Assembly (NCBI GenBank): GCA_036677065.1
Contig: JAKFBS010000011.1
Location: 64,001-128,000 of the forward strand
Source: Bdellovibrio sp.
GTDB taxonomy: Bacteria > Bdellovibrionota > Bdellovibrionia > Bdellovibrionales > Bdellovibrionaceae
Direction of reading: 5' to 3'
Length of the DNA stretch: 64,000 bases
This document shows, in pieces, positions 1-64,000 of the stretch. The notes under the pieces were generated by a model that was given only the letters and a program-made list of their open reading frames with translations, was not told the origin of the DNA and did no database searches. The position numbers and the translations under genes are program-made. Every line of letters begins with the position of its first letter. The stretch's first letter is position 1.

Positions 1-2
1 AA

Positions 3-1280
3 GTTTTTATTCAACGTGGTGGACAAAAAATCCAAGTCAAAAAAGACGATACCATTTTAGAATCAGACATTATCGAATCAGAAGCCGGTACGGCCCGTAT
101 TACGATGATCGATTCAAACTTAGTCGACGTTTATCCGCGATCAAAAGTTGAAATCGCAAAATACATTTACAAACCAAATGAAGATCAAAAAGAAGTCGAA
201 TTAAAAATCGATTTCGGTAAAATCAAATCTACAGTTAATCAAAAATATGACGGGGCTAAAAATAAATTCCAGGTGAAAACACCATCAGCAGTAGCCGGTG
301 TTCGCGGAACAGTATTTACTGCTGAATACGACAGAATTAAAAAAGTTTCTAAAGTCGTAACCATCGAAGGGTTAGTTGCTGTATCTAAAATGCTTGATCG
401 CGAAAGACAAACGCCTCCGGTATTTGTACGTCCCGATCAGGTTGTAAAAGTTGATGTTGAACAATCAAAAGCTGAACAACCGCGCGATTTAAAACCAGAA
501 GAGCGCGATGTTCGCCAACAAGAAGATAAAGACTTAGGTTACCAATACGATCCTAAAAAAGAACCAAGTCTAGAACAACAACCTACTGGTGCTGTCAAAG
601 AACCGGTAAAAGAAATCAAAGAAATCGTCGTTCGCGAAGTTAAAGAAATTCGTGAACCGATTAAAGAAATTGCTGTTGTAGAACCTGTTAAAGACACGGC
701 TGTTGTTAAAGAACAAATTAAAGAGCGTCGTAAAGAATTCAAAGAACGACTTAAAGAACTTAAAGAAGTAAGACGCGCTAAAGACGATGAGCCAATTAAA
801 GAAATTAGCGTTCGCCCGCCGGTCGTTAATGAAATGCCGCCGCGCGAACCTGTTAAACAAATCAAAGAAACTATCACCACTGCAGTAAATAACTCGGGCA
901 AGCGTGAACAATTGCAACAGCAAGCTCAAGAGCGCCGTCAAAAACAGCTCGAAGAAGAACAAGGCAAAAAACAGAAGCAATTAGAAGAAGACCAGGCTCG
1001 AAAACAAAAACAGTTAGAAGAAGAGCAGGTCAAAAAACAAAAGCAATCTGAAGAAGAACAAGCCAAGAAACAAAAACATCTCGAAGAAGAGCAAGCTAAA
1101 AAGCAGAAGCAGTCTGAAGTCGCACAGGCAAAAAGACGGGCCATGGAAGAAGCTCAGAAAAAATCTGAGTTAGCTCGTCGTCTGGCTGAAATTGCAAAAC
1201 GCGGTTCAGTCATCAGACCTCCGTCTGGAATAGACACTGGCCTGACACCTCCGAATACAATTACTCCTATCAATAAATAA
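3..1280 (+). CDS. FecR-domain protein with long charged/coiled-coil C-terminal tail (5' end outside window)
   Basis: Frame is open from nt 3 (VFIQRGGQKIQVKKDDTILESDII...). FecR-type motif 'FQVKTPSAVAGVRGTVF...VVTIEGLVAV'; E/K/Q-rich tail. Confidence 0.8.
   Translation, partial: VFIQRGGQKIQVKKDDTILESDIIESEAGTARITMIDSNLVDVYPRSKVEIAKYIYKPNEDQKEVELKIDFGKIKSTVNQKYDGAKNKFQVKTPSAVAGVRGTVFTAEYDRIKKVSKVVTIEGLVAVSKMLDRERQTPPVFVRPDQVVKVDVEQSKAEQPRDLKPEERDVRQQEDKDLGYQYDPKKEPSLEQQPTGAVKEPVKEIKEIVVREVKEIREPIKEIAVVEPVKDTAVVKEQIKERRKEFKERLKELKEVRRAKDDEPIKEISVRPPVVNEMPPREPVKQIKETITTAVNNSGKREQLQQQAQERRQKQLEEEQGKKQKQLEEDQARKQKQLEEEQVKKQKQSEEEQAKKQKHLEEEQAKKQKQSEVAQAKRRAMEEAQKKSELARRLAEIAKRGSVIRPPSGIDTGLTPPNTITPINK
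939..1118 (+). repeat. 33-bp coding tandem repeat, about 5.5 copies (QKQLEEEQAKK-like 11-aa unit)
   Basis: Units start at 939, 972, 1005, 1038, 1071 and 1104 (partial); units diverge at many third-codon positions. Confidence 0.9.
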
Positions 1281-1367
1281 TAAATCGCTGCGACTTACTC
1301 GGCTTTAGGTAAGTCCAGTCTCTTTTTAACGATGATCAAGCCTAACGCCTTATGATAAATTTATATC

Positions 1368-2939
1368 GTGAGGCATTTCATCTTTGTACTACTTCTCATT
1401 CACTGTTTTTCATTAACGGCATATGCCGTTAATTTAAAATATATAAACGGCCTATACTTACATAAAAATTGTGAGTACTTTGCCCGCGATCTTAAAAGTA
1501 ATTGGGATATCATTCCCGAAAACGAAAGAAACGACTACCTGGCAAAGCTTGCAGATTGTTCTGTAGACCGCGGCCAATTAGAATTTGCTGAATCATTATT
1601 TAATAATCTTGAACGCAAAGGTTATAAATCTTCAATTTTAAACCAGGCTAAAGCTAAACTTGATCTTTCGCGCAGTGATTTTAAGCGCATTACCGATGAT
1701 TACGAATTGAAAAAACCTAAAAAAGCGACTTTTCAGTATTACATCTACGTAGCGCAAAGTTATTACGAACAAGAAGACTATGATTCTTCGCTGAAAATTT
1801 TAAGTTATATCAGCCCGAATAAACTAACTGATTACCAAAGAAATATAATTCGCTACTGGAAAGCTAAAAATTATTTTTTAAAAGACGAATACGACAAAAC
1901 GACCTATTTTTTAGATTTAATCTTAGAAGATGATGAAGAACGCGGTTGGGTTAAAGATGCTGCCCAGGTCTTAAAAAATGCCGTTCATGATAAATACAGA
2001 CCCTTTCGTGCAGTGATTTATTTAAATGCCACTTACGACACAAATACCAACAAACAATCTGTCGTCGAAAATCTGACGTTAAATGATAAACCAGCGTCTT
2101 ACATCATCGACGGAACATATCGAATAAACCCATCGCTTGATTTTTATATCAGAAAAGACCGCACGACAAAAAAATACATCAATCTTGATTTCAGCTTTGC
2201 GTGGTCTAGTAAAGAAACCGCCAACGAATCAGAAACCTATTCCATTAAATTCAGAAATTCTAAAAAAACTGATTCACGCAATACTTTTTCTTGGGATTTA
2301 GGTTTAACTAAATCACAACTTGAATTTTTAGATGCGTCTAATGATGCCTTTTTACGCTTAGGTTTATTTCATCTAATCACTGACGATAAATTTGCTACCG
2401 CGACATATCGTTACAGCCGAAATATTGAATTTCAGTACAAATATGCTCACACCGTTTCACTTTCGCTATTTAAAGTCTATGACACGCAACTGCTTTACGG
2501 CACGATTTCGCATAGCCAAAATTTTGATGAAGCTGCTAGGTATGATTTTGATGGTTTTTCTGCACCTATCGCCGAAAGTGGAACCGTTTTTGGTAATTAT
2601 GGCATAACCAGCATTGATTTAGCCCACAGTATTGATTTCACTGATGAGCACTCATTACGAACACAATTGTCTTACTCAAACACAGCCTACCAGGCTGAAG
2701 ACTTACCTGCCGGCTCTGAAGCTTTAACCAACTCAACAGCTAAGCGCAGTGATCAGACTTATAGTTTTTCTTTGGTGTATGCCAATAAATACGATGCAGA
2801 AACAAACATTGAACTTTTCGCGACAGCTATTTTAGGCAGAAGTCACGGCCACCAAGGCTATATTTCTGCCGGTGAATTCAGTCACAAAAATTACACAGCT
2901 AACCAATTTGGTATTAATTTAGATTGGACCTATGAATAG
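1368..2939 (+). CDS. Secreted TPR protein with predicted C-terminal outer-membrane beta-barrel
   Basis: Signal peptide; TPR-like helices (YYIYVAQSYYEQEDYDSSL, RYWKAKNYFLKDEYDK); 'YDTN' then alternating beta-strand pattern; ends FGINLDWTYE. Confidence 0.65.
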   Translation: MRHFIFVLLLIHCFSLTAYAVNLKYINGLYLHKNCEYFARDLKSNWDIIPENERNDYLAKLADCSVDRGQLEFAESLFNNLERKGYKSSILNQAKAKLDLSRSDFKRITDDYELKKPKKATFQYYIYVAQSYYEQEDYDSSLKILSYISPNKLTDYQRNIIRYWKAKNYFLKDEYDKTTYFLDLILEDDEERGWVKDAAQVLKNAVHDKYRPFRAVIYLNATYDTNTNKQSVVENLTLNDKPASYIIDGTYRINPSLDFYIRKDRTTKKYINLDFSFAWSSKETANESETYSIKFRNSKKTDSRNTFSWDLGLTKSQLEFLDASNDAFLRLGLFHLITDDKFATATYRYSRNIEFQYKYAHTVSLSLFKVYDTQLLYGTISHSQNFDEAARYDFDGFSAPIAESGTVFGNYGITSIDLAHSIDFTDEHSLRTQLSYSNTAYQAEDLPAGSEALTNSTAKRSDQTYSFSLVYANKYDAETNIELFATAILGRSHGHQGYISAGEFSHKNYTANQFGINLDWTYE

Positions 2940-3639
2940 GAGCAAAACTATGAACCAACAAGTTAAATGGTGTTTTTACGATCCCGAAACAAAAACTAAA
3001 ACTGCCGATCTAGCTACTGACGAAGCGCAAATGACCATTTTAAAAATGCGCCCAAAAGATATCAACCGTTTCTATTTTTCGCGCAGTGATGACAGCGCCT
3101 GGAAGCCTTTAAAGTTATTAATGACCTCAAGTGCATCTCCGTTTGCCGGTTTAGCTTTACTGACTTCAATGGGAGCAGAAAAAACCGCACAGCCTGTAGC
3201 TAACCCCAAACTAAAAATGCACCCGGTAGATCGTGGCACACAAGACGAAATCGAACGCACATTTACAAATTCTTGCATTGATAATAATAAAACATTAGCC
3301 GTAAGTTTTAAAAAACCATTAGCCCATAAAATCGAAATCGTCATCATGAACAAACAAGGCATGATTTTTCGGGCAAATGCGATCAATGCCACACAAGAAG
3401 GTACTCTGTGTGATAAGGTTATTCCCAATCATTTCCACAATACAATTCTTGATGTGGTTATTATTAACTCTGCAGCAGCCAATAAATTTTTTGAAAAAAT
3501 TAAAATCACCGGAAAAATCGCAACCACTGGTAATGGCCAGTACTTAGAATTTAATTTTCCAGCTGATGCTTTACGTAGTCAGCTAGTTGAAAGTTTAAAT
3601 TTTTGCGAGAACAACTCACACCGTAAAAAAGCTATTTAA
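2932..3639 (+). CDS. Hypothetical protein, degenerate PilZ-like C-terminus; paralog of 8465-9301
   Basis: N- and C-terminal blocks align by eye with 8465-9301; overlaps upstream stop and is coupled (TAATG) to the cyclase. Confidence 0.55.
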   Translation: MNRSKTMNQQVKWCFYDPETKTKTADLATDEAQMTILKMRPKDINRFYFSRSDDSAWKPLKLLMTSSASPFAGLALLTSMGAEKTAQPVANPKLKMHPVDRGTQDEIERTFTNSCIDNNKTLAVSFKKPLAHKIEIVIMNKQGMIFRANAINATQEGTLCDKVIPNHFHNTILDVVIINSAAANKFFEKIKITGKIATTGNGQYLEFNFPADALRSQLVESLNFCENNSHRKKAI

Positions 3640-6239
3640 TGAAAATCAAAATCTACGGAATCATTTTAGCCAGCATACTTTTTTTAAGCTTTGTCATGCT
3701 TAATTTAAAGTATAAAAGCATTCAAAATAATCCCGAGGTTGTTGAAAACAATGTTTTTTATAGTTTTTTATTCGAATTTAATAATAAAATTTACGACACC
3801 TTTTACAAAAACAAAGCCGAACGCCAAAAAAGTGATAATGTTTTTTTAATCGATATTGACGAAGATTCTGTGCGTGAATTAGGACGCTGGCCTTGGTCGC
3901 GCGAAATTATCGCGACGATCTGGGAAAACAGCATGAAAAACGGCGTCAAAGTTATCGCCAATGATATTATCTTTTCAGAAGCGCAAAATAAGAAAGCCGA
4001 TGGCCGCTTAGAAGAAGTTATTAAAAAATACCCGGCACAAATTATCTTAGGCACCTTCGGCGAAGGCCCGATTGCTTATGGTAACCCACCCTATCAAGAT
4101 TATTGTTTTGTCGAATCATTTCGCCGCAGCGGCGGCGATAAAATTGTGACTTTAAATGCCACTTTAACATTTGATGATAGTAATTCACAATTTGAGCAGG
4201 TTTTTTTCAGTAATGAACTAAAAGCGATATTTGATGATCTTGATCAACAGTTTGAACAAACCTATTTAGCACGTATTAATAAAAAATCGCTGCAAGATTT
4301 AGATTTTTATCAGAAAAATAGTCTTGCGTCTGAAAAAAGTCGTAATTTAGTCAGCTACTGCTTTCGTTGGCTGCAAGATGACGATGAGTATTTACGAAGT
4401 GCCGGGCAGGATTTATTAAAATCTTATAATGCAAGTTTAGACCGAATTCCCGGATACGAAAAATTGCCATCTTTAAATGATAAAATCAAAAAATTTAAAG
4501 ATGATGTAAATCAATTATTAGTTCCACAGTTCGCCACGTGGCCAGCCAATATTTCTGAAATTCAAACGGCTGCCGAATACACAGCTACGTTTAATGCTGA
4601 TATAGATTTTGATGGTGTGATCCGCCATTACCCGTTGATCTACCGCTCGGGTAATAAAACGAATTTGAGCTTTATCCCGTCATTGGCTTTACAAGCTTAT
4701 TTATTAGCTACCGGCTATCAGGCTGTCTTTTACCCTAAAGTAGAAAACAATATTAAAACCATCAACAGCGTAGTTATTCGTGATATCGAAAATGAAAAAG
4801 ATGTGATGTCGCTGCCGGTTGATTCAAATGGTCGTTTAAATATTAATTATTACGGCCGCGGAAATTCAATTCCTTACGTGTCAGCCCGCGATTTATTTCA
4901 TGATGATAACCCCGAAATGGTGGTGCAGTTAAATGGCCGTGCCACAACCGTGAATAAAGCCCAATGGCTTAAAGGTAAAGCCGCTGTTATGGGACCAACC
5001 GCAACAGGCATCTTCGATTTACGAAACACTCCGGTAGAAACAGCTTTACCTGGAGTAGAAATCCATTTAACCGTATTAGGTAATCTGTTTGATCAAACCT
5101 TTATGAAGGTTTCACAAAATGAATTTAAAATTTCAGTTTTTGTTCTACTATTTCTGACGATTTCCATTGTCGGGCTATTTCTATATAGTAATTTATTTAT
5201 CGCTTCATTATATTTATTAGTCGTTAATTATGGCTTATATAAAGTGGCCTTACACAACTTTAATAAAAACCTGTATTTTGAGCTTTTAGCACCAGCAGTT
5301 ATATTTACAGTTTCTATATACATCGTCTTTTTGATTTATATTTATTTCTTCGAAACCAGAAAGTCTAAAGAAATTAAGAACACTTTCTCAAAATATGTCT
5401 CTAAAGAAATCGTTGAAGAAATTTTAAAAAATCAGGAAAACCTTGAGCTTAAGGGTCAAAAATTAAAAATGACCGTGTTCTTTTCTGATATCAGAAGTTT
5501 TACAACTCTTTCTGAAGAAATGGACCCACAAGAATTATCATTAATGTTAAATAAATACTTTACCCCCATGTCAGAGATCATCTTTGGCTCTAATGGTACT
5601 ATTGATAAATTTATGGGTGATGCGATTATGGCCTTATTTGGAGCTCCGCTCAATTACCCGGATCACCCGCAAAAAGCTTGCACTGCCGCACTCCGCTGTA
5701 TTGAAAAATTAAAAGATGTAAATATCGAATTAAAAAAACGTAACTGGCCAGAACTAAAAATTGGTATCGGTCTTAACACCGGCATCATGGTTGCCGGCAA
5801 TATCGGTTCAGATCAAATCCAAAGTTATACGGTGATCGGCGATGAAGTGAATTTGGGTCAGCGTTTAGAAAGTTTAACGAAGACTTATCAGGCTAAAATT
5901 TTAATTTCGGAAAGTACTTATTTAGAAGTCAAAAATGAATTTATCGCCCGCGAAGTCGATAATGTGCGCGTTAAGGGTAAAAACCGTGCCGTTAAAATTT
6001 ACGAATTAATTGCACACCGTAAAACTCATCCAGATATGGCATTTTTTGATTCTTACCATCAAGCTTTACAGCAGTTTTATGCAAAACAATTCAGTGAAGC
6101 TGAAATAGCTTTTACCGAATTGTTAAAACAAAAGCCCGATGATTTTTTAACTCAGATGTATCTAGAACGTTCTGCCTACTGCTTGAAAAATCCAGTTCCT
6201 GAAACCTGGGACGGCGTATTTGAACGCCGTAAAACTTAA
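3639..6239 (+). CDS. CHASE2-domain class III adenylate cyclase
   Basis: CHASE2 motifs 'IDIDEDSVRELGRWPWSR', 'DFDGVIRHYPL', 'PGVEIH'; about 3 TM segments; catalytic 'FFSDIRSFT', 'DKFMGDAIMA' (Lys = ATP specificity), 'YTVIGDEVNLGQRLE'. Confidence 0.93.
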   Translation: MKIKIYGIILASILFLSFVMLNLKYKSIQNNPEVVENNVFYSFLFEFNNKIYDTFYKNKAERQKSDNVFLIDIDEDSVRELGRWPWSREIIATIWENSMKNGVKVIANDIIFSEAQNKKADGRLEEVIKKYPAQIILGTFGEGPIAYGNPPYQDYCFVESFRRSGGDKIVTLNATLTFDDSNSQFEQVFFSNELKAIFDDLDQQFEQTYLARINKKSLQDLDFYQKNSLASEKSRNLVSYCFRWLQDDDEYLRSAGQDLLKSYNASLDRIPGYEKLPSLNDKIKKFKDDVNQLLVPQFATWPANISEIQTAAEYTATFNADIDFDGVIRHYPLIYRSGNKTNLSFIPSLALQAYLLATGYQAVFYPKVENNIKTINSVVIRDIENEKDVMSLPVDSNGRLNINYYGRGNSIPYVSARDLFHDDNPEMVVQLNGRATTVNKAQWLKGKAAVMGPTATGIFDLRNTPVETALPGVEIHLTVLGNLFDQTFMKVSQNEFKISVFVLLFLTISIVGLFLYSNLFIASLYLLVVNYGLYKVALHNFNKNLYFELLAPAVIFTVSIYIVFLIYIYFFETRKSKEIKNTFSKYVSKEIVEEILKNQENLELKGQKLKMTVFFSDIRSFTTLSEEMDPQELSLMLNKYFTPMSEIIFGSNGTIDKFMGDAIMALFGAPLNYPDHPQKACTAALRCIEKLKDVNIELKKRNWPELKIGIGLNTGIMVAGNIGSDQIQSYTVIGDEVNLGQRLESLTKTYQAKILISESTYLEVKNEFIAREVDNVRVKGKNRAVKIYELIAHRKTHPDMAFFDSYHQALQQFYAKQFSEAEIAFTELLKQKPDDFLTQMYLERSAYCLKNPVPETWDGVFERRKT

Positions 6240-7561
6240 AAGCGCGTTAAATAAACGTACTGGATACCGATTGAAGAATCAGCATAAGTATAATCTTCGA
6301 TCGTTGAATCATTGCGCGACAGACCTAAAAATCCATTGATCGTGGTGCGATCGCTTAAATCTTTTGAAATTGAATAAGTCAGCACGGCTAAATTATCGCG
6401 TCTGGCTAATTCAGATAAGTTATAATTAGTTAAACCGTAGCTGGCTTTAAAAACCGAATACGTGTTTTTAAAAGTCGGTCTTTCATAGCTTAGATTTGTG
6501 TAAACTTTGTAATAACTGGCATTATCACCATCGGCATCATTTAAAATAAAACCTAATTCTCCAGTTAGACTTTGCATCCGCCGCATTGAGTATTTTAAGG
6601 CTCCAGAAATGTCATATTTAATTGCCGTTTGATTATCTTCAGCATCAGTAAAAGTTAATTGCGATTGATCGCGGCCTATAATTAACTGGCCATCTAAATC
6701 TAAATCAGTAGTTAATTTCGAGCCCAGCGTTTGTTTAAAATACAAAAGTGTAATCGACATTTCGCGAATTTGTGAATCAGACGGTAACATGTACAAACCA
6801 ATATTTGCCGATGAGCTGCTGCGGTAGCCGTCAAAATTAGTTCTATAAGGAAGCGTCGCTAAAAACATCGTCGCATCAGCAGCCTGAATTTCTGGTGTTG
6901 ATTCTAATTTATGATTTAAAGTGCGGTTATCAGCAATGTACAACATCGGTTCAATAACAGAATTCTGATCTTGATAAAATTTATAAGCCATAAATCCGCT
7001 GGCATTCAAAGTGTGCCCAACAAGAACATCCTGCTGAGGTGCCACATTTAAAGCATTACTGTCATAACCATAACCGGCCGTAAAGCCCATGGTGTATTTT
7101 AATTTGTCAGATTCAATTTGATTTTGAATTTGCATGCATTTTTCGATTAATTTTTCAGCGCGTCTGTCTTGTTCGGGGTCTTTAGAGGTATCGATCGATA
7201 ATTCAAGACTGTTCACGGCTTTTTCGTAATCGCCTTTATAGTACTGACTCAGACCTAGATAATAATAAGCTAAAGATATTTCTTTAACACTGTTTGCGCG
7301 GGTGACTTCTGATAAATACTTTTCGGCTAAATCATAATTTTCAATACGATAATAATTTAAACCCAATAAGTAATAAATTCCCGGCGTTTGGCTTGGATCA
7401 CTTTTCAATTTTTGTAAGACGGCAATTGAAGATTCAAATTGTTCTTTTTTATAAAATTCATAGGCCTGTGCAAAGGCCGGTGGGAGCGACTCTAGGGCCT
7501 GAGTTTGCGCATACACAGAAAAACTTAAAAGACTCGATAAAAGAATAACGATATTTTTCAT
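6236..7561 (-). CDS. Secreted TPR protein with predicted C-terminal outer-membrane beta-barrel
   Basis: Signal peptide; clear TPRs (YYLLGLNYYRIENYDLAEKYL; YYYLGLSQYYKGDYEKAV); 'GYGYDSNA' then beta strands; C-terminal Phe (VYLTRF). Confidence 0.75.
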   Translation of the reverse strand: MKNIVILLSSLLSFSVYAQTQALESLPPAFAQAYEFYKKEQFESSIAVLQKLKSDPSQTPGIYYLLGLNYYRIENYDLAEKYLSEVTRANSVKEISLAYYYLGLSQYYKGDYEKAVNSLELSIDTSKDPEQDRRAEKLIEKCMQIQNQIESDKLKYTMGFTAGYGYDSNALNVAPQQDVLVGHTLNASGFMAYKFYQDQNSVIEPMLYIADNRTLNHKLESTPEIQAADATMFLATLPYRTNFDGYRSSSSANIGLYMLPSDSQIREMSITLLYFKQTLGSKLTTDLDLDGQLIIGRDQSQLTFTDAEDNQTAIKYDISGALKYSMRRMQSLTGELGFILNDADGDNASYYKVYTNLSYERPTFKNTYSVFKASYGLTNYNLSELARRDNLAVLTYSISKDLSDRTTINGFLGLSRNDSTIEDYTYADSSIGIQYVYLTRF

Positions 7562-7563
7562 AT

Positions 7564-8352
7564 TTAGCGCTCGATGATGATGTTAACATTTGCAGGTTTA
7601 TTAATAATATTTTTTGCAGAATCACCCAGTAAGTTATCATTGCGCTCTTGAATCGCGATAATCTGGCTTAAGTCATTTTTAGGAACAAAAACTTGTTGTG
7701 GATCAGTGCCCTTATCGTCTTTTCTTACGGCTGTATCACCTTCGATACGTTTTAATTCTGACGGGCTGACTTTGACCGGTGAACCAGGCTGTTTGCCATC
7801 GATATTTTCTGAAGTCTCACCACGTTTAACTAACACAGCCTCAGTTAATTTATTTGATAAAGTATCTAAACCACGAAAAATAACTTCACCACGAAATGTA
7901 GTTACACCAGTGATATTATTTGATTTACGATAACTGGTCATAAACTGGGTTCCGCGCACACCGACGACAGCAGAAGGCGTTTTAATTTCAAATCTATTTT
8001 CATTAGTATCATATTTTTGTTCGACGTTAGTGCGCACTTTGCCTTCGAATAAACTTAACCGCACATTTTTTTCTTTAGTGTCATTAATATACTGATCAAT
8101 GCGCAGCTTCGTTTCTGGTAACACGTTAATAATATTGCGATCACTCATGACAATTTTAGCGCGCGAATCTTTGCCGGTAATGATGGTATCTTGGGGGTAC
8201 ACTTTGCTTCCCACTTTTACACCCATTGGCTGAGATTTCATTTTAGCAACTTGCACTTGGCCTTTGACGATCATTAACAGACCGTAAGTTTCCTCAGCTA
8301 AAGCCTGGGAAAAACCGCCTAAAACCAACAAAATCGGGATTAATATTTTCAT
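7564..8352 (-). CDS. Periplasmic FecR-domain protein
   Basis: Signal peptide; 'DTIITGKDSRAKIVMSD', 'LFEGKVR', 'FEIKTPSAVVGVRGTQF'. Confidence 0.85.
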   Translation of the reverse strand: MKILIPILLVLGGFSQALAEETYGLLMIVKGQVQVAKMKSQPMGVKVGSKVYPQDTIITGKDSRAKIVMSDRNIINVLPETKLRIDQYINDTKEKNVRLSLFEGKVRTNVEQKYDTNENRFEIKTPSAVVGVRGTQFMTSYRKSNNITGVTTFRGEVIFRGLDTLSNKLTEAVLVKRGETSENIDGKQPGSPVKVSPSELKRIEGDTAVRKDDKGTDPQQVFVPKNDLSQIIAIQERNDNLLGDSAKNIINKPANVNIIIER

Positions 8353-8430
8353 AGCAAATATTATCTCTGTAACTCAGACAAAAGTTTACTAGACCATCAT
8401 CCAGAATTCACTCTGGCAAACGCCTAGCCT

Positions 8431-8457
8431 CAAATACGAGCCCCCGTAAACCGATAA
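8431..8457 (+). promoter_or_regulatory. Candidate sigma-28 (FliA) promoter
   Basis: CAAA-N15-ACCGATAA versus consensus TAAA-N15-GCCGATAA; 7 nt before ATG 8465. Confidence 0.5.
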
Positions 8458-8464
8458 TAATCAC

Positions 8465-9301
8465 ATGTCGACTACGGGTAAAACTTGGGTACTACTTGAT
8501 GGTATCACTAAAATTCAATCGCAACCGCTGCAAACCGAGCAGTTGCAATTAGCCATTCTTAAATTGAGTGAGCGCGATTGGACAAGATTTTACGTGTGGA
8601 CGCAAGGTTGGCAAAATTGGCAACTGTTAAAAGATTTTTTAAACAGCGATCAAAAAGATTTTGCTTTGGCAGGCGCGCCAGCTTCTGAAGAAAATGTGAA
8701 AGCACATATTCATGCACAAATAGCCAGTCGCAAAAAAGTAGCGATTCAACCGCAACAGCAAGAAGACACTGTGACTAAAACGGCCCATTATCCCCAGCAA
8801 AAACAAGCTGGTGGTAAAGCTATGACCATGGTGAGTTCATCTGAAGAGACGATCGTTCCTGAAAGCATGGAAAAAGATTACAACGGTGATACCATTGATG
8901 AAAGTGCTTATCACAAACCACCACAGCCATTAGATTTTAAAGAAATCAGCGAAGCTTATAAAAACCGTGCTGAACGTCATGAATTAAAAATTGAAATTTT
9001 ATTAATTTCACAAAAAGGTAAAACTTTTAAAAGTTATTCTCGAAATATTTCTCTGACAGGAAGTCTTTTAGAAGATAACATCCCTTTTGATTTTTACGGC
9101 GTGCAATTTGATATGGTCGTTGTGAATCGCAATTCACTAAACCCACAGAATGGCCGTGTGCAAATGCGCGCTGAAACTGTTGGTGATGGCCTCACTCAGC
9201 GTGTACGCTTTGTGGCTCCGTCAGAGAAGCACAAACAACGTCTAATGAATTTGCTGAATGATTATCTTACTCAGCAAGCTAAACTACGAAAATCTGGCTA
9301 A
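8465..9301 (+). CDS. PilZ-like domain protein with GYF_2-like N-terminus
   Basis: 'YVWTQGWQNWQLL' N-terminal motif; C-terminal 'NRAERHELKIEI...RNISLTGSLL' (N-x-S-x-x-G). Confidence 0.6.
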   Translation: MSTTGKTWVLLDGITKIQSQPLQTEQLQLAILKLSERDWTRFYVWTQGWQNWQLLKDFLNSDQKDFALAGAPASEENVKAHIHAQIASRKKVAIQPQQQEDTVTKTAHYPQQKQAGGKAMTMVSSSEETIVPESMEKDYNGDTIDESAYHKPPQPLDFKEISEAYKNRAERHELKIEILLISQKGKTFKSYSRNISLTGSLLEDNIPFDFYGVQFDMVVVNRNSLNPQNGRVQMRAETVGDGLTQRVRFVAPSEKHKQRLMNLLNDYLTQQAKLRKSG

Positions 9302-9369
9302 ATTTGTTACCTAGAGATAACGATAGACTCTAACCCCGTTGCTACGGTAAATGTGCGCATGAGGTGTCT

Positions 9370-10311
9370 ATGAAAATGTTTCTGGGATTTTTATTCGTTA
9401 TTTTAAACGCAACATTTTCCTACTCTGCCGATTTGGCGCAATCTCAATACGCTACTGTCGCTAAAATTCTGGCTACTCCCGTTAAAGGGCTTAGTGCTCC
9501 TGGTGGTATTGGCACTGGTGTTCTGATTGAAAAGACTCAAGGCTTTGTGCTTACGAATATCCACGTCATCGTTACGTGCTTTGATGCCCTTGGCGAAACC
9601 AACCCATGGCACCCCTCTAATGCAGTCATTGGCAAAACCTGTCCGCAAACAACACTAGAAATTATTTTTCCTAATGCTGACGGCCTAACCAGTACAGGAA
9701 CCGCTAAAATTTTAGCGATTGGAAATCCGGCTCACGCCGGGGCTAATAGCCTTCTGAATGATTGGGTGATTCTACAAATTGATCCAACCATAGTTAAAAA
9801 TATTCCCGCTCTTAAAGCTTTTTCGCGCGAATTAATCCCCGGCGAAAGCATTCATTTTACAGGATTTCCTGCAGCCCCTGTCGGAGAAAAATTAGCAAAC
9901 ACACCAGGATTTTATTCAAGCGCAGGTCAAATTTTATCTTCGTCTTATGCCTCTGAAATATCGAAATCTATTTATGAATCCCTTAATTTATCAGCGGCTA
10001 ATTTTAATTCTTTAAGAGACTTCACTTTGAATAATTTATTTAATAACACGAGTGTTTTCTTTCACGATGCTCTGATTATTGGTGGCTACAGTGGCAGTCC
10101 CGTTTTTGATCAGTCCGATATTATGGTGGGAATAGTTTTTGGCAATGCAAGTGCTTGGGATTATAATTTTGGCGAATACCCTGCAGCACTTGGGGCTGAT
10201 GCCAGTAATCCATCTAAACCCGCAAACAAACTTTCAGCTGGAGTTCTTTTAAAATCCATTTGTGAAAATTTATCTGTGGATATTAAATCGAAAATTAATT
10301 TTTGCTATTAA
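9370..10311 (+). CDS. Secreted trypsin-like (S1) serine protease
   Basis: Signal peptide; triad motifs 'VLTNIHV', 'NDWVIL', 'GYSGSPVF'; SD GAGGTG before ATG 9370. Confidence 0.85.
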   Translation: MKMFLGFLFVILNATFSYSADLAQSQYATVAKILATPVKGLSAPGGIGTGVLIEKTQGFVLTNIHVIVTCFDALGETNPWHPSNAVIGKTCPQTTLEIIFPNADGLTSTGTAKILAIGNPAHAGANSLLNDWVILQIDPTIVKNIPALKAFSRELIPGESIHFTGFPAAPVGEKLANTPGFYSSAGQILSSSYASEISKSIYESLNLSAANFNSLRDFTLNNLFNNTSVFFHDALIIGGYSGSPVFDQSDIMVGIVFGNASAWDYNFGEYPAALGADASNPSKPANKLSAGVLLKSICENLSVDIKSKINFCY

Positions 10312-10792
10312 GAATTTCTTTGATACGAACTTTTAGTTTTTCGATATCAAAAGGTTTTTTGATGTAATCGTCGGCGCCAACTTCGCGGCCTTTTTGTAAA
10401 TCTTCTTCTTCAGCCGATGCTGATAAGAAAATTAATGGAATATGTTTTAGTTCGCGGTGCTCTTTAAGCATTTGCGCTAATTCAAAACCGTTCACCCAAG
10501 GTAAACCCACATCCATAATGATAAAATGCACTTCGATGTCTTCGTCTAATAGCGCCGTCAATTGCGCAGCATCAGCTGCCAATTTTACTTGGTAGCCATC
10601 TGATTCTAAAATTCTTTTTAATGAAGTACGTTGAGTTTCTTCATCCTCGATCACTAAGATCGTTGTCGGATGAAGTTTGTTTGAAGCATCACGAAACTGA
10701 TCTAGGGCCACGACTTCCTGACCAGCAATACGTTGCTTAGTCAGTTTTTCGATTTTGCGGATTAAATCAGAGGTGCTTAATTTTTTAGTCAT
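10295..10792 (-). CDS. Single-domain response regulator with about 40-aa N-terminal extension
   Basis: 'ILVIEDE', 'IIMDVGLP', 'FLSA', 'YIKKPF'. Confidence 0.9.
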   Translation of the reverse strand: MTKKLSTSDLIRKIEKLTKQRIAGQEVVALDQFRDASNKLHPTTILVIEDEETQRTSLKRILESDGYQVKLAADAAQLTALLDEDIEVHFIIMDVGLPWVNGFELAQMLKEHRELKHIPLIFLSASAEEEDLQKGREVGADDYIKKPFDIEKLKVRIKEILNSKN

Positions 10793-10808
10793 GTGCTTCC
10801 TTAGAGTC

Positions 10809-11750
10809 CTATACGTGCTGTGCTTCTAACCATCTTTCGCAATCAATTGCTGCCATACAACCTGTACCGGCTGCAGTAATTGCTTGGCGGTATACAGAAT
10901 CCTGCACATCGCCTGCGGCAAACACACCCTCAATATTCGTGTATGTTGTGCCTGGTTTTGTCTTGATATATCCCACATCATTTAGCTCTAGCAGTCCATT
11001 AAAAAGCTTCGTATTAGGCTGATGTCCAATAGCTACGAACAGGCCTTGCAGGTTCTTAGTCGTAACATCGGCCGTCTTAGTTGATTTTAGACGAAGTCCA
11101 GTCACAGATTTACCGTCACCGATCACTTCTTCAACGACAGTGTTCATAATAAATTCAATTTTAGGATTAGCTTTTGCGCGATCTAACATAATTTTAGAAG
11201 CTTTGAAATTTTCACTTCTGTGAATCACATAAACTTTAGTCGCAAAACGAGTTAAGAAATTAGCTTCTTCCATCGCCGTATCACCGCCACCTACAACAGC
11301 GACTTCAACGTTTTTGAAAAATGCCCCGTCACAAGTTGCGCAAGCTGATACGCCGCGGTTCATGTATTGTTTTTCACTTGGTAAACCAATGTATTTCGCA
11401 CTGGCACCCGTAGAAATAATAATAGAATTTGTTAAGTGCACATCGTTACCAACATGAACTTTAAATGGTTTAGCTGAACAATCTACTTTAGTGACGTTAC
11501 GAGTGATGTAGCGAGTTCCAAAACGCTCCGCTTGTTTGCGCATAACTGCAACTAGTTCAGGGCCAGTTACACCATGAGCAAAACCGGGAAAGTTTTCAAC
11601 TTCAGTTGTAATCATTAGCTGACCACCGGCTTCTTCGCCTTCGATCATTAAAGGATTTAGATTTGCACGAGCCGTATAAACCGCTGCTGTTAAGCCTGCT
11701 GGACCCGAACCGATGATAATTACATTTTCAATTTTTTGCGCTTCTGACAT
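10809..11750 (-). CDS. trxB: Thioredoxin-disulfide reductase
   Basis: GSGPAG, CATC, GGGDTA, AAGDV motifs; SD GGAG before ATG 11750. Confidence 0.97.
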   Translation of the reverse strand: MSEAQKIENVIIIGSGPAGLTAAVYTARANLNPLMIEGEEAGGQLMITTEVENFPGFAHGVTGPELVAVMRKQAERFGTRYITRNVTKVDCSAKPFKVHVGNDVHLTNSIIISTGASAKYIGLPSEKQYMNRGVSACATCDGAFFKNVEVAVVGGGDTAMEEANFLTRFATKVYVIHRSENFKASKIMLDRAKANPKIEFIMNTVVEEVIGDGKSVTGLRLKSTKTADVTTKNLQGLFVAIGHQPNTKLFNGLLELNDVGYIKTKPGTTYTNIEGVFAAGDVQDSVYRQAITAAGTGCMAAIDCERWLEAQHV

Positions 11751-11831
11751 ATAAACTCCACTCAAATATTCACTCAAGATGGTAAAGTTTATCGAATCTA
11801 ATTGATAGACAAAAGAGATAACGCCTATTGG

Positions 11832-12455
11832 TTAATTTAAAGAATCGATCAGCTGCAAAGCTACATTTTCAGCAGACTTAGCTAAGCCCTGCTGACGAGG
11901 CCAGCTCAATGCAGGTAGCATGTCAGTTTCGATGTAACCGGGCGAAAATAAGTCGATTTTGAACTCAGTTTTGTTTTCTACCTGCAAAGTCGTAACTAAA
12001 CCTTTTAAGGCATGTTTTGCTGCACAATAGCTAGCCGCCCCTGGATCTGGTTTGTTTTCGGCAATCGCCGAACCCACGACCACAAACTTTTTCAAACTTG
12101 CAGGAGTTGTTTGCATCAACGAATGTAAAAGCTGCGCCGGAAATAAAAAACTCACATTCAGCGCCCACTGATGGTCGGCCCATTTTTTATCTTGAAAATT
12201 ACCGTAAGGACCACCAGCGGCAAAATAAATAATGGTCGTTGGTTTAAAATCAGAAATCTGGGTTAAAAATTCAGTCGTTAAGTCTTTGGCGAAATCATAT
12301 TTAAACGATTGGTAATTACCTTCAGCAATTTTACGCGAAACTAATAAAAATTCTGCAGCCGGATATTTTTTAGCTAACGCCTGATAGGTCGCATGGCCTA
12401 GCCCGCGGCTAGCACCCAGCAAAATAAATTTGTGCGCGGAACGATCTTCATTCAT
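11832..12455 (-). CDS. Short-chain dehydrogenase/reductase
   Basis: 'GASRGLG', 'YCAAK', 'SPGYIETDM'; start chosen at ATG 12455. Confidence 0.85.
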   Translation of the reverse strand: MNEDRSAHKFILLGASRGLGHATYQALAKKYPAAEFLLVSRKIAEGNYQSFKYDFAKDLTTEFLTQISDFKPTTIIYFAAGGPYGNFQDKKWADHQWALNVSFLFPAQLLHSLMQTTPASLKKFVVVGSAIAENKPDPGAASYCAAKHALKGLVTTLQVENKTEFKIDLFSPGYIETDMLPALSWPRQQGLAKSAENVALQLIDSLN

Positions 12456-12466
12456 ACTTTTCTTAT

Positions 12467-12742
12467 ATGCCAACTCTATCGATTCCACAAAAGAATTTGG
12501 AAATCTCTGTTGCCGACGGGAAAAACCTCATGGATGCGCTGATCGAAGCAGGTTTACCAGTAGCCTCAAGCTGCCACGGCGATGGCATTTGTTCAAAATG
12601 CGCCGTTTTAATGACTCCGCAAGGAACCCGCTCTGAACTAGAAATCAAAACTGCCCAGCGCAATAAATTACCAGACATCATGCGTTTAAGTTGCCAGGTT
12701 TTTGTCGATAAAGACTTAACAGTAGCCACAACTTACTGGTAA
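12467..12742 (+). CDS. 2Fe-2S ferredoxin
   Basis: 'SCHGDGICSKC...RLSCQ'. Confidence 0.9.
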   Translation: MPTLSIPQKNLEISVADGKNLMDALIEAGLPVASSCHGDGICSKCAVLMTPQGTRSELEIKTAQRNKLPDIMRLSCQVFVDKDLTVATTYW

Positions 12743-12752
12743 ACAATTTCGC

Positions 12753-13373
12753 ATGAACAAATTATCGTTAAATGTAAAAGACCTCGAGCAGTTACTGCCG
12801 ATCATGAAGAAAAATTCGTTGGCCACAGTGATTGCCCATGCTGATAACCAGCTTGTGACCTGCCCGTTGCCATTAGTGTCTGAATTTAAAAATAACAAGC
12901 TGACTATTTACGGACACCTATCAACACGCAACCCCTTAGCAAAACATTTAAAAATCGCCTCTGAAATTACCATTTTATTTCATGGCCCGAATACTTATAT
13001 CAACTCAAGTTGGTATGAAGTCGATGACGTTTCAACATGGAATTATATCACCGTACAAGCTTCGGGAAAGCCAGCAACTCACGAAGATTACGCTTCACTC
13101 ATTGATATCTTAAAAAAGACTACTGCTTTAGCGAATGAAAACTATGCCGATCAATGGGATTTTAATATTCCGTCAGATTTACAGAACGAAAGTGAATTAG
13201 AAGCAGCCATCATGGGATTTTCTTTAACGCCGACAAATATTTCTGGTCGCTTTAAATTAAGCCAATCAAAATCTGCAGCTGATCAACGCAACATTATTGC
13301 TGAATTAGAAAACCGAACCGATTCAGCTAGCCACCAAATCGGCGAATTCATGACGAAAAACTTTAAAGACTAA
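12753..13373 (+). CDS. PaiB-family FMN-binding protein
   Basis: 'GHLSTRNP', 'FHGPNTYINSSWY', 'TWNY', 'FKLSQSK'. Confidence 0.85.
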   Translation: MNKLSLNVKDLEQLLPIMKKNSLATVIAHADNQLVTCPLPLVSEFKNNKLTIYGHLSTRNPLAKHLKIASEITILFHGPNTYINSSWYEVDDVSTWNYITVQASGKPATHEDYASLIDILKKTTALANENYADQWDFNIPSDLQNESELEAAIMGFSLTPTNISGRFKLSQSKSAADQRNIIAELENRTDSASHQIGEFMTKNFKD

Positions 13374-13437
13374 TTTTCGGTCTTAAGCCGGAAGTTTACC
13401 GTCGTCAGGGCGCGACATAATATTCTTACTCAGGTTT

Positions 13438-13803
13438 CTATTGAATAGCGCATTCAAAACCGATGATGTTTCCAATTGGGTCTTGAATTTGTACAATGGT
13501 TCTTTGAATTTCAGAAACCACAAGCAGTCCTCGATAGACTTTGCCACCAAGAGATTCTGCTTTTTTAACTAAAGCATCCAAATCATCAACCAGCCAATAT
13601 CCTACTGAGCCACCCGTTGACAGAGGGTTTTTCAGATCGGGCACAGTAATATCAAAACAAGTTTGTCCAATTTTAAAAGAAACAAAATTTTCTGAATCTT
13701 CCAGAGGTTCTAAACCCAAAAAATCTTTATACCAATCACGGCTCTTCTGCACATCATCTGAAAAAATACGAATAGTCGAAAATTCTTTAATTTGAAAACT
13801 CAT
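13438..13803 (-). CDS. VOC/glyoxalase family protein
   Basis: 'SRDWYKDFLG', 'DPIGNIIG'. Confidence 0.85.
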   Translation of the reverse strand: MSFQIKEFSTIRIFSDDVQKSRDWYKDFLGLEPLEDSENFVSFKIGQTCFDITVPDLKNPLSTGGSVGYWLVDDLDALVKKAESLGGKVYRGLLVVSEIQRTIVQIQDPIGNIIGFECAIQ

Positions 13804-13811
13804 AATAATTC

Positions 13812-14369
13812 CTATTTTGTATTACGAAACTTTAACCAGTCTTCTTTTTTTAGTTCCCAAACTTCATGTTCTGTCAGTTTGGGATCAACAAATTTAGCAG
13901 GCTCTACCCTAATAAGGCGGCAACCAGTTTTTTCTTTCACACGACGAGAAGCAGTATTTCCTACGGCATTGGCAAAACACAAAACAGAAAATCCTAATTC
14001 GTTAAATGCATAATCCATAACTGGCTCTACAGCTTCAGTCATGATGCCTTTTCCCCAGTATTTTCGACTTAACCAGAAGCCACGATTTTCAGGTTTACCT
14101 TTTCGCCAAAGATCCACACAACCGATAAGTTCATTCGGATTTTCTTTTAAAAAAACTCCCCAAACCCAACGGTCTTTTCCCTAATTGGGTATAACAAGAT
14201 TTTTTAGAAAACTTAAAGCACCGTCATCCGGATACGGCCACGGCACGAAGTGAGATAAATGACGAATTACTTCATAATCGTGAAAATGCTTTTGCCAATG
14301 TGAAGCATGAGCTTCTACGGCTTCGCGAAGAATTAATCTTTTGGTTTCTAGAGTAGGCAGTGTGCTCAT
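13812..14369 (-). pseudogene. RimJ/RimL-type GNAT acetyltransferase interrupted by an in-frame TAG at 14181-14183
   Basis: ORFs 14181-14381 and 13812-14117 share a frame; linker reads VIPN*GKDRWVWGVFLKENPNELIGCVDLW; motifs 'LETKRLILR', 'YWGKGIMTEA', 'NTASRRV'. Confidence 0.8.
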
Positions 14370-14433
14370 AAATGTAAGCATATTGCCGCACGCTGACGAC
14401 AGTCAACATCCGGCACAAGAGTGCAAAGCAGAA

Positions 14434-15180
14434 TTAATCTTTAATTAAACGGACGTAATTAATTTCGACACCTTGCTTAGTAAAGATTTTTTCAAATCCT
14501 GTGGCAAAGTTTTCGTCTTTGTACTTATTATTTTCGCTGTACAAATTCAAAGTTTGAAATTCAATACGGTATTTAGAAGCTTTGATTTCTTCTAAAGCCC
14601 ATAAGAAATACTCTCTAGAATCTGTTTTGAAATCTAAAAAATTACCCGGGCGTTGCATATCAAAAAGCCAGTCTAAGATAATGCGATTTACCACGCGATT
14701 TTTTGGTTTGTGCGGTGATGTCCATGGATCAGGAAAATGAATAAATACGTTATTCACTTCGTTTTTTTCGAATAATAAATCTAAATTAAACGCGTGGTAT
14801 CGGCAGATGGCTGCGTTTTTGTTTCCGCCCATGCGAGCACGGCGAATTGATTGAATTAACGGTTTATATTTTAATTCTAAGCCCACAAGCAGACGTTCTG
14901 GATAACGAGTCACCCAGTGTGCGAAGTGATGGCCTGCGCCTGTACCGATTTCAACATCCATCGGGTGCTGGTCATCGACTTTAAAAATTTGGCTGCGCCA
15001 TTTGCCTTTGTTTTCTGGAGAACGCTCTTCGTTGAACGCGAAATCTTTGTACTCATTATCCAACGCCAGCGAATACTCGGTGGGTTTTGGTAAGGTGCGA
15101 GTTAAATTAATGATCGGGCGTTTAAGCACTTTGACGTGTTTAAAGTAATCGACTTTATCAAATTTTTCGGTTTGTTCCAT
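14434..15180 (-). CDS. trmB: tRNA (guanine-N7)-methyltransferase
   Basis: 'EIGTGAG', 'FPDPW', 'FKTD'. Confidence 0.92.
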   Translation of the reverse strand: MEQTEKFDKVDYFKHVKVLKRPIINLTRTLPKPTEYSLALDNEYKDFAFNEERSPENKGKWRSQIFKVDDQHPMDVEIGTGAGHHFAHWVTRYPERLLVGLELKYKPLIQSIRRARMGGNKNAAICRYHAFNLDLLFEKNEVNNVFIHFPDPWTSPHKPKNRVVNRIILDWLFDMQRPGNFLDFKTDSREYFLWALEEIKASKYRIEFQTLNLYSENNKYKDENFATGFEKIFTKQGVEINYVRLIKD

Positions 15181-15204
15181 AGACAGCCTTATCGCATAAG
15201 CGAC

Positions 15205-16206
15205 TTAAGCTGTCTTTTTATTTTTGTCGAAAAGCGCAATAACTGAAGACTTTTCAAGTTTATGTAAACGGTCAAAACTAGGATCATAACAAACCACGCG
15301 GTTACGGCCTTGGTGTTTAGCTTCGTATAAGGCAGAATCCGCTCTGCGCACTAGTTCTTTGGCCGCAATAGAGACTGATGGATCGCCATCGTAAGTGGCA
15401 AAACCAATCGATAAAGTTAATTTAATTGAGTCAGGGCCTGAGCTAAACGTATGTTGCTCAACGCGATTACGTAGCTTTTCGCAGAAAAATCCAACACCAG
15501 ATAGTGGAATTTCTGATAACACGATTAAAAATTCATCACCGCCGTAGCGAGCTGGAATATCCACGGTGCGCGTGTTTTGGCGAATAATTTTACCCACTTC
15601 AGAAATAACAAAACTTCCGAATAAATGATCATGCCCATCATTCACAGATTTAAATTTATCCATGTCGATCATAATCACAGTCACTGGGCGAATAAAACGT
15701 TGAGCGCGTTCAATTTCAAATTCTAATTTTTGGTATAACGAGCGCGTATTGAATAATCCTGTCAGATCATCAATCTCGATCATTTCTTGTAATTTTTGAT
15801 TCGAAGCCATTAGCTCTTCTTGCATATCACGCATACGCAATTGCGTACGAACACGGGCCAAAAATTCCATAGGAACAAACGGCGAGCTGATAAAATCAGA
15901 AGCCCCTAAATCTAAAAATTGAGTGATTTTCTCAGTCGTTGGGTTCGTTGAAACCACAAGCACTGGAACTTTTTGCAGTGTCGAAAACAGATTATTTACG
16001 AAAATAAAGCCATTACCTTCAGCAAAATCCGGGTCTAAAATAATTAATTGCGGGCGCAGATAATTTAGCGCTTCAGTAGCTTCTTTTTCAGAAGTAAAGC
16101 CATGAACATCGTAGCCTTCCCAGCGAAGGGGTTCTACCATCAGTTCAAGCGTTGTTGGGTCCTCGTCTAGGACTAAAATGGGCCTCTGTTTTGGATCCTT
16201 TTTCAT
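15205..16206 (-). CDS. Receiver-GGDEF diguanylate cyclase
   Basis: REC domain; 'DDLTGLFN', 'DMDKFKSVND', I-site RTVD, 'RYGGDEF'. Confidence 0.93.
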   Translation of the reverse strand: MKKDPKQRPILVLDEDPTTLELMVEPLRWEGYDVHGFTSEKEATEALNYLRPQLIILDPDFAEGNGFIFVNNLFSTLQKVPVLVVSTNPTTEKITQFLDLGASDFISSPFVPMEFLARVRTQLRMRDMQEELMASNQKLQEMIEIDDLTGLFNTRSLYQKLEFEIERAQRFIRPVTVIMIDMDKFKSVNDGHDHLFGSFVISEVGKIIRQNTRTVDIPARYGGDEFLIVLSEIPLSGVGFFCEKLRNRVEQHTFSSGPDSIKLTLSIGFATYDGDPSVSIAAKELVRRADSALYEAKHQGRNRVVCYDPSFDRLHKLEKSSVIALFDKNKKTA

Positions 16207-16337
16207 AGATAAGTTATCGACACTAAAACGAACTTTCTAGAGACAAACCGCACCATTTTTTCGCAGTTTTTTAACAATTCTTCTCATTATGAGATTTTCG
16301 ATATAGTGTTATGTCTTGCCGGAGGCATGCAGAGTAT

Positions 16338-18731
16338 ATGAAACACAACGAAATCGAATCAAAATGGCAACAGGCCTGGACTAAAGCAGAAGCTTACAAG
16401 GCTGACAACAACTCGACCAAACCAAAATATTACGCGCTCGATATGTTCCCTTACCCGTCTGGATCAGGTTTACATATGGGTCACATCGCATCTTACACGC
16501 CGACAGATATTGTTTCTCGTTATAAAAGAGCGATGGGTTTTAATGTGTTACACCCTATGGGTTACGATGCTTTCGGTTTACCTGCAGAACAGTATGCCAT
16601 TCAAACTGGTGTGCATCCGGCGATCACAACGCAAAAATCAATCGAGAGTTTCAGAGCCACACTTCAGCGCTACGGATTTAGCTTTGACTGGTCACGCGAA
16701 ATTTCAACGTGCGATGAGAGCTATTACAAATGGACGCAATTTATCTTCTTAAAACTTTTTGAAAAAGGTTTAGCTTACCAAAAAGAAGTTCCGGTAAACT
16801 GGTGCCCCGCTTTAAAAACTGTTTTAGCCAACGATGAAGTGATTGATGGTAAATCAGAGCGCGGTGGCCACCCCGTCATCCGTAAACCAATGAAGCAGTG
16901 GATGTTAAAAATCACTGACTACGCAGAACGTTTATTGAATGACCTTGATAAAATCGACTGGCCCGAACGCACTAAAGAAGCACAACGTAACTGGATCGGC
17001 AAATCCGAAGGTGCAGTTGTAAAATTTAAAGTTAAAGGCTCTGAAGCCGACTTTGAAATCTTCACGACCCGCCCAGACACTATGTTTGGCGTGACGTTTA
17101 TGGTGTTAGCTCCAGAACATCCTTTAGTTAAAAAATTAACTTCTCCGGTGCAACAAAAAGATGTGGCTGATTATATCGAATCTTCTGCGAAAAAATCTGA
17201 AGTTGATCGCAAAGCCAACACTGAAAAAACAGGCGTCTTCACTGGCGGCTTTGCCGTAAACCCTGTAAGCGGCAAAGACATTCCCGTATGGATTGCAGAT
17301 TATGTGATGATGGATTACGGCACTGGCGCTATCATGGCAGTTCCTGGCCACGACGAGCGTGATTTTGAATTTGCGACCCAATTTAAAATTCCAATTGTGC
17401 GTGTTTTAGAATCAGACACTGATTTACCTTTCACTGGTGAAGGCAAATTAATGAATTCTGAGACACCAGAATTCAGCTTAAATGGCTTAACAAAAACTGA
17501 AGCCATTAAAAAGATGAATACTCATCTTGAAGAAAAAGGTTTGGGAAAAAAACAAGTTCAGTACAAACTGCGCGATTGGTTATTTTCGCGCCAACGTTAC
17601 TGGGGTGAACCGTTTCCAGTTTACCATGAAGATGGGCAAATCAAACCCATTCCGTTAAATGAACTTCCGGTGATTTTACCTCAGGTGGCGAATTACGAGC
17701 CTTCTGAAAAAGGTGAAGCTCCACTGGCGAACAACAAAGACTGGGTTAAATACGGTAAAGGCCACCGCGAAACCGACACTATGCCTGGGGCTGCGGGCTC
17801 TTCATGGTATTTCTTGCGCTATGCTGATCCACATAATACGACAGCGCCATTTTCTGCTGAAGCGATCAAGTACTGGTTACCCGTAGATCTTTATGTTGGC
17901 GGTGCCGAACATACCGTAGGTCATTTATTATATTCACGTTTTTGGACGAAGGTGCTTTTTGATGTCGGCTTATGTTCTGTTGATGAACCGTTTAAAAAAT
18001 TGGCTCACCAAGGAATGATTTTAGGACCAGATGGTGAAAAAATGTCAAAATCACGCGGCAATGTGATTCCTGCCGATGATGTGGCTAAAGAAACTGGTGT
18101 TGATGCTTTACGCTGCTACGTTAGCTTCTTGGGGCCAATGGATAAAGATAAACCTTGGTCAGAAACCGGCATCGATGGCGTTCGCAGATTCTTAGACCGC
18201 CTTCAACGTTTGGCCGTCAACGAGCAAACTGGCGAAGTGATCGCTACAGATGCCGCCCTGCCAGCAGAAGTTGAAAAATTATTACACAAAACGATCAAAA
18301 AAGTTTCGCAAGATATCGAAGCATTAAATTTCAACACCTGCATCAGTTCGATGATGATTCTGGTCAACGAACTTTATAAACACGAATGCAGATCGAAAAA
18401 AGCGTTGTTGCCATTAGCCCAATTATTACAGCCATTTGCTCCGCATATCGCTGAAGAAATCTGGCATTTATTAGGTGGCGCAGGCTTAGTCGTGACGGCT
18501 CCGTGGCCAAAATTCGATCCCGCACTTTGCCAAGACGACACAGTCACCATGGGCGTTCAAGTGAACGGCAAAATGCGTGGCACGGTAGAACTAGCTGTAG
18601 CCGCTGACGAAGCCACCGCGGTGGCGGAGGCACTAAAAATCGCTGCTGTAGCTCAAGCCCTAAACGGCGCTGCTCCCGCAAAAGTGATTTACAAAGCTGG
18701 CAAAATTTTAAATCTAATCGCCGGTAAATAA
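16338..18731 (+). CDS. leuS: Leucine--tRNA ligase
   Basis: 'MFPYPSGSGLHMGH', 'TTRPDT', 'KMSKS'; start 16338 or 16311. Confidence 0.98.
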   Translation: MKHNEIESKWQQAWTKAEAYKADNNSTKPKYYALDMFPYPSGSGLHMGHIASYTPTDIVSRYKRAMGFNVLHPMGYDAFGLPAEQYAIQTGVHPAITTQKSIESFRATLQRYGFSFDWSREISTCDESYYKWTQFIFLKLFEKGLAYQKEVPVNWCPALKTVLANDEVIDGKSERGGHPVIRKPMKQWMLKITDYAERLLNDLDKIDWPERTKEAQRNWIGKSEGAVVKFKVKGSEADFEIFTTRPDTMFGVTFMVLAPEHPLVKKLTSPVQQKDVADYIESSAKKSEVDRKANTEKTGVFTGGFAVNPVSGKDIPVWIADYVMMDYGTGAIMAVPGHDERDFEFATQFKIPIVRVLESDTDLPFTGEGKLMNSETPEFSLNGLTKTEAIKKMNTHLEEKGLGKKQVQYKLRDWLFSRQRYWGEPFPVYHEDGQIKPIPLNELPVILPQVANYEPSEKGEAPLANNKDWVKYGKGHRETDTMPGAAGSSWYFLRYADPHNTTAPFSAEAIKYWLPVDLYVGGAEHTVGHLLYSRFWTKVLFDVGLCSVDEPFKKLAHQGMILGPDGEKMSKSRGNVIPADDVAKETGVDALRCYVSFLGPMDKDKPWSETGIDGVRRFLDRLQRLAVNEQTGEVIATDAALPAEVEKLLHKTIKKVSQDIEALNFNTCISSMMILVNELYKHECRSKKALLPLAQLLQPFAPHIAEEIWHLLGGAGLVVTAPWPKFDPALCQDDTVTMGVQVNGKMRGTVELAVAADEATAVAEALKIAAVAQALNGAAPAKVIYKAGKILNLIAGK

Positions 18732-18789
18732 TTTATTGCACCCCCCTAAAAAAACTGTATAAAAAAGTATTAATTTTTTAGGGGGTTTC

Positions 18790-20754
18790 ATGGAAACAGT
18801 TCCGTCGTCGTCATCGACACCTTTACAAACTTTTGCTTACTCAAAAGAAGCTTCTTGGAGCCCTGAAAAAAGTGCTGCCCTGTACGGAATCAATAACTGG
18901 GGTAACGGTTATTTTCGCGTAAACAATAACGGTAACGTTGCGGTAACTCCTTTTTCTGAAAAAGGCCCTTCAGTTGACCTTTATGAGTTAACTCAAGAAT
19001 TACAAGATCGCGGTATTCGCGTACCGATCATGATTCGTTTTCCAGATATTATTAACCAACGCGTGCAATTGATTCACTCATGCTTTAACAAAGCGATGAC
19101 TGAATACAGCTACAAAGGCCAATTTTGCGGCGTTTACCCAATCAAAGTAAACCAACAGCGCCACCTGGTTCAGGAATTAGTGCGTTTTGGTAAAAACTGT
19201 AAACTTGGTTTAGAGTGCGGTTCTAAACCAGAATTATTAGTGGTTCTTTCACTCATGAACACTCCAGATGCAGTGATCGTATGTAACGGCTTCAAAGATG
19301 CTGAATATATCGAAACTGCATTACTAGCGCAAAAATTAGGTCGTCAAATTATCATCGTTGTCGATCGTAAAGATGAATTAAAACTCATCATGGATGCGGC
19401 AAAAAAATTATCTATTAAACCAAAAATTGGTTTCCGCGCGAAATTAAACACGCAAGGTGCCGGTAAATGGGTTGATTCAGCCGGCGCTCGTTCTAAATTC
19501 GGTTTAACTGCGGCTGAAATCGTTGAAGGCGTAGAAACGCTTCGCAATGCTGGCATGTTAGATTGTTTAGAATTACTTCACTATCATATCGGCTCACAGG
19601 TTCCGTCGATCCAGTCTATTAAATCTTCACTAAAAGAAGCCGCTCGCTTCTACGTTGAATTACATAACTTAGGTGCAAACCTTAAGTATATCGATGTGGG
19701 TGGCGGTCTTGGTGTGGATTACGATGGCTCAGGTCACTCTGACTCTTCAGTAAACTACTCTGAGCAAGAGTACGCTAACGACGTGGTATCTACGATTCAA
19801 ACACTTTGTGATGAAAAAAATATTCCACATCCAAACATCATCACAGAATCAGGCCGTGCGTTAGTAGCGCATCACTCGATTTTAATTTTTAACGTGATGG
19901 GCGTAAATAATCTTTACCGCCAACAACCACCAAATCCTGCAACTAAAAAAGATCCATCAATCATGCAGGATCTTCAGTACATCTTTGAAAAGTTAACTCC
20001 TGAAAATCTTAATGAGTGTTTCAATGATACTATGCAGGCGAAAAACGAGATCTTAAATTTATTCACTTACGGTGTATTAAATTTAACTCAACGTGCTTGG
20101 TGCGAAAACATGCACTTCACAATCGCTACTAAGATGTTAGAACTTGCGCGCAGAACACCTGATTGCGAAGACATCGTCGAGCAATTACGTGAAGAGCTTT
20201 GCGATACTTATTTCTGTAACTTCTCGGTGTTCCAATCAGTTCCGGATTCTTGGGCTGTGGGCCAGTTGTTTCCAGTAATGCCAATTCACAATCTTTCTCA
20301 AGAACCACACCATGAAGCAACAATTGCTGACTTAACATGTGATTCTGACGGTAAGATCGAAAAATTCATCGACACTGAAACTGGCGAATTCAAAAAGACA
20401 TTAAGAATTCACCCGTTCAAAGAAGGTGATCCTCCATATTTCTTAGGAATATTTTTAACAGGGGCTTACCAAGAGATCTTAGGCGATTTACATAATTTAT
20501 TCGGCGACACCGATGCGGTTCACATTTCAATCCACGAATCTGGTTACACCGTAGATCACTACGTACCAGGCGATACTGTGACTGAAGTATTAAGTTACGT
20601 TCAGTACGGCCGCGCAGAAATGGTTGATAGCGTTCGTCAATACACTGAAGAATCAATCGCTTCAGGTGGTATTACTAAGTTAGAAGCTAAAGCCTTACTT
20701 AAACACTACGAAGAAGGTTTATCAGGCTACACTTACTTAGAAGAGATGGAATAA
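18790..20754 (+). CDS. speA: Biosynthetic arginine decarboxylase
   Basis: 'YPIKVNQ', 'HIGSQ', 'DVGGGLGVDYDG', 'TCDSDG'. Confidence 0.96.
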   Translation: METVPSSSSTPLQTFAYSKEASWSPEKSAALYGINNWGNGYFRVNNNGNVAVTPFSEKGPSVDLYELTQELQDRGIRVPIMIRFPDIINQRVQLIHSCFNKAMTEYSYKGQFCGVYPIKVNQQRHLVQELVRFGKNCKLGLECGSKPELLVVLSLMNTPDAVIVCNGFKDAEYIETALLAQKLGRQIIIVVDRKDELKLIMDAAKKLSIKPKIGFRAKLNTQGAGKWVDSAGARSKFGLTAAEIVEGVETLRNAGMLDCLELLHYHIGSQVPSIQSIKSSLKEAARFYVELHNLGANLKYIDVGGGLGVDYDGSGHSDSSVNYSEQEYANDVVSTIQTLCDEKNIPHPNIITESGRALVAHHSILIFNVMGVNNLYRQQPPNPATKKDPSIMQDLQYIFEKLTPENLNECFNDTMQAKNEILNLFTYGVLNLTQRAWCENMHFTIATKMLELARRTPDCEDIVEQLREELCDTYFCNFSVFQSVPDSWAVGQLFPVMPIHNLSQEPHHEATIADLTCDSDGKIEKFIDTETGEFKKTLRIHPFKEGDPPYFLGIFLTGAYQEILGDLHNLFGDTDAVHISIHESGYTVDHYVPGDTVTEVLSYVQYGRAEMVDSVRQYTEESIASGGITKLEAKALLKHYEEGLSGYTYLEEME

Positions 20755-20796
20755 TTTTTCAGATGCCAGGCCCTGTTCCTGGCAACGAGGCGTCAA

Positions 20797-21174
20797 ATGA
20801 ATACAAGTAAAAAAGTTTTCGCGACTTTAAGTTTATTAGTTGCAGCTGTTGTTACAGTTGCAACGTCTCAACAAGAAGAAACTGAATACTCTTATTTTGG
20901 CGCTGCTTCAAACTGCCCTAACAGAACAGTAACGAATCAGGCGATTAGCACTGCATATGGTTCAATTGTTACACCTGAAGGCATGACCTTTGTTGATTTA
21001 GGCCTGCCAAAAACCACACTGGATATTCCAGCTGAAACTATAGTTTCAGGCACTATTGCTGGTGGTTTAACTCGCGTTTGCACGTACTCATTAAATACAA
21101 CCAGCGGCACATTACACGTGTATAGTTGTTCAGATAACAACAACCCTGTTTGCGCAGTTACCTTTACTCCGTAA
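20797..21174 (+). CDS. Small secreted protein; hydrophobic N-terminus ending 'VATS', 4 Cys
   Basis: SD GAGG; MNTSKKVFATLSLLVAAVVTVATSQQ. Confidence 0.7.
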   Translation: MNTSKKVFATLSLLVAAVVTVATSQQEETEYSYFGAASNCPNRTVTNQAISTAYGSIVTPEGMTFVDLGLPKTTLDIPAETIVSGTIAGGLTRVCTYSLNTTSGTLHVYSCSDNNNPVCAVTFTP

Positions 21175-21586
21175 TAAAAAATCTACGGCCAAAGAAATAA
21201 CACGCAAGACTTATGCTTAGGGCGATCAAGTCTGTGGGATCACTAGTAATGGCAATCGCAAATACATGATCCGAAAACCACTGCACGAATAAGTCTTTAA
21301 CAGCTGAATTTAATTTCATTACACAAAACACGGCGTCAGTTAAGACTATCGCTGTTAACAATAACCCGCGATTAAAAACAAAGTCTTTACGAAACAACCG
21401 CACTAGCAACACGACAACAGCACACAGAAATAACGGAAAATAAAATAACCCCGTAAAATCCGAAAGTTTACCGGTAATCATTCCAGGAAATTGATATTTT
21501 AAATAATGATCATTCACCGCTGTAAGAACCACAGCCAACAGTGGCAACGGATGAATAAAAAAATGAATCGGCTTAAATGAGTTCAC
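21164..21586 (-). CDS. Small integral membrane protein with NDHxLK / TGKLSD / DPxDL motifs
   Basis: About 4 hydrophobic segments with polar motifs; GTG start 7 nt after TGn-TATAGT. Confidence 0.75.
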   Translation of the reverse strand: MNSFKPIHFFIHPLPLLAVVLTAVNDHYLKYQFPGMITGKLSDFTGLFYFPLFLCAVVVLLVRLFRKDFVFNRGLLLTAIVLTDAVFCVMKLNSAVKDLFVQWFSDHVFAIAITSDPTDLIALSISLACYFFGRRFFITE

Positions 21587-21612
21587 GTATAAAACTATAA
21601 CACTGAACCGCT

Positions 21613-21647
21613 AAAATAAAAAAGGCCGATCCTAAGATCAGCCTTTT
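21613..21647 (-). terminator. Rho-independent terminator
   Basis: Minus strand AAAAGGCTGATC-TTAG-GATCGGCCTTTT followed by TTATTTT. Confidence 0.8.
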
Positions 21648-21674
21648 CAAAAATTTCGAATGTTAATTCAAAAA

Positions 21675-23051
21675 TTATTTTTTATCGAAGAATGTAGCGC
21701 GTGTGAATGAAGTCACATCAACGATACGGCCTAAACCTAAATCTACACGAATAGAATTAGCCGATAAATTTAATAATTCGCCGTCATTAGTTAAGCCAAC
21801 CATAGTGCCAGCTGCTTTATGAATACGTTTTACGTCTGCATCAACGGCTACGTTGTTAGCAGCAGTAATTTTACCAGTCGTGCCTTCACAAGAGATTTTT
21901 ACTACACCTTTAGTTGTATTAACATAAGCGTAGTTTTTCTCTGGAGTGTAACCTTCTGTGTAAACGATTGATAAGGCTTCACCACCACCAAGCTGAACTT
22001 CGTTAGCTTGAGCTGGGTTTTGACGTTTATCACAGAAAAATTTAACTTTAGTTTTTTCTACACGAGCATTCCATGTCCATGCGAAGTAATAATCAACAAC
22101 GTTTGCACGAGTAGCCACATTGTCATTGTATTCGCCAGAAAGTGGAGAAATTTCGCCAGTCTGGAAAATTCTAGACATAGCTAAGTTTTTATCTTCAGGA
22201 ATGAAAACTAAACCCATTTTGCTTTTTGCAAAATGACCGTAGTTTTCAGTTTTACCGATTAAGTTAGCTGTTTTTAGCTTAGCATCGATTTGGTACATTT
22301 CACGATCAGCAGTTAAAGCCAAGAAAGCTTCTTCTTTATTGATAGTCACTGGAGTTTGGAATGCTTCAGCAGCGTAAATTAAAGATGATGCTTGAGCTAA
22401 TGCACGGTGTGCAGGGTGAATGTCTTTACCGTAAGCGCCAAGTTGTGCGTAAGTTTCAACTGTTACAGCGTATGAACCTGCATCAGAGATTTTTTTATCA
22501 CAAGCGCCGTTTAAGCCAGCACGAGGACCTTGCGAACAAGTTACGTGTGGGTAACCTTCGATGTGACGTGCTTCATGCATAAATACAGAAGCTAAATCAA
22601 GCGGAGTAAATGCAGGCGTTAAAGCCATCGGGCAAACGTGCATTGTGTTTTGGTGAAAAAATCCGTAAACGAAAGCGATCACACCTTGTGGACAAGATTT
22701 TTCGATAGCGAAAGTTTTTACTAAGTTAGTTGTGTATTTATACCAGTCACCAGCAAAAGTGCCTTTGAATAAATCATCAGGGCTATTTGTCATAGGCTGA
22801 GTGAATTGCACTTTACGGATGTAGTGGATACCCGCAAGTAAGTAAGCTTCTTCTGAACCATCATTGCAATATTCTTTGCCTGATAATTTGGCGAATTGTT
22901 TAAAATCTTTCGCGATTTGAGTCATGTCTGCTGCAGGAATACAGCTGCCTGCATCTGTGCCTGGAGTTGGCTCTGTGATTGGGCCGATGCCGATTTGAGC
23001 TTGTGCTGATAAAGAAAAACCAAGCACTACTGCTAATAATAATTGTTTCAT
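21675..23051 (-). CDS. Secreted zinc metalloprotease-like protein (metzincin motif)
   Basis: Signal peptide MKQLLLAVV; 'HEARHIEGYPH' = HExxHxxGxxH. Confidence 0.7.
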   Translation of the reverse strand: MKQLLLAVVLGFSLSAQAQIGIGPITEPTPGTDAGSCIPAADMTQIAKDFKQFAKLSGKEYCNDGSEEAYLLAGIHYIRKVQFTQPMTNSPDDLFKGTFAGDWYKYTTNLVKTFAIEKSCPQGVIAFVYGFFHQNTMHVCPMALTPAFTPLDLASVFMHEARHIEGYPHVTCSQGPRAGLNGACDKKISDAGSYAVTVETYAQLGAYGKDIHPAHRALAQASSLIYAAEAFQTPVTINKEEAFLALTADREMYQIDAKLKTANLIGKTENYGHFAKSKMGLVFIPEDKNLAMSRIFQTGEISPLSGEYNDNVATRANVVDYYFAWTWNARVEKTKVKFFCDKRQNPAQANEVQLGGGEALSIVYTEGYTPEKNYAYVNTTKGVVKISCEGTTGKITAANNVAVDADVKRIHKAAGTMVGLTNDGELLNLSANSIRVDLGLGRIVDVTSFTRATFFDKK

Positions 23052-23122
23052 GTGACTGCCCCCCTTGGTGTCGCCAAAGAGTTCACCCCAAAATGGAACC
23101 AGTTTCAACAAGATTTCGTTAG

Positions 23123-23863
23123 TTATTTAGAGATTTCTTTGAGTTTATTCTCAGCGTAATTCTTAACACTAAGATCTTTTACACTGCGGCTTAGTTTTGT
23201 CAGCTCAGCTAGGGCCTTATTCGCTGCCGCAACATCATCGCCTCGTGCTAAATCGGCAAGGCGATTAATTGCTAAAATGCGTAACGCGCGCTCTTGCACT
23301 TGCTGCGTCTCAGCCAAACTATGAGCTTCGGGCTTACCATCAAGCTTAATCGGGCTCAGAACTAACGCAGAAAGATCGGCCACATTCGCATAACCTGCAT
23401 AACCTAATAAATAGGCCGCAAGAATTCGGTCATTCACATTCGGAGACTTCGTGCGAGCCACCACTGCCAATTGCTTAAATTGTGCTGGCGTCATCTTACC
23501 TGTTATCTGCAGATAACGTTGCTGCACGACTTCTTCATTTACATTGTACTGATTCATTAATTTTACTTCAGAATCAAACCACTCTTTAAATTGAGTTGGC
23601 GTTACTGCCGACGGATCAAAAGCAGGCAGAGCTGCCTGAGCCGCTGCTGCTGTGGCTGAAATCGCATGAGCTTCAGCAGCTCCTGCAAAACCACCCGTTT
23701 GTTTTTTGCCTTTGATTTTTTCACTGACCGCCGCGGTTACAGATTCGATTTCATGCATTGGTGTGCGGCCAAATAGAATCCAATCAACTAAAGCCAGCAA
23801 TACGACTAAGATTAAAAAGCCAAAGAATAATTTTTTATTAAACCACTCACTGGAAAATTTCAT
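23123..23863 (-). CDS. Hypothetical membrane-anchored helical protein
   Basis: N-terminal TM; HEAT-like C-terminal helices. Confidence 0.6.
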   Translation of the reverse strand: MKFSSEWFNKKLFFGFLILVVLLALVDWILFGRTPMHEIESVTAAVSEKIKGKKQTGGFAGAAEAHAISATAAAAQAALPAFDPSAVTPTQFKEWFDSEVKLMNQYNVNEEVVQQRYLQITGKMTPAQFKQLAVVARTKSPNVNDRILAAYLLGYAGYANVADLSALVLSPIKLDGKPEAHSLAETQQVQERALRILAINRLADLARGDDVAAANKALAELTKLSRSVKDLSVKNYAENKLKEISK

Positions 23864-24629
23864 ATTTTACCTCGGCCCAATATTCAAAGGCCTTTAAATC
23901 TTCGGGAGTTCCCCATTGAAAGAATTTATTAATTTCATAAGCGTGAACTTTTAAACCAGGGCGCACATTCATTAAGGCTTTAGCCGCAAGCGAAGTAAAA
24001 AATTCGCCGTTCCAACTTAACTTTTGTTTTTGCTGTTCGATCAGCGCTTCTTTTAAAAGTTTTGCGCTCTTAAAATAATAACCACCGGTTGAGGCAAAAT
24101 CATCTTCGCGGTTTTTTGAAAACGATTCTTTTTCTTTAATATCTAAAATCTGATGGCCTTCGGTTTTAGCGTAACAATACATATTGCTTGTCAGATAATG
24201 CGCGTGAAATCCGCGGTAACCGATAAAACAAATATCTGAATCGTTTGTATTTACAAAATTTAAAAAATGGTCTGGATTCCAAACTTGACCGTAATCACAG
24301 TAAGTCACAAATACTGGTTGATCAGCGTGGATTAATTCTAAACCTGCAATTACCGTTTGCATTGGTCCGCCATTATTAGGCGCAATTTCTGCAAAACGAA
24401 CATCATTGCGTTCGCCTTCGATAAATTGAATATGATTTTTTGTGTAATCTTGGTTATTCAACACACAAACTGTTGGCCAAGTTTGCGGAAACAGATCAAG
24501 CACACGCTTGACCATTGGTTTTCCTAAGACATTGACGAAGGGTTTTGGTTCGGTGTAGCCCGCTTGGCGAAAGCGAAGTCCTCTTCCGCCCATGGTCACT
24601 AATACTACGGGGCGACTCTCGCTCTCCAT
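23847..24629 (-). CDS. Sugar-phosphate nucleotidyltransferase-like protein
   Basis: 'MGGRGLRF...PKPFV', 'YCD', 'IKEK', 'WGTPEDL'. Confidence 0.85.
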   Translation of the reverse strand: MESESRPVVLVTMGGRGLRFRQAGYTEPKPFVNVLGKPMVKRVLDLFPQTWPTVCVLNNQDYTKNHIQFIEGERNDVRFAEIAPNNGGPMQTVIAGLELIHADQPVFVTYCDYGQVWNPDHFLNFVNTNDSDICFIGYRGFHAHYLTSNMYCYAKTEGHQILDIKEKESFSKNREDDFASTGGYYFKSAKLLKEALIEQQKQKLSWNGEFFTSLAAKALMNVRPGLKVHAYEINKFFQWGTPEDLKAFEYWAEVKYEIFQ

Positions 24630-24633
24630 AGAA

Positions 24634-25668
24634 TTAACCAACCGACGATTTCGAATCGAAAGCGTCACGTACCGCCAAGCCGATATTAATTAATAGAGTT
24701 AATGTAATAATTAAAGCTGCTGCTGGGTACCAGACTAACCACTCTGCCGTGGTAAAGTATTTTTGCGCCTGTTGAAGTAATTCACCCCAACTTGGAGTTG
24801 GTGCGCGTAAGCCTAAACCTAAATAATCTAAGAATGATAACACAGAAATATTTGCAGCAATATCAAACGGAGAAAACGTCACAACCGGAGTAATTGCATT
24901 TGGTAAGATATGTTTAAAGATCACCCGTTTATCAGAAGATCCTAAAGCCTTAGCCGCTTCAACGTATTCACGTTTACGTAATTGTAAAAACTGAGCGCGC
25001 ATGTAAAGCGCCATCTTCGTCCAATCAAATAGTGCTAAGAATAAAACCAGCACTAATAGATTTGGCGTAAAAATCGAAATGATTGTGATCAAAATTAACG
25101 TTGTCGGCATTGTTTGAATAATTTCAACCGAACGCATACCAATTAAATCGATCTTGCCACCGTAATAACCGGCAATAGAACCAATCGTAATACCGACAAG
25201 GTACGAACAAATCCACGCCCCTAAAGCAAAGATAAATGAATAACGTAATCCGTAAAGCAGACGGGTTAAAACATCACGACCGCGATCGTCTGTTCCCATC
25301 GGATTAAATTTAGTCGGAGCCGCCGGATAACTTTCAACTGTCGTATTGCTTTCAAATGGATCCCATTGAACCACTGGCCATACAGCCCAGTCGCCTTCTT
25401 TAAATTCTAAAGAGCGGTAATCCATCACATAAATATCTTCGCGGCCAAAAACCGTTGGGTGATATTCTTTAACTAACGGAAAATAAATTTCGCCCTGATA
25501 TTTCATAACATGTGGTTTACTGTTCGCCCAGAATTCAGCTGTGAACGAGAAAAACAATAATGCCAAAATCATCCACGAAGAAAAAACGGCTAATTTATTT
25601 CTTTTAAAACGGCGGTAGCGCTTTAAAGTTAGTTCATTTGTAATAAATCTGTTTTCAATGATGTTCAT
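24634..25668 (-). CDS. Peptide ABC transporter permease (YejE/OppC-like)
   Basis: 'MGTDDRGRDV', EAA loop 'YVEAAKALG', 'PSWGELL'. Confidence 0.93.
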   Translation of the reverse strand: MNIIENRFITNELTLKRYRRFKRNKLAVFSSWMILALLFFSFTAEFWANSKPHVMKYQGEIYFPLVKEYHPTVFGREDIYVMDYRSLEFKEGDWAVWPVVQWDPFESNTTVESYPAAPTKFNPMGTDDRGRDVLTRLLYGLRYSFIFALGAWICSYLVGITIGSIAGYYGGKIDLIGMRSVEIIQTMPTTLILITIISIFTPNLLVLVLFLALFDWTKMALYMRAQFLQLRKREYVEAAKALGSSDKRVIFKHILPNAITPVVTFSPFDIAANISVLSFLDYLGLGLRAPTPSWGELLQQAQKYFTTAEWLVWYPAAALIITLTLLINIGLAVRDAFDSKSSVG

Positions 25669-25680
25669 CTATATTTACCG

Positions 25681-26691
25681 TTATTTAAAATCAATACGAG
25701 GATCAACCAGTACATAGATAATATCGCTTAAGATATTTCCTATTAATAATAACAAGGCTGAAATGAATGTTAATCCCATGATCACGTTGTAATCGCGGGC
25801 AAGAATAGAACTGTAACCTAATAACCCGATACCATCTAAGTTGAAAACCGTTTCAACAATTAATGAACCTGCTAAGAACACACGTAAAAATCCGCCTAAA
25901 CCAGTCGCTACCGGAATTAGGGCATTACGCAAAGCATGTTTGTAATAAACCATGCGGTCTGAAAGACCTTTGGCGCGCGCGGTACGGATATAATCAGATT
26001 TAATAATATCTAACATCGAGTTACGCACTAACATTGATAACTCAGTAAAGTTTCCGATCATGTAACATGTTAGTGGCAAAACAAAGTGATACGCGCGATC
26101 GCCGATTTTACCTAGCGTTGTTAAGTTGTCGTACTCATCAGATTTGATTCCACCAATTGGAAACCAATCAAAATACGAACCGCCGGCAAACCAAACAATT
26201 AAGAAAATCCCCAACACCAGCGGAGGAATCGAATAAGTGATGTAAAGTAAAAATCCTGAGATCTGGTCAAAGGCACTTCCGGCTTTAATAGCTTTTTTTA
26301 CGCCGAGCGGAATACAAACCAGATAAGTTAAGAACAACGAAGCCAAACCAAATGATAATGAAACTGGAAATTTAGAAGAAATAACGTCGATCACCGGCTC
26401 TTGATACGAGAAGCTATCGCCGAAATCCATTTTGGTAATATTTTTAAGCCAGATTAGGTAACGTTCATGGATTGGCTTATCAAAACCGTACTGCTTTGCT
26501 AAATTATCAAGCATTTCTTGCGATACACCCGTTGAACGACCGCCATCGCCGCCGCCGCCCATACGAATTTTTTGCATCTTTTGCTCAATCGGCCCGCCTG
26601 GAGCCGCATTGATGATCAAGAATGTAATTAAAGTAATACCGATGAAGGTAGGAATCGCTAATAGAATACGTCTCAGGATGTAAACGAACAT
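25681..26691 (-). CDS. Peptide ABC transporter permease (YejB/OppB-like)
   Basis: 'APGGP', 'DYIRTARAKGL', 'HALRNA', 'VDPRI'. Confidence 0.93.
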   Translation of the reverse strand: MFVYILRRILLAIPTFIGITLITFLIINAAPGGPIEQKMQKIRMGGGGDGGRSTGVSQEMLDNLAKQYGFDKPIHERYLIWLKNITKMDFGDSFSYQEPVIDVISSKFPVSLSFGLASLFLTYLVCIPLGVKKAIKAGSAFDQISGFLLYITYSIPPLVLGIFLIVWFAGGSYFDWFPIGGIKSDEYDNLTTLGKIGDRAYHFVLPLTCYMIGNFTELSMLVRNSMLDIIKSDYIRTARAKGLSDRMVYYKHALRNALIPVATGLGGFLRVFLAGSLIVETVFNLDGIGLLGYSSILARDYNVIMGLTFISALLLLIGNILSDIIYVLVDPRIDFK

Positions 26692-26825
26692 ACGAAGCTT
26701 ATACTGATCATGCTGAAAGAGGGCAAACGATTTTACAAAATCTGTGACAAATTTTGGGCATAAAAAAATGCCAGGAAGGCATTTTTTCGCGCGAGCCCCG
26801 TAGGGGGTTTTGGGCAGGAGCCCAA

Positions 26826-26861
26826 AACAAAAAAACCCAAGGATTTGAAGCCTTGGGTTTT
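26826..26861 (-). terminator. Rho-independent terminator between binding-protein and permease genes
   Basis: AAAACCCAAGG-N8-CCTTGGGTTTT stem; minus-strand U-tract. Confidence 0.75.
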
Positions 26862-26898
26862 GTAGTTTCTACTCTGTTTAGAATTTAAACTCAAAGTG

Positions 26899-28539
26899 CT
26901 ACTTCGTAGCAGCCCACCAAGTTCTGAAACCAAAATCGTATTTAAAAGTGTCGCCCGGAGATTTCACTTTGTTAGACATACCGTAGTACTCATACTTGCG
27001 GTTAAACAAGAATACATAAGGAACATCGTCAGCGATTAAGCCGTAAACTTTTTTGAAGATCGCATTACGTTTCTTAGGGTCTAATTCTTGGCGGCCTTCG
27101 TCGATTAATTTATCAACTTCTGCATTCGCGTAAGTGCCGTAGTTAGAACCACCTTTTGAAGCTGAAGAAGAATGCCAAATTTGTTTTGGATCGCCTTCAA
27201 CGTCTCCGCCGCCCCAGCCCATTGCCCATAATTGCATTTGGCGCTCGTCAACATTCTTGATGAAAGTGTTCCACTCTAAAAGTTTTAATTCGACATCAAT
27301 ACCTGCTTTTTTGCAGTCTTCTTTAACGATAGTCCACTGTTTTTCAGAATCTTTATTAGCGTAGATGAAAGTTAATTTTAACTCTGTTTTCTTACCGTTA
27401 ATTTCTTTTTCTAAAATACCATTTTTATCAGCATCAGCCCAGCCAGATTTATTTAATAAGGCTTTAGCTTTAGCCGGACTGAATTCGATCGCTTTGTTAG
27501 CCGGAGACTGTGCTGTTCCAACAGGTACCGGAGAAGTTGCTAAGTGATTTAAGTTCTCGGCAAATTTTTTGTTCATTTCAGCGCGATTTACTAAGTGAGC
27601 AAATGCAATACGCACGTTTTTGTCAGCTAAGATTGGATCTTTAAAGTTAAAACCGATGTAGCCGTATGATTTAGGCATATCATTTTTAACAGCTAAACCG
27701 ATAAATTTTTCAGCAACAGTTTTAGCTTTGAAAGGTTTGCCAGTCGCTTTTAAGAAAGTGTCAGTTGATTTGAATTCAGCGTAATCAAGGTCACCTTTTT
27801 TAAGACGTTCAACTAAAATGTTATCATCTTTAGTGAAACGGAAATTGATTTGGTCAAAGTTATAAAAACCTTTTAAAGCCGGAACAGTCCAGCCATACCA
27901 CTTTTCATTACGTTTGATAGAGATTGATTGGCCTTTATCGTATTTAAGTAATGAGTACGGACCGGCACCGATCGCTTCTTTTTGCATTTTTACAGACTTG
28001 TTAATATCGCCGTAAACTGATTTAGGTAAGATGATCATACCGCAAAGAGAATTTAAATTTTGGAAGTATTTTTCTGAAGCAATGAATTTCACAGTGTGCT
28101 TATCGATAACTTCAACTTTTGAGATTTTTTCAAAGTAAGGAAGCATATTTAAAGCTTGGTGCTTAGGTTCTCTGATAGTTTCTAAAGAAAACTTAACATC
28201 TTCAGCAGTTACTGGTTCACCGTTTTGAAAAACAGCATCTTTACGTAAGAAAAATGTAAAAGATAACCCGTCTTTACCGATATCCCATTTTTCAGCTAGG
28301 CGTGGTTCAAAAGCCCAAGTGTTAAAGTTATTAGTACACAAAGAATCATGCACGTAATTGTTGAAGTATTGGTTATAAACATCGCCACCCATAATTGGAT
28401 GTAAGCTTTCAGGCTCAGCATCGAAGTTATAATTAAATGCGCCGCCCTTTGGAGCAGATGCATTTGCAGTTACCGCTTGTGCAACAGAAGTTAGGTTCAT
28501 GACTACCGCTGCTGCTGTGATTAGTTTTAAGAATTTCAT
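26899..28539 (-). CDS. Peptide ABC transporter substrate-binding protein (family 5)
   Basis: Signal peptide; 'PRLAEKW', 'FQNGEPVTAEDVKFS', 'IGAGPY'. Confidence 0.93.
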   Translation of the reverse strand: MKFLKLITAAAVVMNLTSVAQAVTANASAPKGGAFNYNFDAEPESLHPIMGGDVYNQYFNNYVHDSLCTNNFNTWAFEPRLAEKWDIGKDGLSFTFFLRKDAVFQNGEPVTAEDVKFSLETIREPKHQALNMLPYFEKISKVEVIDKHTVKFIASEKYFQNLNSLCGMIILPKSVYGDINKSVKMQKEAIGAGPYSLLKYDKGQSISIKRNEKWYGWTVPALKGFYNFDQINFRFTKDDNILVERLKKGDLDYAEFKSTDTFLKATGKPFKAKTVAEKFIGLAVKNDMPKSYGYIGFNFKDPILADKNVRIAFAHLVNRAEMNKKFAENLNHLATSPVPVGTAQSPANKAIEFSPAKAKALLNKSGWADADKNGILEKEINGKKTELKLTFIYANKDSEKQWTIVKEDCKKAGIDVELKLLEWNTFIKNVDERQMQLWAMGWGGGDVEGDPKQIWHSSSASKGGSNYGTYANAEVDKLIDEGRQELDPKKRNAIFKKVYGLIADDVPYVFLFNRKYEYYGMSNKVKSPGDTFKYDFGFRTWWAATK

Positions 28540-28753
28540 ATGAAATATTCCCCTTTTCATTCGCCTGCTAGAATAATGAAGTGTATTCGGTGTTCAAGGG
28601 GTAATTTGAATTTTATATATTATTGCTGCAGATAGCTAAAAACCTGTAATTACTTTGAAATTTTCTGTTGCGGGCCTCAAGTCCACAAGCTATCTATGCT
28701 TGAGCAAAAGTGCTAAATTTACTTATATTTTATTAAACTCTACCGAGGTTTTT

Positions 28754-29827
28754 ATGAGCTCAACTGACACCACAAGAAAAGCAAAATTTGATGCTACAAC
28801 GACCATTTCATCTGAATTTGGCATCTTCGGCATCCCCCTTTCTGAAGAAGAATGCCAATTAGTTATGCTGCCGGTTCCGTGGGAGGTCACAACTTCTTAC
28901 GGTAAAGGCGCTTCAAACGGCCCGCGCATCATCCGCCAAGCTTCTGAACAAATCGATCTTTTCGACTTTGAAACTAAGACTGCCTATGAAGCTGGTTATT
29001 TCATGAAAGAAATCTCTGCAGAAATTGATAACAAATCAAAAAACTTCAAAGAGATCGCTCAAAAAGTTATTCACATGAAAACTGAGCAATCTACTGACAC
29101 GACAACGATAGAAAAATTAACGGCGCAGGTTAACCAAGCGTCGCGCGAATTAACTGACTGGGTTTACACTGAGACTAAAAAAATTCTGGATGCCGGCAAA
29201 CTATTCGGTTTAGTTGGCGGTGATCATTCAACTCCATTAGGAGCTATGAAAGCGATTTGCGAAAAGCATAAGGGCGAAGTTGGCGTATTACACATCGATG
29301 CGCACTCTGATACGCGTAAAGCTTACCAAGGTTTTGAGCAGTCTCACGCTTCGATTATGTATAACGTGATGAATTTACCTGAAGCTTCTCGTCCTAAAAA
29401 ATTAGTGCAAGTGGGTATTCGTGATTTCTGTGAAGAAGAATTTGATTTTATTAAATCACGCTCTGACATTAAAACATTTTTTGACCTGCCGACAAAACAA
29501 CGTCTGTTAAAAGGCGAAAGCTGGGCATCGGTTGCTGCAGATATCGTTTCTGAGCTTCCGCAAAAAGTTTACATCTCATTTGATATTGATGGCTTAGATC
29601 CACGCTTCTGCCCGTCGACTGGAACTCCGGTGATTGGTGGTTTATCAACTGACGAAGTGTTTTTCTTATTCACGACTTTAGCAGCGAGTGGCCGCCAAAT
29701 CGTAGGTTTTGACTTAAATGAAGTTTCTACCGGCGAAGCTGAAGAGTCTGAATGGGACGGCAACGTGGGTGCACGTATGCTTTATAAATTGTGTAACTGG
29801 TCAATCGTGACTAATAATAAGAAGTAA
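28754..29827 (+). CDS. speB: Agmatinase (ureohydrolase family)
   Basis: 'GGDHS', 'DAHSD', 'SFDIDGLDP'; SD GAGG; speA nearby. Confidence 0.88.
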   Translation: MSSTDTTRKAKFDATTTISSEFGIFGIPLSEEECQLVMLPVPWEVTTSYGKGASNGPRIIRQASEQIDLFDFETKTAYEAGYFMKEISAEIDNKSKNFKEIAQKVIHMKTEQSTDTTTIEKLTAQVNQASRELTDWVYTETKKILDAGKLFGLVGGDHSTPLGAMKAICEKHKGEVGVLHIDAHSDTRKAYQGFEQSHASIMYNVMNLPEASRPKKLVQVGIRDFCEEEFDFIKSRSDIKTFFDLPTKQRLLKGESWASVAADIVSELPQKVYISFDIDGLDPRFCPSTGTPVIGGLSTDEVFFLFTTLAASGRQIVGFDLNEVSTGEAEESEWDGNVGARMLYKLCNWSIVTNNKK

Positions 29828-29828
29828 T

Positions 29829-30452
29829 ATGTCATTAGCTGCTTATTTTGATTCTCGTGTTCCGGTAATTCTTGATCTTGGCTTTCGCGAAGATGGCATT
29901 GCTTTATTAAAACAATATGTCGAATTACTATGGGCATCGAATGAAGAATTAAATTTATTCAGCCGCAAAATGACTGTTGAAGAATTAGTGGATAATCACG
30001 TGATCGATTGTTTGCTTCCATTAAAACAATTTCCGACAAATTTAAGGTATGCCGCTGATCTTGGTTCTGGTGGCGGTTTACCTGGCGTGATTTATGCGAT
30101 TCAATTTCCGAACACGCGATATATTTTATTTGAAAAAAGTGTTTTAAAACAAAACTTTCTAAATAAATGTAAAACTCTGGCGCCTAATTTAGTGGTGCAA
30201 GGTGAAATTCCGCATGATTTAGAAAAAGTGCAAATCGTGACGGCTCGGGCCTTCAAGCCAATTGATGTGATTTTAGATATCACGCGTTCTTATTACGGCA
30301 AAAAAGGTAAATACTTTTTACTAAAAGGCCGCCAAGAAAAAATCGATGAAGAATTGCAATTAGCGAAAAAGAAATTCAAAGAATTAACTATCGAATCACG
30401 TGCGCTTAAGTCTCCAGTGATGGATGTTGAACGCCATTTAGTTCTAATTTAA
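29829..30452 (+). CDS. rsmG: 16S rRNA m7G527 methyltransferase
   Basis: 'NHVIDCL', 'DLGSGGGLPG', 'TARAF', 'LKG'. Confidence 0.92.
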   Translation: MSLAAYFDSRVPVILDLGFREDGIALLKQYVELLWASNEELNLFSRKMTVEELVDNHVIDCLLPLKQFPTNLRYAADLGSGGGLPGVIYAIQFPNTRYILFEKSVLKQNFLNKCKTLAPNLVVQGEIPHDLEKVQIVTARAFKPIDVILDITRSYYGKKGKYFLLKGRQEKIDEELQLAKKKFKELTIESRALKSPVMDVERHLVLI

Positions 30453-30570
30453 TTATTAAATACAAATCCCCGACTATCTTCCAGTTTTCCTGTGTTAACA
30501 CCACGTAAACATTTATTCGTGTAGAATAATTTTCGTACCCCAATATATAAAACCAAAACAGGAGATTCTC

Positions 30571-31128
30571 ATGAAAAAAGCTTTTTTATTTTTCGCCGTC
30601 GTATTTGCTGCCGCTTTAGTAGTTCGCGCTGACCAATGTGCTTGGAATTCAAAAACAGATGGCACATCTGCAAAACAGTTAATCCAAAAAAACGTTGAGC
30701 TTATCGACTGGTGTGGAGCTTGCGATGAAAAAAAGCCAGGTCTTATCTATGTGGTTTCAGATGTTAAAATTGACAAAGAAACTGGTGAAATCGCCGTTAA
30801 AGCCACTTACAAATCTAGCAAAAAAGCCGTAACTTCTTATACTAATCAAGCAGGCTGGCACATGATTGATCTAGCTTATGCTTATGTAAGAACTTCTTCT
30901 GATACATTTGCTAACTTAGCTCACTTAGTAGGTTGCCCTTCGACTGGTTCATACTCATTCATTCAAACTGTGGGTAATTCGAAACGCCCTCACTACTACG
31001 ATGCTAAAGGTGAGCGCCAAGATTACAAAATTAATAACAACATGGATATCGAAGTCATGCCTACAGAAGACATTGGCTCTTGGACTAAAGAAACTGGTCG
31101 TAAACCAGCTAATAACAAAAAGAAATAA
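30571..31128 (+). CDS. Secreted Cys-containing hypothetical protein
   Basis: SD AGGAG; signal peptide; 'DQC', 'CGAC', 'DLAYAYV', 'NLAHLVGC'. Confidence 0.75.
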   Translation: MKKAFLFFAVVFAAALVVRADQCAWNSKTDGTSAKQLIQKNVELIDWCGACDEKKPGLIYVVSDVKIDKETGEIAVKATYKSSKKAVTSYTNQAGWHMIDLAYAYVRTSSDTFANLAHLVGCPSTGSYSFIQTVGNSKRPHYYDAKGERQDYKINNNMDIEVMPTEDIGSWTKETGRKPANNKKK

Positions 31129-31172
31129 TTGGTTATCCAGTTAGATAAACCTAATTATTGTAGGTTGAAAAT

Positions 31173-31205
31173 AAAAAACCCGCTTTCATCAAGCGGGTTT
31201 TTTTT
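31173..31205. terminator. Bidirectional Rho-independent terminator
   Basis: AAAAAACCCGCTT-TCATC-AAGCGGGTTTTTTTT between convergent genes. Confidence 0.9.
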
Positions 31206-31262
31206 ATTGTGAATTTAATGCGTTGTTACCAGAAACAGGGCGCGGGCTGCGTGCCCTGGCAC

Positions 31263-31730
31263 CTAGCGAGCGTAACGTTTATCAACTGATTCGCGGATCT
31301 CAGCACCTTCGATGCTTAATCGAGTCCAAGGAATCGCGCGAAGTCTTTCAGTCTCGATGATCTCTTCAGTTTCTTCGCAGAAGCCGTAAGAACCGTTTTC
31401 CATTCTTCCTAATGCGCTTTCGATTTCTAATAATTGGCTGCGAAGGCGGTCAGTTTGTGACATCACTTCTTGTTCAGCTAAGATTCTCATAGTTTGGTCA
31501 GCTTCATCGCCACCGCGCTCAACTTGGTCTAACTTACCACGAGCTTCTTTTACGCGATTTAATAAGTCAGCTTTTGTCGTTAAAAGCTTCTCGCGGCATT
31601 CACTGATTAAAGCCTCAGTGATTTTTGGAGCTTGGAATTCAACTCTTGGAGCTGCTGGTTTTAGATCAGTTACTCTAGTCGCTGCTACTTTAGTTTTTGT
31701 AGCCTTTGGTTCAACCGTAGTTTTTGCCAT
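31263..31730 (-). CDS. dksA: DksA/TraR family transcription factor (one-Cys type)
   Basis: 'DEADQT', 'IESALGRM...YGFCEET...ERLRAIPWTRLS'; SD GGAGG. Confidence 0.88.
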   Translation of the reverse strand: MAKTTVEPKATKTKVAATRVTDLKPAAPRVEFQAPKITEALISECREKLLTTKADLLNRVKEARGKLDQVERGGDEADQTMRILAEQEVMSQTDRLRSQLLEIESALGRMENGSYGFCEETEEIIETERLRAIPWTRLSIEGAEIRESVDKRYAR

Positions 31731-31797
31731 TGTACCCTCCTTGCAATTAGCCCAGATTCTTTAAATTCGTTTTTATATAGAATTTAAGAGCCCAGTC

Positions 31798-31824
31798 TTA
31801 TCGGCATCTTCGCCAATAACTTAA
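31798..31824 (-). promoter_or_regulatory. Sigma-28 (FliA)-type promoter upstream of dksA
   Basis: TTAAGTTA-N11-GCCGATAA on the minus strand. Confidence 0.65.
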
Positions 31825-32008
31825 GTTCCAAAATGGAACTGCACACATATAAATAGAATTTTGTAATTTATGCAACGAAAATCTTACAGAAAATGAAATA
31901 CAGTAAGATATTGAATTTATTAACCAATTTTCAATCGGTAAGTCTGGGTGCTTGGCGTTAATTTCGTAAGAATGCGTAAAAATGATCTGAAATAAAAGCT
32001 AGTACAGA

Positions 32009-32344
32009 TTATTTAAGGCAATTTTCAACGGATTTGATAATGATATCGGTCTGTTCAGCCAGCTTTTCGGCAAGGTCTTGACCCTTTTCCCCGCGCTTAC
32101 GTAGCGAACTTGAAGCCGTTAACATGCTGTTTGACACGGTCTTATGGGCGCGCCCTGAAGACTCTTTTAAGGCGTCGGCGTATGAATCTAAGCTATCCGC
32201 CACCATTTCATGGTTTTTAATTAGACTAGTCTGAACCGCTACCTGCGCAGCTTTCATTTCACGTAATTGGGATACGACTTGCGAACAATCGTTTGCAAAC
32301 GCGAACATCGGACTCAACACTAAGAATAAAATCAGAGTTTTCAT
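32009..32344 (-). CDS. Secreted helical hypothetical protein
   Basis: Signal peptide MKTLILFLV; Cys near each end of the mature chain. Confidence 0.65.
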   Translation of the reverse strand: MKTLILFLVLSPMFAFANDCSQVVSQLREMKAAQVAVQTSLIKNHEMVADSLDSYADALKESSGRAHKTVSNSMLTASSSLRKRGEKGQDLAEKLAEQTDIIIKSVENCLK

Positions 32345-32423
32345 GACTTCTAACATAGCAAAATAGTGTCCAAACTCTAAAGCGTTAGAGTGGCTTATAA
32401 TGGCTGTCAGGGCTTAAGAGCGG

Positions 32424-33053
32424 CTATCCTTTAATAAAATTTTCAAACTCGTCTCGAGTTTGACCACTTAAATAAGGCAGAAGCATACGCATGATATGGC
32501 GACGGGCTTTTTCAAAAGCCTTCGTGCTTGGCACATCACCGCGATCAGAGGTTTCGAAAAATTGCATGAAGCTATTCGAGGAAACAAATAATAGTTCACC
32601 AATGTATTCCATCTCGTATTTTGTTTGCATCGGCTGCATGTAACCTGATTTGACCCAGTGCTTGTACATAATGATCATCAGTAAACCTAATTTTTTCATG
32701 TGCTGCTTCCACAATTTTGAAAGCTCGGGATCTCTTTTTCTTAGCGTGTAAATTTCGCGATGAAAAAATCTGTACTTCCAATACAGCTGCAAATTTTTTT
32801 CTATAAACAGTTGTAAATGGATCTGCTGATTTTTCTTTGCCAGCTTGGTTTGCGGCTTCCACACCTCAGCAGTATCTGCAGATAATTTTTTAAAAATTTC
32901 TCTGATAATTTGCTCTTTGTTTTTATAATGAAAATATAAATTTCCCGGGCTCATCTTAAGTTCTTTAGCAATATCATTTGTTGTAACGTCTGTTGCACCG
33001 TCTGTATTAAACAATCCTAAAGCGCCTATTAAAATTCTCTCTTTGGTCTTCAT
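32424..33053 (-). CDS. TetR/AcrR family regulator
   Basis: HTH 'TTNDIAKELKMSPGNLYFHYKNKEQI'. Confidence 0.93.
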   Translation of the reverse strand: MKTKERILIGALGLFNTDGATDVTTNDIAKELKMSPGNLYFHYKNKEQIIREIFKKLSADTAEVWKPQTKLAKKNQQIHLQLFIEKNLQLYWKYRFFHREIYTLRKRDPELSKLWKQHMKKLGLLMIIMYKHWVKSGYMQPMQTKYEMEYIGELLFVSSNSFMQFFETSDRGDVPSTKAFEKARRHIMRMLLPYLSGQTRDEFENFIKG

Positions 33054-33111
33054 ATAATCGCCCCTATTATTACTTTGGAAATATCTTTAACATTATGTTA
33101 AGATTATCACT

Positions 33112-34449
33112 ATGATTCAAGGAAGAATTAAAATCGCCAAATGGATTTTGGTGCCCACAGCAATAGTCGCATTAATCACTCTGTTTCTATTCAGAGATGA
33201 TTCTCTAAATACAGACGGTCCACACGAAAAAAGAACCGCACTAGGAACCACTTCTGAAGCTCGCAAGACTTTAGCAGACGCCTTAGGCCCACAACTTTGG
33301 AATAACCAATTACCAAAACAGCTCACTGTGGGAGACAAAGGTCTAGTCGATGTAAAATACACGATCGATAAAAGCCTGCAGGAGCAATCTGAAAAATTAC
33401 TGCTACGTTATAAACCAGATTACGGCGCTATCGTCATGATTGATGCAACGACTGGTAAAATTTTAGCGATGTCTAGTTATGTTAAAGGCCAACCAAAAGC
33501 AGAGAACTTAACTTTGCGCGCGTCTTTTCCGGCAGCCAGTATTTTTAAAATTATCACGGCTTCTACGGCTGTTGATCGTAGCGGTGTCGAGCCCGAAGAC
33601 AAAATCGGCTTCAACGGTGGTAACTACACACTTTATAAAAAGAATGTTTTATCTGATAAAGTAAATCGTTGGACTCGTTTTATTTCGCTGAAAGATGCTT
33701 TTGCCAGATCTATCAATACAGCGTTCGGTCGTTTAACTTTAGAAACACTTGATCCCCAAGATTTAGCAGAATATTCAAAACGTTTTATGTTTAACAAATT
33801 TATCCCGGCAGATTTTACGCTTGAACAAAGCCAAGCACAAATTCCTGAAGAAAAAGGGTTTGAACTAACGCAAGTGGCTTCGGGGTATAACCGCTTTAAT
33901 ACCATGAGCCCGGTTCACGGGGCGATGATTGCCGGTGCAATCATTAACGATGGCAAAATTGTGGCTCCTTATCTGATCGAAGAGATTTCGCAAGACCAAG
34001 AGATCATCTATAAAGGCGAAGGTTACGATATCGGCCAGGCAATCACTAAAGAATCAGCGGCCAAAGTTCGCGAGATGATGGAACAAACTGTATTAAAAGG
34101 AACTTCTCGTAAAACATTTCGCAAACTTGTTCAGGATAAAAAATACGGTGATGTTGAAATGGGTGGAAAAACCGGACACTTCTCTGGTTTAAATCCAAAA
34201 GGCACAAATGATTGGTTCGTGGGTTATGCTTCTGATGGTGATACTAAAGTTGCGATCGCTGCAATCACTGTAAATATACAAAAGTGGACAGTGAAATCTT
34301 CGGCCTTAGCCGAGATGATGTTTCGCGAACACTTTCGCCCAAGCCCAAGTTTAAAACCTGTGAATGAAAAATCTGTTAAAAACTCAGTTCGACCATCACG
34401 GGGCAATGGTCAGAGCCTCGTTGCTCGTGCAAAATCTGACAAGTTTTAA
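33112..34449 (+). CDS. Penicillin-binding transpeptidase-domain protein
   Basis: N-terminal TM; SxxK (SIFK), SxN (SIN), KTG. Confidence 0.9.
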   Translation: MIQGRIKIAKWILVPTAIVALITLFLFRDDSLNTDGPHEKRTALGTTSEARKTLADALGPQLWNNQLPKQLTVGDKGLVDVKYTIDKSLQEQSEKLLLRYKPDYGAIVMIDATTGKILAMSSYVKGQPKAENLTLRASFPAASIFKIITASTAVDRSGVEPEDKIGFNGGNYTLYKKNVLSDKVNRWTRFISLKDAFARSINTAFGRLTLETLDPQDLAEYSKRFMFNKFIPADFTLEQSQAQIPEEKGFELTQVASGYNRFNTMSPVHGAMIAGAIINDGKIVAPYLIEEISQDQEIIYKGEGYDIGQAITKESAAKVREMMEQTVLKGTSRKTFRKLVQDKKYGDVEMGGKTGHFSGLNPKGTNDWFVGYASDGDTKVAIAAITVNIQKWTVKSSALAEMMFREHFRPSPSLKPVNEKSVKNSVRPSRGNGQSLVARAKSDKF

Positions 34450-35149
34450 GATTTTTAACTAAGTTTTTAGTCACACAAACATAATCGATGCGCCAACCGT
34501 TATTATTCTCGCGCGCACCGTCTTTATAAGACCACCACGTATAGGCGCCTTTATTCTCTGGATAAAGGTGTCTAAAACAATCGACAAATCCTAAATCTAA
34601 AAATTCTGTGAACCACTTACGCTCTTCAGGTAAAAATCCTGATACTGTGCTTAGGGCTTTTGGAGCGTACACGTCGTATTCTAAGTGGGCCACGTTGTAA
34701 TCGCCAACTAACACGATATCGCGGCCACGTTTGATTTCGAATTGTAAATGCATTGCTAGGTCTTTTAGAAAGCTTTGTTTGAAACCGTGGCGCTCATCAC
34801 CTGAGCCACCATTTGGAAAATAAATATTATATAAATCAAAATGCTGGTGCTGCGTCCACACAATGCGGCCTTCGTTATCATAAGCTGGCTTATCTATCCC
34901 CTTGATCACGTTGATCGGGGTTTGGTTCATGAATGTGGCTACACCTGAATAACCTTTACGCTCTGCTGATGACCAGTATGAATTTTTATAACCTAAGGTT
35001 CTGATTTCTGGTTCGACTTGATCGATATGGGCTTTGGTTTCCTGTAAGCACAAAATATCAGGCTTTTGCATTTCAATAAAATTCGACAGTGTTTTTTCAT
35101 AACACGCACGCACGCCATTAACATTCCAGGTCACAATTCTTTGATCCAT
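34376..35149 (-). CDS. xth: Exodeoxyribonuclease III
   Basis: 'TWNVNG', 'LQETK', 'GDYN', 'WRIDY', 'SDHCP'. Confidence 0.95.
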   Translation of the reverse strand: MDQRIVTWNVNGVRACYEKTLSNFIEMQKPDILCLQETKAHIDQVEPEIRTLGYKNSYWSSAERKGYSGVATFMNQTPINVIKGIDKPAYDNEGRIVWTQHQHFDLYNIYFPNGGSGDERHGFKQSFLKDLAMHLQFEIKRGRDIVLVGDYNVAHLEYDVYAPKALSTVSGFLPEERKWFTEFLDLGFVDCFRHLYPENKGAYTWWSYKDGARENNNGWRIDYVCVTKNLVKNLKTCQILHEQRGSDHCPVMVELSF

Positions 35150-35176
35150 ACAGGGAAGTAAGATACAGTACTTTGC

Positions 35177-36292
35177 ATGTCAGTCAAAGATAACTTTATT
35201 CAGCATCTACGCACGCAGTTTCCGGCCATCCCCGAAGAAACTATGACCAGCACTATCTCTGACCAATTAATCTGCCCACATCGCATTACGCTGCCTACGT
35301 CAGTTCTTACGAATTTAAAATCTGAAATCTCGCAATTATACGCCTTACGTTCTTGGTCAGAAAAAAACTTGGGCTCTACCTTTGATGCTATGGGTTTACC
35401 AAGAGCTAAGAATTTTAGCGTTTGCACAAGCTTTGATTTTCATCTTGTTGATGGCCATCAGCCAAAGTTGATCGAGATTAACACTAACGCTGCTTTTTTG
35501 GCGTTGGGGCTTACGCTTTATGATTTTTGGAAAGTTCAACCGCACACGGGGTTTACGGCTGCGAAGTTAATTGAAATGTTTCGCGAAGAAGCTCGTGTTT
35601 TGGGTTTACAAGATTTGTCGATGGCGATCATGGACGAAAAACCCGAAGTTCAGCGATTGTTCATCGAGTTCTTGGTTTATCAACAGTATTTTGCACAGGC
35701 TGGTATTGCGTGTTCGATTGTTGATTCCGCGAATGCTGGTGATTTGAAACCTGGAACATTGGTTTACAATCGTTACACTGATTTTTACTTGAAAGAACCC
35801 CAATCGGCGCAGATTAAAGCTATGTACAATGAAGGTAAGATTCATTTATCGCCTTCACCGTGGGAATATTTTTTACTTGGCGACAAACAAAGACTTTCTG
35901 ACTGGCAAAAACAAACTGAACTTCCGATTCCTGCTAGTTTGTTGAAGATTTATGATTTAGCCGAAGCTGATAAAGAACAAATTTGGAATGAAAGAAAAAA
36001 ACTTTTCTTTAAACCGAAAGCTTCGTTTGGCAGTAAGCAAGCTTACAATGGCGCATCTGTTAGTAAAAGAATTTTTGAAGAAGCTTTTCTTCAGGGTTTC
36101 GTTGCGCAAGAATATGCTCCGCCTGCAGAAGTTGATGTTTTACAAGATGGTGCGAATCTTCGTATGAAGTATGATCTTCGTTGTTATACGTATAAGGATG
36201 AATTGCAGTTAGTGATTGCTCGTCTTTATCAAGGCCAGACTACGAATTTGAAAACCACTGGTGGTGGTTTTGCGATTGTTGATTTTATTTAA
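35177..36292 (+). CDS. ATP-grasp ligase-like protein (circularly permuted/glutathione synthetase-like)
   Basis: 'FDFHL...KLIEINTN', 'FFKP...GSK', 'VAQEY', 'DLRCY...ARLYQGQTTN...GGF'. Confidence 0.65.
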   Translation: MSVKDNFIQHLRTQFPAIPEETMTSTISDQLICPHRITLPTSVLTNLKSEISQLYALRSWSEKNLGSTFDAMGLPRAKNFSVCTSFDFHLVDGHQPKLIEINTNAAFLALGLTLYDFWKVQPHTGFTAAKLIEMFREEARVLGLQDLSMAIMDEKPEVQRLFIEFLVYQQYFAQAGIACSIVDSANAGDLKPGTLVYNRYTDFYLKEPQSAQIKAMYNEGKIHLSPSPWEYFLLGDKQRLSDWQKQTELPIPASLLKIYDLAEADKEQIWNERKKLFFKPKASFGSKQAYNGASVSKRIFEEAFLQGFVAQEYAPPAEVDVLQDGANLRMKYDLRCYTYKDELQLVIARLYQGQTTNLKTTGGGFAIVDFI

Positions 36293-36293
36293 A

Positions 36294-36788
36294 CTAAACC
36301 ATTGTAGTAAATCGGCCTTTCCACTTTTTGTAAATAAAAATAAAATATTTCCATTGAAAATAATTTAGAATTATCGCGAGTGGCATAAAGGTCAGATTTT
36401 CGTAAATTTGATTATTAATTTCCAAAAAAGAATATACATACCCTAGCAAAACACCAACTGGGAAAGTCAAAAACATAGTTACCAAAAATGTACTAATGCC
36501 TCCTTCGCCACTAAATCCCCAATTGAAAACTATCAAAAATGAAACAATTCCAGCTGCGACAAAATAACACTTAGCACTTTTCGACATAGTACGAAACCAA
36601 ACAAAGAATAAACATAAAAGATTTGTTAAAATAAAAATAAATATTTTTTCAGCTAAAGACGCTGTTTTAAAACTAGATGTCACAAGGAAAGATACGACAA
36701 AAAATGAGCTTAGTAATTGTGCCTTTGTCATTTTTTTCTTGATGAACGAGTTAGAATTTTTTGGTTGTTCCATAACTAAGGATAACAA
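36294..36788 (-). CDS. Hypothetical multi-pass membrane protein (very AT-rich)
   Basis: About 5 hydrophobic segments; start uncertain. Confidence 0.5.
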   Translation of the reverse strand: MLSLVMEQPKNSNSFIKKKMTKAQLLSSFFVVSFLVTSSFKTASLAEKIFIFILTNLLCLFFVWFRTMSKSAKCYFVAAGIVSFLIVFNWGFSGEGGISTFLVTMFLTFPVGVLLGYVYSFLEINNQIYENLTFMPLAIILNYFQWKYFIFIYKKWKGRFTTMV

Positions 36789-36837
36789 ACCAAACTTAAA
36801 ATTTAAATACTTTTCTATTTATAAGAATTAGGTCTAG

Positions 36838-37893
36838 TTACTGCGCTAACAAAAGATAATCGTTAATAACCTGATACGACTCTTTCAATGACTGTAGCAA
36901 TACTGACTCAATCGCAGGGATTGTACCCAACTCTTGTAAATACAACGCTTGCTCTGTCACAACATACTTCTGCCATACGAAGCGGGTTGGAAAATGCGCT
37001 AAATTCGGATAATTAAAATGTTTGATCGAGTATCTATTAAAACTATCAATCTTTCTTCCACCAGGACCAGCAAGTTCAGCTTTTGCTAAACCGTTAAATA
37101 ATCCTAAGGCACTTGCTGTTTGTGCATCTAAGCCAGCGTACAACTGTGGTTGCAAGATATTATGTTGTTCGACATAGATTAGTTTTTTATTCGCGTCTAA
37201 ATAACGACCATTCTCCATATCATTCCACACAGCCAAAAATCTTTCGTAGTGGCCAGCTAATGATGGCGTATCTTTCTGAAGTCTTTTATTCAAAGACATG
37301 ATTTCATCATATCCACAAACTGTGTACGCTAAATGCTGCCAGTAGATATCTGAATAAACTTTCCAGTTGCCTTGTGCTGTTTGTGTTTTAATTTTGTCGA
37401 TGTTGGCTAATAGTAATGCCGGAATTAACGGAACATCTTTGTGTAATGATTCAAGCCTTCTGAAAATCTGGCGTTGGCGTGAGCCTAACGGATATTGATC
37501 GGCTAACCCTGCTTGAAGCGCGTGGCCCACTGTAACTGAAGCTTGCGAACCTGCACCGATCCAGATGTATTTCACTGTTGGTGTTTTTGTGTTTTGTAAT
37601 TTTAATGAGTGCGTGAACAAACGGTTGTAGGCTGCGCTGATTAAAAGATTTCTTATGACCATCACTTCGTCTGCGTTTAAGTCTGGAATTTTATTTTGTA
37701 GTGGTTTCACCGAAATCATTTGCTGAGCGATCGCCATCCATGTGTATGGGTTGTGGCTTGCGCAGTGTTGTTTCATGTTATCTGTTTCTAATGGCCAGTA
37801 CTGGCTTAAGGTTGAATCGTAAGTTGGGTAATTAGCAAAACTTGCGCTTGAAAATGAAAAGATAAATAACAGTAAAAAGATTGGGGTTTTCAT
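36838..37893 (-). CDS. Secreted protein, DUF2515-like
   Basis: Signal peptide; 'RN..ISAAY..LF', 'WIGAGSQASVTVG', 'GN..VYSDIYWQHLAY'; family assignment from recall. Confidence 0.55.
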   Translation of the reverse strand: MKTPIFLLLFIFSFSSASFANYPTYDSTLSQYWPLETDNMKQHCASHNPYTWMAIAQQMISVKPLQNKIPDLNADEVMVIRNLLISAAYNRLFTHSLKLQNTKTPTVKYIWIGAGSQASVTVGHALQAGLADQYPLGSRQRQIFRRLESLHKDVPLIPALLLANIDKIKTQTAQGNWKVYSDIYWQHLAYTVCGYDEIMSLNKRLQKDTPSLAGHYERFLAVWNDMENGRYLDANKKLIYVEQHNILQPQLYAGLDAQTASALGLFNGLAKAELAGPGGRKIDSFNRYSIKHFNYPNLAHFPTRFVWQKYVVTEQALYLQELGTIPAIESVLLQSLKESYQVINDYLLLAQ

Positions 37894-38144
37894 AGAGTCA
37901 CTTTCTCATAAATGAGAGCCAATATCTAAATTTTCAGACCTGGTTGCAAGACTTACTTAAGCGTCTAAACCTTAAACATTGTTTACTCTGGTAAATGCAC
38001 TGTCTAAGCGGTTAACATGGCTTTCAAAAAGAGTCTTTCTCTGCAGATTTTCTTACTTGTTCGCTCCCCAGATTCACTCTAGCGGCCTTATATCCCAATA
38101 CCTCTGGCCTTTGCCTTGCTCCGCTAAAACCTATCGAGGTATGC

Positions 38145-39242
38145 ATGAACTCTTCAATTAAATCTGTCTTAACATTTCTTTGTGGATTAATGGTGGTTAT
38201 CGCTCAGGCGAAGGCCCAAACCCTTGCCGGGGTTTTACCTGAAGTTAAAGCGCCGATCCCGCTTTTTGCAGAAGACAGCACTTTACGTTTAGAGCTTGTG
38301 GCTGATTTTAATAAACTTTTGCATCTACCCGATAAAGATACGAACACTAAAGTTCCTGCTAAGTTAATTTATTTTACTGATTCTGAACAGGCTCAAGAAA
38401 TTAACGTTAAGCTGAGCACACGTGGTAAATCGAAACAAATATTTTGCAGCGGCTTTCGCCCCATTAGAATTTATTTTGATACATTACAAACTGATTTAAC
38501 ACTGACTCCGTTTAAAGGAATCTCTGACGATCTTAAAATCGCAACTCATTGTGAAGGCTTAGGGGTTATCAAAGATACAGATGCAAATGTACAACGTATT
38601 CTTCGCGAGCAAACGGCTTATAAAATGCTTGAAGCCCTTGGGTTTGCGTCGTTAAAAACTCGCTCAGCTCGAATTACTTATAAAAACCTGGATGGAACTG
38701 TAGTTGCCGAAGCCCTTGCTTTTTTACTTGAGCCTAAATCAAATATGGCTAAACGCTATGGCCTTAAACATCTTAAAAAACATCAGGCTGATATTATCTT
38801 TGCACCAGAACCAATCAATAAGATTCCGTTTTCAATATCGACGCGTTTTCTTATGCACACTGATGTTGATCATGGCGGAGAACACAATACCATCCTGCTT
38901 GTGCGCGAAGGTGAAACAAAAGCTGTGACTATGGTGCCTTATGATTTTGATCTGACTGGAATGGTTCTGGATTCTCAATATAAAGGCTCTGCATGGGCCC
39001 ATAAGCCTTGGACGCTGGAGCTTTGGGGTGATGATGGCGACTGGTTCAAGAAATGGGTCGGCGCAGAATATACAAGTGATGAATACCGCAACCAAGCTTA
39101 CGCGGCTACAAACTATGCCCTATCTCACAAAGAAGCTGTGCAACAAGTAATTGATGCTAGCCCGGTCATCGACAAGAGCCGTATTCAAGAGCGCACGAAT
39201 GCTTTTTTCTCAGGAATTGAACGCGTTATTAACGAGAAATAA
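38145..39242 (+). CDS. Secreted CotH-like atypical kinase-fold protein
   Basis: SD GAGG; signal peptide; 'STRGKS', 'ILREQTAYKM', 'LLEP', 'HNTILL', 'PYDFD'. Confidence 0.6.
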   Translation: MNSSIKSVLTFLCGLMVVIAQAKAQTLAGVLPEVKAPIPLFAEDSTLRLELVADFNKLLHLPDKDTNTKVPAKLIYFTDSEQAQEINVKLSTRGKSKQIFCSGFRPIRIYFDTLQTDLTLTPFKGISDDLKIATHCEGLGVIKDTDANVQRILREQTAYKMLEALGFASLKTRSARITYKNLDGTVVAEALAFLLEPKSNMAKRYGLKHLKKHQADIIFAPEPINKIPFSISTRFLMHTDVDHGGEHNTILLVREGETKAVTMVPYDFDLTGMVLDSQYKGSAWAHKPWTLELWGDDGDWFKKWVGAEYTSDEYRNQAYAATNYALSHKEAVQQVIDASPVIDKSRIQERTNAFFSGIERVINEK

Positions 39243-39243
39243 T

Positions 39244-39897
39244 TTATTTAAAGGCAGGATTTCTAAATGCGCGAATACATTCGCGCACGCCTTTGGTTAA
39301 CGAAGTGTCTTCTTCTAACTTCCAAGGCTCTTTTGTCCAACGCGGGCTGTGTTTATACAAAAAGTAATTCACAGTGTCTGTTCCCTTAGTTTTATTTGAT
39401 AGCGCTGAATATGTTTGGCTGTAGGCTTTGTTCCACAGAGCTGAATCGCTTGGGCATAAAAAATCTTTGTAATTAGATTCGTCATAGATATTCAAAGATG
39501 ATGCAAATTGATCACGTTGAAAAATAACTGATTGCACATCGCCTTTGCGGATTTTTACGCGATTGGCGATCACTTCTGCGATCACTGGAACGATTTGGCT
39601 ATTCATTTTTTCACAGTTTGTGGCTTTTGTTTCGGCGTACACAAGACGTGCTGCTAATTCGATATCAGAATCGCTATTCAATACTTTTTTATAACCAACA
39701 TACTTATTTGACGTTTTACTATTGGCTTTGATTGTTGCCTTGATACCATCGATTTTAGCAGGATCGTTAATACAATTCGGAAGTTTTGCACCGACTGATT
39801 GTTTTGCAGCCGCTTGGCCATTCGAGCCACCGACTTCGCTGGCAAAAACATTTGTTGTAAGTACTGTGATACTAATAAGCGCGGCTAACTTCTTCAT
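39244..39897 (-). CDS. SleB/Hydrolase_2 family cell wall hydrolase
   Basis: 'LAARLVYAE', 'EVIANRV', 'VIFQRDQF'; signal peptide. Confidence 0.8.
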   Translation of the reverse strand: MKKLAALISITVLTTNVFASEVGGSNGQAAAKQSVGAKLPNCINDPAKIDGIKATIKANSKTSNKYVGYKKVLNSDSDIELAARLVYAETKATNCEKMNSQIVPVIAEVIANRVKIRKGDVQSVIFQRDQFASSLNIYDESNYKDFLCPSDSALWNKAYSQTYSALSNKTKGTDTVNYFLYKHSPRWTKEPWKLEEDTSLTKGVRECIRAFRNPAFK

Positions 39898-39908
39898 AGC
39901 TTATGCTA

Positions 39909-40814
39909 TCAATTTAAATAGCGATTCGGAAGAGCTAAAATATTAAAACCAGCCATAGTTTCTTTACTTAACATGACTCGACTAATGTAGTTAATTAGAG
40001 GCTCTTTTTTAACTCCCATATAGCTGTCGCTGCCGTCACGGCCCATACCGTTGCTTGCGTGCACCATATAAAGAACGCCATTTTCACGAATTAAAAAACC
40101 TTGGTGCGATACATCCAATCGCGTGCCTGCCACTTTAGTTAAATCCCAGTTAGGGCGAACCAGATTAAAAATACTGCCTGACGGAATGCGATTTATTAGG
40201 TCTGGCTTGCTGACCAGATCTTCTTTACTGATATACGGCAACTGCGCCAGTTGGCGGTCAAAGTTTTTGCTCATTTCAACGTAGTTATCACCTTTTTTTG
40301 CAAACCAATTGGCTTTATCAATCCATGTTTGCGACCAGCGCGTGTGATGACCTGCAATCGCTCCCGTGATGTCTTTTACAAAACCTAGTTCGCTGTTATT
40401 TGGAATCCAATCAATACTGGTAAAGTGATTGCGATTTTCGTAATCAACCGCTGCATCTTTATACCTGATTTGATTAATGCGCTCTTGAAACTGTTGCGGC
40501 GTCGTTGAAAACGATAACGCCATCACGGTTTCAACAAACGTCGTACAGTCAAAACCATCAAAACGATATAACGGCGCTTTTGAAACCTCGCCATTTGGGC
40601 CTTCACCTAAAGGATCAGCCACATAGGGAGTTTTATTATGCAAAAAAATATCTGCGTAATAGATCGCACGCTCGCGCACGTTAAGTTTTTTTACTGATTT
40701 GATCTGCAGCAAAGCTTCTAGCGTTGGCGCATCGGTAAAGGCCGCTTGCGCGAAATTAGCGCTGGCTAGCACCACTAAAGCGATCACTAAAATTGAGCGT
40801 AATAATAAGTTCAT
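39909..40814 (-). CDS. DUF1460 (NlpC/P60-like N-acetylmuramoyl-L-alanine amidase)
   Basis: 'FDCTTFVETV', 'RNHF', 'VSHQGF', 'HAS'. Confidence 0.85.
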   Translation of the reverse strand: MNLLLRSILVIALVVLASANFAQAAFTDAPTLEALLQIKSVKKLNVRERAIYYADIFLHNKTPYVADPLGEGPNGEVSKAPLYRFDGFDCTTFVETVMALSFSTTPQQFQERINQIRYKDAAVDYENRNHFTSIDWIPNNSELGFVKDITGAIAGHHTRWSQTWIDKANWFAKKGDNYVEMSKNFDRQLAQLPYISKEDLVSKPDLINRIPSGSIFNLVRPNWDLTKVAGTRLDVSHQGFLIRENGVLYMVHASNGMGRDGSDSYMGVKKEPLINYISRVMLSKETMAGFNILALPNRYLN

Positions 40815-40908
40815 CACAAGTGTGAAAACTAGCAATATTGGCTCTCAAATCAGAGCCAATTAGAATGGGTTTAAGGTGCTTACTATGTCTAGGATTTTGA
40901 CAGCAGCC

Positions 40909-42513
40909 CTATTCAGGGCTTGTTTGGTTACTGTCGTACTGAAGCGCCACATAAGACATTAGGTCTGTACATGACAAACTATCAACGGCTTTCGAGATAA
41001 GGCTATCGTTGATATTTAAATCATTTTGCTTGTTACAAAGCTGCAAAGGTAACTCTAATTTTTTGTGCGAAGACACTAAATTCACCGGTTTGATCGGGTT
41101 GATGTAGTTAGTCTCTTCGCTTGAGTCACTAGCTTTAGCTTCAGCTAACTCGATATCCGGAGTTACTCCGTAAAACTGAGTTGATCTTCCGCTTGGTAAT
41201 AAATAAAAACCCTTTGTTCTGAAAAAACCGATGTTTTTTGATTTATCCCAAGATTCGATTTCTTGAAATGTGCCTTTACCAAAAGTTTTTGCACCGATCA
41301 CGATACCGCGACGGTATTCTTGAATTGCTCCGGCAAAAAGTTCTGCAGCACTTGCTGAATTTGTATTAACTAATACCGCAAGCGCGCCAGAATAAATTCT
41401 TTCAGCACTTGTTAATACCACTTCGTTAGATTTTGATAAATCAAAGTATTCAACTGAGTAAATGGTCTTATTTTCACCAATGAAAAGACCTGTTAAACAA
41501 GCCGCTTCTGATAAATGCCCACCTGGATTATCACGTAAATCTAAAACTAATCCTGAGATGTTTTTATCAGCCATTTCTAAGATCGCTGTACTTACTTCGC
41601 TGCACGTGTTCTTAGAAAATTTAGAAATCGTGATCACACCAAAATTACGCGGGCCCGGAACAACTTCTGCGTAAACTTGGCTTAATACACGGTACGTGCG
41701 TTGTATATTTTTAACTAACGTTGCACCGTCGCGCTTGATGATGAAATTAAAAATACGGATGTTGCGGTCTTTTAAGATCTGACCTGCATCAGATAAACTT
41801 AATGATTCGGCTTTTTGCCCGTTGATTGAATTTACGATATCACCCGCAATTAAACCGCTTGCTGCCGCGTCTGAATTACGCACTACTTTTTTAATACGTA
41901 ATTGACCGTGGTGATCTTTTTCAAAACTTAAACCTACAAAGAACGGCGATCTATCAGACTGCGAACTGACTTGATCAAAGTACGCCATTGGTAAAATGTA
42001 AGTGTGCGGATCTTTGCTAACTGACAGGTAACCGTTGATCCCTTGAGCTAATAAATATCTCAGCGGCGTTTTTGGACCAGCTTTAGCTAAAATTAAATCC
42101 CATAAGTTATCAAATGAAAAACTTGAATTGATATGTTCTTTATAAATTTTTGAAAACGGCGCTAGAGTTTCTTTTTCTTTAAAATTATCTAAGCTTGTTG
42201 TTTCATTGTATGCTGGCCAGATTTCGCCAGTTAGGCCTAAGCGCTCTGATGTTAAGGCTAAGGCATTATTCACAGAATTTACGCAGGCTAAAAAGTATTT
42301 TTCAGATAAATGGCAGGTCTTATCGTTAACTAATTTACGTAGTTCTGATTCTTGTAAATCAGATTTTGACCAGTACTCTTCGATTTTGCTGATTTCTAAT
42401 TTTGATTGTGTTTGAGCCGCATGCAACCCCGCAGAGATCCCCCCGATCCCTGCCAGCACAAACCCCATCACAAAACCCATGGCTATCGTAAAAACTATTC
42501 CCCATGATCGCAT
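40909..42513 (-). CDS. S41A carboxy-terminal processing protease with PDZ
   Basis: 'DPHTY', 'LDLRDNPGG', 'SASAAE', 'TFGKG'. Confidence 0.92.
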   Translation of the reverse strand: MRSWGIVFTIAMGFVMGFVLAGIGGISAGLHAAQTQSKLEISKIEEYWSKSDLQESELRKLVNDKTCHLSEKYFLACVNSVNNALALTSERLGLTGEIWPAYNETTSLDNFKEKETLAPFSKIYKEHINSSFSFDNLWDLILAKAGPKTPLRYLLAQGINGYLSVSKDPHTYILPMAYFDQVSSQSDRSPFFVGLSFEKDHHGQLRIKKVVRNSDAAASGLIAGDIVNSINGQKAESLSLSDAGQILKDRNIRIFNFIIKRDGATLVKNIQRTYRVLSQVYAEVVPGPRNFGVITISKFSKNTCSEVSTAILEMADKNISGLVLDLRDNPGGHLSEAACLTGLFIGENKTIYSVEYFDLSKSNEVVLTSAERIYSGALAVLVNTNSASAAELFAGAIQEYRRGIVIGAKTFGKGTFQEIESWDKSKNIGFFRTKGFYLLPSGRSTQFYGVTPDIELAEAKASDSSEETNYINPIKPVNLVSSHKKLELPLQLCNKQNDLNINDSLISKAVDSLSCTDLMSYVALQYDSNQTSPE

Positions 42514-42708
42514 CTATACACCCCAAATAGGTTCTACACGAACCTTCCCAGTGACAAAATAGAGCAACCTTAGGGCCACATATTCCCCCTCTCAAAACCC
42601 ATAAAATGGCCTTCTGCCCCAGTATTAGGAAAGTTTTTCAAAGGTGATCAAAACAACCACACACAAAATACTTGCGAACATCGAGTGTCATGCCAGATAC
42701 TCACAAGC

Positions 42709-43677
42709 ATGATTATCGTAACCGGCGCCAATGGCTTTATTGGAAGTGCAATGGTTTGGCAGCTCAATCAAATGGGCCATACAAACATCATTGCCACAGA
42801 CACAGTTGATCTTACAAAACGCAATCTTTTACACAAAAGACAGTATGCTGAGTTTTTTAAAGCCTCAGAATTATGGAGCTTCTTAGCGACTCCTGAAGCC
42901 CAGAAAAAAGTGACATGGATTATCCACATGGGTGCCTGTTCTTCGACGACTGAAAAAGACTGGGAATACCTTTACGAAAATAATTTTTTATATTCGCAAA
43001 GATTATTCGAGTGGGCTGCGCGCTACAAAAAAAATCTAATCTATGCAAGTTCTGCTGCCACTTACGGCGAAGGCGAAAATGGTTTTGAAGACACTTATGA
43101 TTCTGAAAAATTAAAACCATTAAATCTATACGGCGAATCTAAAGTAATTATGGATCGTTGGGCGATGAAACAAAAAGCGACACCTGAAAATTGGTACGCT
43201 TTAAAATTTTTCAACGTGTTCGGCCCGAACGAATACGAAAAAGGTTCGATGGCCTCTGTGGCCTACAAATCTTATCACCACTTACAAAAAAATGATTCAT
43301 TAGGTTTATTTAAATCTTACAATGCCAATTACATGGACGGCAAACAAGTGCGCGATTTCGTTTATGTGAAAGACGTTGTTCGTTGGATGGCTGAACTGAT
43401 GGATAAAAAACCGGCTAGCGGTATTTATAATATGGGTTACGGCGAAACGCGCTCATGGTTAGATATGGCTGAAGCCCTTTTTAAAGCCTTAGGTAAAGAG
43501 CAAAAAATCAAATGGCTTGATATGCCCGAAGATATTAAAAACCAATATCAGTATTACACTTTGGCTAACATGACTAAATGGAAGCAGGCTGGCATGTCAG
43601 AACCTGAATGGCCGCTTGAAAAAGCCATTGCTGATTATGTGCAAAACTATTTATCACAAAAAGATCCTTGGTTATAA
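42709..43677 (+). CDS. hldD: ADP-L-glycero-D-manno-heptose 6-epimerase
   Basis: 'MIIVTGANGFIGS', 'GACSSTTE', 'YASSAATYG', 'YGESK', 'YQYYT'. Confidence 0.93.
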   Translation: MIIVTGANGFIGSAMVWQLNQMGHTNIIATDTVDLTKRNLLHKRQYAEFFKASELWSFLATPEAQKKVTWIIHMGACSSTTEKDWEYLYENNFLYSQRLFEWAARYKKNLIYASSAATYGEGENGFEDTYDSEKLKPLNLYGESKVIMDRWAMKQKATPENWYALKFFNVFGPNEYEKGSMASVAYKSYHHLQKNDSLGLFKSYNANYMDGKQVRDFVYVKDVVRWMAELMDKKPASGIYNMGYGETRSWLDMAEALFKALGKEQKIKWLDMPEDIKNQYQYYTLANMTKWKQAGMSEPEWPLEKAIADYVQNYLSQKDPWL

Positions 43678-43680
43678 ATT

Positions 43681-45327
43681 ATGTATGAACTTCCTCAGCA
43701 TTTAAAAAAATACTGTGTAGACCAAAATTACGCGCGCTATACGCCGATCGATCAGGCCACCTGGCGCTATTGCCTACGCCAGTTAAAAGATTTTTTATCT
43801 AAAAACGCGCATCCTATTTATATCGAAGGTTTAGAAAAAACCGGCATCAGCGAAGAACAAATTCCACGCATTGAAGATATGAGTGAAAAACTTAAAAACT
43901 TCGGCTGGACAGCCATGCCTGTTTCTGGATTTATTCCACCAGCAGCATTTATGGAATTACAATCGTTATCAATTTTACCGATCGCTTCTGACATGCGAAG
44001 TATTGATCACTTACTTTATACTCCTGCCCCGGATATCGTGCACGAAGCTGCAGGGCATGCGCCGATTATCGTTGATCCAGAATACGCAGCGTATTTAAAA
44101 GAGTATGCGCAAGTGGCGAAAAAAGCGATTATCAGCAAAGAAGATTTAGATTTATACGAAGCCATTCGCGAATTATCAGACATTAAAGAAAATCCTACCT
44201 CGACTGCAGAACAAATCGCAGCTTCTGAAAAAAAATTACAAGACACTATCAGGGCTTCAACTCATGTTTCTGAAGCCTCTGAATTATCACGCATGAATTG
44301 GTGGACAGCTGAATATGGTTTAATCGGCACTGTCGATAATCCAAAAATATTTGGTGCCGGATTATTATCCTCTGTTGGCGAATCAAAACTATGCATGTCT
44401 GACAAAGTTAAAAAAATTCCCTTAACAGTTGATTGTATTAAACAGACTTACGACATCACTGAGCCACAACCACAATTATTTGTAACACCTGATTTTAAAA
44501 CTCTAGTTAAAGTCTTACATCAAATGGCTGAAACTATGGCTTATCGCATTGGCGGTAAAGCTGGCTTAGATAAAGCGATTCAGGCAAAATCTGTGAATAC
44601 TGTTGAACTTGATTCAGGCTTACAGATCAGCGGCGTTGTGACCGAATACATTCAAGATTCTTCAGGCCATGTGATTTACATTAAATTCACAGGACCTACA
44701 CAAATCAGTCGCAACGACCAGCAATTACCAGGGCATAATAAAGAATATCACCAGCATGGCTATAGCTTTCCGTTAGGAAACTACAAAACTGTTGGCAATA
44801 CTTTGCAGTATGATTCAGGCGTTACTGTTACTGGTGATTTAGCTAAAACTGAACACGGCATTATGACTTTTAAAAATTGTACGGTGAAATACAAAGACCA
44901 AACACTATTTCAACCTGACTGGGGTAATTTTGATATCACCGTGGGTAATAAAGTGATTTCAGTATTTGGCGGAGCCGCAGATCGCAAAAGTTACGGCGAT
45001 ACCGATGATTTCGTAGCCGCACGTGTTCCTACGCCGAATTATAACGCTGAACAAAAGGCACTATTTGCGCTCTATCAAAAAGTTCGTGATTACCGCAAAG
45101 CTCGCTCTGAGTGGTCAGATTCAACGACGATGGCTTTATTTGACCAGTGTTTAAACCAAGCTTCAGACCAATGGTTATTATTTGTTGAGATTCTAGAAAT
45201 CGCTGTAATGAGCAAACTTTCGCCAGTCTTAACGAAAAAAATGGAAGCCCACTTACAAACTATCAAATCTAACAACGAAAAATTGACATCAGTTATAGAT
45301 GATGGTGTACGTCTAGCTTATGCGTAA
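43681..45327 (+). CDS. phhA: Aromatic amino acid (phenylalanine) hydroxylase, long form
   Basis: 'YTPAPDIVHEAAGHAP', 'WWTAEYGL', 'GAGLLSS'. Confidence 0.88.
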   Translation: MYELPQHLKKYCVDQNYARYTPIDQATWRYCLRQLKDFLSKNAHPIYIEGLEKTGISEEQIPRIEDMSEKLKNFGWTAMPVSGFIPPAAFMELQSLSILPIASDMRSIDHLLYTPAPDIVHEAAGHAPIIVDPEYAAYLKEYAQVAKKAIISKEDLDLYEAIRELSDIKENPTSTAEQIAASEKKLQDTIRASTHVSEASELSRMNWWTAEYGLIGTVDNPKIFGAGLLSSVGESKLCMSDKVKKIPLTVDCIKQTYDITEPQPQLFVTPDFKTLVKVLHQMAETMAYRIGGKAGLDKAIQAKSVNTVELDSGLQISGVVTEYIQDSSGHVIYIKFTGPTQISRNDQQLPGHNKEYHQHGYSFPLGNYKTVGNTLQYDSGVTVTGDLAKTEHGIMTFKNCTVKYKDQTLFQPDWGNFDITVGNKVISVFGGAADRKSYGDTDDFVAARVPTPNYNAEQKALFALYQKVRDYRKARSEWSDSTTMALFDQCLNQASDQWLLFVEILEIAVMSKLSPVLTKKMEAHLQTIKSNNEKLTSVIDDGVRLAYA

Positions 45328-46096
45328 GCTGGATGTAAGAATCGTATTAATTAAATCAATCTATGAACGAAATATCGGGTCAACGTCTCGCGCGATGGCC
45401 AATATGGGTTTTAAGAATTTAATCTTACTAGCACCACAGTGTGAAATCACTTTTGATGCCCAGCAAGCTGCAGCCACTGGCCAGTATGCCCTACAAAATC
45501 GCGTTGTTTATAAAAATTGGGCTGAATTTTTTAAAAATGAACCACAAGGTTTAATGATTGCAACCACTGCGCGTGATGGCCGTGGTCGCCAAGCGCAAGA
45601 CTTACAATCTACTTTAAATTATTTTTTAGAAACAAATGCCGACATAAAAAAAGAATCTGAGAATCCATTCGTGATTCATATCGTATTCGGGCCTGAAGAT
45701 GCAGGGTTAAGTGCCGAAGATATTTCGCACGCTAATTTCAGCTGCTCAATTCCTACTTATGGAGACAACACCAGTCTTAACCTGGCTCAGGCGACATTAC
45801 TTGCGATGTTTATCACACGTTCGGTATTTGGCGGCGAAAAAACTCAGCTTGAAGGCCAGCAAAAACCTAAAGCCCTACAGAAAAAAGACGAAGGTATTTT
45901 CCCCGATGAATCATTACGTACATGGTTAACTGAAATGGGTTTTGCGTTAGATAAGAAAAAAATTAATGTCTACACGACATTAAAACGTATGCTTTTACAG
46001 AATACGCCGTCGGCTAAAGAATTTCGTGTGCTTGAAATCGTGCTGCAACAAAGTATTCGTAAACTTCGCGCGCTAAATGACCTAAAAAAAGACTAG
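45320..46096 (+). CDS. TrmJ/TrmH family SPOUT RNA methyltransferase
   Basis: 'NIGSTSRAMANMG', 'VFGPEDAGL', 'SLNLAQA'. Confidence 0.9.
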   Translation: MRKLDVRIVLIKSIYERNIGSTSRAMANMGFKNLILLAPQCEITFDAQQAAATGQYALQNRVVYKNWAEFFKNEPQGLMIATTARDGRGRQAQDLQSTLNYFLETNADIKKESENPFVIHIVFGPEDAGLSAEDISHANFSCSIPTYGDNTSLNLAQATLLAMFITRSVFGGEKTQLEGQQKPKALQKKDEGIFPDESLRTWLTEMGFALDKKKINVYTTLKRMLLQNTPSAKEFRVLEIVLQQSIRKLRALNDLKKD

Positions 46097-46106
46097 CCCG
46101 GGGCGC

Positions 46107-46475
46107 CTAGCCCGCCAAACTTCTAACTTTTTTAATCTTTTGATCTAAAACTGAAATATGTTCTGTTAATGACTTACCCTGATCATGTAAATCTGCGATG
46201 CGCTCGTGGGCATCTTCAGTCATCGAACCCACTAATTGTAAGTTTTCGATCACCATATGAGTTTCTTCAATCTTGGCCTTAATGCCCTCGATCTTCTGAA
46301 ACAGGGATTGTTTCTGCTCGCTAAGTTCACGCATGGTTTCATGGATAAATTCTTGCGGCAGACCTTTAAGCTCTTTAATTTTTGGAATATCTTCTTCCAC
46401 GAAAGCTTCTATAAGCAGAGACCATTCGGATTTCAGGGAACCTTTAGTAGCACTACTATGACTGTCATCGTTCAT
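46107..46475 (-). CDS. Coiled-coil hypothetical protein
   Basis: Heptad-rich ORF filling the gap between convergent and divergent genes. Confidence 0.65.
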   Translation of the reverse strand: MNDDSHSSATKGSLKSEWSLLIEAFVEEDIPKIKELKGLPQEFIHETMRELSEQKQSLFQKIEGIKAKIEETHMVIENLQLVGSMTEDAHERIADLHDQGKSLTEHISVLDQKIKKVRSLAG

Positions 46476-46560
46476 ACTATGATTGTAACAATGCTGAATA
46501 GCATAAGTAACTAGACGATAGACTAGACACTGCGGCCTCTAAGTATATAAGATTTAATAA

Positions 46561-47679
46561 ATGAATTTAGGACTTTTATTTATTGCAGCATTTTTAGCTA
46601 GCTCTTTAGCCCTGGCCAAAGGTCCTGAAGTGGTGTCTGCGCCGGTGATTTCTTTCACTGCAAAACCTGCAGTTAGTGGTAGCGATAGTCTTTTATTATC
46701 TTTCAATGGCGATCTAATTATTCATGAAGATCTTTACAAAAAAGTGATGGCCGATAAAAACCACGATTTTTCCGTGCTTTGGAAAAAGACAATTCCCCTA
46801 ATTACCAAAGCCGATTTTTCTTATGTGAATATGGAAGGCCCAACCGCTCTGGGCATCAGCAATAAATTAAAAAACAAAGGTGATGTAGGTTTTGTTTATG
46901 ATAACGAAGTCTATAGCGGCACTGATTTATTATTTAACTATCACCCCACCCTCATTGATGCGCTTCAAAAATCTGGCTTTGATATTATATCGACAGTGAA
47001 TAATCATTCGCTGGATCGCGGAGCAAAAGGTCTAAATTCTACGATTGATGCATTAATTAAACGTAATATGCCATTCATCGGTTCAAGAAAATCTGGCAGC
47101 GAAGATCCATTATACACGGTAACTAAAGTTAAAAATTTCACGATTGCTTGGATTGGCTGCACCGAAATGCTGAATGGTTTTTTCGACCGTAAGTCACAAG
47201 TCTATTTATGCTTTCAACAGCGTGAAGAGATTTTAAAACTAATCGCGCGCGTGATTTCAGAAAAAAAACCAGATGCTGTGATTATGACTCCGCACTGGGG
47301 TGTTGAATATTCACATAAACATTCACAAACTCAGATCGCTCTTGCCCATGAATTTTTAGAAATGGGAGCCACCGCTGTGATCGGCTCTCACCCGCACGTA
47401 TTACAACCTGTTGAAAAATATGTAACTGCTGATAAACGCGAAACCTTTATCGCTTATTCACTAGGAAATTTTGTGGCTAACCAACGCGGTATTGAAAGAA
47501 AATCATCGGCGATTGTGTATTTACAATTATCGCGTGATAAATCTGGAAAAGCTGTGATCAGTGATTATTATTACGAACCTACGACAAGATTACGCGCAGA
47601 TATTTTTCCAGCACGTGATGACAAAGCTGTGGTTAAGCATGTCGAGCAGTTCTTAGGACCAATGCGCCCTAAGGAATAA
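46561..47679 (+). CDS. CapA family (PGA_cap) metallophosphatase-fold protein
   Basis: 'GDL', 'NMEGP', 'NNHSLD', 'PHWGVEY', 'GSHPHVLQ', 'YSLGNF'. Confidence 0.92.
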   Translation: MNLGLLFIAAFLASSLALAKGPEVVSAPVISFTAKPAVSGSDSLLLSFNGDLIIHEDLYKKVMADKNHDFSVLWKKTIPLITKADFSYVNMEGPTALGISNKLKNKGDVGFVYDNEVYSGTDLLFNYHPTLIDALQKSGFDIISTVNNHSLDRGAKGLNSTIDALIKRNMPFIGSRKSGSEDPLYTVTKVKNFTIAWIGCTEMLNGFFDRKSQVYLCFQQREEILKLIARVISEKKPDAVIMTPHWGVEYSHKHSQTQIALAHEFLEMGATAVIGSHPHVLQPVEKYVTADKRETFIAYSLGNFVANQRGIERKSSAIVYLQLSRDKSGKAVISDYYYEPTTRLRADIFPARDDKAVVKHVEQFLGPMRPKE

Positions 47680-48760
47680 ACGACATCACAAGATAGGCAA
47701 TCATCAGCACCAAATGCGTTGCTCCTTGTAGAGCGGTTGTTCGACCAGTTCCCAATGTTAATCCGCCCACAATAAAGGTCAGTAATAAAAATGCTGTGTT
47801 TTTTGGATCTAAGCCTAAAGTTAATGTGCGATTTGTCATAATCGAGAATGCCGCTACAACTGGAATCGTCAGCGCGATAGATGCAGCTCCAGAACCTAAT
47901 GCTAAGTTCAGACTCGTTTGTAATTGATTGGCACGAGCTGCCGTAATAGCGGCCCAAGTTTCAGGAAGTAAAACCAGTAACGCGATCACAATACCTACAG
48001 CTGCGCGTGGAGCATTTAGCGCCGTCACTCCTGCTTCTATGGCAGGGCTTAGTGATTTAGCTAATCCAATCACTACACCTAAACTTAAAAATAAACAGAT
48101 AAAACTTAAAACCGTAAGACGTAATGATGGCGTTGGTGAACCTTCAGCATCTTCGCTGGGAACTTCGATCACTTCAAAATAATCTTTATGCGTTTTAGTT
48201 TGAAAGTAAACCAACAGCGCATACAAAATCAAACAAGCGGCCGAGACAAAGATTAACTGGCCAGTACTATAGGTCGATGCGGCCGTTGATGTCGTGTAAT
48301 TCGGAATCACCATCGTAAGACCAGCTAATACAGCTAAGATGCCAAGCAATGAGCTTGCTCCTTGTACATGAAAATCTAATTCACGAAAACGTAAACCGCC
48401 TAATAATAAACACACGCCCACAATCCCGTTTGTGACAATAATCACCGCCGAAAAAACCGTATCGCGCGCAACTACTGATGATTCAGGTGTATCATTGGTC
48501 ATTAACGAAACAATTAATCCAACTTCAATAACGGTTACCGATAAAGCTAAGATCAAAGCGCCTAGTGATGGACCAACTCGTAAGGCAATCACTTCGGCGT
48601 GATGGACTGCCGTCATAACAGCAACACCTAAAAAGCCTACAGCGATAGCTAATAACCACGCCGACGATGTACCTAAAGATAAAACCATCACCATCACTAA
48701 AACTGAAGCTATTGATAAAAAGTGGGTCATATCAAAATAGCGTTTTAATCTTTTAGTCAC
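47669..48760 (-). CDS. chaA: Ca2+/H+ antiporter (ChaA family)
   Basis: 'AVHHAEVIA', 'VTVIEV', 'LLPE', 'NLALGS...SIALTIP'. Confidence 0.88.
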   Translation of the reverse strand: MTKRLKRYFDMTHFLSIASVLVMVMVLSLGTSSAWLLAIAVGFLGVAVMTAVHHAEVIALRVGPSLGALILALSVTVIEVGLIVSLMTNDTPESSVVARDTVFSAVIIVTNGIVGVCLLLGGLRFRELDFHVQGASSLLGILAVLAGLTMVIPNYTTSTAASTYSTGQLIFVSAACLILYALLVYFQTKTHKDYFEVIEVPSEDAEGSPTPSLRLTVLSFICLFLSLGVVIGLAKSLSPAIEAGVTALNAPRAAVGIVIALLVLLPETWAAITAARANQLQTSLNLALGSGAASIALTIPVVAAFSIMTNRTLTLGLDPKNTAFLLLTFIVGGLTLGTGRTTALQGATHLVLMIAYLVMSFIP

Positions 48761-49862
48761 GGGTAAGCCTTCCGGTTAAATACTGATCAGGAGAAAAAGT
48801 CTTATGTTTCACATTTCTAAGCACTAACTTGTGCTCTAAAGCAGGAATAGAAAAATGCTGCGACCATGATAGGCCTTCGCCAGAACCAATAATTACAGGT
48901 GCGGTAAAGACATGTAAGCGATCAATCAGCCCGGCGGTTAAAAAACTAGAGTACGTTCTCGCGCCGCCTTCGATAAAGACTGATTTGATTTTTAGATTCC
49001 ATAATTGATTTAATAAATCATTTAAATCTGTGAACTTTAATGTTTGATAATCAGTCGCAACATCTTTTTGCACAGCAAAGATAATTTTATCTTTTTTATG
49101 TAAATCTAAAAATTTATAAGATTTTTTCGAAGCGAGGATTTTTCCATCAGGATCAATTACGATTAAAAAATTTTCTTTTTGAATACGTGGATGACGTACA
49201 TTTAACGAAGGATTATCAGTCTCGATTGTCTTGCGGCCGACAATCACCCCGTCGTACCATGCGCGCAGCTCATGCACGAATTCACGAGAACTTTCAGAGG
49301 TAATCCATTTACTTTCGCCGCTGGCTAAAGCAATTTGGCCATCTAAACTTTGGGCCACTTTGGCCGCGACGAAAGTTTTTTTCTCTCTGAAGTTTTTTAA
49401 AAACACTTCACAAGTGTCTTCAAGGTCTGCTTTTAATTCACCGTCGTATTCTAAACAGCTAATCCCGGCAGCGCGAATAATCTGCGCGCCTTGGCCTGCC
49501 ACTAGCGGATTTGGGTCTTCTAAACCAAACACCACTCTTTTAAGTGGCATTTTAGCGAGTGCTTTTGCGCATGACGGAGTTTTACCTTCATGAGCGCAGG
49601 GCTCTAAGGTCACATACACTTGTGCATTTTGAAGTTCGAAGTCTGTTAATTTAGAATAAGCGTCAACTTCAGCATGAGGTTCGCCGTATTTATGGTGATA
49701 ACCGCTGCTTAAGAATTTATTATTTTCATCTAGAATTACGCAACCAACGAGAGGATTCGGAGACACAAAAGGCGCACCTTTGTACGCCTCTTGAATCGCA
49801 AGCTTCATAGCCTGTTCATCAGATAAAAAATCACCTTTATGAAAAGTTATTTTTTCATCCAT
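48753..49862 (-). CDS. ribD: Riboflavin biosynthesis deaminase/reductase
   Basis: 'PNPLVG', 'HAE', 'TLEPC...TPSC', 'SLDG', 'IEGG'. Confidence 0.96.
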   Translation of the reverse strand: MDEKITFHKGDFLSDEQAMKLAIQEAYKGAPFVSPNPLVGCVILDENNKFLSSGYHHKYGEPHAEVDAYSKLTDFELQNAQVYVTLEPCAHEGKTPSCAKALAKMPLKRVVFGLEDPNPLVAGQGAQIIRAAGISCLEYDGELKADLEDTCEVFLKNFREKKTFVAAKVAQSLDGQIALASGESKWITSESSREFVHELRAWYDGVIVGRKTIETDNPSLNVRHPRIQKENFLIVIDPDGKILASKKSYKFLDLHKKDKIIFAVQKDVATDYQTLKFTDLNDLLNQLWNLKIKSVFIEGGARTYSSFLTAGLIDRLHVFTAPVIIGSGEGLSWSQHFSIPALEHKLVLRNVKHKTFSPDQYLTGRLTRD

Positions 49863-50974
49863 GACTGCCAGTATGAATTCACTTCTGTTTTTTCAATGTA
49901 AGGATCAACTTGTAACGGACGTTGCGTATCAATCATTACGGCCACTTCATCAGTGAACGTTTTAGGATTTGCGGCGGCTGCTGCAAACGCCTTTGGATGT
50001 GGCCCATGCGGCATTCCTGCCGGATGGAACGTCATCATGTTGGCGTGTAAGTTATCACGGCTAAAAAAGTTTCCAGCGTGATAAAATAACACTTCATCGT
50101 AATCAATATTTTGGTGATAGAACGGAACTTTAAGCGCGTCTTTATCTGTTTCGATAAGACGTGGTAAGAACGTACAAACCACAAAACCATTTGCAGCAAA
50201 CGTAGTGTGCGTTGACGGAGGTAAGTGTACACGATGAGACATCATCGGCATCATATCATCAATGTGAAGTGTAAATGGGAAGTAATCCCCTTTCCAAGCC
50301 ACAGTGTCATACACGCACTGATCATAAGTAAATTTTGTAACAGTGCCTGCACGGCGGATGTTGATCTCTAATGATTCAACACCGTTATCTTTTTTAAATT
50401 GATAAAGTTCTTCTAAGTTTGGTTTACCTAACGCTGCAAGATCATAGAATGCATTACGTCCGACCATGCCGCGGTCTGGTTCACGATACATTCCTACTAA
50501 TGATTCAATGATTAAGAACTGTGTGTCTTCATCAAAAATGATTGTGTGGTGTAGTGATTTAGGAATATTAACGTAGCTACCAACTTTGAATTTTAACAAT
50601 CCGTACTCAGTTAAAACTTTTCCAGAACCAGTGTGAACGAAATATAATGTTTCGCCATCAACGTTTCTTAAAGCTGGAAGAACTGTTTTACCTTTTGATA
50701 AATCAGTTTTTTTATTCCAACAAGAATAAATCACAACGTCGTTATTAAATAATAAACGATTCCATTTACCATTTTCATATTGGCACGGAACAAGATCATA
50801 CAAGTGCGGCTTTAACGGGCCTTCGATACTTGTCCAACGAGTTGGCGCTTTATCTTTTAATAAATGAGAAACTGGGCCATAAAAACCTTTGCGACCGTGC
50901 TCTTCTTCGAATTGACCTTCAGGAATCCCCTTATGGCCTTGGGTATGACTTTTACCTTGTGAATATTGATGCAT
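49847..50974 (-). CDS. hmgA: Homogentisate 1,2-dioxygenase
   Basis: 'EEEHGRKGF', 'HLPP', 'PFYHQNIDYDE', 'HPAGMPHGP'. Confidence 0.9.
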   Translation of the reverse strand: MHQYSQGKSHTQGHKGIPEGQFEEEHGRKGFYGPVSHLLKDKAPTRWTSIEGPLKPHLYDLVPCQYENGKWNRLLFNNDVVIYSCWNKKTDLSKGKTVLPALRNVDGETLYFVHTGSGKVLTEYGLLKFKVGSYVNIPKSLHHTIIFDEDTQFLIIESLVGMYREPDRGMVGRNAFYDLAALGKPNLEELYQFKKDNGVESLEINIRRAGTVTKFTYDQCVYDTVAWKGDYFPFTLHIDDMMPMMSHRVHLPPSTHTTFAANGFVVCTFLPRLIETDKDALKVPFYHQNIDYDEVLFYHAGNFFSRDNLHANMMTFHPAGMPHGPHPKAFAAAAANPKTFTDEVAVMIDTQRPLQVDPYIEKTEVNSYWQSWMKK

Positions 50975-52071
50975 TATAAATACCCTCTGGCACGTTGATC
51001 AGCTTCGATCGCGTCGAATAAGGCTTGAAAGTTTCCATTACCGAAACCATCGTGACCTTTACGTTGAATCACTTCAAAGAAAACCGGGCCGATAACGTTT
51101 TTAGTAAAGATCTGTAATAAATAACCATCATGATCGCCATCAACTAAGATCGCATTTTTTTCTAAACGCGCGATATCTTCAGAAACCATTGGTAAACGGT
51201 CTTTTAACATTCCGTAATAGGTGTGCGGCGGAGCACTTAAAAATTCCATTTGATTTTTACGTAAGTCTTCTAATGTTGGAACGATATCATCAGTGATCAT
51301 CGCGATATGCTGAATGCCTGAACCTTTATATTCATCTAAGTACTCCTGAATTTGAGACTTAGTATCTTGCGGTTCATTGATCGGTACAGAAAATAAAGAA
51401 CACGGCGAGCGCATTACTTTTGAAATTAAGCCCGTCGATTTGCCTTTGATATCGAAATAGCGCGCTTCACGAAAGTTAAAAACTTTCTCGTAGAAATCAC
51501 ACCATTTTTGCATTTCACCCTTAGGCACGTTGTTCGTGAAATGATCGATAATTTTCATGCCTAAACCCGTTGGGTGTAGGTTGTTATTATCTTTTAAACC
51601 GAAAATATTTTCATAAAGGTGTTTATGATTTTTTTCATCGATGAAATAAACTAAAGAATCACCGATGCCATAAATTGCCGGAAACGGCGTTGCGCCACGT
51701 GCAGCTTCAGAACCATCGTAAGCTTTTGCACCGCGAGCAACTGCTGTTTCAAAAGCTTTGTTAGCATCAGCTACGCGAAAACCAGAAGAGGCTACCGCTG
51801 GCCCGTGGGCTTTTGCGAAATCCATCGCGAAAGTTCCAGGCTCAGTGTTTAAAATAAAATTGATGTCACCTTGGCGGTAAAGTTTAATTTTTTTACCCGC
51901 AATTTGTGCCACTTCAACAAAGCCCATTTTTTTAAATAGATTTTCGAAGTGAACAGCGTCAGCGCCGGCATATTCTAAAAAATCTACGCCATAAAGACCG
52001 ATTGGATTTTGTTCAGTGATTTTCGCTTTTGACCAGTCGATGGTCACAGGAGTTGGAGCAAATATTGCCAT
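50974..52071 (-). CDS. hppD: 4-hydroxyphenylpyruvate dioxygenase
   Basis: 'DHFTNNV', 'GIQHIA', 'LLQIFT', 'GFGNGNFQALF'. Confidence 0.96.
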   Translation of the reverse strand: MAIFAPTPVTIDWSKAKITEQNPIGLYGVDFLEYAGADAVHFENLFKKMGFVEVAQIAGKKIKLYRQGDINFILNTEPGTFAMDFAKAHGPAVASSGFRVADANKAFETAVARGAKAYDGSEAARGATPFPAIYGIGDSLVYFIDEKNHKHLYENIFGLKDNNNLHPTGLGMKIIDHFTNNVPKGEMQKWCDFYEKVFNFREARYFDIKGKSTGLISKVMRSPCSLFSVPINEPQDTKSQIQEYLDEYKGSGIQHIAMITDDIVPTLEDLRKNQMEFLSAPPHTYYGMLKDRLPMVSEDIARLEKNAILVDGDHDGYLLQIFTKNVIGPVFFEVIQRKGHDGFGNGNFQALFDAIEADQRARGYL

Positions 52072-52148
52072 TAAAAACCTCTCTCAATTGTCTAAGATTT
52101 GCCTACGGCAAAATATTGGGTAAATCTATCAAAAGGCTTTCGACAGGG

Positions 52149-53390
52149 TCAAAGATTTTGATAGAAGTTTTGCACCAGTGGATCAACGATAAATGAGCGC
52201 GGATTCCAGCGTACAATGTGTAATCCCGAAGCATCACGAAGCCTTGAAAGTGCTACGTAAGCATGACCGGGCTCCCATAAAGCACTTAAATCGCACCACA
52301 GCTCATCCAGGGTAGCTCCCTGAGATTTATGAATCGTTGTCGCGTACGCTAAAGTGAGTGGATATTGTATGACGCTAGCTCTCGCATTACCTTCGGCATC
52401 CAGCAAAGAAAAGGTCATTTTTTCAACTTTGACTTCGCGGCCGTAGTCTTTTTTAACGATCAAATGCTGATCTTCTTCACCTACGATAATACCACGAGTG
52501 CCATTCACCCAGCGCTTTTGCATGTCGTTTTTTAAAAACATCACGCGGCAACCGATTTTGACTCGTAAAGTTTCAGGTACCGGCGATTGTTTTTTTAAAT
52601 TCGTAACAAATTTTTCTTCACCAAAATAAATGGCTTCAAAGCTCATTTCTTTTTCGCTGATTTCAGCCAATCTTTTTTGATTATAATTTTCAGACTGTTC
52701 ACGGCGCGGAAATAAACGTGTGCCCGGATGTTCTTCATCATGCGGTTTAGTGCGCTGATTTAAAAAATCTGCGACCTTCTGAGTCATGCGCCCATTACGG
52801 ATTTCAGCCAGAACATCTAAAAATTCTGAGTCTTGCACCCGCTGATTATGCTTTAATTCACAAACTTGAAATCCCGTAGCGCTCCAGACTGGATTTAAAA
52901 AGCACCAGTCTCTTTTTTGCCCAGTTTTTGTCACCGGCGGAAGCTGGCCAAAATCACCAACGGCGATCATACGCATTCCACCCCAAGGTAATTTAGAATT
53001 TCTGGCTTTTTGCGCCAAAGCTTCAGCAATCATTAAAGCATCACCGGGTATCATCGAGATTTCATCGATGATACAGCCTTCGACTTTAGCTAAACGTTTT
53101 AATATTTTGTTGTCTTTACTGGCACGCTCAAAGGTGGCGTCAGTTCCACCCTCCATAATGCCTAGACCAAAAAATGAGTGAAAAGTTCTGCCACCGAGCA
53201 GCACTGCAGCAGCGCCGGTACTGGCTAAAATTGGCATAACTTTGGGATCCAAATCTTTTGTCAGCTCTTTAACGACAAAGGATTTACCGCTGCCCGCTCC
53301 TCCTGTAAGGAACACATTTTCGCCAGATCGCAATAATTCGAGGGCGTGAGCCTGTTCTTCTGAAAGTTGGACGGATTCTGTTTTTTTCAC
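52149..53390 (-). CDS. Pif1-family (SF1B) DNA helicase
   Basis: 'GGAGSGKS', 'DEISM', 'GDFGQLPPV', 'VNGTRG', 'TIHKSQGATLD', 'YVALSR'. Confidence 0.9.
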   Translation of the reverse strand: MKKTESVQLSEEQAHALELLRSGENVFLTGGAGSGKSFVVKELTKDLDPKVMPILASTGAAAVLLGGRTFHSFFGLGIMEGGTDATFERASKDNKILKRLAKVEGCIIDEISMIPGDALMIAEALAQKARNSKLPWGGMRMIAVGDFGQLPPVTKTGQKRDWCFLNPVWSATGFQVCELKHNQRVQDSEFLDVLAEIRNGRMTQKVADFLNQRTKPHDEEHPGTRLFPRREQSENYNQKRLAEISEKEMSFEAIYFGEEKFVTNLKKQSPVPETLRVKIGCRVMFLKNDMQKRWVNGTRGIIVGEEDQHLIVKKDYGREVKVEKMTFSLLDAEGNARASVIQYPLTLAYATTIHKSQGATLDELWCDLSALWEPGHAYVALSRLRDASGLHIVRWNPRSFIVDPLVQNFYQNL

Positions 53391-53489
53391 AACAGCTATA
53401 CTAACCGTGTTATGACCTCAGTCAAAACGTAATCTCTTACCAGAAATGTTGTTGCTGCATGTCTTGGCTAGGCCTATACTGTTTCACCA

Positions 53490-53846
53490 ATGACTTACGA
53501 ATTTAAACAAAAACTACCTAACCCTAATTTTGAAAATGTCTTTGATGTCACCGCCGAAGAAGTTAGAAGCAATGCTCAAAATCTAACGTTAATCGATGTG
53601 CGCCAACCGGAAGAATACACTGGAGAACTTGGACACGTTCATAATGCTCAATTAGTGGTGTTAGGTGAAATTCCAAACCAAATTAAAAATATTCCAACCG
53701 ATAAACCGGTCGTGTTTATTTGCCGTTCTGGCATGCGCTCGGCTCAAGCCAGTGCCTACGCTTATTCGCTGGGAATCACGAATACCTACAATATGCTTGG
53801 TGGCATGTTGTTATGGAACAAACTCTCACTCCCAGTAGAAAACTAA
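53490..53846 (+). CDS. Rhodanese-like protein
   Basis: 'LIDVRQPEEY', 'GHV', 'CRSGMRS'. Confidence 0.92.
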   Translation: MTYEFKQKLPNPNFENVFDVTAEEVRSNAQNLTLIDVRQPEEYTGELGHVHNAQLVVLGEIPNQIKNIPTDKPVVFICRSGMRSAQASAYAYSLGITNTYNMLGGMLLWNKLSLPVEN

Positions 53847-53866
53847 CCAAAACAGAAAGTACCTTA

Positions 53867-55246
53867 ATGTCGACAGAAAAAGTTTACGTCAACAGAACCT
53901 TGAACCTTAAAAAAATCAAATACATCGGTCTTGATATGGATCACACTTTGGTCCGCTACAACACTGAAAATTTTGAGCGCCTTTCACACACTACAATTAT
54001 TGACAAGTTAGTGAATAAAAAAGGCTACCCTGAAATTGTTAAAAAATTCACTTTTGATTTTAATTTCGCCTTACGCGGATTAGTGATCGATCGCCAACGC
54101 GGAAATTTATTAAAATTAAATCGCTACACGGCAATTCGTAATTCATTTCACGGCTTGAAACCTTTGGATTATAAAATTCACAGAAAAATGTATCACTCTA
54201 CCTACATTGATTTATCTAAATCTGATTACTTAGCGGTTGATACAAGCTTTTCTTACTCATTAGCCCATGCTTATTCGCAATTAGTGGATTTAAAAGATAG
54301 CGATCCTACTTTGAAATTACCTGAGTACTCAATCATTGCTGATGATGTTTTAGATGCTTTAGACGAAGCTCACCGCGACGGATCTTTAAAAGATGCCGTT
54401 CGCAAAAATGTTGAACACTACATCATCAAAGATGAAAATGTTATACGTGCATTAGAAAAATATAAAAAGCATGGTAAGAAAATTTTTATCGTAACAAATT
54501 CTGAATTTCATTATTCAAAATTATTATTAGATTATGCAGTTAATCCATTTTTAAAAGATCACAAATCATGGGTTGATCTTTTTGAGTTCGTGGTTACATT
54601 TGCGCAAAAGCCTAAATTCTTCTACGAAGATGCTAGATTCTTAAGAGTAAATCCAGAAGACGGAACAATGACTAACGTTGAAGGTAAATTGACTCCGGGC
54701 GTGTACCAAGGCGGAAACGCTAAGAAATTCACTTCAACATTAGATCTTGAAGGTGATGATATCCTTTACATCGGCGATCACATTTACGGCGATATCTTAC
54801 GATTAAAGAAAGATTGTAACTGGCGTACGGCAATGATCATCGAAGAGCTAGAGCACGAGATCAAACAAAACAGAACAGCTGAACCTCTAATGGAAGAAAT
54901 TGACTCTTTAATGAAACAAAAAGAGCCATTAGAAGATCATTTAACTGATTTAATGACTCAAAAATATGAACGTTTAACAAAAGTTGATGAAACTAAAATC
55001 GACCAATTACAAAAAGGCATTGGTGATTTTGACACTCAGATCAGTCAGCTCATTAAAAAACAGCAAGCGCTTTACAACCCTAACTGGGGGCAGTTAATGC
55101 GCGCTGGAAATGAAGAAAGTTATTTTGCATATCAAATGGAACGTTATGCCTGCGTCTACATGAGTAAGGTGCAAGATCTTTTTGATCTATCACCAAGAAC
55201 TTACTTTCGAGCACCACGACGTCCACTAAGTCACGAAGTCGAATAA
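53867..55246 (+). CDS. HAD-IG family 5'-nucleotidase
   Basis: 'DMDHTL', 'VTNS', 'KP', 'YIGDHIYGDI'; ATG 53867 preferred. Confidence 0.92.
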   Translation: MSTEKVYVNRTLNLKKIKYIGLDMDHTLVRYNTENFERLSHTTIIDKLVNKKGYPEIVKKFTFDFNFALRGLVIDRQRGNLLKLNRYTAIRNSFHGLKPLDYKIHRKMYHSTYIDLSKSDYLAVDTSFSYSLAHAYSQLVDLKDSDPTLKLPEYSIIADDVLDALDEAHRDGSLKDAVRKNVEHYIIKDENVIRALEKYKKHGKKIFIVTNSEFHYSKLLLDYAVNPFLKDHKSWVDLFEFVVTFAQKPKFFYEDARFLRVNPEDGTMTNVEGKLTPGVYQGGNAKKFTSTLDLEGDDILYIGDHIYGDILRLKKDCNWRTAMIIEELEHEIKQNRTAEPLMEEIDSLMKQKEPLEDHLTDLMTQKYERLTKVDETKIDQLQKGIGDFDTQISQLIKKQQALYNPNWGQLMRAGNEESYFAYQMERYACVYMSKVQDLFDLSPRTYFRAPRRPLSHEVE

Positions 55247-55271
55247 ACACAAAAAAGGAAAAGGAAAACCT

Positions 55272-55919
55272 ATGAAAAAAACAATCACCCTAGTTATCAC
55301 TGCTGCGGCCTTAACTTTAACAGGCTGTGCTTCTGAAAACAAAAACACACAAAAAGGTGCTGGTATCGGCGCTTTAGCTGGTGCTGCTGTTGGCGCTATC
55401 ATTGGTCACCAAACTGGTAACCGCGCAAAAGGTGCTGCTGCAGGCGCATTACTTGGTGCTGGTATCGGCGGATACGCTGGTCACCGTATGGATCAACAAG
55501 CTAAAGAATTAGAAAAAATCGCTGAAACTAAACGTACTGAACAAGGTTTAGTAACTAAATTAAAAAGTGATATCTTATTTGAAACTGGTAAAGCTGATTT
55601 AAAACCAACAGCTAAAACTAATCTTAAAGAGATGGCTACAATCATGAAAAAGTACCCAGAAAACGTTTTAGCCGTTAAAGGTTACACAGACGCAACTGGT
55701 ACAGATAAAACTAACCAAACTTTATCGCAAAAACGTGCTGACGCTGTAAAAAAAGAATTAACAGCTAACGGTATTCCAACGACTGTTGTTTCAACCCAAG
55801 GTTTAGGCCCTGCTAATCCAGTCGCTGACAATGCTTCTGCTGACGGCCGCAAACAAAACCGCCGCGTAGAAATCGAAGTAACAGTAGACGAATCAAAAGT
55901 TCCTGCTGAGAAAAAATAA
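55272..55919 (+). CDS. OmpA-family lipoprotein with glycine zipper
   Basis: Lipobox LTGC; GAxxGA repeats; 'GYTD', 'LSQKRA', 'NRRVEI'. Confidence 0.93.
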   Translation: MKKTITLVITAAALTLTGCASENKNTQKGAGIGALAGAAVGAIIGHQTGNRAKGAAAGALLGAGIGGYAGHRMDQQAKELEKIAETKRTEQGLVTKLKSDILFETGKADLKPTAKTNLKEMATIMKKYPENVLAVKGYTDATGTDKTNQTLSQKRADAVKKELTANGIPTTVVSTQGLGPANPVADNASADGRKQNRRVEIEVTVDESKVPAEKK

Positions 55920-55956
55920 GGGTAACAGTTCCCTTTCTGATACGCACAGTATCAAT

Positions 55957-55990
55957 AAAAAACCCACGTCTATAAAACGTGGGTTTTTTT
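55957..55990. terminator. Bidirectional Rho-independent terminator
   Basis: AAAAAACCCACGT-CTATAAA-ACGTGGGTTTTTTT. Confidence 0.88.
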
Positions 55991-56054
55991 ATGCCTGAGT
56001 GATGATGCCAGAGCCGCTTAATAAAATCAGCGTTGCGAAAGCTACTTCTTTCAT
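55989..56054 (-). CDS. Unannotated 21-aa hydrophobic peptide MKEVAFATLILLSGSGIITQA
   Basis: SD AAGGAG 6 nt upstream of ATG; stop abuts terminator. Confidence 0.5.
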   Translation of the reverse strand: MKEVAFATLILLSGSGIITQA

Positions 56055-56160
56055 AGAAATCTCCTTGTTATAGGCATTTCTACCGCCGAATGAAATATTA
56101 ATATAATGAATAAAAGTCTATTCTGTAATAATCAAAATTAATGATTTAGCCTCGTAAACA

Positions 56161-56916
56161 CTACTTGCCTAATAGAATCATATAATCAGCATCACCTGTG
56201 ATATCCATTAATCCAATGCGTGGAGGCGGAGCTTGTTGTAGTTTTACTAAATCAATACGGCGGCGAATCGCTCGTGATTTGTTGATTATGCCACACGCCC
56301 AGGGTGAAGTTCCGGTTTTATCTTCGGTATCACACTTAAATAAAGTCTGACGCTCTTCTTCAATAACAGCCGGAAAAAATCCCAGCGAAAACGCGAAGGG
56401 TTTAAGTTGCGTAAGTTCTTGGATTTTTCCATGCGGGTTAGCCTGAATAAAATTTGTAGAATAAATGGCCGCCGTGATCACTAAAATCTTTTTATCTTTA
56501 TTGGCGTTAATTAGTTCTGCGACTTCAGCAAAATTTTCTTTTAACAGAATTTCATGAGTCATGCCGAATTCTTTTTCTATTTCTACAGCTAACATTAATT
56601 CTTTATCGACGATAACGATATCAAAAGGCCCGTTGTGCTTTTCAATTTCTTGTTTCAGCAACTGACTAAGATCAATTTGAGCTTTGTTTTCTGGTTCATA
56701 GCCGATCCAAAAATACTTTTGTTTGCCGATTTCTGTCTGTAAACTTTGTTCAATCGAAGTTGCAAATTCGGCATTATCTTTGAAGTAACTTAATTGAATT
56801 TTTGGAACTGTGGTTTGCGCATCGGCTCCCGAAAAATGAATCACCAGTGCTCCTGCCACTAGGCACAAGAGTAACGTAAACAAAATTGGGCGATAACTAG
56901 GCTTTTGTTTGTTCAT
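56161..56916 (-). CDS. Hypothetical membrane-anchored/secreted protein
   Basis: N-terminal hydrophobic segment; 251-aa ORF. Confidence 0.65.
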   Translation of the reverse strand: MNKQKPSYRPILFTLLLCLVAGALVIHFSGADAQTTVPKIQLSYFKDNAEFATSIEQSLQTEIGKQKYFWIGYEPENKAQIDLSQLLKQEIEKHNGPFDIVIVDKELMLAVEIEKEFGMTHEILLKENFAEVAELINANKDKKILVITAAIYSTNFIQANPHGKIQELTQLKPFAFSLGFFPAVIEEERQTLFKCDTEDKTGTSPWACGIINKSRAIRRRIDLVKLQQAPPPRIGLMDITGDADYMILLGK

Positions 56917-57096
56917 AGTGGGATATCCTTTATGTACGTGTATTTAAACGCTTTTGGGCAAAATACTCTATTGCGTTTGAAATAAAAAGTGTTATGTTTC
57001 GGGCATAGAGTATAGACTCTAAGTAAAGCAAATATGCTTTAAATATTTAATTGGACTTGATCGAAAGTTAGATAATCGACAGGTACCGGAGAAAAT

Positions 57097-57777
57097 ATGG
57101 AAAATGTTCTAATTATAGGCCACGGCCGACTTGCGAAGCATCTGATTCATTGGTGCGGACTATTGCAAAAAAATGTCAGTCATTGGCATCGTGCTGATGC
57201 AACAAAACCCCTTAATTTAAAAAATATCGATTATATTTGGTTAGCGATTAGCGATAACGCCTTGGTTTCTTTTTATGAAGAATCACTAAAACCTGTTTTA
57301 TCAGGCCAAAAAGTTGTGCACTTTAGCGGAACCGTGCATCACGCAGAGATGATCGCGGCGCACCCATTAATGACTTTTTCCCACGAACTTTATGATCTAG
57401 CGACTTACGGCAAAATTTATTTCGGCTTAACTGGGGCAGATTCCTTAGCAGAAGCGCTACCTGGTTTTACAAATCCAGCTTTTAAAGTGCGCGCCGAAGA
57501 TAAACCCCTTTATCACGCCCTTTGTGTGACTGCTGGCAATTTACCGCAATTAATCTGGAGCGAAACCGAAACGCAGTTCGCAGATTTGAAAATTCCAAAA
57601 GCCGCAGTTCAAAATTTCTTGCAGCAAAGTTTAACTAATTTTTTCGCTCTTGGTCCAAGTGCTGTGACTGGACCGATCGTGCGTAAAGATACGGCGACGA
57701 TTGCAAAAAATCTTTCTGCTTTAGAAAAAGTGAATTTAAAACTTAAAAATATTTACCAAAGTTTTTTACAAGGATAA
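57097..57777 (+). CDS. Rossmann-like + DUF2520 oxidoreductase (PanG-like ketopantoate reductase candidate)
   Basis: 'IIGHGRL', 'HFSG', 'HPLMTF', 'YHA', 'TGPIVR.D'; first gene of pan operon. Confidence 0.8.
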   Translation: MENVLIIGHGRLAKHLIHWCGLLQKNVSHWHRADATKPLNLKNIDYIWLAISDNALVSFYEESLKPVLSGQKVVHFSGTVHHAEMIAAHPLMTFSHELYDLATYGKIYFGLTGADSLAEALPGFTNPAFKVRAEDKPLYHALCVTAGNLPQLIWSETETQFADLKIPKAAVQNFLQQSLTNFFALGPSAVTGPIVRKDTATIAKNLSALEKVNLKLKNIYQSFLQG

Positions 57778-57781
57778 TGCC

Positions 57782-58573
57782 ATGAAAACAATTCTGGATT
57801 TTGCTAACAAAAAAGTTAAAAAAGAAAAATTCTCAATGGTCACTTGTTACGACTACGGGTTTGCAAAAATCGTGGCGGAATCAAAAGTAGACACCATTTT
57901 AGTCGGAGATTCATTAGCGCAAGTTATCCACGGCTTTCCCAACACCCTTCACGCAACGATTGAAATGATGGCGCTGCACACAGCGGCTGTGGCTCGCGGT
58001 GCCGGAAATAAATTTATCGTGGCTGATATGCCATTCATGTCGACGCGCAAAGGTTTAGAAACCGCAATGAACGATGTGCAAAAATTAATGGTCGCAGGTG
58101 CGCATGCGGTAAAAATTGAAAATGCAGACGGCCATGCTGAATTAATAAAACACATTGTTGAATCAGGTGTTCCTGTGATGGGCCATTTAGGATTAACGCC
58201 GCAATCAATTCATCAATTGGGCGGTCCTAAAATTCAAGGCCGTACCCAAAACAGTGCCGAAAAATTATTGAACGATGCTTTCATTATGGAACAAGCGGGT
58301 TGTTTTTCACTGGTGCTTGAATGTATTCCGTCAGTGTTAGCCGCAAAAGTAACTGAAAGTTTAAAAATTCCTACAATCGGAATTGGTGCTGGTATTGAAA
58401 CCGACGGCCAAGTTTTAGTATTAAACGATATGTTAGGTATGACTCCGGATTTTAGCCCAAAATTTTTAAAGAAATTTGGCCAAGGTCATGACCACACTTT
58501 AACAGCATTAAACCAATACGCTGCTGAAGTAAGTGATAAGTCATTTCCTAAACCAGAAAATGGGTATGAGTAA
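57782..58573 (+). CDS. panB: 3-methyl-2-oxobutanoate hydroxymethyltransferase
   Basis: 'LVGDSL', 'ADMPF', 'GHLGLTPQS', 'IGIGAG..DGQVLV'. Confidence 0.97.
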   Translation: MKTILDFANKKVKKEKFSMVTCYDYGFAKIVAESKVDTILVGDSLAQVIHGFPNTLHATIEMMALHTAAVARGAGNKFIVADMPFMSTRKGLETAMNDVQKLMVAGAHAVKIENADGHAELIKHIVESGVPVMGHLGLTPQSIHQLGGPKIQGRTQNSAEKLLNDAFIMEQAGCFSLVLECIPSVLAAKVTESLKIPTIGIGAGIETDGQVLVLNDMLGMTPDFSPKFLKKFGQGHDHTLTALNQYAAEVSDKSFPKPENGYE

Positions 58574-59332
58574 ATGAAACAGACTAAAGTAATCGAACGT
58601 CCGCAAGATTTGATTGAATACCGTAAAAAGTATTCTTCGATTGGCTTTGTACCAACGATGGGCGCTTTACATGCAGGCCATGCAAGCCTTATGAAACAAG
58701 CAAGTTCAGAAAATGAACTGACTATAGCTAGTATTTTTGTGAACCCGACGCAATTCAACAATGCGACTGATTTAGAAAAATACCCAAAAACTTTTGAAAA
58801 CGATTTAAAGATCGCCTCTGAAAATGGCGTAGATATTTTATTTTTTCCTCAAGTCACAGATATTTATCCAGACGATTACCGTTTTAAAGTTACAGAAAAT
58901 GATTTTTCAACAAAACTTTGTGGTGCTCATCGCCCAGGGCATTTTGATGGTGTATTAACTGTTGTTCTTAAATTGTTACAAATCACCGGATGCACTAAAG
59001 CGTATTTTGGTCTTAAAGATCACCAACAATATAAATTAATCAGTGATATGGCGAAAAGTTTGTTTTTACCGACTCAAATTATTGGCTTACCAACAGTACG
59101 TGAAGCTTCTGGTTTAGCTATGAGTTCGCGTAATATGCGTCTAAGCCCTGAAGGCAAAGACAAAGCCAGTCTGATTTATAAAACAATCACGCAAAAAATT
59201 ACTCCACAAGAAGCTAACCAGATTTTAACGAAGAATGGTTTTACCGTGGATTATTTAGAAGATATCGCAGATCACAGATACGTGGCTGCAACTCTTGAAG
59301 GGATTAGGTTGATTGATAATGTTGAAATCTAA
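58574..59332 (+). CDS. panC: Pantoate--beta-alanine ligase
   Basis: 'VPTMGALHAGH', 'RPGHFDGV', 'GLAMSSRN', 'RLIDN'. Confidence 0.97.
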   Translation: MKQTKVIERPQDLIEYRKKYSSIGFVPTMGALHAGHASLMKQASSENELTIASIFVNPTQFNNATDLEKYPKTFENDLKIASENGVDILFFPQVTDIYPDDYRFKVTENDFSTKLCGAHRPGHFDGVLTVVLKLLQITGCTKAYFGLKDHQQYKLISDMAKSLFLPTQIIGLPTVREASGLAMSSRNMRLSPEGKDKASLIYKTITQKITPQEANQILTKNGFTVDYLEDIADHRYVAATLEGIRLIDNVEI

Positions 59333-60527
59333 CACAAACCCGAAATTATTATTTATCCTGACTGGATCGATTGCTTTATACAAAGTGATGAATGTTCTTA
59401 GTCATTTTAAAAAACTAAATTACCAAATTAAAGTTGTAGCCACTGAATCAGCTTTAAAGTTTGTTGGCGTATCAACGATTGAAGGTTTAACTGCTGAAAA
59501 AGTGCATGTAGATCTATATGCTAACGGCTCAAACATGGATCATATCCATTTGATTCGTTGGGCTGATGCTATTGTCGTGGCGCCAGCAACAGCAAATTAT
59601 ATTAATAAATTAGCTACTGGCATTGCCGATGATTTAGCTTCAACTTTATTTTTAGCTCATGATTTTACTAAACCTTTTGCGGTATTTCCGGCGATGAATA
59701 CAAAAATGTACCAGCACCCGTCGACGCAAAAATCGATTACCCAGTTAAAATCTTGGGGCGTTGATATCTTAGAATCAGCCTCTGGTGTATTAGCATGTGG
59801 TGAAATCGGAGTCGGGCGCTTGCTTGAACCTGAACAAATGATCACAGCGATTGAAAATTTACGATGGCCAGTCAATGTAACTAAACCTACTGGCACGCCA
59901 ATTACAAAAGCTAAAAAGATTTTAATTTCTTCTGGCGGCACACAAGAGCCAATTGATGATATTCGTGTAATCACAAATAAAAGTAGCGGTAAAACCGCAG
60001 CGCAGATCGCTGATCAATTTATCAGTAATGGCTTCACCGTGACTTACTTAGCTGCAGAAACAGCAAAATTGCCAACTTTAGAGTGCGAAGTAATTAATTA
60101 CTCAAGTTTTCAAAGTTTAGAAAAAAAATTACGTGAGCTTTTACCACAGGACTTCTCAACATTTATTCACGCCGCTGCTGTCAGCGATTATTCAGTGGTG
60201 CCGGCCGAAGGTAAGATCAATTCTGATAGCGAAGAATTAACGATTAAACTTAAACGTAATCCTAAATTGATCGATTTAGTTAAAAAATTAAGCCCCTCAA
60301 CAAAATTAGTCGGTTTTAAATTAACTTCTACAACCGATGAAAAACTAGTTTCTGATAAGATCACTAAACTTTTTGAAAATGCAAAATGTGATGTTGTCAT
60401 TCATAATGACTGGTCATCAGTTACTTCAGATAAACACTTATTTAATATGCACAGTAAAACTAATCCTGTAAAAACAAACTTAACCCTTGATGATCTTGCC
60501 CAAGAACTCATTGCGGAGGCTTTATGA
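59319..60527 (+). CDS. coaBC: Bifunctional phosphopantothenoylcysteine decarboxylase/ligase
   Basis: 'TGSIA', 'APATAN', 'PAMN', 'LACG..G.GR', 'N.SSGK', 'AAAVSDY'. Confidence 0.95.
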
Positions 60528-61294
60528 TTTTATCTTTAGATGTTGGTAACACACAAATTTACGGCGGAGTCTTTGAAGGCGATAAAATGCTTATCGCATT
60601 TCGCAAAAATTCAAAATCTGGCTCGTCATCTGATGAAGTGGGCATTTTCTTACGAACTGTGATCAAAGAAAATGGTTTAGACCCGAAAAAAATCGAAAAA
60701 ATTGTTTTATGTTCAGTAGTGCCTGAAGTGATTTATTCGCTTAAAGGTGCTTGCCAAAAATATTTCGGGATTAACCCATTTATTTTACAAGCCGGTGTTA
60801 AAACTGGTTTAAAAATTAAATACCGCAACCCTCTTGAAGTCGGCGCTGATCGTATTGCCAATGCAGTTGCTGCTACGCAAATGCATCCGCAAAAAAACTT
60901 AGTTATCGTAGATCTTGGTACGGCCACCACGTTTTGCGCAGTGAGTGCCGATCGTGATTATTTAGGTGGATCAATTATCGCTGGTCTTAAATTAAGCATG
61001 GAATCTTTAGAAGCAAAAACCGCGAAACTTCCTTCTGTCGAGATCGTGCCGCGCACTGAAGCGTTAGGTCTGTCTACAGTTGAAAGTTTGCAATCAGGGC
61101 TTTATTACGGCCATCTGGGCGCTATGCGCGAGATCATCAGTAAGATTTCGCAAGAATGTTTTAAAGGCGAAAAACCTTTTGTGATCGGCACTGGTGGTTT
61201 TTCATCGTTATTTGAAAAAGAAAAAATATTTGATCTGATTGCTCCTGATCTAGTATTAAAAGGCAACTTGATCGCATTAGAGAAAAATACGTAA
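60524..61294 (+). CDS. coaX: Type III pantothenate kinase
   Basis: 'DVGNT', 'VGADR', 'DLGTATT', 'TGG'. Confidence 0.96.
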
Positions 61295-61307
61295 AGGAAA
61301 CTGCATT

Positions 61308-61691
61308 ATGAAAATCGATATGATGTATTCAAAAATTCACCGCGCAACAGTTACTGGTGCAGATTTAATGTATGAAGGATCAGTTTCTATTGATACGGCC
61401 TTACTTAAAAAAGCAAAAATGTACTTAAATCAAAAAGTTGATATCGTGAATTGCAACAACGGCGCTAGATTTAGCACTTATATTATCGCCGGCAAAAAAG
61501 GCGAAGTTTGTCTTAACGGTGCAGCCGCAAGGCTTGTGCAAAAAGGCGATAAAGTGATCATCATCACTTACGCTTCAGTTGAATTAGAAAAAGCTGAAAA
61601 GCACGAACCGACTGTGGTTTTTGTTGATGAAAAAAATCAGTTCGTTGAAAAGAAAAAACAAGAAAAACGCGCTACCAAAAGTAAGTACTAG
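61308..61691 (+). CDS. panD: Aspartate 1-decarboxylase
   Basis: 'KIHRATVT', Gly-Ser cleavage site 'YEGS', 'NGARFSTY', 'LNGAAAR'. Confidence 0.97.
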   Translation: MKIDMMYSKIHRATVTGADLMYEGSVSIDTALLKKAKMYLNQKVDIVNCNNGARFSTYIIAGKKGEVCLNGAAARLVQKGDKVIIITYASVELEKAEKHEPTVVFVDEKNQFVEKKKQEKRATKSKY

Positions 61692-61716
61692 CCTGGGCGG
61701 CACCAGTAACAGTTCC

Positions 61717-61745
61717 CTTTTTGGAATGCGCTGCATTCCAAAAAG
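61717..61745. terminator. Perfect 13-bp hairpin between convergent genes (probable bidirectional terminator or REP-like)
   Basis: CTTTTTGGAATGC-GCT-GCATTCCAAAAAG. Confidence 0.65.
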
Positions 61746-61752
61746 TAAGGCC

Positions 61753-62883
61753 CTACCGTCTAACCGGAATCGGTTGTAAGTAAAGACCGCCAGATTTAAT
61801 TAAAATATTCCATGTCTTTTTCATTGAGTCGATTTCAGTGCGTAATAAATCCATTTCGAATTTAAGCTGCGCGATTTTTTCGTCGTAATTTTTTTGGCAG
61901 CTTAATTTGTATTCAGCTTTTGTTTGTTCAAACTTTTTCTGCGCTTCTACGATTTTAGCTGACAAAGGCTCAAGCTTTTCTTTGTAGAACTGAGAATTCT
62001 GAAAATTTTCTGATTCAGCTTCTAATTTCGCACGCAAAATTTCAGAGAACTGAACTGTTTTCAATTTTCTGGCTAATCCCATTAACGAAGCTAATTGGAT
62101 AGACCATTTAGTTGGATCCCAGTGGTACCACTTAATGCCGTTACGGTAGTCGAATTGAAACTTGTGATGAAAGTTATGGTAACCTTCACCGTGAGTTAAA
62201 AACGCCATGATAATAGAATCTTTAGCTGTCAGATCTTTTGAATACGGAGTGTTTCCTAAAGTATGCGCTAATGAATTAATAAAGAATGTTGATTGCTGAG
62301 TTAAGAAAATTCTAATGCCACCCGCGATCACTAAACCTAACAGTGCATTACCTAACATCGCACCTACAACTAAAGGCATCATGTAACCAACACCGATGGC
62401 CCAGATCATGTAGTAGTCGTGTTGCATTTTAACTAATTTATTTTTTTCTAAATCAGGAGCTTGAATCGGAAGACTTACTGAATCATGCAACATCATCCAA
62501 CCCATATGCGCGTAGAAAAATCCACGTTTGATTGAATACGGATCTTTATCAGTGTCTTCAAAACGGTGATGAATACGGTGATCGCTTGACCATTTTAAGC
62601 ATGAACCTTGAAATGCACCCGCGCCGATTAAAAGCAAGATCGCTTCTAAAACTGGATGAGCTTCATAAGATTTATGCGAAAATAAACGGTGGTAGCCCAT
62701 CGTGATACTTAAGTTCGTAGCAATTGCGAAAACTAAACCGAATAAAGTGATCCAACCAATGTGACCAGCTGTGTAGCTGTTAGAGAACACAAGATATAAT
62801 ACAAGTGTAACGATAGAGATAATCGGATTTAAGACCAAAAATAAAGTCACCGACCAACAGATTTTTTTTAAATTATTTGTCAT
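61753..62883 (-). CDS. Delta-9 acyl-CoA/acyl-lipid desaturase
   Basis: His boxes HRLFSH, HRIHH, HNFHH; 'WDPTKW'. Confidence 0.93.
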   Translation of the reverse strand: MTNNLKKICWSVTLFLVLNPIISIVTLVLYLVFSNSYTAGHIGWITLFGLVFAIATNLSITMGYHRLFSHKSYEAHPVLEAILLLIGAGAFQGSCLKWSSDHRIHHRFEDTDKDPYSIKRGFFYAHMGWMMLHDSVSLPIQAPDLEKNKLVKMQHDYYMIWAIGVGYMMPLVVGAMLGNALLGLVIAGGIRIFLTQQSTFFINSLAHTLGNTPYSKDLTAKDSIIMAFLTHGEGYHNFHHKFQFDYRNGIKWYHWDPTKWSIQLASLMGLARKLKTVQFSEILRAKLEAESENFQNSQFYKEKLEPLSAKIVEAQKKFEQTKAEYKLSCQKNYDEKIAQLKFEMDLLRTEIDSMKKTWNILIKSGGLYLQPIPVRR

Positions 62884-62956
62884 GGATCTAATCCTACCCG
62901 CAAATAAAGGGATAGTTTAGTGAAATTTCTTTTATGGATGTCAGGTTATCTACATC

Positions 62957-64000
62957 TTAGTTTGTTTTCTGTGGAGCCTCGACTCTAAAAAACTCAATCG
63001 CGTCTATAACCGCTTTAGGCTTATAAAACTGATACTTTTCATTCCATTGAACGTCTTGCCAACCGAGCAACTGAAACTCACGCTGCGTAACATCCCGGTT
63101 TTGTACAAGTTCAAAAAAGTTTTTGATGTGCTGAAGTTCATTCAGCCGTTGCTGCAACGAAGGCAGATGAAACTGGATGAAAGCTAATTGAGATTCAGTT
63201 TTGGTAAACTCTTGAGCACCATACTTTAAAAGCATATCAAAAGCGTAACTTTGCTGACTATCACAGCCCTTAATCATCAATAATTTTTCAGAATTGCCAG
63301 CGAATTGACCTATCCCGATTTCTTTTAAGATCGGACAGGCAAAAAACACATGCTGGCGAATTTTAACCTGATCAAAAATCTTAAGCGAAAGCCCGCTGCG
63401 CGAAGGTAAAATCCAGAGCTGATCTTTGTCTTTAACGGCCACCTGTAAGTTCAAATTCTGTCTGGATGCAGCTTCGAGTGATTTAAATAAAGGCGAGTTC
63501 GGCTCTAAGTGATCCGGAAACTCTACAAGCACATCAAAATAGGCTTCAGCAAAGGAATCCGAAACCCCGTGACTTTGTAAGTACTGGTTAAGGCGCGCGA
63601 TAAACCTGCGCTGCGGGTAACTGGCTTCTTGCTTTAAACTAAACTGATCCGCAAAAACCTTAACAATCGTCAGCCCTTCTTTTAAGGAATTATCCTGATC
63701 TAATAAAAACTCAATCGCTTTTTCTGAATCTACTGAGCGTTCAGCCACTAATCGCGGAATTTCTTGTAAAAAATTATTCTGTTCGCTGTAGCTTAACGAA
63801 TCATATGCGGCCACTAAGCTTGAAGTTAAAAGCGGACGCAAGCTCATCGTTAAAAGTTGTTTTCGGTTATGACCTAATTCATCAAGACTGGCACAGCGTT
63901 GAAAATCTTCTGAACTGCGCCAGGCTGATTCACAATACACATCTAAATTTTTTAATACCTGTGGCCATTTAGCTAAACCTAATTCAGGAAACAACTGAGT
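62957..64000 (-). CDS. Hypothetical protein (5' end outside window)
   Basis: Frame is open to the window edge; no recognisable motif. Confidence 0.6.
   Translation of the reverse strand, partial: TQLFPELGLAKWPQVLKNLDVYCESAWRSSEDFQRCASLDELGHNRKQLLTMSLRPLLTSSLVAAYDSLSYSEQNNFLQEIPRLVAERSVDSEKAIEFLLDQDNSLKEGLTIVKVFADQFSLKQEASYPQRRFIARLNQYLQSHGVSDSFAEAYFDVLVEFPDHLEPNSPLFKSLEAASRQNLNLQVAVKDKDQLWILPSRSGLSLKIFDQVKIRQHVFFACPILKEIGIGQFAGNSEKLLMIKGCDSQQSYAFDMLLKYGAQEFTKTESQLAFIQFHLPSLQQRLNELQHIKNFFELVQNRDVTQREFQLLGWQDVQWNEKYQFYKPKAVIDAIEFFRVEAPQKTN

Follow-up and report, generated by a model that had tools for sequence, protein, structure and literature searches.

Organization of the locus

The window, a 64,000-nucleotide stretch of contig JAKFBS010000011.1 of Bdellovibrio sp., contains two convergent genes whose features are collected in Table 1. 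One codes for a 125-aa protein (hereafter, the partner) and the other for a 140-aa membrane protein. A preliminary description of this DNA had ascribed to the partner an N-terminal hydrophobic segment that ends in ATS and lacks a lipobox cysteine, and to the 140-aa protein about four transmembrane segments with the motifs NDHYLK, TGKLSDF and DPTDL; an 11-nt overlap of the 3' ends of the two genes was also described. The ORF list and the sequence agree on the partner, the overlap is present, and the three motifs are found at the positions listed in Table 1, in a protein whose structural model was read as four membrane helices.

Table 1. Features of the two-gene locus and its immediate surroundings (positions are those of the window).
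Feature	Coordinates	Strand	Source
Gene of the 125-aa partner	20797..21174	+	ORF list
Codons for A22-T23-S24, end of the hydrophobic helix of the partner	20860..20868	+	ORF and sequence
Gene of the 140-aa four-helix membrane protein, GTG start	21164..21586	-	ORF list
NDHYLK (N25-K30), near the outer end of helix 1	21497..21514	-	sequence, alignment, model
TGKLSDF (T38-F44), outer start of helix 2	21455..21475	-	sequence, alignment, model
DPTDL (D116-L120), outer start of the last helix	21227..21241	-	sequence, alignment, model
11-nt tail-to-tail overlap of the 3' ends of both genes	21164..21174	convergent	ORFs and sequence
Terminator-like hairpin between the genes of the 478-aa protein and the membrane protein	21619..21648	-	context only

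The plus strand upstream of the pair carries ORFs that, as read from their translations, are leuS-like and arginine-decarboxylase-like. On the minus strand, the gene of the 140-aa protein is preceded by a gene of a 478-aa secreted protein (21675-23111), with the terminator-like hairpin in between. The 478-aa protein has an ordinary signal peptide (…AQA followed by Q) and an H-E-x-x-H motif (HEARH). It matched neither Pfam nor NCBIfam families and, judging by its sequence, could be an unclassified secreted metalloprotease. Its gene is not kept beside the pair in the other Bdellovibrionota loci examined.

The membrane protein represents a large unnamed family

The AlphaFold2 model of the 140-aa protein (pLDDT 92.5, pTM 0.83) contains helices at residues 13-32, 36-63, 73-92, 94-107 and 117-134, which we read as four membrane helices and one short helix in the third loop. 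Since basic residues follow helix 2 and are also present at the C-terminus, both termini are predicted to be cytoplasmic by the positive-inside rule, which would place NDHYLK, TGKLSDF and DPTDL at the outer membrane face. When 43 diverse family members were aligned, N25, K30, G39, K40, S42, D43, D116 and D119 proved invariant, and D26, T38 and T118 nearly so. The Asp residues to which the preliminary description drew attention are thus conserved, as Asp43, Asp116 and Asp119, and the same holds for N25, K30, K40 and S42.

An exhaustive search retrieved 3196 representative clusters at E ≤ 1e-3; at E ≤ 1e-10 the number was 394. A Pfam domain is present in none of the 68 homologues of similar length, and neither the 140-aa protein nor any of the 43 relatives matched Pfam at E ≤ 1. 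When NCBIfam was searched together with Pfam, no family was found for the 140-aa protein, the 43 relatives or 16 long forms; the only traces were of the BNR type, far below the cut-off, in two exported domains. Profile searches against sequences of solved structures gave nothing below E 0.4, and a Foldseek search of the PDB with the four-helix model gave no match at E ≤ 1e-3. VIA-align wide returned generic helix bundles only, with a best Z of 8.0 for the four-helix model and 6.1 for a fused five-helix model. In the ESM Atlas, the membrane protein falls in unnamed clusters. All homologues are named "hypothetical protein" in the source records, except for two fused Actinomycetota forms that carry names of beta-propeller or BNR-like repeat proteins. 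The portions of the full-text literature that were reached by concept and by motif contained nothing relevant to the family. The family can be described by the motifs N-D-x3-K, G-K-[LI]-S-D and D-x-[TS]-D, all of which are present in the 140-aa protein, together with a fused or neighboring helix that ends in A-[TS]-x and precedes an exported domain, as is seen in the pair from the window and in its relatives.

The partner protein

The N-terminus of the partner consists of Lys-Lys followed by a hydrophobic stretch of about 18 residues that ends in A22-T23-S24. There is no cysteine among residues 1-39, and the helix is followed by a domain of about 100 amino acids with four cysteines. The 28 homologues found all belong to close relatives. 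In their alignment T23 and S24 are invariant (28 of 28), T20 and A22 are nearly so, L13 is conserved and the remaining residues of the hydrophobic segment are variable. The partner was assigned to no Pfam or NCBIfam family. With Ala at -3, Ser at -1 and Gln at +1, the sequence around ATS satisfies the -3/-1 rule, so that on sequence grounds the site could be cleaved by signal peptidase I.

Two side observations concern the partner. First, its N-terminus weakly matches DUF6520 (E 0.16), and the ESM Atlas gives the same weak lead. A Flavitalea genome (Bacteroidota; L096-L101) has six DUF6520 matches; the five that were read are small Cys-rich proteins, four with signal ends of the form A-F-A/G-[ST]-[ST] and one with I-A-T-K; these ends may be only an ordinary A-x-A cleavage site. 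Second, an Asn-x-Thr/Ser triplet recurs 15-40 residues past ATS, as noticed by eye: it reads N-A-T in Bdellovibrionota partners and N-R-T in the partner from the window, and N-x-T/S likewise occurs at the start of many Myxococcota exported domains.

In most surveyed relatives the two parts are fused

Species-representative genomes were scanned with a 14-row alignment as a query. The scan found 363 relatives, and 80 loci were kept; all 80 carry the exact peptide LTGKLSDFA and are, therefore, a biased sample of the family, in which raw counts are also inflated by related genomes (for example, about twelve Sorangium loci). The loci span at least eight phyla, among them Myxococcota, Chloroflexota, Actinomycetota, Planctomycetota, Bacteroidota, Acidobacteriota, candidate division GN15 and Bdellovibrionota.

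According to a rule-based classification, 53 of the 80 loci are fusions, in which a single frame codes for the membrane domain and, joined to it, for a fifth hydrophobic helix and an exported domain that varies. The fifth segment of these 53 ends with exact ATS in 39 cases, with another A-[TS]-x sequence in 11 and with neither in 3. A further 21 loci are short stand-alone genes and four code for a cytoplasmic helical tail and no fifth helix. The rules missed the remaining two, one of which has an upstream ATS partner, while the other looks fused, with a segment ending A-T-G. The preliminary description had mentioned, for other phyla, a membrane domain joined to an ATS-ended helix and an exported domain, and this pattern was recovered by the survey.

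The same architecture was seen among the best 150 representatives (211 family proteins were examined), 14 of which are long proteins with a fifth segment. All 14 are composed of the four-helix domain, a basic loop, the fifth hydrophobic segment and a large further domain; the segment always ends in A-[TS]-x, and in eight of them in exact ATS. Additional Actinomycetota fusions are built in the same way. The exported domains vary widely: some, in Chloroflexota and Actinomycetota, are BNR-like with extra membrane helices, others, in Myxococcota, are unrelated, and a short one occurs in Bacteroidota.

Several individual loci deserve mention. The tail subclass (L015, L021, L037 and L063; P0056-P0058 and P0064), found mostly in Myxococcota, has all of the motifs plus a cytoplasmic helical tail of about 90 amino acids that begins …[VI]P-x-G-R-[LI]…; none of the four loci has a fifth helix or an ATS partner within the flanks. 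In two Anaerolineae-type fusions (L045 and L072), the fifth helix lacks A-[TS]-x altogether and the core motifs deviate too, with NDF or NDQ for NDH, Arg for Lys and DSGD for DPTD; the sequences of these two cases hint that the helix end and the core motifs may change together. In Sorangium cellulosum So ce56 (L024:3400-3640), an in-frame stop follows one residue past ATS (…ATSK, stop) and the exported domain resumes in the same frame, while other Sorangium strains read through. The stop may have arisen by nonsense mutation or by an error in sequencing, or it may be a site of read-through.

Most stand-alone genes are accompanied by a separate partner

Out of the 21 short stand-alone genes, 16 have a credible separate partner gene nearby, whose product starts with a basic residue, a hydrophobic run and the motif. 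The helix end is ATS in 14 of the partners, ATT in one and GTS in one. Partner genes are located upstream, downstream or in convergent orientation, 15 of them within 1.3 kb and one at 2.95 kb. A 17th flagged partner, at the So ce56 locus, was rejected as an off-frame artefact, the gene's own frame carrying the fifth helix and ATS, then the stop. At four stand-alone loci, no ATS partner was found nearby.

The family was found in 7 of 301 genomes of the phylum to which the window belongs. In all five Bdellovibrionota loci with enough flanking sequence, a convergent overlapping partner is present, and its helix ends in (V/A)ATSK; the sixth locus ends at a contig edge. The overlap is 10-61 nt in the four other Bdellovibrionota loci examined. 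Since the same convergent partner is found in five of five loci, the pairing goes beyond chance. The genes of the pair carry adjacent locus tags in two public genomes. The genome of the window has one copy of the family gene and five other genomes have 1-2 copies each. No third gene family recurs among 115 neighboring ORFs, and the pair thus looks self-contained. Two of these ORFs (L033 and L060) code for membrane proteins similar to protein O-mannosyltransferases of the PMT/TMEM260 type, which is too few for an association; they are noteworthy because the conserved residue is Thr and is followed by a Pro-rich stretch.

Specificity of the ATS ending

We searched six-frame translations of the 80 loci for 11 uncharged residues followed by ATS. 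Within 1.2 kb of the family gene there are 55 occurrences, spread over 51 of the 80 loci; the remaining 266 kb contain 12. Three of the 12 distant matches are further genuine-looking partners and seven are one off-frame artefact common to related Sorangium loci. When 19 control tripeptides were substituted for ATS, 0-7 matches each were found near the gene. As can be seen, the association of homologues with ATS holds in fused and split relatives across phyla.

We also considered whether ATS is a genome-wide sorting signal and rejected this possibility for the genome of the window, where the extended motif at a signal-like N-terminus is found solely in the 125-aa protein. Among 1225 signal-like N-termini of this genome, ATS ends an uncharged run in two, the 125-aa protein and a protein with a lipoprotein-type G-C-A-T-S sequence; the commonest signal end is AFA (30 cases). 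The genome has a single gene of the membrane-protein family and a single ATS protein.

Comparison with known systems

LspA is a small four-helix inner-membrane protein with conserved Asp at the outer face that acts at the end of signal peptides. The 140-aa protein is of similar size and likewise has four helices and conserved Asp, predicted to lie at the outer face. We nevertheless rejected its identification as LspA: neither the protein itself nor any of the 43 relatives matched PF01252 at E ≤ 1, and the partner has no lipobox cysteine. LspA is also not listed among VIA-align wide fold matches of the four-helix or the fused model. Three true PF01252 (Peptidase_A8) matches, with 89-138 bits, are located elsewhere in the genome, on contigs C1, C2 and C3. 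The resemblance to signal peptidase II proposed in the preliminary description was thus not supported, there being no Peptidase_A8 match, no LspA in any fold search and three ordinary LspA genes elsewhere. Three LspA matches above the cut-off is in itself more copies than expected for one genome. Nor was a Peptidase_S26-type (signal peptidase I) family matched by the 140-aa protein at E ≤ 1 in Pfam or NCBIfam.

In the exosortase/PEP-CTERM, rhombosortase/GlyGly-CTERM and archaeosortase/PGF-CTERM systems, a motif, a helix and a basic cluster strictly co-occur with one membrane family, and such pairs of sorting signal and membrane enzyme are often encoded by adjacent genes. Here, too, a motif, a helix and a basic cluster are tied to one family, in a mirrored, N-terminal form, with a nearby partner at 16 of 21 stand-alone genes and at five of five Bdellovibrionota loci. 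In contrast to those systems, the signal is N-terminal, fusion is the commonest arrangement and there is one target per genome. No homology of the 140-aa protein to exosortase, rhombosortase or archaeosortase enzymes was detected in Pfam or NCBIfam.

Bacterial VKOR-thioredoxin fusions and DsbB/DsbA systems consist of a four-helix core, a fifth helix and an exported domain, which are fused or separate depending on the species. The five-helix module proposed here may be compared with them in its architecture only. Conserved Cys pairs are absent from its membrane core, for which sequence and fold searches gave no match, and the fifth helix of VKOR/DsbB-type systems is not known to carry a conserved end motif. 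Finally, the N-terminus of the partner resembles a Sec signal peptide in that a basic start is followed by a hydrophobic stretch, with small residues at -3 and -1 (A-x-S). Unlike in Sec signals, conservation across phyla extends to the motif and to a helix face of small residues, both linked to a single membrane-protein family, and Pro follows the motif in 25 of 63 fused helices.

The ATS helix as a possible fifth helix of a split module

For a profile, 63 distinct fifth helices of fused forms were anchored on A-[TS]-x, which predetermines the counts of A and T/S in the motif itself. Numbered from the Ala of ATS, position -10 is Ala in 39 of 63 helices, -6 is Ala or Gly in 55, -3 is Ala in 53, -2 is Cys, Thr or Ser in 54 and +2 is Ser in 48; Pro occupies +3 in 25, and Pro-rich residues follow. 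Since the small residues are spaced 3-4 apart, they would fall on one face of the helix, as in a packing interface. Proline at +1 blocks signal peptidase I; a fused helix with Pro directly past ATS would not be cut by this enzyme, and the sequence therefore looks like a retained tether. Among the 16 credible split partners, Pro follows ATS in only two. In the AlphaFold2 model of a fused Flavobacteriales protein, the fifth helix spans residues 129-143, with ATS at 144-146; pLDDT is about 95 at residues 131-140, as high as in the four-helix core, and below 50 in the exported part. A complex prediction for the pair from the window (score 0.01, mark 0.32) was counted neither for nor against binding.

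From the fused and split architectures, the conserved A-T-S helix end and the invariant polar residues of the four-helix protein, we arrive at a reading to which we give about an even chance: the 140-aa protein and the first helix of the partner would form a split five-helix module, in which the ATS helix docks as the fifth helix and stays as an anchor. The helix profile, the Pro tether, the model, the fusion majority and the 1:1 ratio all favor a stable five-helix module that is split in the genome of the window. In particular, the fusion majority, the 1:1 ratio and the small residues along the whole helix favor a stoichiometric partner over a multi-turnover processing enzyme.

In such a module, the ATS-ended helix would dock onto the four-helix protein and anchor the exported domain. 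By the positive-inside rule and the model, NDHxLK, GKLSD, DPTD and the A-T-S of the partner are all expected at the periplasmic face of the inner membrane. Because the motifs and A-T-S would share this face, the Thr/Ser hydroxyls would lie at a pocket of Asn, Asp, Lys and Ser residues, possibly completing it; this placement of ATS is taken from topology alone. The ligand of this pocket could be a cation or the head group of a lipid, or the pocket could be catalytic, and the exported domain of about 100 amino acids would be held at the membrane beside it. The membrane face carries eight invariant residues that are charged or polar, which is more suggestive of catalysis or ligand binding than of simple docking. 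Counted against docking are the hydrophobic segment of the partner, which with about 18 residues is short and compatible with signal peptidase I, and the eight loci (four of the tail subclass and four stand-alone) that lack a nearby ATS partner.

Possible alternatives: dedicated processing, transient docking or ordinary export

Binding of the ATS helix by the four-helix protein is required not only by docking but also by dedicated processing, in which the four-helix protein would be an enzyme that recognizes the ATS-ended helix and, at the outer face, cleaves beside the conserved Thr or attaches something to it; in fused relatives it would act in cis and once only. We regard such processing as possible but somewhat unlikely. 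The invariant Asp, Lys, Ser and Asn, which alignment and topology place at the same membrane face as ATS, are what one would expect of it, as is the hydroxyl residue that follows Ala in all 63 anchored helices (positions fixed by the anchoring), and of the 65 fused forms that have a fifth helix only 3 lack A-[TS]-x. The layout of the signal, with basic residues, a helix and a short motif, mirrors that of known sorting signals, the coupling is strict across phyla, and the fifth helix is as short as in cleavable signals (about 15 residues in the model). On the other hand, most relatives would then be enzyme-substrate fusions, i.e., wasteful single-turnover enzymes, and the genome of the window offers one candidate substrate only. 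Conservation spans the whole helix rather than one site. The Chloroflexota exported domain is followed by more membrane helices, so that its release cannot be the purpose there. Moreover, searches of Pfam, NCBIfam, folds and solved structures revealed no similarity to any known peptidase or transferase family. In its broadest form, this explanation would add a third, Cys-independent kind of signal-end processing to signal peptidase I and Lgt/LspA: tiny four-helix enzymes from at least eight phyla that cut or covalently modify the invariant Thr, in cis when fused and in trans on a single partner when split. We consider this extension doubtful.

Docking could also be transient, the four-helix protein shielding A-x-S from signal peptidase I or exposing it, or signaling through the membrane, and thereby regulating release of the exported domain. 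The partner from the window, which fits the -3/-1 rule of signal peptidase I, is compatible with this scenario, and the cytoplasmic helical tail of about 90 amino acids in some relatives hints at communication with the cytoplasm. No σ factor, kinase or other signaling gene, however, recurs beside the family among the 115 neighboring ORFs, and we consider transient docking improbable.

We find it hardly credible that the partner is merely exported by the Sec route, with cleavage by signal peptidase I after A-T-S, and that it neighbors the 140-aa protein by coincidence. In favor of such ordinary export, A-T-S fits the Ala-x-Ala-type rule and the partner family is confined to close relatives. Against it, the association with ATS extends to at least eight phyla and to both fused and split forms, whose exported domains are unrelated and whose genes take three orientations; it is specific when compared with 19 control tripeptides; and T23 and S24 do not vary among the 28 partner homologues, whereas neighboring signal residues do.

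Implications

With 3196 clusters at E ≤ 1e-3, the family is a large one; it spans at least eight phyla, and the searches made, which covered Pfam, NCBIfam, solved structures and the accessible part of the literature, returned no record of it. Its one constant companion is a membrane helix that ends in A-T-S and carries very different exported domains. As a naturally split pair, the two genes found here in a Bdellovibrionota genome offer two separate components with which one can test whether the helix is held, cut or modified. Should the helix be cut or modified, the pair would represent a new class of signal processing; should it be held, as in the stable five-helix module, it would be a modular membrane anchor of a new kind, equipped with a conserved polar pocket.
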